DNA of 64,000 nucleotides from Zygnema circumcarinatum SAG 698-1b. Its lineage: Eukaryota > Plantae > Zygnematophyceae. The stretch is taken from assembly GCA_037447605.1 (NCBI GenBank), contig CM074814.1, forward strand, positions 1,302,001-1,366,000, in the 5' to 3' direction. Position 1 is the stretch's first letter. Every line of letters starts with the position of its first letter. A model generated the notes under the pieces. It was not told where the DNA came from, made no database searches, and was given only the letters and a program-made list of their open reading frames with translations. Shown here one piece after another: positions 1 through 64,000 of the stretch. The translations under genes were made by a program, and so were the position numbers.

Positions 1-118
1 CCTGGAATGGCCTTTGGGAATCCATCTTCCTATTATTGCCAAATTGACTTTGAGACCTTATGTACTTGAGTGACAATTTGTTGAACCTTACAATGCCTTT
101 CTGTTTGTCTCTTGCAGA

Positions 119-3100
119 TTGCAGAATACAAGGCACCTGGGCTTTGGAGGTTATCACAGAATTCCCAGCAGGGTTCAGCTCCTAAGACTTCCACTACGAA
201 CGCGAGGTTGGATCATGCCCCAGCATTTCCATTCCATTGAAAAAGACTAGTATATGTGACATCTTACCGAGCATATTCAGACCTTCCTTCTATCATGTTC
301 GCATAAAATTCATTCTGTTTTAAGGCCAACTTCTTCTATTTGGTGGGTCTGTGATGCAGTTCTCCAGATAGTGTGGTGGAATCACCTCCCCTCGCTGCAG
401 AGTCCCCTGCAGTTCAGATCACCACAACTCCCGAGAAGGCTCCAAAACCTGTTCTTAACTTAAGCCTTAAGGTTCATGGGGCAGACCTCTCTAAACTGCC
501 TACCCCTCGTTTTGCGAATGTCGATAATGGGGTAGATAATGGTAAGGGGGTTCTCGATGGAAAGGTGAAAAGTAACAGAGAAGCCAAGGAGTCTGAGAAG
601 GATGGTGTCCCCCAAAAACAAGCTGCGGATGTGTTTGGTAAGGCTTCGCCAACAGGTGGGAGAGGGAAGGAAGGGAGGCAAGGGGGTAGAGTCCTCCCAC
701 CATCTGAGCAAGGCAAGAAGACAGTTGAGCGGCCCAAGGATGATGGTCAGAGTGGGGGAGAGAAGCCAAAGCAGGTACGGAGTAGCAGTAAACAACAGAG
801 TGTGGAATTACAGCAAAAGAGTCCAGAGGGGCCTGTCAATGTACAGAGTTTGCAGAATGGGATCGTTGCAGGTGAAGAGAAGACGGTACGGGATGAAAGT
901 GTTAATGAGAGCGCAAGCAGTGGAGGGAGTGGTAGTGAGAGTGAGAGTGAGAGTGGGAGTGAGAGTGGGAGTGAAAGTAGTGAGAGTGGCAGTGGAAGCG
1001 ATTCAGAAAGTGAAGGTAGCAGCAGTTCAAGTGGGGAAGAGGAGGATGAGGTAGATGTTGACATTGACATTGACAGTGATGGAGAGGGAGGAGGTGGAAA
1101 GGGCAAAGGCAGAGAAGGAAAGGCTGCTTTGTTGTCACAGAGCACGGATATGAAGTTGAGCCATGAAGTCAAAGCACAGTCAGCGGAAGTGAAGTTGCCA
1201 AGATCTGATTCAAGAGATGCAAGGTCTGGTGAAGGAGGCAGAGAAGGGAAGAAAGAGAAGAAAGAAGGAGAGAAGGCAAGGCATAAGCATAAGGAGCCTT
1301 TCAACCGTGTGGAGAATAATGAGGTTATTGAGGCTAGGCACGTTGATATTCGAGAGGAGGATTCTATCAGTGGGAAAAGTGGTGATAAAATGGAATTGCC
1401 TGAAATAAAGCAAGGGCAAGGGATAGAAGATAGGTCTGGTTTTGAGATAATAGGGCTTGGTATGATGGACGAAGGGACTGAGATGGATCAGGTAGGCACT
1501 GGGTTAGGAATACCTGGGGGTTCATCATGTATGAAGGAGAATGTAAAGGACGAGTCTGTAGAGCTTATTGCTGAAACGATGCAGGCCTCCATTCGAAAGG
1601 AAACTCATAGAGAAAAAAGGCGAGCTGAAAGGGGTCCAGGAAGTGAGAGAGCAGAGAAGAGGGAGAAGGTCGATCGAGGTGATGCGACTGAGGGATTGGA
1701 AATGGTGGAGAAGGTGGAGAGGTCAAAGAGCATAAAAAAAGGGGAGAGAGAGCACAAACGCAAAGAGAGACACGTAGGTCAAGAAGCGGAGAAAAAGAAA
1801 GGACGAGAGAATCATGCAGGAAGAGTTCACGGCAAGGACAAACTTCAAGTCCTTCCAGAATCGAGGAAGGTGGATCTTGACGACAGTGAGACTATGGCAG
1901 ATGATTTTATGCAAGATGAGTTGTTAAGTCCTTTGGTAGAGGAAAATAGGGGAGAGCCTGAGAAAGGTACAGCGAGAGAGCTGAAAACCGTGAGCATTGA
2001 AAGTGATAGTCTGGAGGGGAGAAAACCTGCTCACGAAAGCATGGAGGAAGCAGAGACTGGAAGCAGAGTGATGGAGGTAGAGAGACAACCAGTAGAGAGC
2101 CAAAGAGAGAGTGATGGGGAACGGAAGATAGAAGTTATCGAGGAGGGAAGCCAAGGTAAAGAAGGAGGCATAGGACGGAACGAAGTGGAGAGGAAGGAGG
2201 TCGATTTTGAACAGTCGGAGCATCAGACAGAAGGAATGGAAGAGGAGAGAGAAGAGGGAGAGCTTGATGCAGATGTGGAGATGGAACAGCAGTTAGAAAG
2301 GCAGGAGGATGGAGAGGAGGCAGTGGAAGGACATAGAGCGAAAGTGACGATAATGGATGAAACAAAAGATGCTCGACAAGAAATAGAACATGGAAGAATT
2401 GCGGAGATAGAAATGGCATTTTCGGAAGACCATGGGGAGGAAGAGCAGAAAGAGCGGGTGAAGAGAGAATGGGAGGAGCAAGAGAGATTAGCAAAAGAAC
2501 ACAAGGAACTCGAACGAGAGAAGGAAAGAGTGGAAAAGGAGCGACAGGAGAGGGAAAGAAGGGACAGGGAGCAAAGAGAGAGAGAGAGGGAGCGCAAGGA
2601 GAAGGAGCGGGAGGATAGGGAGAGGAGGGACAGGGAGAGGAAAGAAAAGGAACGGGAGGAGAAAGAGAAGTTGGAAAGGGAGCGGAAAGAGAGGGAAGAC
2701 AGGGAGAGGAAAGAAAAGGAACGGGAGGAGAAAGAGAAGTTGGAAAGGGAGCGGAAAGAGAGGGAAGACAGGGAGAGGAGAGAGAGGGATAAGAAAGAAC
2801 GGGAAAGGGAAGAGAAAGAAAAATTGGAGAGGGAACGGAAGGAACGGGAGGAAAACGAGAAAATGGAAAGGGAAAGAAAGGAGGAGAGGGAGGCGAGAGA
2901 AAGGAAGGAGAGGGATAGGAAAGAAAAGGAGAGGGAGGAGAAGGAACGGAAAGCAAAGGCGAGGGTGGAGAAGGAAAGGAAAGAAAGAGAAAGGAACGAG
3001 AAATTTAGAAAAGAAAAGGAGAGAGAGGAAGAGCGACTACGTATGCGGGAGGAGTTAGAAAAAGCAAGCGAAAGCGATAGGCGAGTAGAGGCTTTGATTG

Positions 3101-5316
3101 AAAGCCCGGAGGAAGGAGAGGAGCGGGATGAGGGAGAAGCTGAGGAACAAGAAGATGGCGTGCAGGTTTCTATGGGGAAAGAGACAGGCTTTGAGAGGGG
3201 GCCTGTGGGAACGAAAAGCAAGGAGGAGAGAGAGAAGAGAGAGAAAGTTCAAGGTAGTTCTGGGATTGACCAAGAGGGTGAAGTTGTTAGAGGGGCGCAG
3301 AAGACGGAGGGAGGGAGACAGACAGAAGGAGAGAGGAGCATAATGGACCGGGAAGATGTTGAGATGGGGGATGCTGTCCCTTCCACTGCAAAGGTTGGAG
3401 TAAAAAGGGCGAGAGAGGAGGTAGCTGGTATGTCGGGCAAGGCCGGACAAAGGAGGTATGCGGGAGATGTTGGGAGGCCGACAAATTGGAAACAATCTCC
3501 CGTTCCAAGTGTGGCGGTGGGAATCTTGACGAATCACACGTCGCCAACTGTACCGCCAGTTGTAGGAGGGAGCTCTACCTCTCTCTCAGCTGAATCTCTT
3601 TCTGAAGGAGCAGAGTTGCGGGAAGCTTTGGGAGGAGAGAGAGGTCGACCTATCAAGGAAGTGGCAAGTAGAGATGGGAAACAGGAAGTTCGAGGGGAGG
3701 GTTTGTCCAGAGCTGAGAGAGCCAAAGGGGAAAGCCCTCCAATTAAAAAGGTTGGGGAAAGAAATTCGAAGGGTGGGGATCGAAATACCAACAGAATAGA
3801 TGCTAGTGGAGAGGGTGCAAGAGCAAAAGCTAAGGGGATGCAGACTGGGCTGTTCTCCACAAAAGAAAAAGAGAGTGGGAACCAAGGGGAGAACGGAAAT
3901 GGATTTGAGAATGAACACAGTGGGAGTGCTCGTCGTGGTAGCACATCTCAAGCTGCTAATCTAAACAATTCGAAGGAAGATGTAGGGGCTCGAAAGAAGG
4001 GGCAACCTGGGAAGCCTAATCCTCAAGCTGGAGACCTTCGGAATGTTGTAAAAGCCACCAAGGTGGCAATTGTTGAAAATGGAGTTGGTAAGAATGGAGT
4101 TGTGGTGGGTATGAAAGGGAAGGGTGAAGTGGGCCAAGTGAAGACTCAAGGAGGGAGAGCGAAGGTCCAGAAAGAGATGAAGGATGAGTTCTTTGCCAAG
4201 TTTGAGAAGGAGAGAGCGGAAGTCAAAGGGCCTGTGGAAAATCTTGCACAGTAAGCTCCCTTCATGCCATTTTCTGTTGTTGCTAACTGAACAGAGCAGT
4301 AGAGATGGTGCTGTGCTCTGTGTGTAATTCAAAGAGATCGTTTGTAGGAGTATGACTTCATGACTCATATAGTGCTTGAGCTTTACATTGTGAGCAGGTG
4401 CTTGGAGTATGAGAAGGAGTTTCGCGAGAAATTCCGTGTTTATAGTGTTCTCAACAGCGTGCTGGAAAGTGACAGGTGGCGTGACTCTCCTCCCTCAGGA
4501 CATACATTCCAGTGCATAGCCATCTATCGCTATGTCGGAGCATGACATCAAACCTAACGGAATCTGACCGAAGTGGACGAGATTTTCGTTTTTGTGATGC
4601 CGTTGTTTTGCAGAGAAGACTTCTCAAACTTGGAAACAGAATTACAGAAAGAAGAGGATGAGGATAAGCGAGAGTCCTTGAAAGTGAAGTTGAAGAGAAA
4701 GTACAGGCAGATGAATCCGGTATGGACCTAATCATGCTTTCCTTTGAAGTGCTATATTCTCTCCTGTATCGGAAGAGGGGTTCGGATGAGACGATTGTTA
4801 TTCGTGTTAAGTTGTTGAATGTCAGATGTGCTCTCTCTCTCTCGCGCTCTCTCTCGCTCTCTCTCTCACACACACAGTTACCTTTCTTGTGTGTAACAGA
4901 GACATTCGAGAATGCTGGCTGTCTTCAAAATTCTCCACACAGAGCTGCAGGTAAGTCTCTCACAAACTAAACAGAAAGCCAATGAATGATAATCCTTATC
5001 TTCTCATTTTGCTGCCTTTTGTTAAGGACATTGAAACGGCTTAATCTCCCTATCAGTCAATTTTTGCGTGAACCGCTGTCGGTATTCCATTCAGCTGTAG
5101 GTTAATATCTGATGATTTAATGATGAAACATGTAATGTGTTTTTATGTTGAGTATGCATCTTTCTTAGTTTCCTGTCTCTTCTGCACCCAGTCCCCACGT
5201 GTTGCTGTGTCGCCAGCGTCACATCACGTTACCGTATCCTGAATTCAGTCCCCTTATGGCTGCAGGCAATCAAACGGCGACTCACGGATTTTGCTCGAAA
5301 GCATGAACAGAGTTAA
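119..5316 (+). CDS. Occludin/ELL-domain protein (AT3G21290-like), 5'-partial, with a 3.9-kb low-complexity exon
   Basis: Exons 119-207 (IAEYKAPGLWRL), 360-4250, 4398-4475, 4614-4719, 4900-4950 and 5266-5316 splice in frame at GT-AG sites. The C-terminus QCLEYEKEFREKFRVYSVLNSVLESDREDFSNLE...YRQMNPRHSRMLAVFKILHTELQAIKRRLTDFARK resembles the plant Occludin_ELL domain. Confidence 0.8.
2461..3070 (+). repeat. Coding purine-rich repeat encoding an E/R/K mixed-charge tract
   Basis: About 200 aa of ERERKEKE-type sequence, with near-identical 60-nt units (gggagaggaaagaaaaggaacgggaggagaaagagaagttggaaagggagcggaaagag...) around 2633-2770. Confidence 0.9.
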
Positions 5317-6554
5317 CGGATGGGAGCCTATTCCGGAAACCGTTCTAAGGTTTTTCTATTTTTGTCCGATCGGAGCGTCTGTCATTGTTTCCAATTGACG
5401 CCCACTCATTTTTCCAAAGGTGTCTGGGTGTGTGTGTACGGCTTGTAGGGGATACAAAATGCCGTAGAGTTCGAGTCCCTTCTTGGAGAGGATTGGTCGA
5501 GGGGTAACCTAGCCTTGGTCAGACTTCTGTTAATAAGGAATTTCTTATAGTGGAAAGGCATTATGCCTTAAGTAATGCAAAAGAAGGGGCCAAAAAAGTT
5601 TGTTTGCTTGTGGCTTGCTTTTGCTTTTTGTGTACCGCTGTGTGTCTGTCTGCAAACATTCCCACATTCTCGTTTTGTTCTGATTTGTTTTGTACTCTTC
5701 CCAGAGAATGGGAACATGGTTGTGCATTCTTGGAAGACTTCAAAGGGAATGGTCTGTAGTGCTAGATGTGCACCTTTTGCCTGGAACCAATAAAGAGAAG
5801 GAAAAAAGTGAGAGTGAGAGACCGAGAATTTGCTTAAATGACTGCAACCGCGGCCTAGCTTTCATCTCCAATATAGTGTAACATCGTCGCTTCCTGCTCT
5901 TACAACCCTCACAGCCTACCCTACCACTTCTCTCGACCTCTACAGCCGTTGCTCGGACCCCAGGCCGACACATCCGGTCCTCTATCAAATCTGCAAAATG
6001 GCCGCACGTTCATCCAGTGCTTGGAAGTGCTCCATCAGAAAGAGCATCATCAGATTAGGACATCGATTTCGCCGCCTCTCATGGAATTCAGAAAGCAGCC
6101 CCATCCCACTGTAGGGAGCACTGGGCAGGCGCCCTTCCTGACCATCCCCAGGTCGCATCTCAAAAAATAGCGTTTCACGAACCTCCAAGGGGCACTCCCT
6201 CAGCAGACCAGCGACTCCACATAACTGAATGATGAGATCAATCCGACTCCCCTTCATTGGAGTTGCCGTAACTCTAATTGCGAAAATTGTGGATTGTTCA
6301 AAGTCCAGTTCTTTCCCCAAGCTTCAGAAGACGAGCTATAATGCTGGGGGGCAGCGGCAGCGGCAGCCTTCAGAATGAGGGAGCCCAAAGTGCACGGAGA
6401 GGGAGCAGAGTGCATTGGTCTACGTCACTTGCGGCTGGCGGGCACCTTTTGAGCGTGGTTGAGAAAAAAAGAACTTTGAACCCTTTTCTGGGGCTGCACT
6501 ACAAGTCTGCTTTCTTCTAGGGCAGGGCTGCAACTTGAAGCAGGAGGTGCATGT

Positions 6555-12437
<5,883 letters not shown>

Positions 12438-13060
12438 CAGTATACACCCAAAATACCTCGGAAGATAGCCTGCATATAGAGATTTTATGCAGGAAAACCG
12501 CGGGCCAGAATAATATTCAGTGCGAATACCCGGTGACCTGGTCAATAAAAAAGTATTCCTTCCTTTCTGAGAAGTGTAAGTGCAAATCCCCTACGGCCTA
12601 TGCTTTTATGAGCTCGCCCTGTGCTTGCTTCCTGCTCTGCTTGCAGCCGCTGGACTTCTATCAAAGAGAACAGCGAGGAGCAGTAGGGGGGGGTCCCTAC
12701 TAACAAGAGCTGCCGGCCGTCAGCTCTGAGTGGAGCCCGTTCGCCGGCCGGTGACGGCCGGAGCTGCCCTGGTTCTGTTCGTACAGTATGAAACAGACGG
12801 CCGTCAACTTTACATCTGACGGCTGGCAGATTCTGGCCGGCAGAACCCTGAACAGCTGGTGCAGCCCAAACGGACGGGCTGGGGCTCGAGAGTTGGCTGG
12901 TGCTCGTCTCCTAAGGATATTTTGATGCGCCTTCAAGTGATAGCTTAATGCTACGGATGTTAGTGAAATAATTAGCTTTTTTTGCAGGCTTGATGCGGCT
13001 GCGGTGACGGGCGAGTAGCTGTGCTTTGTGAAAGGAAAAAGTCAGGGGTATCTTTTCAAA
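12438..13060. promoter_or_regulatory. Putative bidirectional promoter/5'UTR region between the helicase and Elongin A
   Basis: The ATGs are divergent and about 620 bp apart; the GC-rich core at 12700-12900 carries repeated CGGCCGTCA-like motifs. Confidence 0.55.
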
Positions 13061-15525
13061 ATGACTCTTAAAAGCCTCACGGAGTTATGCTTGTTGACGG
13101 TTATTGATAACTTGGACTTGATTGGCGATGTCGGTGACACTGACCTCTTACTTCTTGGAAAGATTCTTGTCCACTGCAATGTGGATCAACTTCAGCGTAT
13201 TGAAGATTCAACAGAGGTATGCGAGCGAACTTGTAAAGAACTCCTTTTTTTTCGTCGTATTGAATACGACAGTGGATTTGGCGAAGTATCTGAAGTGCTT
13301 GACTACTGAACATCAGTTTACCTCGTTAGTGAATATTTTTTTGCGCCTTAATCTGTTTCTCTACCGAATCAGGCTTTCGAATAAGCGAATGCTTGAGCTT
13401 GTGACTTTTGATTGGGTTTCTGTGTTATTAGGGTCGCGATTTGAGTGCCGTTACCGATGAATTATGGTTGAGATGTTACGCCCGCAAGTATGGAGCTGAG
13501 AATATGGCCACTGTCCAGAGGAGAATGAAGAGTAGAGGGGTGTCTTTCAAGTGGCGAGCCCTCTATGATGTAAGTGGTTCAAGCCTTCGTCAGGTTTCTT
13601 GCAAAATGACTCGTGGTGAGGTCATAACTGTTGGCTTAACCATGGTCTGAGGAGGGTCGGATCATTTGATAAATTTTGTTTGTGAACTTTGAAGGGTAGA
13701 AGAAGAGGCTTGTCCATCTGATGGGCAAAAACCACAATTCTGATGCACGTCATTGACTTGGAATTCCTCTTTGCTTATTTATACGTAGAGTTTGGCCAAT
13801 TTTACTGTGAACTGCTGCTCTGCTCATGATCTTTTTTGCTATGGCCCTTGATTCAGGCCAAACTGAAGGAACAGGAGGAGACCCAGCAACGATGTGTCAA
13901 TCGACTAAAAGAACTCTACCTTGAAGCAGAACAGCGTGAGCAAATGACATTTTTCTTCTACTGCTACATTTTCCTTGTTGCCGAGTGTGGGAGGATACGA
14001 TGTTCGTTTCTCCTTGATTTGTGCTTGATCTCAAACAGATTCTCAGGCGTAGCAGAATAAGTGCGTCTGAATGTTATGTTATCCTGCAACCTCTTTCTGT
14101 TGATTGCAGAAAAACAGAGTCGTCAGGTACAGCTTGTAAATATTGCACCCCCAGGAGGAAGGAAACGCAAGTTTACATCAGGTGGAGGCTCCAGTGTACT
14201 TTACTTTCATGATCAACTGGAGTTCCTTCTTTCTTTCTGGTCTTCATTGCTCAGAATGGTTGAAAAAAGTGGAGTCTTCAACTGTCAGGGAGTTGCAATG
14301 AGTCTTTTTTTTTTCCTGCATGTTTGGAATGGGTATCAGTGGTGATGCTTCTTAAGCACACTCACGCACACACACGCTTTCTCCTCTTGAAACTACTCAT
14401 AACGGAAGGTCATCACGATTGGTTGGAGTTCATCACGATTCACTCGAAGTCATACACTAACGTCGCTGTGCAGACATGTCGTCACTGTTCTTAACCAAAC
14501 TTTGCATAAGAAGTAGTGCCAATGTTTCGGCAACGACTTCAAATTGGGCGCACAATTTGGGAATGTGAAGTCCGGCAGCAGCAGCAAGTTGCAAGATGGA
14601 ATATTAAGCGAAGTGTTCTCGAGTGCTTGTGTTTTGCAGATTCTAAAACATTGCCAGCCTATCAAGCTGGGGGAAGCCTCATGAAAAAGGCCAGGCTGGA
14701 ATTTGCAAAAAGGTCGGAATTTCAAAATGTGCAATCCCTATGTGGGTTTATTTTGCTTTGAATTACTTTGTGTCTGCAGAGTTGCTGTCCCCTCTATCGT
14801 CTGTTTGGCGTATTTGCGAAAGTTTGTGCTTTTTAATTTTGTCTTATGGATTGTCGATTAGCCGCAGTCGCGCATGTATTTCCATTTCGCTTCTTTCTTA
14901 CAGGCTAGGAAGCAGGTGCAGGTTACTCTTTTCTGGCGACTTAATTTGAAGCTTAAGCAATCGTGTCATAGGTTCGGCGTCCTCTCATGGCGCCATTGAA
15001 GAGGATTCCTTTCATAGGTCTCTGTACCACCTGTGTACCTCTGCTTTTAAGCAAATAGTGATGGAAAACTGTCCTTATTCTTTACTTGCTCTTGGTAAGA
15101 AAAAATCGTTGCCGAGAATCACATCTAAACTATTTGATGCGTGTGAAGCGTGCAGTCATGAGAAGATGATTCACACCAACATCAAGAAACGACCGCTTGT
15201 TCCTCCCTCAAGGCGACCTTGTTCTGTGCCTCTTTCAAGAAACAAAGCAGTCAGCCGACCTCAGCCTGCTTCTCAACCAAAGCCTTCTGCTTCGAGGCAA
15301 ATTTCTTCATCTATGGCAAAGGAGCGTGTTGATTCGAAGATGGGTCCAATCACTCCTCCCAGACACTTTTCTCTATCTAAGCCTCCCTCACATCGGCTGA
15401 GCTCTGTTCAGCTTCCTTCTTCATCTCCAGCAACACCTTCCCCTTCAGCCAATACAAATCAGCCATCCCGCAGCAGTACAAAAGGAGGGTATCGTCATCC
15501 GGATTCTCGGACTCCAAGTCGCTGA
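13061..15525 (+). CDS. ELOA: Elongin A (transcription elongation factor B polypeptide 3) homolog
   Basis: Exon 13061-13216 reads MTLKSLTELCLLTVIDNLDLIGDVGDTDLLLLGKILVHCNVDQLQRIEDSTE and exon 13431-13569 reads GRDLSAVTDELWLRCYARKYG...FKWRALYD, followed by AKLKEQEE...RLKELY, KQSRQVQL and SLMKKARLEF and a low-complexity last exon ending at 15525. This matches the plant Elongin A pattern. Confidence 0.88.
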
Positions 15526-17326
15526 GTTGGCACCTGCTTATGACTTTACTGAAGATTATCGTCAATCCGTATTTGCAGTAAGCTTTCAGCTCGGTGAAAT
15601 CTATGCGTTTCTCTTGGGCGAGTCAAAGTGCGTTGCACTGTCATGCTCCCAAGTCAGTTCTTCCTTAGCTGCCCCCTGGTAAGGCCGTTTTCCTTTGCTT
15701 ATGCAGTGGAAATCTCGTCAAAGGAATGAGAATGCCTTAATTTGTCAGAATGAATGTCTCTTGTTGGTGCTAGAGGTTCAGGAGCTATAGGAGGTTGAAT
15801 GCTGTGACTTTGTATAGAACCATGTGTAACTTGTACAGGGTTTTCAAGGCGTTAGCCGCTCAGTGTTAGTGTCAATACATCGGATCCACTTTCATTTGCG
15901 ATTTGTAACTTCGAGAAGTTTCAAAGCCCGCTCCCCTCCGTTTTTTTCTTTTGAATGCACAACGACTACTTCTCTCCCGTCTTACCGGAGTTGTGCTTGT
16001 TTGATGTCCTTGGCTATGGAGGGTGACTACATTTAGCAGAGCTTCTTGTGGTTATTGTTCAGTTTGCATGTGGCTGCCCTGTATCCAGAGTCTATCTTTG
16101 AAGAAGGAAGAATTTCGACTCCCTTTTTCCTGTCTGCTCTTGCGTTGAAATCGGTGCTTTACTAACGCCGTTCTCTGTTCTGTGACCCCTTGAAAGGCTT
16201 TGAAGACTCGCGGATCAGAGGCCTCAGTAGTAGAGAGCGAGAGAGAATACAATTATTATTGCTGGAAGCTTTCATAATGCCTTTCTTTCATATTTCAGAG
16301 CGTGCACAGTCCGAACTTGCAGAGCTTTTCTTACTCACCCTACAGTACATTGTTTGTCCCTTCGAACATGTAAAATTGACAATTTGTTCTATATATCACA
16401 TATGAAGCTGTAGAGGGGAAATGAATCAGCATTCATCTCACAATAGCCATGCCATCCAGTGCTACTTTGGCGACCCTTGATGATGACATAATGTAACATG
16501 GACCAAGTCAATGACAAAACCAAGACATGTCGATCACAAATGATTTAGAAACGTAAGAACAGCTTTGAGCTTTAACCTCTCCTTCTTAGCCTAACAATTG
16601 CAATACGGCTCCAAACAGAAGCAGCGGCGAAGCTCACCAACGTCTAGGGCGCCTCTCGCTGAGGGGCCGAAAGGCGCCAAAAACGGAGCTATGTGAAGTT
16701 TCGCATGTGGCCAGTTAACAGTTCCAGTTCAAAATGCGATCTAGCCAATTTTTCGCATGGAACCGCGACCGGGAGTCGCCGGCCGTCAGCGCGTCCCCTT
16801 GGCACGCGTCGTGCCGGCCGACCGGCAGAGGCGTCACGTCACGTCACGCCACGGGTCAAAGCGAGCCAGCACGATTCGCGTAGCGCGTAACAAGCGGCGG
16901 ACGGTAATCGGTGCCTCGCGCTCCAGTATGGCGTATAGGGACGTAAAAAGGACGCAAGTAATGTTAGTACGGATGGTCGTTTTTGTGATAGTGGCGGCGG
17001 TGGCGGAGGGGGAGGTAGGGGCTCGCAACTTTCTGGAGGGCGGGCGGAGTTGGAGGAAGAAGAGGGAGAGCAAGAGTGAGAGGGGGAGAGAGGAAGACGG
17101 AGAGAGGGAGAGCGGGAGAGAGGGAGGGTGGAGGGAGGAGGGAGGGAGAGCCCTCGGCGACTTCGCATAGATTTCTCGTGGCAGAGGCGTCTTTAGAGTA
17201 GGGGAAAGGAAAGGGGAAAGGAGGGACAGAGAAAGGGGAAAGGAAGTGGGGAAGGGGAAGGGGAGGGAAAAGGGGAGGCGAAGGGGGTGAGGTTCGAATA
17301 CGAGGATTTTGTCGTCGGCCTGCAGG

Positions 17327-18553
17327 ATGAGCTTGGTACGGCTGCTTTTGGCAGTGTTTACGGTGGCTCCATGGCTAGCAGATGCAAGGGAAGGTCCTTC
17401 AGGCGGCCATAGACATGCGGCGAATCCCTTCTCTGAGTCTCAGTGCGTTGTGCGGCAGTGGCCGTCGTGCGTTGCAGCCTGTCCGACGAATTCCACACTT
17501 CCTGCAGTCATGCTCGGGAAACTAGGGGCACATGTTGGGAAGTTTGTGGCGCGTCCAATTCAGGAATATCCTAACCTTAGTGTGGAAAGCTGCTGTAAGG
17601 CATGCACAAGCTATAACGACATTCAGTGGAACAATATCTTTGGTTATGTGTGCGATTATTGGAGCTGGCAACAGGTTAACGGATTCAGCGGTGAGTGGCA
17701 GCTCCGTGTCACGTTCTTACTTTCGGCAGTCATGCAGCGAGAATTAAGTGTTTGCAGCATAAGATGTTTTGGGATACCTATGTCACTACCATTGCTCCTT
17801 ATCTTGACCCCGAGAAGCTCGAGATTCTGCTTTTAAATGTTTGGCGCTTTCTTCGTACATAATGTAGGAGCAATGTACATGCTATCGTTGCGAAGGTTAA
17901 GAATGTAAAAAGTTGAAAAACCGCGAGCTTTTTGGAGTTTCCAGTTCATTCCAGCAGCAAGCGTAGAGAGACTGTCTTTTCTTAAAAAATATTTCAATGA
18001 GGGAAAAGCAGTCTTGAAATAGTCTTGTCTATATACGTTTTATTTGCAGCGTCTCTTTCTTTTCTTGGCATTTGGGAGAGCGGGCTGGTTATTACACATT
18101 TGTAGCTATGGTCTGATACTGTATGTTTAACTTCGCGTTTTTGCATAAGCCTTTTGTTGTTGTTCGTAGACAGCTTGAATCTGTTTTGTTCTATTTTCGG
18201 AGTAGTGGACCAAGATTTGTAGGCGTCATACTGTTAAATGATTACCTTTGTGGAGGAACGGGATGCAATTGCATGCTCGTTTTGTGCACCAAGAAACTAG
18301 AAAAAAGCGACAATTTCCCGTTGTGGTCTGCTCTGACTTGCACGTTGATTTTGTTGTGAGGCCTACTGCAATACAGAGTTGTTTGTGTTTCGATGGTTTG
18401 TTTGTGTACTAACGTGTTTATGTGTACTTGAGTGCAGGCACTTGCCACCTTTTTGACTTGAAAAGTTTGTGTGGGAACAATCCAGCATCAGCCAAATTCA
18501 TGTTCAACGAAACTCGAACAGATACCGTCGCATTCCCTGTTTTGTGCGACTAG
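17327..18553 (+). CDS. Small secreted Cys-rich protein with a PAN/Apple-like motif
   Basis: Exons 17327-17690 and 18438-18553 join in phase 1. Hydrophobic signal MSLVRLLLAVFTVAPWLADA; Cys pattern SVESCCKAC...CDYWSW...GTCHLFD. Confidence 0.65.
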
Positions 18554-19713
18554 AAGCTCTGGGAGGAGCAGTGAGATTCCCTTTGTAACGGCAGCCGAGA
18601 CCAGGATCCGTGAATAAGCACGCGTTTTGTATGTGAATCTGTCTTTTTGATGTTCTGCACGTCACACTTTGTGATTGTAATACCGGTATGGAAACTTTGG
18701 AGCATCTGCATTGATCCGCGCCTGGTCTCAGTTTCTCCGCCTATTGCCCTTCAGGACGGTGTTGCTGATTGCGAGCCAAGGCTGTGCCACTTGGGCACTT
18801 TGTAGATAGAGCATACGCTGCAGGCTTCAGTAGAGAGATGGGCCACACTTGCAGATGCTGAGAGTGAAGAACAGCGAGGCATTCTGGCACTGTCACATTG
18901 TGGGCGCGCTTAGAGAGAAGATATTGAAGGCCAGCACAAGCGCGCCAAAGCCTATGTCGATGTGTAGAGATGCCCTAAATTTTTGATCTGTTTGTTGCAT
19001 CAATCAATCTGTTTGAGGATGAAGCTTGTGTTGTTTGTTGTTGCAGTTGTGCGATCATGCTGTTGTGGTGCTCCTGATGTGAGCTAGGAAATGGCAGCCC
19101 CTAGGTGGGATCAATGGGATGGCAAACTCGCCCTCATGTTCATGAGATGGTGTGCTGTGTGTTTAATATGCCAAAAATTGAACTTTGAACAAGATTCGAT
19201 GGATACTGGGAGACGGAGGTAGGAGTAGGTGAAAGTGGGGCGAGAGAGAGAGAGAGAGAAAAAAGGTGAGACCTGAGAGTTCCTTTGTGTGGACTCATAA
19301 GTGACACAAGCAGCGTCATAAGGAGCAGTTGAAATGAGCGAAGAAGACACGCACCACAATGGAAATTAGGGCCCTTGCCTCAATACAACACTAAAACAAG
19401 AGTGTCAGGAAGGTAAGAAGTGAGACATGAGAACAAAAATAACTGCTGCCAATCAATAAAATCTTGGCAGTCTCCTATCTTCGCAGTGGAGGGAACTGGG
19501 GGCTTGAAACGCATCCAAGAGGATGCACTACCAAATCAAGTGGTTAGGTTGAATCACAGCCTTAAGGTCTCAAACTATGTACAGCTTTTCACTGAACTTC
19601 AAAGACACGCAAAGAGGCGCTGCTCTACACATCACACGGAGGATGTCAACCACTGAGTACACACACTCCATTTGGAGCCTGAAGGCTTCCTTCCATGGAG
19701 AATAAACAATGCA

Positions 19714-21069
19714 CTAAGAAGAATTGTTGACCCGTGCCGCTTCATCGACCCATTCTGAATATCTGCAAGACAAGCACAGGAAGAACCCCTAGTCAGCTTC
19801 AACAAAGCAGCTGGTGTGAGAGGCGAGACCTTGCCAGCAGAGCCCAAGTCAACGAATGGCTTCTTTGCCTTCTATTCGAGTAAAGCAAAATGGATCTAAA
19901 CTGATGCACTGCGTGCCCCATATGCAAGAAATCTGTTTTAAAAAGTTAAGAGTCCCCGTCCATAGATCAATAAGTTCTAAAAAATGCTGTCACAAGCATC
20001 GGAAGCAGTAGCGATGAAGAATTTCGAGAGAGGGCAATGCTGCAGGATAGTGCAAGCTGTGCAAAAACAGAGCAACAGTCCGTTTCTGCATGGTGCTTGC
20101 CATGGAAAGAGGAAGCCACTTTACAGGCTACTCCTCTGACTGCCACTGCCTTGCTATGCAAATGGGAGAAAAAACACTTACACATCTACAGCTTCTGATA
20201 AATCTGCAAAACAACAGCCCACCCCACCCAAAGTTTTTTTCGGTTTAGTGATATGAAGCTGCTTCAACCCACTTTCACAACCTTGGCTGGAAACTGAGAG
20301 TGTGCAGAGCCTGTTCAAGTTCACCAGAACATTATGTTGGTTGAATAGACAACTAAACAGTCATCAGAATTTTGACAGAATAGGATCAAACAACAGGCAG
20401 CACTATCTAATCTGCAAGTCACTTCAGATTATGAGCTTCAACAATTCAACTTTCAACTGCATTCGCAATTGACCGACAATCGCAACAAAGGCCATCCGCA
20501 AATCCAGAAGTGTGTCCAACTACGTATTCTTGGCAGGCAAACCACTGCATTGCCAGAGTCTTAACCCCTGTATTAGCTCCTACAAAATCTCCAATTAAGG
20601 TCTCCAAAACATTCCATATCGAAATTACTCAATTCAATATTCATTCAATCTTGGAGCACTTACTGTCAATGGTAGTCCGGAATTCTTCATTGCATATTCT
20701 ACAGCTCACAGTTCCGATACCAGCTACTCGATCTCTGGCCCATGAACCCCTCCCATTCAAAAGCTGCAAAGGAAGCTTGTACATTTTCGCAACGCCATGA
20801 AGGATATCGATAGTAGAAAGAAGAAGAAGACAGAATTTTTTGCAGGTTCTGATATTCTGGCGATCCTCCCTTCACCTCCACCACTGCAGACATAATTAAG
20901 TTCATTGGGCTAACCACCGGCTATCAGCAGCATGAATTTTCAAGGGAAAAAATGCTTACAGGCGAGCCTCAACCGTGGCTTCATGGTTGCAGAAAGGGCA
21001 GTTGAATATGGTAGGCACCTTCTGAACTTCTTTCTTTGGAGGAGGCTTGGAAGACTTCCTTTTACCCAT
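19714..21069 (-). CDS. ELF1: Transcription elongation factor Elf1 zinc ribbon
   Basis: Exons 21069-20960, 20734-20664, 20203-20182 and 19762-19714 give [83 protein letters not shown]. Confidence 0.96.
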
Positions 21070-21922
21070 CGTCTTCAGCTCGCAGAAAACTTCCGTCCAG
21101 AATCGTCCCCACTTTTAGGGTTGCAGCTCGCCGGCCCTCTCCTCCCTCCCTCTCCCCCTCCACTTCTCACTCCTGTCTCCCTCTCCCTCTCCCGCGCACT
21201 ACTACGCGCGCCCGCGCGTCCCCGTCGCCATAGCCGCCATACGTTCGTTTCAGTCTTTTTCTTTTTTCAGTTTGCGCTTCTTTCTACTTTCGGACCTTCT
21301 TCAGGAGCTCCCCTTTGGGTTTACTGCTGCTCGTTCTAAAGAGATTCCTTGGCAAGGCAAGGTATGATTGTGTGATTAAAAGACCTTTTTCGTCCTATCT
21401 GTCTTTCATTAGCTGCAAAAATACGTACACGGAGCCTTCAGATTTAGGGTGAACTCCCCTTGTGTCCTGTTCTTACGGGAACTGACATCGTCGCATTGCA
21501 TTGGATTAGGGCTTTGGCTTGTCTTCAGTGGTGATTGACGATGGCAGTTGTTCAGAAAAATCTTTCATTGAGGGGTCCCTATGAACTCCCCTGTTGTGCA
21601 TGGATGAGAGAGCTTGTTATGTGTGATCATTGGAAATTCTTCTGAGCGTCAGGCGTGAACACTGGTCTGAATTTATTGGAAGTCTTGTCTAACTTTTGGC
21701 TTTTGTCTAATGGTAGGAGGCTTTTCCTATGCGTATTCTTCACTAGTAATTGCAATAGAAGTATTACGGGCAGCTGAAGGGTGTCGAATTCCGCGAAGCT
21801 GTAAGTTTCTGCTGAAGTTGAATGATTGTGCTGAAGGGCGGTTCTATTCATAGATATTCTGTACAACTGTCTGTGCAGCTCCATCAGGTGTTGAAAGCAG
21901 CGTCTGTTCGAGAGTGAATGCG

Positions 21923-22279
21923 ATGGTGAACCCATGGTGGGGACTAGCGGGTATCACGTTGCCAGCCATTCTTATTCGCAATGTGTTGTCAGCGAAGGGC
22001 ACAAAGGAGGAAGAACGAACAAGGGGCCGTGAGAGCAATGCAACCAGTGAACCTTTTGTATGCGAGCGAGTTTGCACTTCTAAACGAATGCTCAACAAAG
22101 TTGGCCCCTTCTCAAAGGATCCCACTCCAAATACTTGTGTCACAGTTTGTGGCGTATCTGAGGTGGATGCCTGCACTGAGGCCTGCAGGATGTCAGTTTG
22201 TGTGAATCAGCATCATGTGCCGAATTGGAACGATGTCTGCATGAGACGGTGCTCGGATGAGTGCCTTAAGCTTAGATGA
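21923..22279 (+). CDS. Conserved Cys-rich plant protein (At5g64816-like)
   Basis: Single-exon ORF containing FVCERVCTSKRMLNKVGPFSKDPTPNTCVTVCGVSEVDAC...VCVNQHHVPNWNDVCMRRCSDECLKL. It is divergent from ELF1, with a probable 5'UTR intron starting near 21361. Confidence 0.88.
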   Translation: MVNPWWGLAGITLPAILIRNVLSAKGTKEEERTRGRESNATSEPFVCERVCTSKRMLNKVGPFSKDPTPNTCVTVCGVSEVDACTEACRMSVCVNQHHVPNWNDVCMRRCSDECLKLR

Positions 22280-22890
22280 TGAGGCGCTTGAGGGAGGAGG
22301 CTTCCTTGCTGGAGCATGTCAATGTGTCTCAACCGACAGAGGAGTAAGTTTCAACCAGAACCACGAGCAAACGTAGGCAGCAAAGAACTAGAGTGAGTAG
22401 AGATCATTTGTGACTTACAGGATCGCCTGGTTGGAGGACCACTTATTTCTTTCTTAGAATGGAGGCCTAATGCTTGAAGCAGTGTCATTACCAATCGTAA
22501 CTAGAGTCTTGTGGAAGCACCTCTAATGACTTAGCTATTGGTCGCTTATGAGAAAGTTCCTTGTTTTCAGTTTTGAGGCCCTTGGATTGTGCCTAGGAGC
22601 ATGCATGTTTTGGATTTCTCCCGTTACAGTTTCTAGAGCTAATTGAGGCTATTTTTGGTTTGTCCACTATTTCTTGGTTTTTCTGAACAAGTAATTTCTG
22701 GCATTGTCAGTGTTGCTCTCAAATTTTGTCCAATTTAGCTCTACCCAATGCTGTATAGCCCGATGGCATTTTCTCAAGGGAGAATTTTTGGTAATACCTA
22801 TAAACATCCCTCTCTCCCTTTCCTGTCTCCTTGTTCCTCGCCCCCTTTTTTCTCCCTCTCGCACTTTTCCTTTTCCACTGTAAACTTGAT

Positions 22891-23194
22891 CCTCTCCCTC
22901 CCCTCCCCCTCCCCCTCCCCTCCCCTCCCCCTCCCCCTCCCCCTTCCCCTTCCCTTCCCCTTCCCCCTCTCCTCCCCCTTCCCCTTCCCCCTCTCCTCCC
23001 CTCCCCCTCCCCCTCCCCCTCCCCCCTCCCCCTCCCCCTCCCCCTCCCCCTCCCCCTCCCCCTCCCCCTCCTCCCCTCCCCCTCCCCCTCCCCCTCCCCC
23101 TCCCCCTCCCCCTCCCCCTCCCCCTCCCCCTCCCCCTCCCCCTCCCCCTCCCCCTCCCCTCCCCTCCCCTCCCCCTCCCCCTCCCCCTCCCCCT
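22891..23194. repeat. (CCCCTC)n pure pyrimidine tract
   Basis: About 300 bp of near-perfect CCCCTC/CCCCT repeats; the minus strand is (GAGGGG)n. Confidence 0.95.
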
Positions 23195-23865
23195 GCTCGG
23201 AACGCAACTGCCAACTGCCTCAAAAAGCCTAAAAAGGTATGCTACTGCTCTTTTTATACACATGAGAAATTCAAAATTCTACAACTGCAAATCAGGTCCA
23301 AAAGTACACAACGATACTAAAACATCACAGCTGAGGTAAAGGTCGCAAAACTTTGAAATACTAATGGTAGATGTGTATCATTCTGTCGCCGCAAGGACGT
23401 CAGTATTTACAGTAATTTCTACAGGTGTCATCGCCTCCTTCAAATCTTGCCTGTAAGATTGAGTTTGTGCAAACAGTGGCATAGAACATGGAGAGCTCCA
23501 GAGTGGAGGTGGTGGAGGTTTGGCAGTAAACAATAACAACAACCCTAAAATACCGTCCGTTTGTAACAGTAACAGTCCGCTGACTGACCGCACTGGCGAC
23601 CTATGGAGATTAGAGACTACGAGCGTGATGCTCTATGCTAGCCAGTTCAAAAACCCGTTAAACGGCGCTCAATTCATACGACCATTTCTATGAAAGAGTC
23701 CGAAACCGCGATATTCGAGTGCACCTTCGCTAAAAGGCTTTCCGTACAGTTCCGGTTTGTGGGAGAAAATTGCAAACCGTGATCCGGTTGCAAACCGGGC
23801 GGCCCAAAACCCCGCTTTCCCAGGACCTTACATGATCGTACAATGCCGTACAATACCTTACCGTA

Positions 23866-24067
23866 CAGTAGGACCCCATCATATTTTCCACCTACATTTG
23901 GCAAAAATCGGGCGAAAATATTGTTTTTGGCAAATATAAGGTCCGTGTTACCAATAGGCGAGCGGAATTATGTTAGAGTTCATGTATGTCCGTGGGCCGC
24001 TGTATCATTTTCCCGAATTTATTGGTGACGCAAATGTTGAGGTGGAAAATATGATGGGGTCCTACTG
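23866..24067. mobile_element. MITE family 1 (pogo/Tc1-mariner-like), short copy
   Basis: TA|CAGTAGGACCCCATCATATTTTCCACCT ... AGGTGGAAAATATGATGGGGTCCTACTG|TA. The TIRs are perfect and the element ends about 73 bp upstream of ATG 24141. Confidence 0.88.
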
Positions 24068-24140
24068 TACTGTGAGTCGACTGCCGTTGGAAACCTTTGA
24101 GCTCCGGCGCAATCTTGCAGAGGCTGCCGCGCGAGGAGCC

Positions 24141-27100
24141 ATGGCTGCCGCTTGGAAGACAGGCGGCGGCTCCTTCCTTGCTGGCGTGGCACCTGCAGAT
24201 GCACATCGAAAGGCAGCTTTCGTTACTGGATGCATTCGCAGGGATGATTCCCGCTCGCAAGGATTTTGCTTTGCAGTGAAAGATAGCAACTTCTTGGGCC
24301 TGGAGGTGAGGAGGGCCTATGGATGCATATTCAAGGAGATGTTGAAGCTGGAGAAATTTCTTTGTTGATTTTATTTTCTGAAAGGTCTGCAAGGCCTTCA
24401 GGGAGGACTTCGGAGGTTTCATGGTCCTTTGGTTCATATATCCTGTATATACTTTTCGTATATGCTGGTGCATGGTTTCTTTTGACGAGCTCCAAAACGT
24501 CTGATTAGGAATCATGTGTTTGGACAGAAGAGTAAAACATGGATCCGCCATGGTCCTTCCTCAACTGCGCGCAGAGCAAAATTCCAGCAATTCGAGCGCA
24601 AAGAAAGGGTCGGAGGAGACGACGTTGCCGTAGAAGCACCCAGTTCTGAAGGCGAGGAGGATACGCGAGCTGACGAGTGCGTGTCCTGCCGCTTCTCTTG
24701 TATGTCAGGATGTCACCTTAAATGGCATTTCTGTCTGCGGTCATCTGCAATGCAGAGGGCAATTGAATAGACACTTCACTGCATATAGAGCTGCCCGTTG
24801 CCTTCTGTAGCATCCATATTCTTGTTCCGAATGACAGGAAAATTGTGATAGTAAGAGTGCTGAAGGTTTATTGTCAGTATTAAGGTTCAGTTTTAAGTAT
24901 GTGCTGTTTTTTTTTCTAGAAATTACTTGCTCTTGTTATTCTGGACGATGATGAACAAGCTCCGCGGGAAGTCTGTCGCTTGGCAAGGAAATCATTTGCT
25001 TGCAAGGCAAGCATTGGAGCATCTGGATGTATTGCAATTTATTTTCTCACATTTTGTGGACTTCGGGATTGTGTGCAGCGTGCTTCCTAATGATTTGGAT
25101 GGAGCGGTTCTTCAGGCCAGCAAGGCAGCTTCCCTTTTTGCTTTGGCAGGAGGGTCCAGAGGCATTGTACGGTCGTAACTCCTGAAATAACCTCCTCCCG
25201 TATGCTGCGTCTCTGCTATACTTCATGCTTTGATTTCTACCACACCATCAAAGGAAATTATATTTCCAATTTATCCGCCGTTTCGAAACCTGGAATCCAC
25301 GACTTCTGTTTTTCTTTGTGATGGACGCTTGTAGCACTTGGATGTGCTCATTCAACTGCGACGCGAAAGCAGCATAGCTGTATATTCTTGAAACCATAGA
25401 TCAACCAGACGTCAGTAGAAATCTCTGTTCACTTCGCTTGGGGTGTCATGAACTCCACGAGGAATCCTCCGTGGAGCACTGATTTTGCCTTTTTGATAGC
25501 TTGGCCATGGTTCACGTGTCAGTTCATTTTATGTTCTGTAGATAAGTGTTTTCCTATTTCGTGTGCTATGCCTGCAAGAGAGTTTGGCGCGGAGGCCGAG
25601 CATGACATCCAGAACTTTGTTGTCCTGCAAATTCATTTCCGCACAGAGCACAGTGGGCCGGTCAACCAGCCCCTACTTGGAGAGAGCTTCCTTGTTAGGG
25701 TTGTCATGGCCCTACAGTTAGTCTTGAAAGCCTGAATCTGCAAGTCGATTGAATGCTATATCGGTCATTTCCTTATCATTTTTGTTATTCTCTTCACTTC
25801 CCACCTCTCCTTCACCCAGCGTACTTCCTTTCGTAATGTCCTTTAACTCTTTTCGCTGTTTTGCAGAAGATAATTTTTGAACCCCACAGCAGAAAGTATC
25901 TCCGCAGTAAAATTGTAGCCATTTTTTGTTGTGCTTGAGAATGTAGGAATTGTTTGAAGCTGTCGGTTTGTTTGTTAAAGAAGTGGCGACCATGGGGCGA
26001 GGTCTTTCAGGTGGAATTGCAAGTACCAGAATTAGAGAACCTGACAGATGAAGGTGCCCAACAGCGTGTGTGGGACTGCGCGAGGCTTTTCTTGGATAGC
26101 TTTCAAAATGATCTGGGTGGACAGGTATGCAATCAGTCGCTTTCAGTAATTAGACATATATGTGGTGGCCTGCAACTGGCCAGGAACTTCTGAATTTCAT
26201 TTCCCCGGTCTTTTACCTCTGACTGCGGTTTCGCTGCACAATACTGAGACAAGAAGCCGAGGGTTTTTTTGCTATTTTGAGGTGGCAATATCATGTTGCA
26301 ATCAGAACTGACAATGCAGCAGTGTAGATATTGAACGGTTAGAAAATCTGAAGGGTTCTCAGCCAGTTTTGGCAGTGGCTCCTTTGCAGAAAGTGAAGGC
26401 CATCTTCCCAGATGCTGGAGCAGCAGCAATGTTGAGATACAGATGGGTTGACGCACCCTTTTCCATTGCCAGGTATGGCTCTAGTAGCTCCAGTTGAAAA
26501 TTTTATTGAAGGAACTGCATTTTCTGCATATTATGAATTGGGATTCAAGCTGCAGCCTTGCAAAGTTCAGTCCTCCATTGAATGACTGGATAGGATTCCT
26601 TCTTCTGGACGCTTTGATCTGAAGGACTCAACTATTGTGGACACCTCATGGGGCGGGGAAGGTTAGTCTGAATGACCGAAAACCAGTGGATGCCGATGAT
26701 GAGGCTGTGGTGCTGGTGGCTCCGGACTTCCAAATGCTTGAAAGGGTGGAGCGTATTGCAGCAGATCTGAGAAACGCAGATGGCTTGGTGAGATCTAATA
26801 TCTTTCATTGCCTCTGCATAAGTGCTGAATGAGGGCTTTGGGGCAAATAAAAAATGGGGACTTCGTTGGAACGTGGATAGTGGGTTGCGTTAATGTCGGA
26901 GATTTGTTGTTGCTCGAGTCTTATCATTCCTTATCTTGAGTAAGGTGTATGTAAAGTTTCATTACGCTTAAGTTCTGTATTTTCAACCTGGCAAATGATT
27001 TCTGCATTCCATGGCCCCTGGATAGAATCGGCTGCGACTTGTCCCTTGACAGCTTTGAAAGCTTTCAAATGTGAATGTATTGTCACTACAATACTTCAAA

Positions 27101-28472
27101 TTTTTAACAAGCCATAGGGACTGCTGTACAGCCTCGCCCATTGTTGATGTGGAACCCCCGGCTTATCAGTGGGGATGTGGGTGTCGGCCTCAATGTGCGC
27201 CGCCTCCGCGAAAGCTTCCTAAGGTTGGTTGAATAACTATGACTAGTAACTTATTGGCCAAAGGTTTTGCGTTTCTTCAAGTGTAGCTGGTTCAACTCCG
27301 AGAGCTGAGTTGAGCTGACTTTTGCTTAATGAGCTTGTTTAAAAAAGTCAAAATGTAAGTCTGGCATCAGTTACAGGGGTACGGTTATGATTTGGCAATG
27401 ATTTGAGTGTGGGCTTCTCACAACATGGCTTCATTGTTTCTTGACAGCTCCTTCACTTGTATTTATTTGCTCCGACCTCTCTCAGTGGGCGCTATTTATC
27501 GCTGTTATCCGGGGTATGCATTCGTGAAGCCCATCCAAAACATGGCTTAATCAATTTGGAAATATGTGTTTCTTAATCAGAACGGATGACTGAAAAAGAC
27601 CATGGGTTGAATGAGCGACGGCTGCAATATACTTTGGACAGTAAACTTTATAGATAATTCTAATGCTGCATGTCTCAGATAAGTCATAAGTTGAGGGGGC
27701 AGATGGCACTTTGTTGGCAGGCTGCCACCCTTCGTTTTTCCAACTGCTCCTCAACTATATGGGAAAACTCATAATTCTTCTGCGTTTCAAACCAGACGAC
27801 AAGCCAATATACAGAGAAAAAGAGAGATCCCACAGGACTGCGTCTGTTGGTCGGGACTAATGTTGAGGGAGGGTTGGAGCATTGAACAGTTTGTTCAAAA
27901 TGTTTCTGGATGATCCCGCGAAACCAGGCCGCTACCTCCTCTACAGAGAGCAGGAAAACCGGCCCGACCTCGATGACATTGAGGTGAGCACATAGGGTTG
28001 CCCGGACTTACTCCTTTTCACGGTAATATGTTAAAGGTTAATGGAAACTCTTCCTTTTCTGCGTGTTGTGGTAAATCCAACACTGGTCGCATTGTCAAAG
28101 TTTGAGTAGTTATCCATGCCAGAGGTACAGGACAGACTAAACTTCCCTGACCCCGTACTTTCAGTCGGTTCAGAAGTGGCATAATCTGCAAGGCTTGAGC
28201 AAAACAAGGGATCCTTTTAGGCATGTTTTCTACCATTCAAGTGAATGATTCTGAAATGCTACATATTGAATAGCTTGCTCTCTTTCTTCTTCGGCATGTT
28301 CATACTGCGCCTCAATCACTGACTAAATGCGCATGTGGTGTCTGTGCAGTCTCTGGCGATGGCCATTCCGGGCGACGGAAGTGCAGACGACCCTGACGAG
28401 ATTTCGCCCATAACGAAGGCCCTCAACGTGTTTTCGTCCCTCTCACGCTTCATGAGATCACTCTCACAGTAG
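24141..28472 (+). CDS. DUF1995-family plastid protein (At5g27560-like), multi-exon
   Basis: Exons encode AVVLVAPDFQMLERVERIA, WNPRLISGDVGVGLNVRRLRESFL, YLLRPLSVGAIYRCYPG and FLDDPAKPGRYLLYREQENRPDLDDIE. The last exon 28350-28472 ends FSSLSRFMRSLSQ*. The 5' exon boundaries are less certain. Confidence 0.8.
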
Positions 28473-29628
28473 AGAAAGCTCTTGGTGCACAAGGGGGGAA
28501 ATCCAGCAGGGGGAAACTTCTCTTGGTCGACCTCTTGGCTGAGGAGTGTTATGCTCTCGTAACGTGTACTTGTGAACTGCCGTTCCATGTCTGTCGAGGG
28601 TTTCGGTAATTTCGGTCGTTCCTGTCCGAGGAGGCTGCGAATGCATAGAGAGATGTACCATCAACTGTTTGGCGGCACATATGTATCCTTGACGGCCTTA
28701 GGGTTCACAGTGTTTTTCCACCTGCTTTAGAAAAGAGCGCCATCAAGCCACCGAGTGGTTAGGGCATGGCGCTGGCTCTATGTTGAGCGTTGGAGTTCGG
28801 TGTTTGAGCCCAGAGCTCGTATAGAAATCATGAGAGTTATGTCGATAACTTTTGTATTGTACTGTACTTGATCCTTCAAAGCTTCTCAAAATTAGCATCA
28901 TCGCTTTAGATTTTTCTCACCTTTTGAAATTGTTCTTGTACGTCAAATCAGCAAATGCTTGACACTGTTTGTGCCATGCGACACCGGTACTGTATATGCA
29001 TACGACTCCATTCAGCCGTGCATGCGGCTGCATGCGACGCCGATGGAAACAGCGGTAAGCTTCCAGAAGGCTCTCCATGCAGCCCCTTTCTATCTCAGTC
29101 ATGAGCTGCGGATCTTCTGCTGGAAGCGATAGACAGTGTTTCCTGAACTGTCTTGTCTGTGTTCACCAAATATGACCTTCACCCCTGGGTCTTGAACATT
29201 GGTTCTTATACCAAGAAGGAGCTTCTATGGGGATTCAACTCAATTCAAGGCTGATATGAGGATTGAAATCTCGTACATAAGTGCTTGTGACATTTTAGAG
29301 GGTTTTGGGAACTCTCCCCTTTTAAGAACTTGAACAGAGTGTTGAGCTTTGCAAAATTGGTGTCTAAAAAATGTAAATGAAATGCTCCATGAGGAAAGTA
29401 GCATCTTTGATAGTGGAGGAAGATGTTGAGATTGAGCACCCGATGGTTAATTACCGTTAAAAACTCCCTCACGAACCGCCGGAAGGAGGCCGGAGGCAGG
29501 ATCCGGCTACTGGAAAGGACGCAGGTCTGCCAGTTCTTTATGCTCCAATGCACATCAACTAAACTGGAGGCTAAACTGACATGTATTCTATGGCAGACCC
29601 CCTTAATTCGTACGCTCCTTGAGAAGGC

Positions 29629-31564
29629 TCAGAGTAGTTTCAAGTGTCTGGTTACACTGTCCACAAGGTTCTTGGGACCTGCACACGAAAGCAAGCCGAC
29701 TTGGTAGAACCTGAGCGGGGTCCAAAGACATGCAGTTCTTGTCCTTACCTCAGACAACCCTTCAACCCACTGTTGATTACGGAGATCGACGTACGAAGAG
29801 AGTTGAAGAGGATGAAGAGGAGGAGGTGAAGGATCATTGGACCTATGATGAGAGTTTGAAAGTGATGTTTTGCCGGTGGTTTCTAGTTTAGAGCCCATTT
29901 GGAATAAGCAGGCGGCAGAGACACAAGCAAAGAGAAGGGCTTCCCTTCCACAGTGTTGCCTGCAATCTACAGACCACCCAGTACTGCACAGACCAAAAGG
30001 GGGGCATGTGGGGAGTAGTGAGACGCACCTGGACCTATCGCAAGCACTGTCTTGGAACCTGCTGCCACCTGTACCTCCCTCCACATGCACTCAGTTACAC
30101 CTAAAAACTGTCTAATGCACGCTTGATAAATCAGCAAACATCAAACTTTGCGTCGAAGATGAGGACAAACGACATTCACTTGAGTTCACAAAGTGAGAGC
30201 AAGTTTTTGAACATACTAATGAAACTTTGAAAGCAAGGGAAACAATCCAAAGTGCATGGGCCACCATGTTGCCGCCCTCTGCTAGTCTCCTCCTTCGTAA
30301 GTGGTCTGAGTTCTAAGGATGAGACGTTCAGGGCCTAAAGGAAGAGGGAGCACCTGCGTCCTCCCAGCATCAGTGATCACATGTGTAGGAAGGCCCTGCT
30401 GCTCCGCTCTCCCTTTCAGTTCATTCCTGCACCCTCCAACAAATAATAATCCCCTTTCATACACATTTTACTAACTCAAACAACGAGTTCAGCTCATTTC
30501 CGAGGTTCAAAGCAGCACTAGTGAATGTGTCAGAATTCTGGGATGGCTATTAAGCTCACATTTCTTGTTGGTTTTTGCAGGTCACTACAATTTTTGGCTG
30601 TCCACACTCCTCGTACCGCTGAAGGAGGCTTCGGTTCCTGCAACCCATTTTCCATTCCACTGAAATCAACACAGTAGGCACCTTTGGTAGCCAGTAAGGA
30701 ATGCGTCCTAAAGAGCTCCCTTCCCCCTCGTTTTCGTATCACTCCACAATTTTCAACATGACTCCCCTTCTGTGCCCTTACCGTGCGAAAAGGTCTCCGT
30801 ATATTCCAACCGCCGCATCTGTGATTTTCCACACCTCCAATAACAACAGAGAATTTCAACATAGAGGATACTAAAACTTGAATGCGAATTCGAATGCCAC
30901 AAAATCAGTGCCAGGGTTTTACTCTCTGTTAAGCTCAGCATTGAGAAAAGAAGGGCAGCGACTCACGTGCACATTGTGCAGCAACTTTCCCACTTCCCAT
31001 CTTCAGGTCTTGGCGTACCACCAACACCTGATCATTCAAAACAGTGCCAAAGGAAAACGCACAACAGTGAAGTGTGAGTGATGGGTGATGCAAAGGACAA
31101 GCCCAAGTTCCGGTACAAGTCAAAAACTTGAACAGTTAACCACGTACGTGGCTACACTGTCCCAAAAAAAGCATCCCCTCATCCTGACCAGTCAACCAAA
31201 CAACAAAGTTATCCGCATAGGCAAAAAATGACACCTGTTTAAAGCCAAGCTAAGCTAGAGGTGCTCACTGTCTGAGACTCACCATTTTTAACTCGGAGCT
31301 ATTGTTTGGTAAAATCCCTATTCTATCCCCGCTTCCGCTGGAGGAAGAATTCAACTTCTGAACTGTTGCCCCTCGCCCAATAGACCGTGGTTTGCTCTTC
31401 TTGCTTTCCCCCGAATTTCCTCTACTTCCAAGTTGGGACCGACCCCCTATTGCATGGCCTACCCAGCCGCCGATGATCGCTCCGACCAGCACACTGGGTG
31501 CAACCAAGACAGCTTTAGCCCAAAGGCTTTGCTCCTTATCAGATCCTCGACTTCCATCCTGCAT
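29629..31564 (-). CDS. PTH2: Peptidyl-tRNA hydrolase 2 (PTH2 family) with N-terminal TM segment; true start may lie further upstream
   Basis: KM|VLVVRQDLKMGSGKVAAQCA|HAAVG, RYEECGQPKIVV, LPTHVITDAGRTQ|VAAGSKTVLAIGP|GPKNLVDSVTRHLKLL*. The ATG at 31564 sits in a plausible splice acceptor (atgcag), so upstream coding exons are possible. Confidence 0.92.
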
Positions 31565-33494
31565 ATCAAATGATATATAATGCAACACACTTAAACGGGT
31601 GACTATTGAACAAACCACTCAAATCGGCGAAAACAGGAAGGAGTTTCATAGTATGGGTGACAGCAGTCACTTTAATGCACCTTCGAGCAATTAGAACCAA
31701 CTCTGCATCGCATGGTTTGGAGGATACAGCCATGACCCCTGTCTGCATTAAACGCAGATTTTGCAGGGAATGGAATGGGACTCTGTTGCTTCTTGTGAAT
31801 ACAGACACACCTTTCGTCGTCTCCCCACTTGTAAGTCAAGTCTCGCATTTTCCAGAGTAGAATCGAAACTTTGCAATAAGGACGCCATAAGTTTGTTATG
31901 AAAGCGATTCACTGCGATCATCACAGTCATCACTGCTTCCATTATTTCTTTTCTTATAAGCAAAAAACTGGCAGCAGATTCGGTGCATATGCATCCAAAC
32001 GAATGCAGTAACTTCGAGAATATCATTCATCTATATGCAGATACAACTGAAGCCTTCTCTACGGAGCTCCAATGTTCCACAACGTTGATGTCTTCATCGC
32101 AATGTACAAGTTCAAGCAACAACAGTTTGAATGCCATACAATCTAAACGGAACACAGGGGTTCAAATTGAACACAAGGAAGGTATTCTTCTCGAACTATG
32201 TCGGATGCAACCTTCTTAAACTCCAGCACAGTTTTCTGTCAAAACAATATGTTTCAGTCAAATACTTTCAAATACTCGACCGCCTCGGATGTGAGGTGAA
32301 CGCTTTGCCCCATATACTTATCTTTCTAAAAAATCCCAACTCCTTCCCCCCTTCCCCGATACAGTTTTTCCGGATAACAAGGCTTTGTTATTTGAATGTC
32401 TGTCTTTCATTTGCAACTAGGGGTCCTTTGGTCTATTGTGCAATTCCTTGAGGGGGGGGGGGGGTGGGGGGGGGAGGAGAGAGAAAGGGAAGCAAAGGAC
32501 GAAAAAAAAAGCCAAGCGAGAAAAGTAAGCCACAAGACGTTCACAAAAGATTCGGAAATAGCAACTTTTAAGAGATGAACCACAGCGTAGTGGGCTTATG
32601 CATCCTGTCCGCCTGCAGAGAGAGGTGTTCCCACACTCCGCTCTTGGACAGCAAGAAAGAATCGCGTTGAATTGGCATTGAATCAATTACCGTTCCATGT
32701 GACTGAAAGACCATCGACATTCACAGTGCGCTTCCAGGTAAGAGCATCTCATATCCACTCTCTTCTCTTGCACTATTATCCCTTGCGTTATTCGTTTAGC
32801 ACCTCTTATCTTAGATGGTCTAAAGCACTTCGTGAATTTTGCGGTTTCTTATTGCAATGTAGTGATACTGAACCCTTCCAATGAGTCGCATGGAGGATAT
32901 AGGAGCCTCCTAATAAATGGCCAGCTTGGAATGATACAACAGACTCATGCTTATTCGCTCCCAGCAGTTGCAAACAAAGTGAGTGACCAAAGGTAGCACA
33001 TATTAAGCTACTATACAGAAAATGAATCTTTTTTTTTCGCAATGGTCAAATTCCAATGCATGGAGGAAGTCTTTGCTTTTTTTGGCGTTTGGGAATCGAA
33101 CCGCTTGAACGCTATTTTCCAGTTTAAATTTTACTGGCAGATGCTGTTGCTAGAGGTCATACTATAGGAGACAGCCAATGTATGTCACTGCCAATGTCAT
33201 CGGATATGACTAAGGTTTGATTTCCGAATCATGTGAGCTTGCTCTGAATTTTTTATCGACAAAAATTATGTGTCCGATATCGTGTACTATGAAGACTAGA
33301 GCAGTGTCATGGTGTAATGGCGGGCAGCAAAAGACACGTCTCAGCAGCCAATTGTTTGCGGTGTTGTGCACGTTGCAGCGAGCAGTAGAGAGGTCAGCAG
33401 CGCACCAGCTGACTGCCCTTCAGCTGCCCTTCACGCTCCGCTCCGAACATATTCGCCAACGCCTTTCCTACCGCTCATATTTCCTTTCTCGTCC

Positions 33495-33645
33495 TTTCTC
33501 CCCCGCTCCCTCCCTCTACCCCTCCCCCTCCCCCNNNNNNNNNNCCCTCTCCCTCTCCCTCTCCCTCTCCCTCTCCCTCTCCCTCCCCCTCCCTCTCCCA
33601 CTGCCTCTCCCTCTGCCTCTCCCTCTCTCTCTCCCCCCCTCTCCC
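33495..33645. repeat. (CCCTCT/CCCCTC)n tract interrupted by an N gap
   Basis: Hexamer pyrimidine repeats with 10 N at 33535-33544. Confidence 0.9.
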
Positions 33646-34538
33646 AACTGTTCATTTCTCACCCTCCCAATTTGTTGTCCGTACATAACCGTACAATTTT
33701 TTATGAAGTACAGTAGGACCCCGTCATATTTTCCACCTTCAAAAGTGCGTCCTCAAGAAATTCGCCCCGATTTTGCCGAAACCACCTTTTTGTACGGTAA
33801 CTTGTGTTAGCCGTACTAACCGTACTAGATGTACTAGCCGTCACGGGCTTACGCAAAACTCACCTATTCTCCCCGCACGTGCCGCCGTAAGAGGCGCTCG
33901 CTCTTCTCCACTTCATCTTGGATTCGATACGATACGATACGCACCGATACGGTACTATCCGTACTAGCCGTACGAGCTGTAGTAGCCGTTACGGGCTCGA
34001 AGCATTTTGGTTTGCTGCCTCAGTAAACGCTAAGGCGTGCTTCATGTACTGTATGCGGTTTGCCAGGCGTGCTTCATGTACTGTACAGTAGGGGGTCCTC
34101 ATATTTTCCACCCTGGTTCCGGGCAAAATGAGGCGAAAATATTAAATTTGCATATATAAGGTTCGTGTTACGAATAGACGGGCGGTATTATGTTAGAGTT
34201 CATGTTGAACCTTACGTATCGTACCGTACCATATCGTACCGTATCGTACTGTACCATTTAGCATCGTATCGTATCGTGGCATATCGTGACGCATATACTG
34301 TTGTACATACTGTCGTCATCCAACCATCGGGGAGTTTCGTATCGTATTGACCGTATCGTATCGTATCATATCGTATCGAAGTCAAGAAGACGGGTAGAAG
34401 AGCGAGCGCCTCTTACGGCGGCACGAGCGGGGAGATTAGGTGCGTTTTGCGTAAGCCCGGAACGTGTAGCGTAACGGAGCTGCGTTCGACGGATCCGCGC
34501 CCGGACGGATCCGCGCCCGTTCAGTTGTACTTGACATG

Positions 34539-35257
34539 TGTTAGTGTACATAGTTAGTTCAGATTAGCATGTTTGTGTTGGCGCTTAGTTCCTAGGGGTG
34601 TGCTTCTAGGTGTGACATGTATGGGGACGGACTTACTTCAGCGTGCGCGCGGCGGCGAGACCGACCGCGCAACCGTACGGATAGTATGGACCGTACGGAC
34701 CGTACGGTCGGTACGGACAGTACGGCCGAGAGTCCGACATTTGGTACCGCGCCGAGGAATCGGTCCTGGCGTACGGAATCGTGGACTGATGCGGCGGAAG
34801 ACGGCGGAGTCGGTGGAGGCGGCGGAGCGTACTTTGCGTACGGAAGATAGTCCTTGTGGGTGACGGCGGGAAGTTCAGCTCGGCGGTAGAGTACATGGCC
34901 ATCTGGGTTAGAGCGGTGGTGTTGGTACGTTGCCAGGCTGGGTGTACTATGCATAGCAAGACACGAAGTAGTTTATTTAGGTTGTTTGAATAAGGTTGTT
35001 GCATGCATGGTCCCGGCGCGTGTGACGTGACATGGTCACGTCACAGCCCCATACTATATAGTGAGAGTGGGTGTGTAAGTTAAAAACCTTCTTGATATGC
35101 ATTGCAAGGCTATGGCAGTTTGAAGGCATGGCTTTGGCAACAGGAGGTGGACCTTTGTGAGGAGTCTCCGTGTGTGGAGAGCTGCCTCACGTGAAGGTGA
35201 AGTGATCATGTGGTGAAAGCTTGACTAGGCTTATGGGGGCTTGAGTTGGAAAGCTTG
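34539..35257. mobile_element. Possible second LTR element inserted into the first LTR
   Basis: The family sequence gtacttgacat is followed here by TGTTAGTG... instead of the atgcctcttcc seen in the 59444 copy. There is a TATA-like ctatatag at about 35053. The other end is not visible. Confidence 0.4.
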
Positions 35258-35267
35258 NNNNNNNNNN

Positions 35268-36394
35268 CGTACTAGCCGTACGAGCTGTAGTAGCCGTTAC
35301 GGGCTCGAAGCATTTTGGTTTGCTGCCTCAGTAAACGCTAAGGCGTGCTTCATGTACTGTATGCGGTTTGCCAGGCGTGCTTCATGTACTGTACAGTAGG
35401 GGGTCCTCATATTTTCCACCCTGGTTCCGGGCAAAATGAGGCGAAAATATTAAATTTGCATATATAAGGTTCGTGTTACGAATAGACGGGCGGTATTATG
35501 TTAGAGTTCATGTTGAACCTTACGTATCGTACCGTACCATATCGTACCGTATCGTACTGTACCATTTAGCATCGTATCGTATCGTGGCATATCGTGACGC
35601 ATATACTGTTGTACATACTGTCGTCATCCAACCATCGGGGAGTTTCGTATCGTATTGACCGTATCGTATCGTATCATATCGTATCGAAGTCAAGAAGACG
35701 GGTAGAAGAGCGAGCGCCTCTTACGGCGGCACGAGCGGGGAGATTAGGTGCGTTTTGCGTAAGCCCGGAACGTGTAGCGTAACGGAGCTGCGTTCGACGG
35801 ATCCGCGCCCGGACGGATCCGCGCCCGTTCAGTTGTACTTGACATGTGTTAGTGTACATAGTTAGTTCAGATTAGCATGTTTGTGTTGGCGCTTAGTTCC
35901 TAGGGGTGTGCTTCTAGGTGTGACATGTATGGGGACGGACTTACTTCAGCGTGCGCGCGGCGGCGAGACCGACCGCGCAACCGTACGGATAGTATGGACC
36001 GTACGGACCGTACGGTCGGTACGGACAGTACGGCCGAGAGTCCGACATTTGGTACCGCGCCGAGGAATCGGTCCTGGCGTACGGAATCGTGGACTGATGC
36101 GGCGGAAGACGGCGGAGTCGGTGGAGGCGGCGGAGCGTACTTTGCGTACGGAAGATAGTCCTTGTGGGTGACGGCGGGAAGTTCAGCTCGGCGGTAGAGT
36201 ACATGGCCATCTGGGTTAGAGCGGTGGTGTTGGTACGTTGCCAGGCTGGGTGTACTATGCATAGCAAGACACGAAGTAGTTTATTTAGGTTGTTTGAATA
36301 AGGTTGTTGCATGCATGGTCCCGGCGCGTGTGACGTGACATGGTCACGTCACAGCCCCATACTATATAGTGAGAGTGGGTGTGTAAGTTAAAAA
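35268..36394. other. Apparently identical copy of 33960-35086 between two 10-N gaps (probable assembly overlap)
   Basis: Constant offset of 1308 bp with identical ORFs in the track; the block starts and ends at N runs. Confidence 0.8.
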
Positions 36395-36404
36395 NNNNNN
36401 NNNN

Positions 36405-37739
36405 AGGCTCAAGATCTATTGTCAGTGTTAGGTAGATGGGATGTCAGTGATGCTTGTTTGTCTTTTAGTGCTGGGCTTAGTATTTGTATTTGCTGTGTGG
36501 TTTGTTGTCTTGTTCTTCTCTTCTTCCTCTTCAGTTCCAGCAACAGATGCTAAGTGTGAGAGAGAGAGAGAGTTCCATGCCATAGATAGAGAGAGAGAGA
36601 GAGAGAAAGAGTCTTCTTGCTGATAGCATTTAGACGTCCCATTCAGCCCAGCTAGACAAAGATTTCAGTGAGAAGATCCTTTCATTGTAATGACTATCCC
36701 CAGCCAACCGCTGGCTGGGGTGACTTTCCAAAATACAACCTTTATCTAAATTGAGTCCTGTTTTCCCTTTGCTGTCACTATGCCAAGCTACCATCTTGTT
36801 CTATCCTGCCTTGCATCCCTCCCAATGACCAATGATAACTAGAAGCCTAGCTAAGAGACTAGCCGAGGAGAGGACAGGGGAAGAGAGCCCCCAAGGAAGG
36901 GCTCTTTGCGCATCGAGTCCAGCCGCCGGTGGGAACATCTTCAGGATCCCTACGTCTTCCGCTGCGCGTACCTCTGAATCTCCCGGATCCTGGCTCTATG
37001 CTGCAGGCAGACCCACAGGACCAACACAACCCTTCATCAGTTTCAGCACGGACGCGCGAGTGGCCGTACAGCACCTGCAACTAGCTCAACAGTCTCCTTT
37101 TAACCCCACTTATCTTGTGCTACAAACGGCTAGTACAGATAGTACGTACAGTACGGACAGTACAAACAGTACGAACAGTACGGCTAACACAAGTTACCGT
37201 ACAAAAAAGTGGTTTCGGCAAATTTGGGGCGAAAATATTGAGGACGCACTCCTTGGGGTGGTAAATACGAGGACCCCCCACTGTATGCGGTTTTCCACGA
37301 TACGATACGGCACGATTCGGTGCGATATGATTGGATTACGATACGATACGATACGATACGTACGGACATACATGAACTCTAACATAATTCCGCTCGCCTA
37401 TTTGTAACACGGACCTTATATTTGCCAAATACAATATGGGGGCGACTATTTACAGTGTACGGATTCTGAATGTAGTGTACGATTTCGCCGGGCAGCAAAA
37501 AAATCCTTTTTTTGGTTGCCCAACGCTGTTTCATACTTTTTAGAATAGATACAGACCTTTTTTCGTCGGATGTACGGATAGTGATTTGAAATGTACCAAC
37601 CGCGCGCGTCTACAAGGTAGAAGGGCGCAACACGTGGAGCGACATGATTGGTGCGGCAACATATGACGTGACAAGTATGTTTTGGACCGTGACGTGACGA
37701 AACGAGACGCGACAAAAGTGGAGTCCGCGGACGGCAGTC
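36405..37739. other. Apparently identical copy of 37770-39104 between two 10-N gaps (probable assembly overlap)
   Basis: Constant offset of 1365 bp with identical ORFs in the track; the block is bounded by N runs. Confidence 0.8.
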
Positions 37740-38802
37740 NNNNNNNNNNATCAGGGACTGTCACTACTAAGGCTCAAGATCTATTGTCAGTGTTAGGTAG
37801 ATGGGATGTCAGTGATGCTTGTTTGTCTTTTAGTGCTGGGCTTAGTATTTGTATTTGCTGTGTGGTTTGTTGTCTTGTTCTTCTCTTCTTCCTCTTCAGT
37901 TCCAGCAACAGATGCTAAGTGTGAGAGAGAGAGAGAGTTCCATGCCATAGATAGAGAGAGAGAGAGAGAGAAAGAGTCTTCTTGCTGATAGCATTTAGAC
38001 GTCCCATTCAGCCCAGCTAGACAAAGATTTCAGTGAGAAGATCCTTTCATTGTAATGACTATCCCCAGCCAACCGCTGGCTGGGGTGACTTTCCAAAATA
38101 CAACCTTTATCTAAATTGAGTCCTGTTTTCCCTTTGCTGTCACTATGCCAAGCTACCATCTTGTTCTATCCTGCCTTGCATCCCTCCCAATGACCAATGA
38201 TAACTAGAAGCCTAGCTAAGAGACTAGCCGAGGAGAGGACAGGGGAAGAGAGCCCCCAAGGAAGGGCTCTTTGCGCATCGAGTCCAGCCGCCGGTGGGAA
38301 CATCTTCAGGATCCCTACGTCTTCCGCTGCGCGTACCTCTGAATCTCCCGGATCCTGGCTCTATGCTGCAGGCAGACCCACAGGACCAACACAACCCTTC
38401 ATCAGTTTCAGCACGGACGCGCGAGTGGCCGTACAGCACCTGCAACTAGCTCAACAGTCTCCTTTTAACCCCACTTATCTTGTGCTACAAACGGCTAGTA
38501 CAGATAGTACGTACAGTACGGACAGTACAAACAGTACGAACAGTACGGCTAACACAAGTTACCGTACAAAAAAGTGGTTTCGGCAAATTTGGGGCGAAAA
38601 TATTGAGGACGCACTCCTTGGGGTGGTAAATACGAGGACCCCCCACTGTATGCGGTTTTCCACGATACGATACGGCACGATTCGGTGCGATATGATTGGA
38701 TTACGATACGATACGATACGATACGTACGGACATACATGAACTCTAACATAATTCCGCTCGCCTATTTGTAACACGGACCTTATATTTGCCAAATACAAT
38801 AT

Positions 38803-39502
38803 GGGGGCGACTATTTACAGTGTACGGATTCTGAATGTAGTGTACGATTTCGCCGGGCAGCAAAAAAATCCTTTTTTTGGTTGCCCAACGCTGTTTCATA
38901 CTTTTTAGAATAGATACAGACCTTTTTTCGTCGGATGTACGGATAGTGATTTGAAATGTACCAACCGCGCGCGTCTACAAGGTAGAAGGGCGCAACACGT
39001 GGAGCGACATGATTGGTGCGGCAACATATGACGTGACAAGTATGTTTTGGACCGTGACGTGACGAAACGAGACGCGACAAAAGTGGAGTCCGCGGACGGC
39101 AGTCGGAAATGGCGGGAATAAAAACTGACAGATTTTTCCTGAAACACGCTACGTTATGTGCCCTAACTTTCTCTGTCAGTTTTAATTCCGGCCATTTCCG
39201 ACTGCCGTCCGCGGACTCCACTTTTGTCGCGTCTCGTTTTGTCACGTCACGGTCCCAAACATACTTGCCACGTCATATGTTGCCGCGACCAATCATGTTG
39301 CTCCACGTGTTGCGCCCTTATACCTTGTAGACGCGCGCGCTTGGTACATTTCAAATCACTATCCGTACATCCGACGAAAAAAGGTCTGTATCTATTCTAA
39401 AAAGTATGAAACAGCGTTGGGCAACCAAAAAAAGGATTTTTTTGCTGCCCGGCGAAATCGTACACTACATTCAGAATCCGTACACTGTAAATAGTCGCCC
39501 CC
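38803..39502. mobile_element. 700-bp foldback element with long TIRs and an 8-bp TSD
   Basis: TACAATAT|GGGGGCGACTATTTACAGTG ... CACTGTAAATAGTCGCCCCC|TACAATAT. The arms are about 330 bp with a short spacer, and the element is inserted in a MITE family 1 sequence. Confidence 0.88.
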
Positions 39503-39969
39503 TACAATATTTTCGCCCGATTTTTGCCAAATGTAGGTGGAAAATATGACGGGGTCCTACTGTACGGTACAGTATATGATGCATACAGTACATGGTGTAC
39601 ATCATGTCGTACATATACGAATATGTCACAAGGACTTCTACAGTAACTGTACGAATATGTTAAGATGTGTGTACGATAACGTACGAGCTGTACGTATTGA
39701 GCGTACGGATGATTGTCCGACCAATCCGACCCCTCCACGTGACCAAAAAGGTGACGTGGCGGACCTTTCCTGAACGGAAACCCTGAAAGTGCAGAGGGGG
39801 AGATCTGCAAAGTCTGCAGGGAGAGTGGGAGGGAAAGAGAGGCGGAGAGCTTGCAGCAGGAAAATTGAAGAGCGAGTGGAGGCGAGGAAGCAGACCATAG
39901 AAGGGAGGTCAAGGAAGAGTAGCATCCGCAAAGGGGAGGGTCGGTCTAGGGACTTGTTTGTGAGTGGAG

Positions 39970-42900
39970 ATGGTGAGTATTGCGTTTGCCTCCATAGTGT
40001 TGGCTTTTGTGCGTAACCTCTATCCTTGCTTCGAATTTGCTTAGCAATACACTTTTGTTTAATTAGACCATTGACTCCGTGTGAAGCATTTTTTGGAAAA
40101 CGGTATTGTTGCTGACGCATCTTCATTGAAGTTGGAGAAATGCCTGACACTTCTCCTTTCACTTCTGCAGGAAAATCTTTGGAAGGAGGTCTTTCTGGTT
40201 GGAACTGAGGTGAGAATTTCTTGTTCAGTTTTATTGTTTTAAGCAGCCAGTTGGATTGTTTTTTGCTTTTGCAAAATTCTGGCTATTAATTACCTCTTGT
40301 TCTTTTACAGTGGGCTCAATACGAGGATGTTCATAAACAAAACTGGGATTTTTCTTCCCTGGAGGTAAATATTCGACGCTCGACCTTTTCATTTGTACAT
40401 TTCAGCGATGATACGTAGTAGTGGAACTGCTGAATATACTCTTTTGCTCGCCTTATCCACTTTTAAGCTATTCATTGTACTAACCAAGATGCTTCAAAAC
40501 TTTTGCAGGAGGCATTTGAGGCTGGAGGGGTTTTGCACGAGAAGACCTGTTGGCTGTTCGGGTCGACTGAAGGTAAATTCGTTTTACACTTGTCCATCTA
40601 CTTTAAGCAAATTGCCATGCTATGTTTTTGTTTGTCAGCATCGAAAACTCCGCATTGAAATTTATGGATAAGTAAACTCTTGAACTGTCTGTCAAATGCA
40701 GGTCAATATTCGCAAGTGTTGGAGAAAGCTTTTTTGATCCCGGTGATCTTTGCTGTAAGTTGCTGGCTTTTGTCTTGCTATACCTCATCCCTCAGACCAT
40801 AGAGCTCTGTTTCCTTTCTTCACAAATGCGATTGTAAATGTGGTAGAGGTTATGGACTAATCTGATTAAGACTTGTGTTATGGCTGGCAGGTGGTTTCCC
40901 CACTGGCCCCGTCTTACAAGCTCGGGGTGAAGTCCGTCCAAATGGAAAATGAAGAAATCATCGACATGAATGAAATGAAGTTTGGCTGGATTCCGTATTT
41001 TGACGAGGAGACGGCGTGGTAATAATACTTGCGATATTGTTAATTTTACGTGTTCATTTGTATGCTCATGTGATTGAACATTGCTGGTTTCTCAATTTTT
41101 TTTTTTTTTCCTTCTGTTATTTGGTGTGCATTGTGGCTGTGCAGGAGAAAACCTGCAGAACGTTCTGAAGTGAAAATTCATGTATTGAAGTGCAAACAAC
41201 GGAGGTAATACGGAAACTGTTGTTGCTTTTGCTTCTCCGTTTGTTTCCAGCTTCACGCTTAAATCATGTATTGTCGAGTGAGTTGCTAACACATACTTCC
41301 AAGTGCATTATGCAGGACGACCTTAAAAAGGATGAAAGAGGAGCAAGTGAAAAAATTTGAATATTTGCTTCCATGTGAGTTTAAGTCACTTCCCCTTTTT
41401 ATAGTTGTTCCTATTCGACATACTTGTAGATTCTTGTGCCCTTTTCTGTCGATTCTTGGAATCTGCCGCATGTGCGCAGATAGACCTGTTCTTTTGGTTG
41501 GTGCTAGGTTGGATACTAAACTATAGGGTGTTCCTTCACAGATGTTTTCAACCCAGAGAAGGAAGGGGATCCCCCAGCAGACTCAGTAGTCCAAATCATG
41601 TACACATATGACGAGGAAAAGCCACCGGTGCGTCCTTTGCATCAGAAGCTTTTAGGCCCGTTGTACCAGTGTTTCTATGCTTAGCTTGTATCAACTCCTA
41701 CCTCGTTCTTCCTATTTTAGTTTTGACGTCACCTGACTATCGAATGTTGGTACTTATTATGAGCAACGTAATCAAAGGGACGAGGTGTCTTCTGGAGTAG
41801 GTACACCAATAGTCACGGGGGTATTGGAACTATACAAGAATACAACGAAGAGAGTAGATATGATGATTCAGATGTCCGTACCTTTGCATGAACGTCGGAA
41901 TCAGCAGTGTAATTCATTCAAGAGACATTCGCAATGAAAGGGTCAAGTAGGGTTAAGGTTGAGGCCACCATGACTAATAGTTCTATCTTGCAGGTCATTT
42001 CTGTAGTGATTGAAAGACAAATATTGAACTTTAAACAAGGGATGGCTTAAGGGGAGTGTCTTATATTTGTTTGTATGTTTTGGGATGTGGAGGGCTGGGT
42101 GGCAGATTGTCACAGATTATGATTGGAAGATGGATGACAAAGAGGTACATGGCCTTCACTCTCATTAGTATGAGTGATGCCTTGATCTCTTTTGGGCATT
42201 GCAGCTTCTGTCCTCCAAGAGAAAGGCCGCTTTCAATGTGATCCTAAGTCAACTGTTTATGGTTTGAGCGGTTTGGAAAAGATCAAGGCATCACTGCTAC
42301 TAATAAGTGTGAAGGCCACGTACATCTTGCAGGATTTTTTGGAGAGGATTTCTGAAGAAACTGAACTGCCAGAGGCAGAACTTGAGAAGTTTTGGGTAAG
42401 GCTCCAGCTCCATCTCGAATTCTGTTCGAAGTGATGGGACTGGCAGTGGAGACGGAAGGCAGGAACTATCTATCAGCCGCTGCTAAGGGAGCAACTAGAA
42501 CTCCCCACTGTTACTGTTTTTGGTTTATGTGTTTTAGAATCTTTGGGCACATTTAATTTCCTGATTGGATGTGTGATATTGGCATTGCTTTGAATTTATG
42601 GGTCAGGCACACTGCAAAGACAAAGCGAATGCGGCAAAAGCGAATATTAGGGAGGTGAGTTGAGACATAAACTGTTGCCTTTGTCTACCTGTAGAGTTGC
42701 TAGGGTCATCAATAAGATGTTTGCATGCTTTTTGGCTCTAAAGAAATCCTGAATAACAACCTTTGTCCATTCACTACGCCAATCGCCAGTCTTGTTACCG
42801 GGCGCTTGACCTTTGTTCGCTCTATGTAAGAAGTTGCAGTTCAACTGGAATGGCTTAGAAATGCTGAATAGTGAAGGATCAAAGTTTGTATGGATGCTGA

Positions 42901-43373
42901 TATGAATGTTTGTTTTTACTGCATGCATTTTGCTAACAAGGAGTGTGAGTTTTGTTGCAACATGGCAGGCCCGAGCTGAACGAAAACGAATGATTGATTC
43001 GATGCCGGAGGCGGAGCGCGAGTCATTGCGAGTCATGAAAGTGTACAAGTTCTACCCAAAGGAGACTGCGGAAACTCCAGAAGTATTGAAGTGGGAGGTA
43101 AAAGCGTGTCCATTTTCATCCTGATAGTAGGGTGATTAACTTGCATGTTAGAAATTGTACTTTTGTTTTTCTGCTTTAGGTTCGTCTTAGAAAAAAAGTA
43201 GCATATTTTCAAGGGCAACTTCTTGCCGCTAACTTTAATCTTAACAATTTTTGTTTATGTTGCAGGTGAAATATGTGAACCGGTATTTTGGTAACGCAGA
43301 TGAGGTTTTTCCTCCCTTGGTACCGGAGGTTCCCTTTTCTTGGGGCGCCGGTAAGGTGACGGAAGCAACATGA
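39970..43373 (+). CDS. HIT4: HEAT-INTOLERANT 4-like chromocenter protein
   Basis: ATG|ENLWKEVFLVGTE|WAQYEDVHKQNWDFSSLE|EAFEAGG...FGSTE, KLGVKSVQMENEEIIDMNEMKFGWIPY, KKFEYLLPY, IVTDYDWKMDD, MKVYKFYP and KYVNRYFGNADEV follow the AT5G10010 family pattern across about 13 exons. Confidence 0.9.
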
Positions 43374-44674
43374 ACAACGCAAGAATGTTGATGAGGCCTT
43401 TGTTAAATTTTGGTACTTTTGTACATATGAGAAATGAGAAATCAGAAATGTAAGGGTGGATACCAGTAGTTTGGTTTCGCATTGAATTCGAGGAGTTAAA
43501 CCATTTGGAGTTCGTCGTTAACAGAAGCAATAAAATTTTATGGCGTAGTTGAGAGAGAAGCTTTAATAAGGCTATCCCATGTGGTTTCGTCATGAGTAGG
43601 AGAAATTGTTACTCACGTTTTGATAGAGCTATTGAGAGCTCCATTCAAAAACGGAGAGGGCCATTGTTGTAAATATTGCATGGCTAATTTTCTTCATGGT
43701 TCAAGATAGACATAGTAGAAATGCACGCAATCTACAGAGGGTGAGGGAGGGACGAGGAGGGAGGTGGAGGGGGAAGGGGAGGGAGAGGGAGAGCGAAGGG
43801 AGGGAGAGGGAAAGGGAAAGAGAACGAGATAAAGAGGGAGGACAACATTTGTCACAGTTTGTGCATCCTGCTGTGCCAAGGTAGATTCTCTCGAGAAAAA
43901 CAAGCATAGCAAAGGGAAGAAAAAAAAAAGGAATTAGGGATCACCCTCATGCGTGTCTTTCTTACAAAGGGAGTGGGAGAAGGAGAGGAAAAAAGAGAGG
44001 ATGACCATTCATTATACGAGGCCAGGCAAGGCTTCGCTTGACCTTAACTCCCAACGCCCTCACAATGTATGGCTTCTAGAGAGGGAAAGTAGGAAAGGGA
44101 CAGAGAAGATAACCATTCGTCACTTGCGGCGCATCCCACACACAGTACCAATGGAGCCTATTATCAAGGAAAACAAACATTGAAGAGGGAGGAGAAAGGA
44201 GATCAGGAATTGGAGGGTCTTTTCGTAGAAATAATTTCGTCTACATTTTTTTTTTTAAAATATGTACAAGGTGTCTAAACAAGCTCCGCTTGACGGCACC
44301 TTCCTCAGATGTGTTTATGGCTTACAATCTTCTTAGTCTGCTGTTCTAAATGAGCTACAAGATACCGCCAGGAGTGCCGCCACTCCAGAGCCGCCTTATA
44401 CTAAAGCCACATCGTAACCATCTATCTACTCATCAGATAGCACCTCCTCTCATTTCTACATAGTAAGTACAAAGCGAGTGTAATTTTACAACGTTCCCCA
44501 ATTCGAGGTGAAGGTCGCCTTCCCATCCTTCCCGCCTGCCATATCATATCGCTTTTGGATCGCAGTGGACATTCAGACACGGCTTCTTTCGAAGCTCTCC
44601 AGCTTTCTGCCAGACGGAAAGGTTTGGGGGGCGCAGTTGGATCTGAAAAAATAAATCTCCTTTGGGCATGCATT

Positions 44675-47600
44675 TTATGGCCGAAGTGCCCATAGCATCG
44701 ATAAAGCTCCGAATAGGTTGACGGTAGCGAGCTGCAGGAGACAAATTTTGTTAGCTTGAATGGAGGGTCAGCCATGTTCAGCCCCCAAGACAACAAACAT
44801 TCGGAGGCAGAGCAAATTGGAGATTGGAGATCAGCATTTGGGCAGAACTAGGCTTAACACAAAGCATCACATTGAAATCCTTTCTTTATTGGAAGGTTGA
44901 TTGACATTGTTGGACAGCGTACCACTATTAAAGATATTTGCATCGCGCCAAATGCAACCAGGGCACAGAATGCGAAAAACAGAACCTGCAAGGCAGAAAA
45001 AAAAACGCCGCTTATGTCCAAGATCAACGAATAGAAGACAGGAAAGATGAACACACTCGATGAAGCACTGCTGAAGGGTTGGACAGTGAGATACAACAGA
45101 AAACGTACTGTCCGACTGAAGACAGTAGAAAGGTAAAAGCTCCGGGCTCCGTGCCCGCCGAGGTCTCCCCGTGCTGTTCCTATGTAGTTTATTCCAAAAA
45201 CCTGCAGAGGTCATCCACTTGAAGGCTCACTAACAGATCCACATTCCCCTTCCAATGAACTGCACGATTGGGCACCTGTGCTGATGAAACTCGACTCGAT
45301 GGCAGTTTTATCATAAAGAACACTACTAACTAGAGCGGATGTGAGGTCAAATTTTAATTGCAGAAGTCCTTACAAGGCAAAGAACACCCAGCACTTGTAT
45401 CCAGCCCCGGGAAATAGACCGTACATCAAAAAGTAAACCTGCACAGGATGAGAAAAATGATGAGAAAGGAGGCAGACGAAGCGCTAGATTATCACAGGCA
45501 AGAAAACAAGAAGTAGGCAAAAGTTAATTGGTTTGCATTGTAAATCTGTTTACTAAAGGGACCGCAGACTTGGCAATAAAACTTGGAACGCCTCTGGGTA
45601 CTTGCAGAACATAAACATTGTACTCCGCCCTCTTGGATATCACTTCCTTTGAGCCCCAGATAAAAAGGAAACATGAACAAAAGAAAACAGATTATCTCTA
45701 GTGTCATACACCAAACAAGATAGCACCCGGCATGACCAATTGTTGACCATGAATGTTGTACATAGTTACATGTCGACTAAGGATCGATAATTCATCTACC
45801 GGGCTTCCGTTATACCCCCAATAAACAAAAAAATCCTCGAACATTACGCAAGCGCAGCAAAAATTCAAACACAATTCCAAGGAGATAGGCCATTGCAAGT
45901 CGACCAGGGCCAGATGAGTCATTTACCAAATACTTGCTTGGGAAAGGCAATAGTGGCAAGTCCAACCACGGTAATGTATGCTCCTGTGATGAGTGCAACT
46001 CTGGCAGCACGCTTGGAATGTACAGGAGCACCTGACTCTCCCTGCTCCACAGCCGTCCATTGTACGCTTGGCAGCTGCTTTCTAGCGAGCCTCTGAATCA
46101 CTTCATCCACTCCCCCTCCGTCAGCGATGAAGTCTCTCCGTCCTCTGCCGCTTCGCTGACTTACAGCTGGTTCTATGCTGTCCATCACAACCATGAACCC
46201 ATCCCATCGTAGTCTCAACATCTGATGTAAACAAGGACTGGTGACGAATGATGACCCATAACGAATTGTAGGACCTCCGTAGTCCAAATACGAAAAGACG
46301 TATTTATTCCTTTCTTTATACCGTAAAGTGCTCATGCGTGGGGGTGGCATTTGCAATGTATCATTCTTGTCTCCAAACATGATGGTGCTTAGCTTGCCGT
46401 GGCAGCTATTCGGTCGTGTCGGCATGAAGTTGTGAATCAGTCACCTCCTCGATCTCAGTTTCAACAAATGTAACTTGAAACATTGATCTTGCTACAGCCG
46501 GTTTCACATTAAGTATTTTCAGGAAAAAGTAGTTAGAAGCGATTGCCCTATTCACAAATTGCAGCCAGAGCTTAAGACAGAGCTTTAAGCTGATATACGA
46601 AAGGTGGACTGACAATATTCTTGGGTATCGCCTCCGAAGCTACTCACCGACCTTATTGATCCACGGTTGCTGATGGATGCAATCTCTGGATGTGGCCGTG
46701 CCCCATCCTCCGGACCTGACACAATCTCGTTTGCTATTCCAATCATGGCAGGCTCCATTGCCAATGCAAACACAGCCGCCCGGCGATCCTTGTTCAGTCC
46801 TGCGTAAACTTCACCAGCAAGGCGTCCCAAGACGAGCACATCTCCGCCTGCCCGAATGATGGAGCCCATGCCTACATCACCAAATACCTGCCAAAGCCAA
46901 CTGAGCATCATCATGTTCAGAGACATTGTACATGCCACCCCCGCGCATGAGCACTTTACAGCAGAATGAACGGAAGAAACTGGTCTTAAGTGACCAAGAT
47001 AACGAATACCTGCAAACAGTTACAAGTGCATCAAGGAATTTCTGGCACAAGGCACGAGTGCCATCTGCAGGACAAAGGATAGGTTCAATTGTCAAGCAAA
47101 CCTACAGCAGCCGCGCAATCGCGAACAGATTAACGCGGGTATGTCAATTAGAAACAAATCCACGAAAAAATCTACGAGCTCCATGTTTCTTCGAACATTT
47201 CTCTCTACACTTCCTTCCATATCAAGGAGTGTACTTAACCACTCTAATAACAGTACACTCAGATAGGCAAAACAAATGGCTCACCCAAATGATGGTAAGA
47301 CTTTCATATTCACTACCTTGATCCCTCCTAACGATCGCTTCCTCGCTTCACTTCGGCAAATTCTCTGACCTCAACCGACCATCATTGCGAAATCTCTCAC
47401 GTACAAAAGCAAAAAGAGTTGTAATGGTTTCGAAATTGATATTTAAACAAGAAATAAGGACAAGTAAACATCGAAAACACACCGTGCTATTTAGAGGTCA
47501 TGAAACGGAGAAGCAAAGAGCTCACCACGACAGAACCTTCGTAATTCACCTCCTCATACTGTCGAATGTTACGCTTGATATAGAGACATAAGCTACCCAT

Positions 47601-47927
47601 CGCGTCCGCCTGCGACTTATCCTTGCCTATCTCCTGAAGCCACGTTCCGCGAGTTGGACGGAGCCGAGCAGCTAGAACCTTCTCTACATCACGCGGCTGC
47701 CGATTCAGACCACCTTCTCCATACTCTCTCCCCCTCTCATTCCCTCTCCACCCCCCTCGAAACGTAGCACATGTCACCCTCCTTTTTGCAAGACCCCGAG
47801 GCCTTGAGAACTGCAGGCAGTCGCAGCCATGGTTTGCTACTCTCTCTCCCCTCCTCCATAAACCCCTGTCCTTCAGAGGCGCAAGCACCTTTCCTGTGAG
47901 CTCAGCCGGCTGGACCAGCCACTCCAT
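44675..47927 (-). CDS. minC: MinC C-terminal-domain protein fused to a 4-TM membrane domain, with a transit-peptide-like N-terminus (404 aa)
   Basis: Exons 47927-47526, 46887-46648, 46221-45927, 45438-45374, 45201-45109, 44985-44923 and 44731-44675 all join in phase at GT-AG sites. The segment CLYIKRNIRQYEEVNYEGSVV|VFGDVGMGSIIRAGGDVLVLGRLAGEVYAG...AVFALAMEPAMIGIA...HPEIASI has the MinC beta-helix pattern. Confidence 0.8.
46323..46959. repeat. Degenerate inverted repeat (46323-46426 vs 46867-46959) bracketing MinC exon 2
   Basis: gtaaagtgctcatgcg(t/c)gggggtggcat(t/g)t(g/a)caatgt ... aacatgatg(g/a)tgct ... tggcag.tatt.ggt..tgt.ggcatg is present on opposite strands. Confidence 0.85.
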
Positions 47928-49067
47928 GGCTGCTCCCCTCCTCCTCCTCCTCCTGCTGCTGCGCCTCCTTCAAGGAGAGCCCAAGGCCACTATGACTGCC
48001 CTTCCAGCGGTCAAATTTGCTTTCAGGAAGTTCCGGAGCAGCTCTCAATTCAGGCTCCTTTGTTAAGAGCAGCCAATCACCGCATGTCACGTGTACAGTA
48101 TGTCTACGTGGCCGTTTCTGATTGAACTTCCCGCCCTCGGGGGTGCCCACTTGCAACTGCAATCTTTGGTGCCCGCAGGAATATTGCAACAAACTCGCAT
48201 TGAGTAATGCGCCGATTACATTCATTATATAAACTCTTATGTGCAAGGTATTAATTCTAACTTTGAACCCTACCCGTGCAAAATAAGACCGTATACCGTA
48301 TGCTAACAATGTAATTATTTTAGAAAATTTCAACTTTTTGTCGAGCTCCCCATGTTGCTTTTGAAGAGAGAAATGATGTGGCATTGATTGGTCTCACGCA
48401 TGCTGGTGATGCCATCACATGTGCATGGACAAAATCAACATCATGGGGAACCACGAGGAACTAACTGGTCCCAAAGGACCTAAGCACAAAGGAAAGAGCC
48501 TCCTACATTTTATTCTCCCGTTATTCTCTTTCACCTTTGGCTCGCACGTGCCAAAGTTCGTTCACTTCACGAGTGTGAACCATGGGTCGCTTTCTCTAGG
48601 GCTTATTTGTAAGACGGGCAATGTCTCCTACTATGGCACTATTGGCGTTCTCATGCCGCGAAGTGCATAATTCAACATGTACATCCGCAGTTGACATTGA
48701 ATGGTTAGAGCACGTCTGCGAGTTTGTTACAGTTGTATCAGAGCCAAATAATTCGTCATTGCAATCCACTGTAAACACACCATGATCCTTAAGCATGGTA
48801 AGGATTGCCTACACTGTTGTCTGGCCAACGATTGGAGGTCCAAGTGATGAAAGGGCTTGAACACAACAACATGGCTTGAATGCAACTTGTTCAACAAAAA
48901 GGGAGTATGACGAAGGAGACACGCGCGCATATGTATGTCGAGACGAGGCCAAAACAATTGCCACAGTGATTCCAAGGCAGAGCCCGGGGGAGAGCCAACG
49001 AGCGGCTGCCACGTGGCAACAGGCGCAAAAAGGGGGGGTGGGGCGGGCGGCATGGCTATGGCCATTA

Positions 49068-49200
49068 GGGCGTGTCAGACTTAACGAAATCTTACGAACA
49101 AAAAAGTTTTGTAAGTACTCCGCCGCACCAGGATCGCGATGTCACCGAAGTACTCGTTCTGGTCTCAAACTTACGAACAATTTTTAAGTCTGATACCCCC
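49068..49200. mobile_element. MITE family 2, about 133 bp
   Basis: TA|GGGCGTGTCAGACTT ... AAGTCTGATACCCCC|TA. The interior is similar to the copies at 54768, 59459 and 61074. Confidence 0.8.
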
Positions 49201-49516
49201 TATTTGTCCATGACTGTTTTATGGTTAAAGCACACCATTGGCAATGTAAATATCGGGAGATCGAGGGTTCAAACCTTACTGAAGGCAAAGTTCGCTTACA
49301 AAAGAAAAACACGACTCTCACATAAGTTGTATGTATATCAACAGCATCGAATAAAACCATCGCAAAATACTTTGTAAGTGCACAAATTGGGAGTTTCAAA
49401 CCTATGCTTGTCACAGCATGCAAAAAGCATCAAAAAAGTTAGTACTTTTTACTACGCACACAGGGAGGGGGTTTCAAATGTTTGTGAAAAGCACTCAGAC
49501 ATCAAACTTTCGTTTC

Positions 49517-49716
49517 AAAAGATCAAAAGATCAAAAGATCAAAAGATCAAAAGGTCAAAAGATCAAAGGATCAAAAGATCAAAAGATCAAACGATCAAAA
49601 GATCAAAAGATCAAAAGATCAAAAGATCAAAAGATCAAAAGATCAAAAGATCAAGAGATCAAACGATCAAATGATCAAAAGATCAAAAGATCAAAAGATC
49701 AAAAGATCAAACGATC
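49517..49716. repeat. (AAGATCAA)n 8-bp minisatellite, about 25 units
   Basis: Direct reading of the sequence; occasional variant units (acgatcaa, aaggtcaa, gagatcaa). Confidence 0.95.
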
Positions 49717-49898
49717 TCTACAGAGCGCTTATGACCTGGAAAAGTTGTAAGTATCCAACACTGTCCGTCAACCCTTTCAGATAGAGTCCCAATTGGACAG
49801 GGAACCCTAAAAACCCAATGAAGGGCAACGGCATCATGACATCTGGAAAAACCCTATCTACATCACCACTTTCCCCAACATTTCTCAACGCAACTCGC

Positions 49899-52800
49899 TC
49901 AAGCTCGCTTTGGACGAATCGCAGACCCACGGGCAGTTGCAGCCGCTTTGCCCTTTCGAGTTCGCTTCACTTTTGACTTAGCCGCAGGTGACTCTGCTGA
50001 AGCTGACTTGATCTCCGCTAATGCCTGCTTGACAGCCTCCGAGGGAGCCGGAGCTGGTCCTTTGCTTCGCGTAGTTCTAGCAGTCTTAGCCCTACTCTCT
50101 CCAGGAGTTTCTTCTTGAACAGTAGTCTTGCCCTTTCTCGAAACAGATGCTTGTGAAGGGCTTATGGCTTCAGGCTCCTTTGTGACCAGTCCCTTCCTCC
50201 TCAGCTTCAATCGTTTGGCAGGATGCTCTTCATCTGCACCGGCAAGGTTTACAAAAACAGTTGTCTTCGATGCTCCAGCAACACTTACAGATATGATCTG
50301 ATTTGGTGGGGTTTGGACTGTTGGTTTTGACGAGTCTTTCGCAACTTTAGAACGCCGGTGAGAGGGCTTTGGAATGTCAGTCGATGGGAGGGGAGCTTCC
50401 TTTTCAGCCTTAGTCGCCAGTTTCCTCTTACGTTGACCAGACACAGACAAAGGCTTCATATCACGTCCCTCTTGAACTTCACCTCGTGGTTTCTTCGCAG
50501 GCACATTCTTAGACCTTGTCTTCACCGCAGCAGCCGCCTTCGATTTCTTACTTTTGACAACTATGGTTTCCAACGTTCCTTCCTTGCCTTCACTGCTCCA
50601 TTGAATCATTGCGGATTCTTTGTTTGTTGACCTTGCCACTTTTCCTTTCCCTGATTGTTTCCTATTGGCGGATTTCTTTCCCGGAGACCCCACAGCCTTC
50701 TTCCTCGAGTGTCCCAACTCGACTTCGGATTTTTCAGTTGAAGGAGATTCCAGCTTTGACTTCTAACAAGAGCAGAAGGAACAAGAAGCAATGCAAGAGT
50801 GAAAATGTCAAAACACTGCATCTTGCAACTGCACCCAGTCCGTAACTCTTTGAACATCCAAACAGCTTATTGGAATAATGCTAAGTATCAGATTAAATCT
50901 CGAAATATTTCTTCGGACGGCCGGACAAGAGCAGAGTGAGCAAGCAGAAAGTTGCCGCTGTACCAAAGGGCAGTTTAATACAAAAACTTTCGGATTCATA
51001 CTTAAAGAAAATGGCCGAGACCGTTCAGAGAGATCCCTCCTTTAAAGCTAATTTGTAATTTGAATCAAGACTCACCGAAGGTATAACACCTTTCTGTGTG
51101 TTGATTTGCCAAAAACCTTCCTGGAATGTCAAGCTTTGACGTGCAGTAGAAAATTGGATGGTGCCACGTTCGTCTTCTCCTGCACGCAAGGAAAGAAGTT
51201 GGCTCCGAGCAAACACAACAAGAGTTAAAAAAGTAGCAACATGGCAACATAACGACAAACTATTGTATAATTATAGAATATAATAATCTGACCATAGATA
51301 GCGACGGACCATCATTTGTATCTTCGCACATCTCACGTACCAGGATAGTAGACATTGACCCCTTTGCCATTTGTAGATGTCACAATTGCTTCCCACCATC
51401 TGCACATTAGTATCCACCAACACACAGTAAGATGGGTCAATCACCTCCTTGGCTTCACACCTACATTTGCAAATACGACACTCATAGTCCTCTGTTAGGG
51501 ACGATAAACAGTCACAAGTCCAACTTGTTTTGCATGATGGCTGAGAAAGCAATCGGCTTTGTCTTTTACAATTGGACAAAGCTACGTGCATCTCCTAGAT
51601 GAACGACCATATAAAGCAGCTGAATCAAAGTTGCTGAACCTTCTCAAGGCGCCAAATTGACAAAAAATTGGGTCGTAGCAAACAAAGGACCTAACAAAGC
51701 TTAAAGGTGATGGCACCAGTTTGCAAGAACTTTCAACTTGTGTAAAAAAACACATGTGTCAACAATGGAAAAAACAAAAAGAATAAGAACAGAACTTCAG
51801 CAATAAATTACTGAGGACCGCAACTTGAAGTCACCCATCAATGAGAATGCTTTAACTTACGCATCATCAATGTGAGCTTCAATCTGATCGCCACGTGTGA
51901 GCTTGGGAGTATTGTTTTTAACGCGTTTCCTCTTCTTTCCGACTACTTCAAACGACTCAATAGGTGAAATTGGGCGCACTTTTCTTGACAATGTTATCAC
52001 GCCTTCCACTTGATCAGCTTCAACTTCATCAAGCACCTCCCCACTTGGTGAAAACGAAATCGTCCATGGTGGATTCGAAGGGTACCACTCTTTCAAATTT
52101 TCAACTCCTGCAAAGGGAAAATCCAGACCATTACTTGCAGCCAATGAAGCTTTTAACTTGAGCAATCTTTAGAGCAACACAAATAAACAGCTGGCGAAAA
52201 AGGTCGTTCAGTTTCACCTACAAGTAGGTCAGGGGGGCAGTTCACAAGAGTAGGACCAAAGTCAACCAACTGTTGCAACAGACTGAAAAGTGAAATTGTT
52301 CTCACCATTGTCATCCAAGAGATCATCAAAGCAGATCAACGCTCGTGAATTCACTATCTGCTCGATGCTGCCCTTCCACCAGGCCCCTTTGAGGCCCTCT
52401 TCTTCAGTGCAAGCCTGCAATCCCCTCAAGTCAAAAGATAGAAGAACAGAAGTGACAAAGATGTACAAAAAGTACATTTCAGGTCGATTTGCATGCCGAG
52501 TATGACGAGAAAAAATAAAATGCGTGAAAGGTGCTTGTATGCATTATACCAAACGAATGTTAAAACCAAGAGATTTAGGATTACTTTTTGTGGGAATGGC
52601 CAATTGACTTGAAGATCGTGAATTACGATCAGTTTCAATATATGTCAGCTTTCTCAATGCCAAAAATTAACCAGCTTAATGCCAACAACAAACAACGAGT
52701 ACCAAAGTCCTGTCCAAAAGAGGAACATAGACTGTGACCTTACCTCAACTTTGTCACCCACTGTAAGATTGTGCTCCAGCTTGACCACCCTTCCAAATCC

Positions 52801-53683
52801 TGCATACAAAGCCTAACAATTTTTCAAAAAGTTGCTGAGGCATCTCAAGAACATCGGAATGCCCATGTACATACTAAACAATCACATTCTACTTTATACT
52901 GAACAAGCTAACTAGTTGAAACACAGTAAACTACATTCACGTGAACGTTGTCACAGTTTTGATTTCCCCTCTCCTAATAGAGACAAAACTCCACCTTCAC
53001 GATGTAGAAATCAGTTCTTTGATTGTCGACACCAATTCTACACCCGAGGACTTTGGCAGCAAGTAAAGTAAAAATTCAGCTGCTACGTCAAGATTTGTTG
53101 CAAAATCACCCGCCATCACTGTTGTATCCAGAGCTGTAGCCGTAGGCGTTTCAACCAAAGTTGCTTGCCCCAGTACATTGCTGATAGTATCAATTCCTTG
53201 TTCTGGTATATTGCCACCTTCCTCAAACTCAGCGATGTTTGCCTCAACCTCTTGTGCTGGCGGAATGCCATCTTCATTCAGTTCATTGGTGGTGGCCCCA
53301 TTCCCTTGTGCTGGCAGATTGCCACTCTTTTCGTCTCTCTCTTCTATCGTCAATATATTCATGGTTTTCTGATGCGTTTGTGCTAGCAGAATGTCACCTT
53401 CCCTCAGATCAATTATCGCTCCACCCTCTTCTGCTGGCAGGATGTCGCCTTCCATAATCCCACTCTGATTACAACTGGGGCCACTTACTTCATCACGTTG
53501 CACCTGCATGCTTTCATTTCCAAACTGAAAGAATCAGCAAGTTGTCAAAAGGACAAAAAATGGACAACTGCACGAAGCTTATGGAAGTCTTGATTGTTGA
53601 CGCCCCATTTGAAAAAGGGGCAAAGCAATTATTCCAACCAAGAAAGTGAATGACTTAAACGAATTGACCTGGAAGGCATCCAT
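49899..53683 (-). CDS. Agenet (plant Tudor-like) domain protein with a basic low-complexity C-terminus
   Basis: LTVGDKVE|ACTEEEGLKGAWWKGSIEQIVNSRALICFDDLLDDNG and a second repeat RGDQIEAHIDDA|WWEAIVT...NVYYP, then a K/S-rich last exon 50763-49899. The start codon (MDAFQ, 53683) and the donor of the 53503 exon are tentative. Confidence 0.78.
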
Positions 53684-54183
53684 AGCTCTTGCCTTGAAAC
53701 ATGCTCTCGAGGACACTGAACATGCTGGTGGCCAAAAAAACACATGATTTGGGAGAAGTGTAGACTTACAAAGAGCTTCGAAGCCTTCCAGGAGAAACAA
53801 GGAAAGGGGGGCCGGGTTGATGCGGAAGTGAGAGAGGAAGGTTAACGTTCACATAGCAAACTTTTTCCAAGCAGGCCTTTACAGAATGCAGCTTTCAGCT
53901 ATCGCAGACTATGAGGAAGCACACCTGTCTTCCACCTTCCTCGAGCGAGCTCGTGAGAGGCCTCCAAACGCTAACCCTAATGGCGCCAAAGTTCGCAGCT
54001 TCCTTTTCAATGCTCAACAATGCTCCTCCTGCCTCCCACGTCTCACCTCTCTCAAAGGAACTCTGGAAAGCTACTAATACTCGTAAAGAAACACACAAAA
54101 AAACACAAAAAAATGGTCAAATGCTGCAACTACTGCGCAAGTGGAATACCGCAGTGACACTTCTTTTCCTTTCCGTATTAGTA

Positions 54184-54760
54184 GGGCGTGTCAGACTTAA
54201 CAAAATGTTACGAATATCGAGTTTTTAGTATTACGAGAATCGAGGTTACTAAGTACTAAAAATCATCGCGCACCCGAACCTAAACCGAACCGAACGGAAG
54301 TCAACTGTGCTAAGTCAACGGGTCAACGTTGCGAAGATTGACCCGTGGGGTTTACTGAAATTGCATTTCTTCGCACGATTTTGTTCGCACCCAAAAGAGG
54401 CGCCGAAATGGACGTGCGAAGAAAATACTGGCGAAAATCGCGTCAACGTGACGTCATGGTTGTTTTCCCGGCTTCCCGCCCGCGGCCGCGCCCGCCCGTG
54501 ACGCGCAACACGACACACCGACAAGCGGTCTCCGCGCGCCGCGCCGGCGCAGTTTCTAAGTTTGAGGGCCCCGCGCGAGGGCGAAGTTGCGAAGACGGCG
54601 TTTGGAGAAGTGCGAAGACGGCGATCGCGGAGTGCGAACAGGACCGCGCCGCGAGTGCGAAAAACTACGCTCGGGAATTTTAGTTTTACTGACGTTGACT
54701 CGAAATGTTACGAATATCGAGTTTTTAGTATTACGAGAATTTTTTAAGTCTGACACGCCC
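54184..54760. mobile_element. MITE family 2, long copy with GC-rich cargo
   Basis: Perfect 15-bp TIRs GGGCGTGTCAGACTT/AAGTCTGACACGCCC with TAGTA on both flanks. An internal direct repeat (aatgttacgaatatcgagtttttagtattacgagaat, about 54205 and 54704) encloses about 460 bp of cargo. Confidence 0.8.
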
Positions 54761-54767
54761 TAGTATA

Positions 54768-54883
54768 AGGGGTGTCTGACTTAACGTAAAACATAAGTAC
54801 TCCGCTAAATGAGGATGACTTTTTCTCCGAAGTAGTCGTCCTTGTCTCAATTTTACGAACAACTTTTCAAGTCTGACACACCT
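54768..54883. mobile_element. MITE family 2, short copy
   Basis: AGGGGTGTCTGACTT ... AAGTCTGACACACCT; the right TIR overlaps the start of the adjacent foldback element. Confidence 0.7.
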
Positions 54884-55662
54884 TTTTTGTCTACACACAG
54901 ACCTTTTTTCGCCGGGCGGATTTTAAAATAGTGAAAAAAGGATTAACAACAGAAAATGCTCCTTTCACACTTTTTTGGAATCGAAACACACCCGTTTTCC
55001 GTCGGGCAGAGTTTTTGTACAATCCGCTCAGAGCGGAAGATCCGTCCGCCACGAGATCGGTCGCGGGTGTGCGTCCTTCACACATGCGGTTAATCTGAGC
55101 CGTCGAGTCTACCTCAGATCGCACCACGGCAGATCACCGTTCGATATGCAGTCGGGCTCGGTCCCAGCGAATGGCACGCGCCCACGTGTCACACACAAGG
55201 AGTGCGTCCTTCACACGTGCAGTTACTCTCAGCCGTCGATTCTCTCGTAGATCGCACCACGGCAGATCACCGTTCGATCTGCAGTCGGGCTCGGTCCCAG
55301 CGAATGGCACGTGCCCACGTGTCTTGCACACGCCGGCTCAAAGGTCTGACAGCGACACGTGGGCGCGTGCCATTCGCTGTGACCGAGCCCCCAGATCGAA
55401 CGGTGATCTGCCGTGGTGCGATCGAGGTAGACTCGACGGCTCAGATTAACCGCATGTGTGAAGGACGCACACCCGCGATCGATCTCGTGGCGGACGGATC
55501 TTCCGCTCTGAGCGGATTGTACAAAAACTCTGCCCGACGAAAAACGGGTGTGTTTCGATTCCAAAAAAGTGTGAAAGAAGCATTTTCTGTTGTTAATCCT
55601 TTTTTCACTATTTTAAAATCCGCCCGGCGAAAAAAGGTCTGTGTGTAGACAAAAAAGGTGTG
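54877..55662. mobile_element. Foldback element with about 310-bp arms
   Basis: 54877-55190 is the reverse complement of 55353-55662, and a third, direct copy of a roughly 120-bp sub-repeat lies at about 55203-55322. No TSD was found. Confidence 0.8.
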
Positions 55663-55677
55663 AGAATAGAATTTTCC

Positions 55678-57314
55678 AACCCTAAAACCCTAGAAACCGT
55701 ACTAGCCGTACTCGCCGTACTTGCCGTACTTGACAAAACTCACCGAATCTTCCCGCACGTGCCGCCGTAAGAGGCGCTCGCTCGTCTTTCCTCCTTTTTG
55801 GTTCCGATACGACATGATACGATACTGAACGACACGGTACGATATGGTACGATATGGTACGGTACGGTACGTACGGTCCAACATGACTCTAACACGAACT
55901 CTAACAATACCGCCCGTCTATTGGTAACACGAACCTTCTATTTGCAAAAATCAATATTTTCGCCTCATATTTGCCAAAACCATGGCGAAAATATGAGGAC
56001 TGTTGACTTTAACGGCTACTACAGCTCGTACGGCTAGTACGGATAGTACCGTATCGGAGCGTTTCGTATCGAAGCCAATAACAAGGGGAGAGGACTCAGA
56101 GGAGTGAGCACCTCTTACGGCGGCCCGTGCGGGGAGATTAGGTGAGTTTGCGTAAGCCCGTGACGGCTAGTACAGCTAGTACGGCTAGTACGAATAGTAC
56201 GAATAGTACGAATTGTACGAATTGTACAAATTGTACAAGTTACCGTACACAAAAGTGGTTTCGGCAAAATTGGTGCGAATTTATTGGTGACGCAAATGTT
56301 GAGGTGGAAAATATGATGGGGTCCTACTGTACTGTACTGTATGTATAGGGGGTCCTCGTCATATTTTCCACCTGGTTTCGGCAAATAACGGGCGAAAGTA
56401 TTGTTTTTGGCAAATAGAAGGTCCGTGTTACCAATAGGCGAGCGGAATGATGTTAGTGTTCATGTATATCCGTACGCATCGTATCGTATCGTTTGTTGTC
56501 ATATCGTATCGCATCGTACCATATCGGCTACTACAGATCGTATGGCTAGTACGGATACTACCGTATCGGGAAGTATCGCATCGTATCTTATCGTATCAAA
56601 GCTAAAAAAGAAGGGGAGACGAGCGAGCGCCTCTCATGGCGGCACGTGCGGGGAGATTAGGTGAGTTTTGCGTATAGGGGGTCCTCGTCATATTTTCCAC
56701 CTGGTTTCGGCAAAATTGGTGCGAATTTATTGGTGACGCAAATGTTGAGGTGGAAAATATGATGGGGTCCTACTGTACTGTACTGTATGTATAGGGGGTC
56801 CTCGTCATATTTTCCACCTGGTTTCGGCAAATACCGGGCGAAAATATTGTTTTTGGCAAATAGAAGGTCCGTGTTACCAATAGGCGAGCGGAATTATGTT
56901 AGTGTTCACGTACGTCCGTACGTATCGTAACGTATCGTTTGTTGTCATATCGTGCCGCATCGTACCGTATCGGCTACTGCAGGTCGTACGGCTAGTACGG
57001 ATAGTACCGTATCGGGCCGTATCGTAACGTATCGTATCGTATCGAATCCAAAAGGAAGGGGAGAAGAGCGAGCGCCTCTTACGGCGGCACGTGCGGGGAG
57101 ATTAGGTGACGTTTTGCGTAAGCCCGTAACGGCTAGTACAGCTAGTACGGCTAGTACGGTCAGTACGAATTGTACGGTTTTTAGGGTTTTAGGGTTTTAT
57201 GGTACGGATAGTACGGCTAACACGAAGGTACCGTACAAAAAGGTGGTTTCGGCAAAATCGGTGCGAATTTATTGGTGACGCACTGTTGAAGGTGGAAAAT
57301 ATGACGAGGACCCC
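55678..57314. mobile_element. Array of rearranged MITE family 1 copies
   Basis: Repeated TIR motifs (ggtggaaaatatgatggggtcctactg; ggggtcctcgtcatattttccacc), the core gagcgagcgcctcttacggcggcacgtgcggggagattaggtg, and (AGTACGG)n and (TATCG)n arrays. Confidence 0.85.
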
Positions 57315-58288
57315 TGTAGCATAGTGGAGCTGCGCTCGACGGATCCGCGTCAGTTCAGTTGTACTTGGTATAGGGCCTCTTCAGAATCACGGATCAGCAG
57401 AATCCAGGAGCTGCCAACGGAGGATGCGAGAAGGCAGTACCATGTGTTGGCGGCCCACGGAACAGCACATCATCCAGCAAGGCGCACTCGGAGCGCCGCA
57501 AATTGCCGCTGATAGTTATTAGTTGACCCATCGTAAGGCTCCACATAGTCAGCCAAGCCACTCAGTGGTCAGTTGGCCAATCAGAGACTGTCACTACTAA
57601 GACTCAGGATTTACTGTCAGAGATAGATAGATGGGATGTCAGTGATGCTAGTTTGTCTTTTAGTGCTGGGCTTAGTATTTGTATTTGCTGTGTGGTTTGT
57701 TGTCCTGTTCTTCTTTTCTTCCTCTCAAGCTNNNNNNNNNNAGATGCTAGTACGAGAGAGAAAGAGTTCCACTGCAGAGAGAGAGAGAGAGTCTTCTTGC
57801 TGATAGCATTTAGACATCCAATTCAGCCCAGCCAGACAAGCATTTCAGTGAGAAGACACTTATATTGTAATGAGAATCCCTAGCCAATCGCTGGCTGGGG
57901 TGAGTTTCGAAGACACACCCTTTTTCTAAGTTGATTTCTTGTTACCATGCCAAGCTCCAACCAGCGCATTATCCGCTTTCATTTCTCCCACGATCGGCGA
58001 TATTCAGGAGCTCAGCCAGCAGAATAGCCGAAGAGAGAACAAGAAGTTATCCCCGCGCGAAGTGGCTTCATGCCGAAACCGGGCCGCCGGCTGGAATATC
58101 TTCAGACTTATGCCCGCGCTGGGTACCTTCGAATCCTCGCTTCCTCGTTTATATCGCAGTGGGTAATTCCACAGCTCCTTCAATCCAACCTCTTTCACAG
58201 TTTCAGCATTGCATGCATCTGTTGTCGCGTGACAGCACCTTTCAGTTTAGACCGCCACCTCCTCTTAACCCACTTATCTTAGGTTACA
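57315..58288. mobile_element. Solo LTR, about 970 bp, with TSD CCCC
   Basis: cccc|TGTAGCATAG ... TAGGTTACA|cccc. Homologous to 34465-34537 and 36405-37124; contains a 10-N gap. Confidence 0.75.
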
Positions 58289-58471
58289 CCCCCGTGAAGT
58301 CTGCAGAACGGCTAGTACGCCTAGTACGGCCAGTACGGCCGCGACGTAATTGTACCGGTTTTCAGGGTTTTAGGGTTTTATGGTACGGATAGTACGAATA
58401 GTACGGCTAACTCTAAGTTACCGTACAAAAAGATGGTTTCGGCAAAATCGGTGCGAATTTATTGGTGACGC

Positions 58472-59444
58472 TGTAGCACAAGATAAGTGGGGTTAAGAGG
58501 AGACTGCTGAGCTAGTTGCAGGTGCTGTACGACCACTCGCGCGTCCGTGCTGAAACTGATGAAGGGTTGTGTTGGTCCTGCGGGTCTCGCCTCTCGCAAG
58601 ATAGAGCCAGATCCGAGATTCGTGCAGGTAATGCTGCAATGGAAGACGAGGATCCCGGTGATGTTCCCACCGCCGGGCCGGACTCGGAGCGCGCAAAGAG
58701 CCCTTCCTTGGGTGCTCTCCTCCCCTGTCCTCTCTTCGGCTAGTCTCTTAGCTAGGCTTCTAGTTATAATTGGTCATTGGGAGGGATGCAAGGCAGGATA
58801 GAACAAGATGGTAGCTTGGCATAGTGACAGCAAAGGGAAAACAGGACTCAATTTAGATAAAGGTTGTATTTTGGAAAGTCACCCCAGCCAGCGGTTGGCT
58901 GGGGATAGTCATTACAATGAAAGGATCTTCTCACTGAAATCTTTGTCTAGCTGGGCTGAATGGGACGTCTAAATGCTATCAGCAAGAAGACTCTTTCTCT
59001 CTCTCTCTCTCTCTATCTATGGCATGGAACTCTCTCTCTCTCTCACACTTAGCATCTGTTGCTGGAACTGAAGAGGAAGAAGAGAAGAACAAGACAACAA
59101 ACCACACAGCAAATACAAATACTAAGCCCAGCACTAAAAGACAAACAAGCATCACTGACATCCCATCTACTTAACACTGACAATAGATCTTGAGCCTTAG
59201 CAGTGACAGCCTCTGATTGGCCAACTGCCCACTGAGAGGCCTGACTGACTACGTGGAGCCTTCGGATAGGTCAACGAATGATAATCGGCGGCCTTAGGCG
59301 GTGTTCCCGAGTGCGCCTTGCTGGATGGTGTGCTGTTCCGTGGGCCGCCAACACATGGCGCCGCCTTCTCGCATTCTCCGTCGGCAGCTCCTGGATTCCG
59401 CTGATCCGTGACACGGAAGAGGCATATGTCAAGTACAATTGAAC
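58472..59444. mobile_element. Inverted LTR copy truncated by an N gap
   Basis: Starts TGTAGCACAAGATAAGTGGGG (reverse complement of the LTR right end) inside a MITE family 1 sequence and runs as an inverted homolog of 57340-58288 up to the gap at 59445. Confidence 0.78.
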
Positions 59445-59454
59445 NNNNNNNNNN

Positions 59455-61210
59455 AATAGGGCTCTCAGACTTGAAAAGTTGTTCAGAAGTTTGAAACAAG
59501 AACGAGTATTCAGACGACATATCGATCCTCATGCGGCGGAATACTTCTTCCGTAAATATCTTGTTCGTAAGACTTTAAGTCTGACACCCGCTAATGGCGG
59601 CTTGCCACGTACGCGATTTTGTACACGTGACGAATCGTTCATTTGAAGATGCCTGACTATCGTTTTGCAATGAAGGCCGCAGTTAGCCATAGGGTCAATG
59701 TGCAATGGTTAGCCATACGTTAGCCATAGACTGGAACTAAAAATCGGGCGGAAGATTATTATTCGGAGTCAGACATTGACCATCGCGTACTAAATTCCCG
59801 AATTCCTTAGGAAAATGATACAGCGGCCCCACTTTTTGGATATCGGCGCCCCCTTTTGGGAAAAAATGTACTTTTTTTTTTTGGCTAATCACCCACCCCC
59901 GCTTGGATCTTTCGGGAGGAGAGATCTTGTAGACAATCGGACCCCGCGCCTCGCGCGCAGGATCCGACTGTGGACCGACGTACGGCGCCGCGCATCGCGG
60001 CGCGACCCGCGAGATGCGGCGAGCCTACGGAAAAGTTGTCCTCACCTGACCCGTTTGGGTCAGAGGTTGCCACGTGGCAGTCTGCCATTGGACAGCCCTG
60101 CTGCCGGTCCCCCATGCCGATACAGTGGACCCCCATAATATTTTCGCCATGGTTTCGGCAAATACTGGGCGAAAATATTGCAATTTGCAAAAATAAGGTC
60201 CGTGTTACCAATAGGCGAGCGGTATTATGTTAGAGTTCATGTCTGTTCGTACGTATCGTATCGTATCGTACCGTGATTTAGATACACGAGCTCCTATTGG
60301 TGCCGTACGTATTTCGTACGACTTAGAGATTTTATTCGTACTTACCGTACAGCGTAAAAGCGTGACCCATGTTTGAAATCCGTTTCGATTAACAGATTTT
60401 GTATTTGAGAATAGGTCAGGTTAGGTTAACACCCCTAATACGTTAACATTGAGCTACCGTACAAAAAGATGGTTTCGTCAAAATCGGGGCGAATTTCTTG
60501 GGGACGCACTGTACAGGGTGGAAAATATTATGGGGGTCCACTGTATCGGCATGGGGGACCTGCAGCAGGGCTGTCCAATGGCAGACTGCCACGTGGCAAC
60601 CTCGACCCAAACGGGTCAGGTGAGGACAACGTTTCCGTAGGCTCGCCGCATCTCGCGGGCCGCGCCGCGATGCGCGGCGCCGTACGTCGGTGCACGGTCG
60701 GATCCTGCGCGCGAGGCGCGGGGTCCGATTGTCTACAAGATCTCTCCTCCCGAAAGATCCAAGCGGGGGTGGGTGATTAGCCAAAAAAAAAAAGTACATT
60801 TTTTCCCAAAAGGGGGCGCCGATATCCAAAAAGTGGGGCCGCTGTATCATTTTCCTAAGGAATTCGGGAATTTAGTACGCGATGGTCAATGTCTGACTCC
60901 GAATAATAATCTTCCGCCCGATTTTTAGTTCCAGTCTATGGCTAACGTATGGCTAACCATTGCACATTGACCCTATGGCTAACTGCGGCCTTCATTGCAA
61001 AACGATAGTCAGGCATCTTCAAATGAACGATTCGTCACGTGTACAAAATCGCGTACGTGGCAAGCCGCCATTAGCGGGTGTCAGACTTAAAGTCTTACGA
61101 ACAAGATATTTACGGAAGAAGTATTCCGCCGCATGAGGATCGATATGTCGTCTGAATACTCGTTCTTGTTTCAAACTTCTGAACAACTTTTCAAGTCTGA
61201 GAGCCCTATT
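59455..61210. repeat. Large palindrome (arms 59455-60122 and 60544-61210) tipped by MITE family 2 copies (59459-59591, 61074-61206)
   Basis: The arms are reverse complements. The outer roughly 510 bp appear identical and the inner roughly 150 bp carry scattered substitutions. Confidence 0.85.
60123..60543. mobile_element. MITE family 1 variant inserted at the exact centre of the palindrome
   Basis: catgccgaTA|CAGTGGACCCCCATAATATTTT ... AAAATATTATGGGGGTCCACTG|TAtcggcatg. Confidence 0.85.
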
Positions 61211-61642
61211 AGACAACACGCACAACATGGCTCCAAATTCAGCTCCCAAGACGGTATCGTATTGAGCATTTTTGCGTTTCACATTTTGCATTCCAACGCA
61301 GAGTGTAGAAACAAATGCGAAATGTTCGAGTCCATTCGCACTTGTTGGGGTCGAAGATGGCACGCGTTCAACATTGGAAGATTTGGAACACCAGGAATTA
61401 AGAAAAAGTTCAAGTTGGGTTTTTTTCAACAAGAAAAGTTCCTGTTCCAAAAACTCATGTTGCAAATTCATGCCATTCCATCATTGAACACTTCAAAAAA
61501 TTCCAGAATCCTGTTGGAGCTGCAGGACACGTGGCAGGCAGCACCAGGCCCAGGCCTGGCCCTACAAGGAGCGGAGGCAGCCCTGGCCTGCAATGGCGGA
61601 GCGCAGGGTCCATGGAGGGCTCCGCCTGCCACAGCCGCAGCC

Positions 61643-64000
61643 ATGGCGCCTTTAAGCTTCTTGGCGCACCTGCTCCGAGACTTCTATTCATGGCGGCGGC
61701 CGGTCCAATCTATGATTCGATCCTCTTCCGTCAGCGGAGCAGGCACTCCGCTTTCCCGCATCTCGTCCCGTCGAAGTGTGTCTCGGCTCGATGCAGATGC
61801 AGGCTGCCAGCCCATAGGGACGGTCTGGAAGATTTCCTTGGCGCCATGTCTGCCCTTGATTTGGCTGATAGGCATCCTTTATATTATCTTCTCTTTGAGA
61901 GCCACTTGGCAGCTGCATCGCACAAACGCGTGTTTTGGAAACGTTCAACATTGCAATGCCAGCCTCAATTTCGCGCAGTCGCGCATGGTGGAGCATGTAG
62001 GAGAGGGCTTCACACGTGTAGCCATCTTTACAGCTCCATTGCCATTTCAAGGCGCCGCGGAAGAGAGGCAAAGGTTAGCCCTGGCCTCGTGGCTCCGCCT
62101 GCATCCAGCCCCGCGCATTGTTCTGCTCGGGCATCATCCCTCGCTTCACAACATTGCAGCCATTTACGGTGACCGAGTTTCTGTCCGAACAGACGTCGAC
62201 TGCAGGTACTTACTTTCGAATAATGCAAGCTGCAAAGTTAAGCATCAAGAGTCAATTCAAAAGACAGCTCATCAAGAATTACGGCGTTAAGTGCCCTGCA
62301 ATTACTCCATTTATGACACAAGCGGTCATTTTCCGGGCCTCAGCAATTCAGAGACTGTTCTCACTTCCTCACGATTTTTTCCAGCAATTTTTTTCCATGC
62401 GCATCTGGGAAATGGCACGCGAGCTAGAGAGAATGCCTCACATATGTCCTTTGGATGTTTTTCCTGTTGGTCTGGTGATGGATGACTTTGCTGATGATGA
62501 CAACGAGGGGATATCTCGGGTACGATTATATTGGTGCAGTTTTTTGGGACCTCCTCTCTTTCACAGCATGCTCGGCTGTGCTCGGGGAGCTGAGGCTGAT
62601 ATAGCCATCGTCGTGAACGCCGATGTGGTACTTTTGCACGACTTCTCCGCTGCACTTGAAAAGGTGCGGCAACTACGAGGGGACTGGCTTTTGGCCTCTA
62701 ATGGCTGGGCTCCCAGCGGGTTTTCATTTGATTACGACGAGAGCAGCAGATTCTGGTACAGAACTGCAAATGGCAGCCATTTGGATGATGATCAGGTACA
62801 TATCTCAGATGATAACTGATTGTAGTATTTTGCCCCTTTTGGATCCACTAGAGTGCCCGTCACGGCCTACTTGTTCTTACAAGCTGTTACTTTCCAGCAC
62901 TCTGCTTCAGATGTTAGCCATAAAGTCCATGCCTTATAAGGCACTCACGCATTTTCCCCTCCCTTAGCTGAACCCTTCAGAATATGTAGGCTATGTTGCT
63001 GCAGATGTTCTGTTGAGGCAAGAGAGGTGTTTGGCGGCTCTAAAGTGGTTTCTTTCCTTCCCTTGAAAATTTGCAGTTACGTTGCAGTTTCTTGTCTGTG
63101 TGCAGGTAAGGCGCCTTTGCCTACCTTCATTGCGTGTGTTGGACATTTAGCCTAAGGGATGCAGTTGTGTTGTCTGTTGGCAGATGGCAGCACAAGTGAG
63201 GAGAACAAGTCAGTTCGAGCACTGTCGTGGACCTGCAATCGTAGCTTGGAACACAGGCAGGACCCCTTTACATGCAGGAGTGATGCCACCCTTCATGGCC
63301 AGCCATAGCAGGCTCTGCACTCGATGGCTTGTAAATGAGGCAATTGAGTCGAAGCTGCGGAGGGTGATTGATGTCAGCCAGGCAGTGACAGCTATATACC
63401 TGCCAACGAGGCAACAGGATGTTAGACTTAAGGGGAAAGGAAATGGAAATACTATGGACAAAAAAGGAGTTGCTTTTGCAAAAAACTTAGAACTAAGTCC
63501 TTGGACGGAGGCCATCGATGAATACCTTGCACTTTCATATGGCTCACTTAGCATCCGTCAACGCAGTTTAGAAGCTGCCACCTATGCTCTAATGAGGTGT
63601 AGGCATGAGGGAGCTGCAGGGCTGTGCTTTTTGAAACGCGGAAGAAAAAAGTGCCATTGTGATAAGCAGAAAGCTGATTCATCTGAGGTTGGGGAAGGTC
63701 TTCAAAGAGGAATAGTAGGCGATCGGGTGGGAGCTGTCATAGGTTCTGAAGACATGTCGGAAGACTCCAACATCCCGCCTATGCACGAGAATACAACAGT
63801 AAAACCGTCTGTAGTTGGAAGCTCGCAGAAAAATGGGAGTGGGGGTGGCGATTTTGAAACGAAGAGGTTAGTATTCCTTGAGAATGGCAGAGAAAACGAG
63901 GCTGCCTCTACGCTTCCCCCGCTACTTGCAAATGGACGCAAGAACAGATCTTCAGAGAGTGATGCTAATGGCTGTCTTTGCGATGATGGTAGAGCCAACA
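61643..64000 (+). CDS. RAY1: RAY1-like beta-arabinofuranosyltransferase (GT77 nucleotide-diphospho-sugar transferase), 3'-partial
   Basis: Exons 61643-62205 (TM anchor, VAIFTAPLPF...RQRLALASWLRL...VDC), 62540-62795 (FLGPPLFHSM...DWLLAS) and 63184 onward (AWNTGRTPLHAGVMPPF...WLVNEA), open to the window end. Confidence 0.85.

Follow-up and report, generated by a model that had tools for sequence, protein, structure and literature searches.

A spliced nuclear gene of the streptophyte alga Zygnema joins a MinC C-terminal domain to a conserved, predicted four-helix membrane domain

According to reviews of plastid division, MinC was lost from plants and replaced by ARC3. ARC3, the functional analogue of MinC in seed plants, is stromal and has little sequence similarity to MinC, whereas the protein described here combines membrane helices with the MinC C-terminal domain (MinC_C). 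Bacterial MinC is soluble and is recruited by MinD, which binds it through the C-domain; FtsZ-inhibitory activity resides in both MinC domains, and the dimer interface lies in the C-domain (PMC6803595). The RSGQ motif of MinC contacts MinD at helix 7 (PMC6803595, PMC5548801), and its residues are described as critical for MinC–MinD binding (PMC5548801). Green plastids keep MinD and MinE (PMC13650779).

‘MinC-like’ genes are on record from green algae and from the moss Physcomitrium patens (Yang et al. 2008, as cited in PMC2995336; PMC10030945), Table 1 of PMC4641359 listing one for Chlamydomonas, and it has been suggested that the moss gene makes up for the absence of ARC3 (PMC10030945). In the searchable papers these genes are named only; loss of the N-terminal domain, a membrane domain and a decayed MinD motif go unmentioned. 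In searchable full text we met no account of a plastid MinC anchored in a membrane, and we found in the searchable literature no localisation or interaction reports for proteins that join MinC_C to four transmembrane helices (4TM). The existence of ‘MinC-like’ genes in moss and algae was thus already known; for the MinC_C–4TM architecture, we found no earlier account in the searchable literature. The Zygnema gene is one of this ‘MinC-like’ group, and the moss Ceratodon and liverworts have the same architecture.

The window, a 64,000-nt stretch of Zygnema circumcarinatum DNA, contains a transcribed, correctly spliced nuclear gene with seven exons on the minus strand and six GT..AG introns, encoding a protein of 388 amino acids. 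In RNA-derived contigs from four runs, spliced joints connect the seven exons throughout, at the depth of the exons themselves. The 5′ UTR spans at least 47928..47998, where the RNA-derived contig ends; it includes a GAG-rich repeat, and an in-frame TGA (47970-47972) lies within this transcribed sequence, 15 codons upstream of the ATG at 47927. Exon 1 (CDS 47526..47927, aa 1-134), delimited by its open reading frame, a donor GT and the junction 47526/46887 in all four runs, encodes a variable N-terminal region followed, from about aa 115, by the first turns of the MinC_C beta-helix. Exon 2 (46652..46887), supported by a Pfam PF03775 match and RNA-contig junctions, carries the beta-helix core. 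Exon 3 (45927..46177) supplies the last MinC_C strand (SIEPA), the linker (aa 221-266) and the first membrane helix. The rest of the membrane domain is divided among exon 4 (45374..45438; the end of helix 1 with the LFD motif and the start of helix 2 with the GWIQV motif), exon 5 (45109..45201; helix 2, loop 2 and the start of helix 3), exon 6 (44923..44985; helix 3 and loop 3) and exon 7 (CDS 44675..44731; helix 4 and the stop codon TAA at 44675-44677). The 3′ UTR (44400..44674) extends at least to 44400, with contigs colinear over 44400-44731 at exon depth. The eight neighbouring open reading frames that we tested contain no Pfam family, so the gene context is uninformative.

This gene had been predicted from sequence before any RNA evidence was consulted. 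The sequence-only reading joined seven exons in phase into 404 amino acids; the exon number and the frame hold, and five of its six junctions (47526/46887, 45927/45438, 45374/45201, 45109/44985 and 44923/44731) are reproduced exactly in the contigs of four runs. The sixth, placed at 46648/46221 between exons 2 and 3, is instead found at 46652/46177, which drops 48 nt, keeps the frame and hence gives a protein of 388 rather than 404 amino acids. With the RNA-supported junction, the protein also regains a motif that homologues conserve, reading GSISIEPA here, GHICIEPA in Closterium and TISIVPAG in Mesostigma.

The same joint decides whether the fusion could be an artefact of two adjacent genes, one for a MinC that stops near 46585 and one for a membrane protein that begins at ATG 46221. 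That ATG shares the frame of exon 3, intron 2 (46178..46651, GT..AG) is covered by contigs at a low depth of 5-26, and read-through of this intron would end the open reading frame after 234 amino acids, giving a soluble product with MinC_C only. Against this, the joint 46652/46177 has a depth of 184-368, 7- to 38-fold above intron 2 in 4/4 runs, the remaining introns show a comparably low background, and the fused order is kept in at least ten named species; ATG 46221 itself falls within intron 2. We therefore reject the two-gene model as the main form, and an artefactual fusion is extremely unlikely. Because the MinC and membrane exons share one spliced mRNA, the separate-gene outcome against which the prediction had been set beforehand fails.

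In the encoded protein, a variable N-terminal region is followed by the MinC C-terminal beta-helix, a linker of roughly 45 disordered residues and, last, a conserved four-helix membrane domain. Exon 2 alone matches Pfam MinC_C (PF03775) with an E value of 2.2e-16 (60 bits, cut-off 33), which bears out the earlier domain assignment, and homologues match at 1e-18 to 1e-28. When modelled by AlphaFold, the Closterium homologue matches the solved MinC C-domains 4V02, 1HF2, 6RIQ and 5XDM (E 7e-11 to 2e-6), with a target TM of 0.83-0.85 against the domain-only chains 4V02, 6RIQ and 5XDM. The C-terminal right-handed beta-helix is thus shared with bacterial and cyanobacterial MinC (1HF2, 4V02, 5XDM, 6RIQ) in both sequence and predicted fold.

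Otherwise the Zygnema protein departs from bacterial MinC in several respects. First, it is without the N-terminal FtsZ-inhibiting domain, as had been suspected: aa 1-134 match no Pfam family at E up to 1, six full-length homologues contain no MinC_N, and this region is variable across the family (15% identity). Second, whereas bacterial MinC is soluble and brought to the membrane by MinD, MinC_C is here fused to four predicted membrane helices, an architecture that, as proposed from the sequence, differs from both soluble bacterial MinC and ARC3. No exon or homologue matches the ARC3-type domains (FtsZ-like, PIP5K/MORN-like) in Pfam. Third, the gene is nuclear and has six introns. Fourth, RQYE stands in place of RSGQ.

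To read this motif position we aligned 12 bacterial MinC sequences with 16 fused homologues. All 12 bacterial proteins have RSGQ. The prasinophytes Pycnococcus and Cymbomonas, together with Mesostigma, have a near-intact RGGQ or RAGQ; Closterium and Mesotaenium have RQFE; and the Zygnema protein has RQYE (aa 122-125, codons 47553..47564), the Gly and Gln being lost. In bryophytes and the lycophyte the position reads YSGE, HNGE, GDAE or QSGE, and the Arg is lost. The alignment shows the MinD-contact motif decaying along the streptophyte line, and the Zygnema and land-plant proteins probably no longer bind MinD in the bacterial fashion. The description of MinC_C as a ‘MinD-binding’ domain therefore survives as to domain identity, but MinD binding itself is doubtful here, because the RSGQ position reads RQYE. 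A degenerate motif of this kind could mean that the domain has been repurposed.

These substitutions bear on the proposal that the protein is still a MinD partner, in which a membrane-fixed MinC_C would dock MinD, and MinE through MinD, at the envelope, by a logic like that of the land-plant membrane protein MCD1, and would not itself act on FtsZ. The MinC C-domain does bind MinD in bacteria (PMC6803595), MinD and MinE are retained by green plastids (PMC13650779), and prasinophyte members and Mesostigma keep RGGQ or RAGQ. However, the residues critical for MinC–MinD binding (PMC5548801) are those altered to RQYE here and RQFE in Closterium and Mesotaenium, with the Arg lost in bryophytes and the lycophyte, and we consider this proposal unlikely.

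The sequence-only reading had also suggested a survey of domain architectures, and the fusion proves to recur across the green lineage, from prasinophytes to lycophytes. The order MinC_C, linker, 4TM is found in Pycnococcus, Cymbomonas, Mesostigma, Chara, Closterium, Mesotaenium, Calypogeia, Riccia, Ceratodon and Diphasiastrum, at least ten named species. In BLASTP, identities of 34-56% over 257-366 aa are reached with Mesotaenium, Closterium, Ceratodon, Pycnococcus and others; in AlphaFold DB clusters, further entries named as MinC_C-containing carry the 4TM part, one of them from a moss. A word-based survey with the full-length family profile returned only 8 proteins. Database queries were the exons and public homologues in place of the whole spliced Zygnema protein. 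Sequence comparison thus shows the Zygnema gene to be a member of an old and widespread family with the same architecture from prasinophytes to lycophytes.

In the MinC_C tree, all fused sequences fall inside a 47-leaf clade (SH-aLRT 80) whose named bacterial members are cyanobacteria only, and the nearest bacterial relatives of the Zygnema domain are cyanobacterial. On this phylogeny, MinC_C is shown to be of cyanobacterial descent. This ancestry, along with the transit-like leaders of homologues, favours plastid targeting, which we infer for the family member described here. Among homologues, those of bryophytes and Chara begin with Ser-rich sequences that resemble transit peptides; that of Closterium has a Gln- and acid-rich N-terminus. 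The Zygnema N-terminus had been called transit-like, a description that does not stand up: it is Arg-rich, its first 40 residues include 5 acidic ones and only a single Ser/Thr, and it is not canonical. Such an Arg-rich, Ser/Thr-poor sequence might instead suggest that the protein acts in mitochondria, like MinC and MinD of some heterokonts, and the MinC-like proteins of Nannochloropsis are predicted to be mitochondrial (PMC3499364). Yet the heterokont proteins group with non-cyanobacterial prokaryotes (PMC3499364), whereas Zygnema MinC_C groups with cyanobacterial MinC, and this, with the leaders of the bryophyte and Chara homologues, leaves a mitochondrial site very unlikely.

The membrane domain (aa 267-388; coding region 44678..46017, introns included) has helices at about aa 269-299, 307-333, 337-360 and 367-388, so that the four hydrophobic C-terminal helices noticed at the outset are indeed predicted in the spliced protein. 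Their description as an anchor needs amending: conservation is highest in this part of the protein, which also stands alone in Volvocales and probably has a function or partner in its own right, for example in placement or regulation, beyond anchoring. The alignment has 58% mean column identity and 18 invariant columns, with the family motifs TGxYI, FP, LFD, GWI(R/Q)V, YYxGxAxGD, FYxxTVxGR and NxxGAxxM, and the domain is modelled by AlphaFold at a pLDDT of 95. The linker before it (aa 221-266) is poorly conserved. Counts of Lys and Arg place the MinC_C end on the positive side in 10/12 sequences (mean 3.6 versus 1.4).

Stand-alone 4TM genes occur in Volvox (VOLCADRAFT_93052) and Chlamydomonas eustigma (CEUSTIGMA_g5079), with gene models in Dunaliella and Botryococcus and an additional 152-aa entry in AlphaFold DB. 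These core-chlorophyte proteins share the conserved four-helix domain with the Zygnema protein, matching the family profile at E 1e-16 to 1e-32 with identical motifs, and have a short transit-like leader in place of MinC_C; tblastn finds no MinC_C coding sequence within 8 kb of the Volvox and C. eustigma genes. The Volvox, C. eustigma, Dunaliella and Botryococcus proteins are all annotated as hypothetical.

Searches for relatives of the domain beyond the family gave little. It has no Pfam or NCBIfam match at E up to 5, EamA and other transporters included, and no match among PDB sequences at E up to 10; Foldseek against the PDB returns nothing significant, the best SMR match being Gdx-Clo (E 5.1), VIA-align gives only generic helical matches (Z < 10), and ESM Atlas feature matches are at chance level. 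Kinship with EamA/DMT or SMR transporters is rejected, being without profile or fold support; the EamA lead came from the automatic names of weak AlphaFold DB matches. A prokaryotic origin of the domain is likewise rejected on a scan of 185,579 bacterial and archaeal genomes, which yielded one spurious match, in an acetyltransferase-like open reading frame of an actinomycete metagenome-assembled genome. Separately, a 147-aa actinobacterial cluster that matches the domain in structure (TM 0.85) and weak AlphaFold DB matches to small bacterial 4TM proteins are possible leads to prokaryotic relatives.

The conservation of the 4TM domain and its survival without MinC_C in Volvocales mean that the main function may lie in the membrane part and be unrelated to FtsZ, with the domain acting as a small transporter, channel or membrane organiser and MinC_C serving as a dimerising or scaffolding module. 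Mean pairwise identity is higher in 4TM (51%) than in MinC_C (41%); an Arg in helix 3 and an Asn in helix 4 are invariant and an Asp after helix 1 nearly so; the domain stands alone in Volvox and C. eustigma, in the Dunaliella and Botryococcus models and in the 152-aa entry; the weak structural matches are to small 4TM proteins of bacteria, of which some are automatically named EamA-domain; and the MinD-contact motif is decayed. On the other hand, MinC_C remains recognisable and constrained from prasinophytes to lycophytes (Pfam E down to 1e-28), the membrane part matches no EamA or transporter family even at E 5, and no PDB fold matches it significantly, Gdx-Clo, an SMR transporter, appearing only at E 5. 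On balance we regard a function seated in the membrane part as fairly unlikely.

The reading that we prefer, and to which we give about an even chance, is that the protein is a membrane-tethered, largely MinD-independent regulator of FtsZ on the stromal face. It would reside in one of the plastid membranes, the inner envelope being the likeliest, and MinC_C would face the stroma, as the Lys and Arg counts suggest. In bacteria, MinC_C dimerises and acts on FtsZ filaments once MinD brings it to the membrane; in the Zygnema protein the domain would be permanently tethered there, so that MinD would not be needed for recruitment, and it would regulate assembly or anchoring of the FtsZ ring at the envelope. 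The role proposed, negative regulation of plastid Z-ring assembly, would be shared with ARC3. Tentatively, and with clearly more doubt than belief, we extend this reading to the family: MinC_C–4TM may be an ancestral inhibitor of Z-ring placement in green plastids, in which the tether replaced MinD recruitment and the lost N-domain, and 4TM an unrecognised envelope division or placement factor, which Chlamydomonas-type algae retain by itself; the full protein would have become dispensable when its task passed to ARC3 and PARC6 in seed plants.

The family is represented in, or close to, groups that offer tractable models (mosses, liverworts, Closterium and the Volvox/Chlamydomonas group), which makes knock-outs and localisation feasible. 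The ‘MinC-like’ genes of moss and algae, so far a footnote, encode a membrane protein that is half MinC and half an orphan 4TM domain, old and conserved. They raise the questions of how Z-ring placement was controlled in early green plastids, how MinD recruitment was replaced, and what role the orphan 4TM domain plays, also where it stands alone in relatives of Chlamydomonas.

The gene lies on the minus strand at 47927–44675, consists of seven exons separated by GT..AG introns and is present in one copy within the 64-kb window. We compared contigs from four public runs of the same organism with positions 44400–48100, leaving out 47926–47972 as a repeat; depth is about 80–430 in exons versus 0–26 in introns, a contrast that marks the profile as one of RNA. 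The sequence-only reading had placed five of its six junctions exactly where the contigs have them (47526/46887, 45927/45438, 45374/45201, 45109/44985 and 44923/44731). The sixth, proposed as 46648/46221, is instead joined in the RNA at 46652/46177, with a joint depth of 184–368 in all four runs. The two versions differ by 48 nt, so the seven exons stay in phase as proposed and the product is 388 aa rather than 404 aa. In alignment, the RNA-supported junction restores a motif following the beta-helix (GSISIEPA here, GHICIEPA in Closterium and TISIVPAG in Mesostigma). It also leaves ATG 46221, which had been considered as the start of a separate gene, inside the intron 46178–46651. That the fusion is an artefact is contradicted by these joints in four runs, and we consider it extremely improbable. 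The first in-frame start is ATG 47927, with a TGA 15 codons upstream, within transcribed sequence.

A minor RNA retaining intron 2 would, on translation, encode a 234-aa soluble product with MinC_C only; its depth resembles that of the other introns, and it is therefore probably pre-mRNA. The apparent 5′ end of the gene is 47998, in the contig from run X5, and the 5′ UTR holds a GAG/GGA-rich simple repeat at 47941–47961. Contigs from runs X2 (768 nt) and X3 (2276 nt) continue colinearly from 47524 past 48100, beyond this end and at lower depth, which could reflect a longer 5′ UTR, read-through or an overlapping neighbour transcript. Run X3 alone has an alternative joint inside intron 1, 46882/47005, at depth 10 versus about 200 for the main joint. 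Elsewhere in the window are two perfect direct duplications, 36405–37739 repeated as 37770–39104 (1335 bp, offset 1365; both copies with the same 191-aa ORF, which matches no Pfam family) and 33960–35086 repeated as 35268–36394 (1127 bp, offset 1308), which are either very recent tandem duplications or an assembly artefact.

The MinC C-terminal beta-helix recognized from the sequence alone was borne out by Pfam, in which exon 2 alone matches MinC_C (PF03775; E 2.2e-16, 60 bits against a cut-off of 33) and no family was found on exon 1. All six full-length homologues match MinC_C (E 5e-18 to 1e-28), with no other noteworthy match in Pfam; none therefore has the MinC N-domain, which had also been reported as not evident here. 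The AlphaFold model of the Closterium homologue (mean pLDDT 80, both folded domains above 90) shows a beta-helix connected through a disordered linker to four long helices. Its beta-helix resembles the solved MinC C-domains 4V02, 1HF2, 6RIQ and 5XDM (Foldseek, E 7e-11 to 2e-6); target TM-scores are 0.83–0.85 where the chain comprises the domain only (4V02, 6RIQ and 5XDM) and about 0.5 where it is full-length (1HF2).

Searching exon 2 against 1.8 billion representative proteins gave 812 matches, of which the top ones and a scattered lower-ranked set have a central MinC_C followed by about 150 residues. The order MinC_C, linker and four-helix membrane domain (4TM) is found in the prasinophyte Pycnococcus provasolii, whose protein is named MinC, in Cymbomonas, Mesostigma and Chara braunii, in three Closterium strains and Mesotaenium endlicherianum, and in the liverworts Calypogeia and Riccia, the moss Ceratodon and the lycophyte Diphasiastrum. 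Several further entries in AlphaFold DB clusters, named MinC_C-containing, also have the 4TM part. Nearest to the window protein are those of Mesotaenium (56% over 257 aa) and Closterium (46% over 329 aa), from which the source is probably a streptophyte alga of zygnematophyte type. In the public Mesotaenium model, a low-complexity insert of 64 residues (~94–157), probably an unspliced intron in the annotation, splits the beta-helix exactly at the position of the window's intron 1; in the Closterium NIES-64 model, MinC_C contains duplicated as well as inserted stretches and the 4TM end is truncated. A quick maximum-likelihood tree built from 133 MinC_C domains has one 47-leaf clade (SH-aLRT 80) that holds all fused sequences, and the only bacteria named in this clade are cyanobacteria (Microcoleaceae, Cyanophyceae and Thermostichales). 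This supports a cyanobacterial descent of the fused-family MinC_C without proving it, because the tree rests on a short alignment of 118 columns.

The membrane part is not simply an anchor. In an alignment of its 4TM region from 12 family members, identity per column averages 58% and 18 columns are invariant, among them a Pro, one Arg of helix 3 and one Asn of helix 4; an Asp that follows helix 1 is nearly invariant. Averaged over sequence pairs, identity is 51% in 4TM, 41% in MinC_C, 14% in the linker and 15% in the N-terminus. No Pfam or NCBIfam family matched 4TM at E up to 5 and no sequence relative was found in the PDB; its model has a pLDDT of 95 and gave generic helical matches only among solved structures. 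The domain also exists alone: short proteins in which it follows a transit-like leader occur in Volvox, Chlamydomonas eustigma, Dunaliella, Botryococcus and an MMETSP alga, and a further stand-alone entry, of 152 aa, is in AlphaFold DB. Volvox carteri (8001–8935 of locus L002) and C. eustigma (8001–9281 of locus L003) each have such a gene, annotated hypothetical, whose start is separated from a divergent neighbour by a few hundred bases; neither gene has MinC_C coding sequence within 8 kb. Those head-to-head neighbours are large (1993 and 1526 aa, respectively) and without a Pfam family. Two moss-like transcript ORFs, P0173 (150 aa) and P0174 (140 aa), have a Met just upstream of 4TM and no MinC_C, with 90% and 73% identity to the Ceratodon fusion's 4TM part; they may be partial contigs or a hint of 4TM-only isoforms in mosses. 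Some small bacterial 4TM proteins resemble the domain weakly in structure and are leads only, and the single match from a bacterial genome scan was spurious. A less likely alternative to the FtsZ-based reading given below is that the main function resides in 4TM, which MinC_C would merely dimerize.

Bacterial MinC requires MinD to reach the membrane. At the start of its C-domain, RSGQ contacts helix 7 of MinD and has been called critical for binding (PMC6803595, PMC5548801). The aligned position is RSGQ in 12/12 bacterial MinC, RGGQ or RAGQ in Pycnococcus, Mesostigma and Cymbomonas, RQFE in Closterium and Mesotaenium, and YSGE, HNGE, GDAE or QSGE in moss, liverworts and lycophyte. MinD binding by early-branching family members is plausible from these sequences. 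The window protein has RQYE, which makes the earlier label of a MinD-binding domain doubtful for this gene, and the proposal that MinD docks on the protein as a fixed site seems unlikely. In bacteria both MinC domains can inhibit FtsZ, and the dimer interface is in the C-domain (PMC6803595). With the N-domain lost, the C-domain fixed to the membrane and the MinD motif decayed, the simplest reading, to which we give about an even chance, is that of a membrane-tethered dimer that would need no MinD to act on plastid FtsZ at the envelope and in which the conserved 4TM would contribute placement, regulation or a further activity.

The N-terminus, earlier described as transit-like, has 5 acidic residues and 1 Ser/Thr in residues 1–40 and, by composition, is not a canonical transit peptide; that of Closterium is Gln-rich, and bryophyte and Chara homologues have Ser-rich leaders. 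We therefore infer a plastid location from ancestry and relatives. Action in mitochondria is regarded as very unlikely. Lys and Arg counts put the MinC_C end on the positive side in 10/12 sequences (mean 3.6 versus 1.4), a side that would be the stroma for an inner-envelope protein.

Reviews state that plants lost MinC and use ARC3 (PMC13650779, PMC8646090), and a moss ‘MinC-like’ sequence and green algal MinC have been mentioned without analysis (PMC2995336, PMC10030945, PMC4641359, PMC3499364). The window gene belongs to this already noticed group. In the openly readable full-text literature searched, we came across no account that covers the membrane domain, the absent N-domain or the decay of the motif, and the group's MinC_C–linker–4TM architecture appears undescribed. 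This architecture makes the long-standing ‘MinC-like’ footnote testable.
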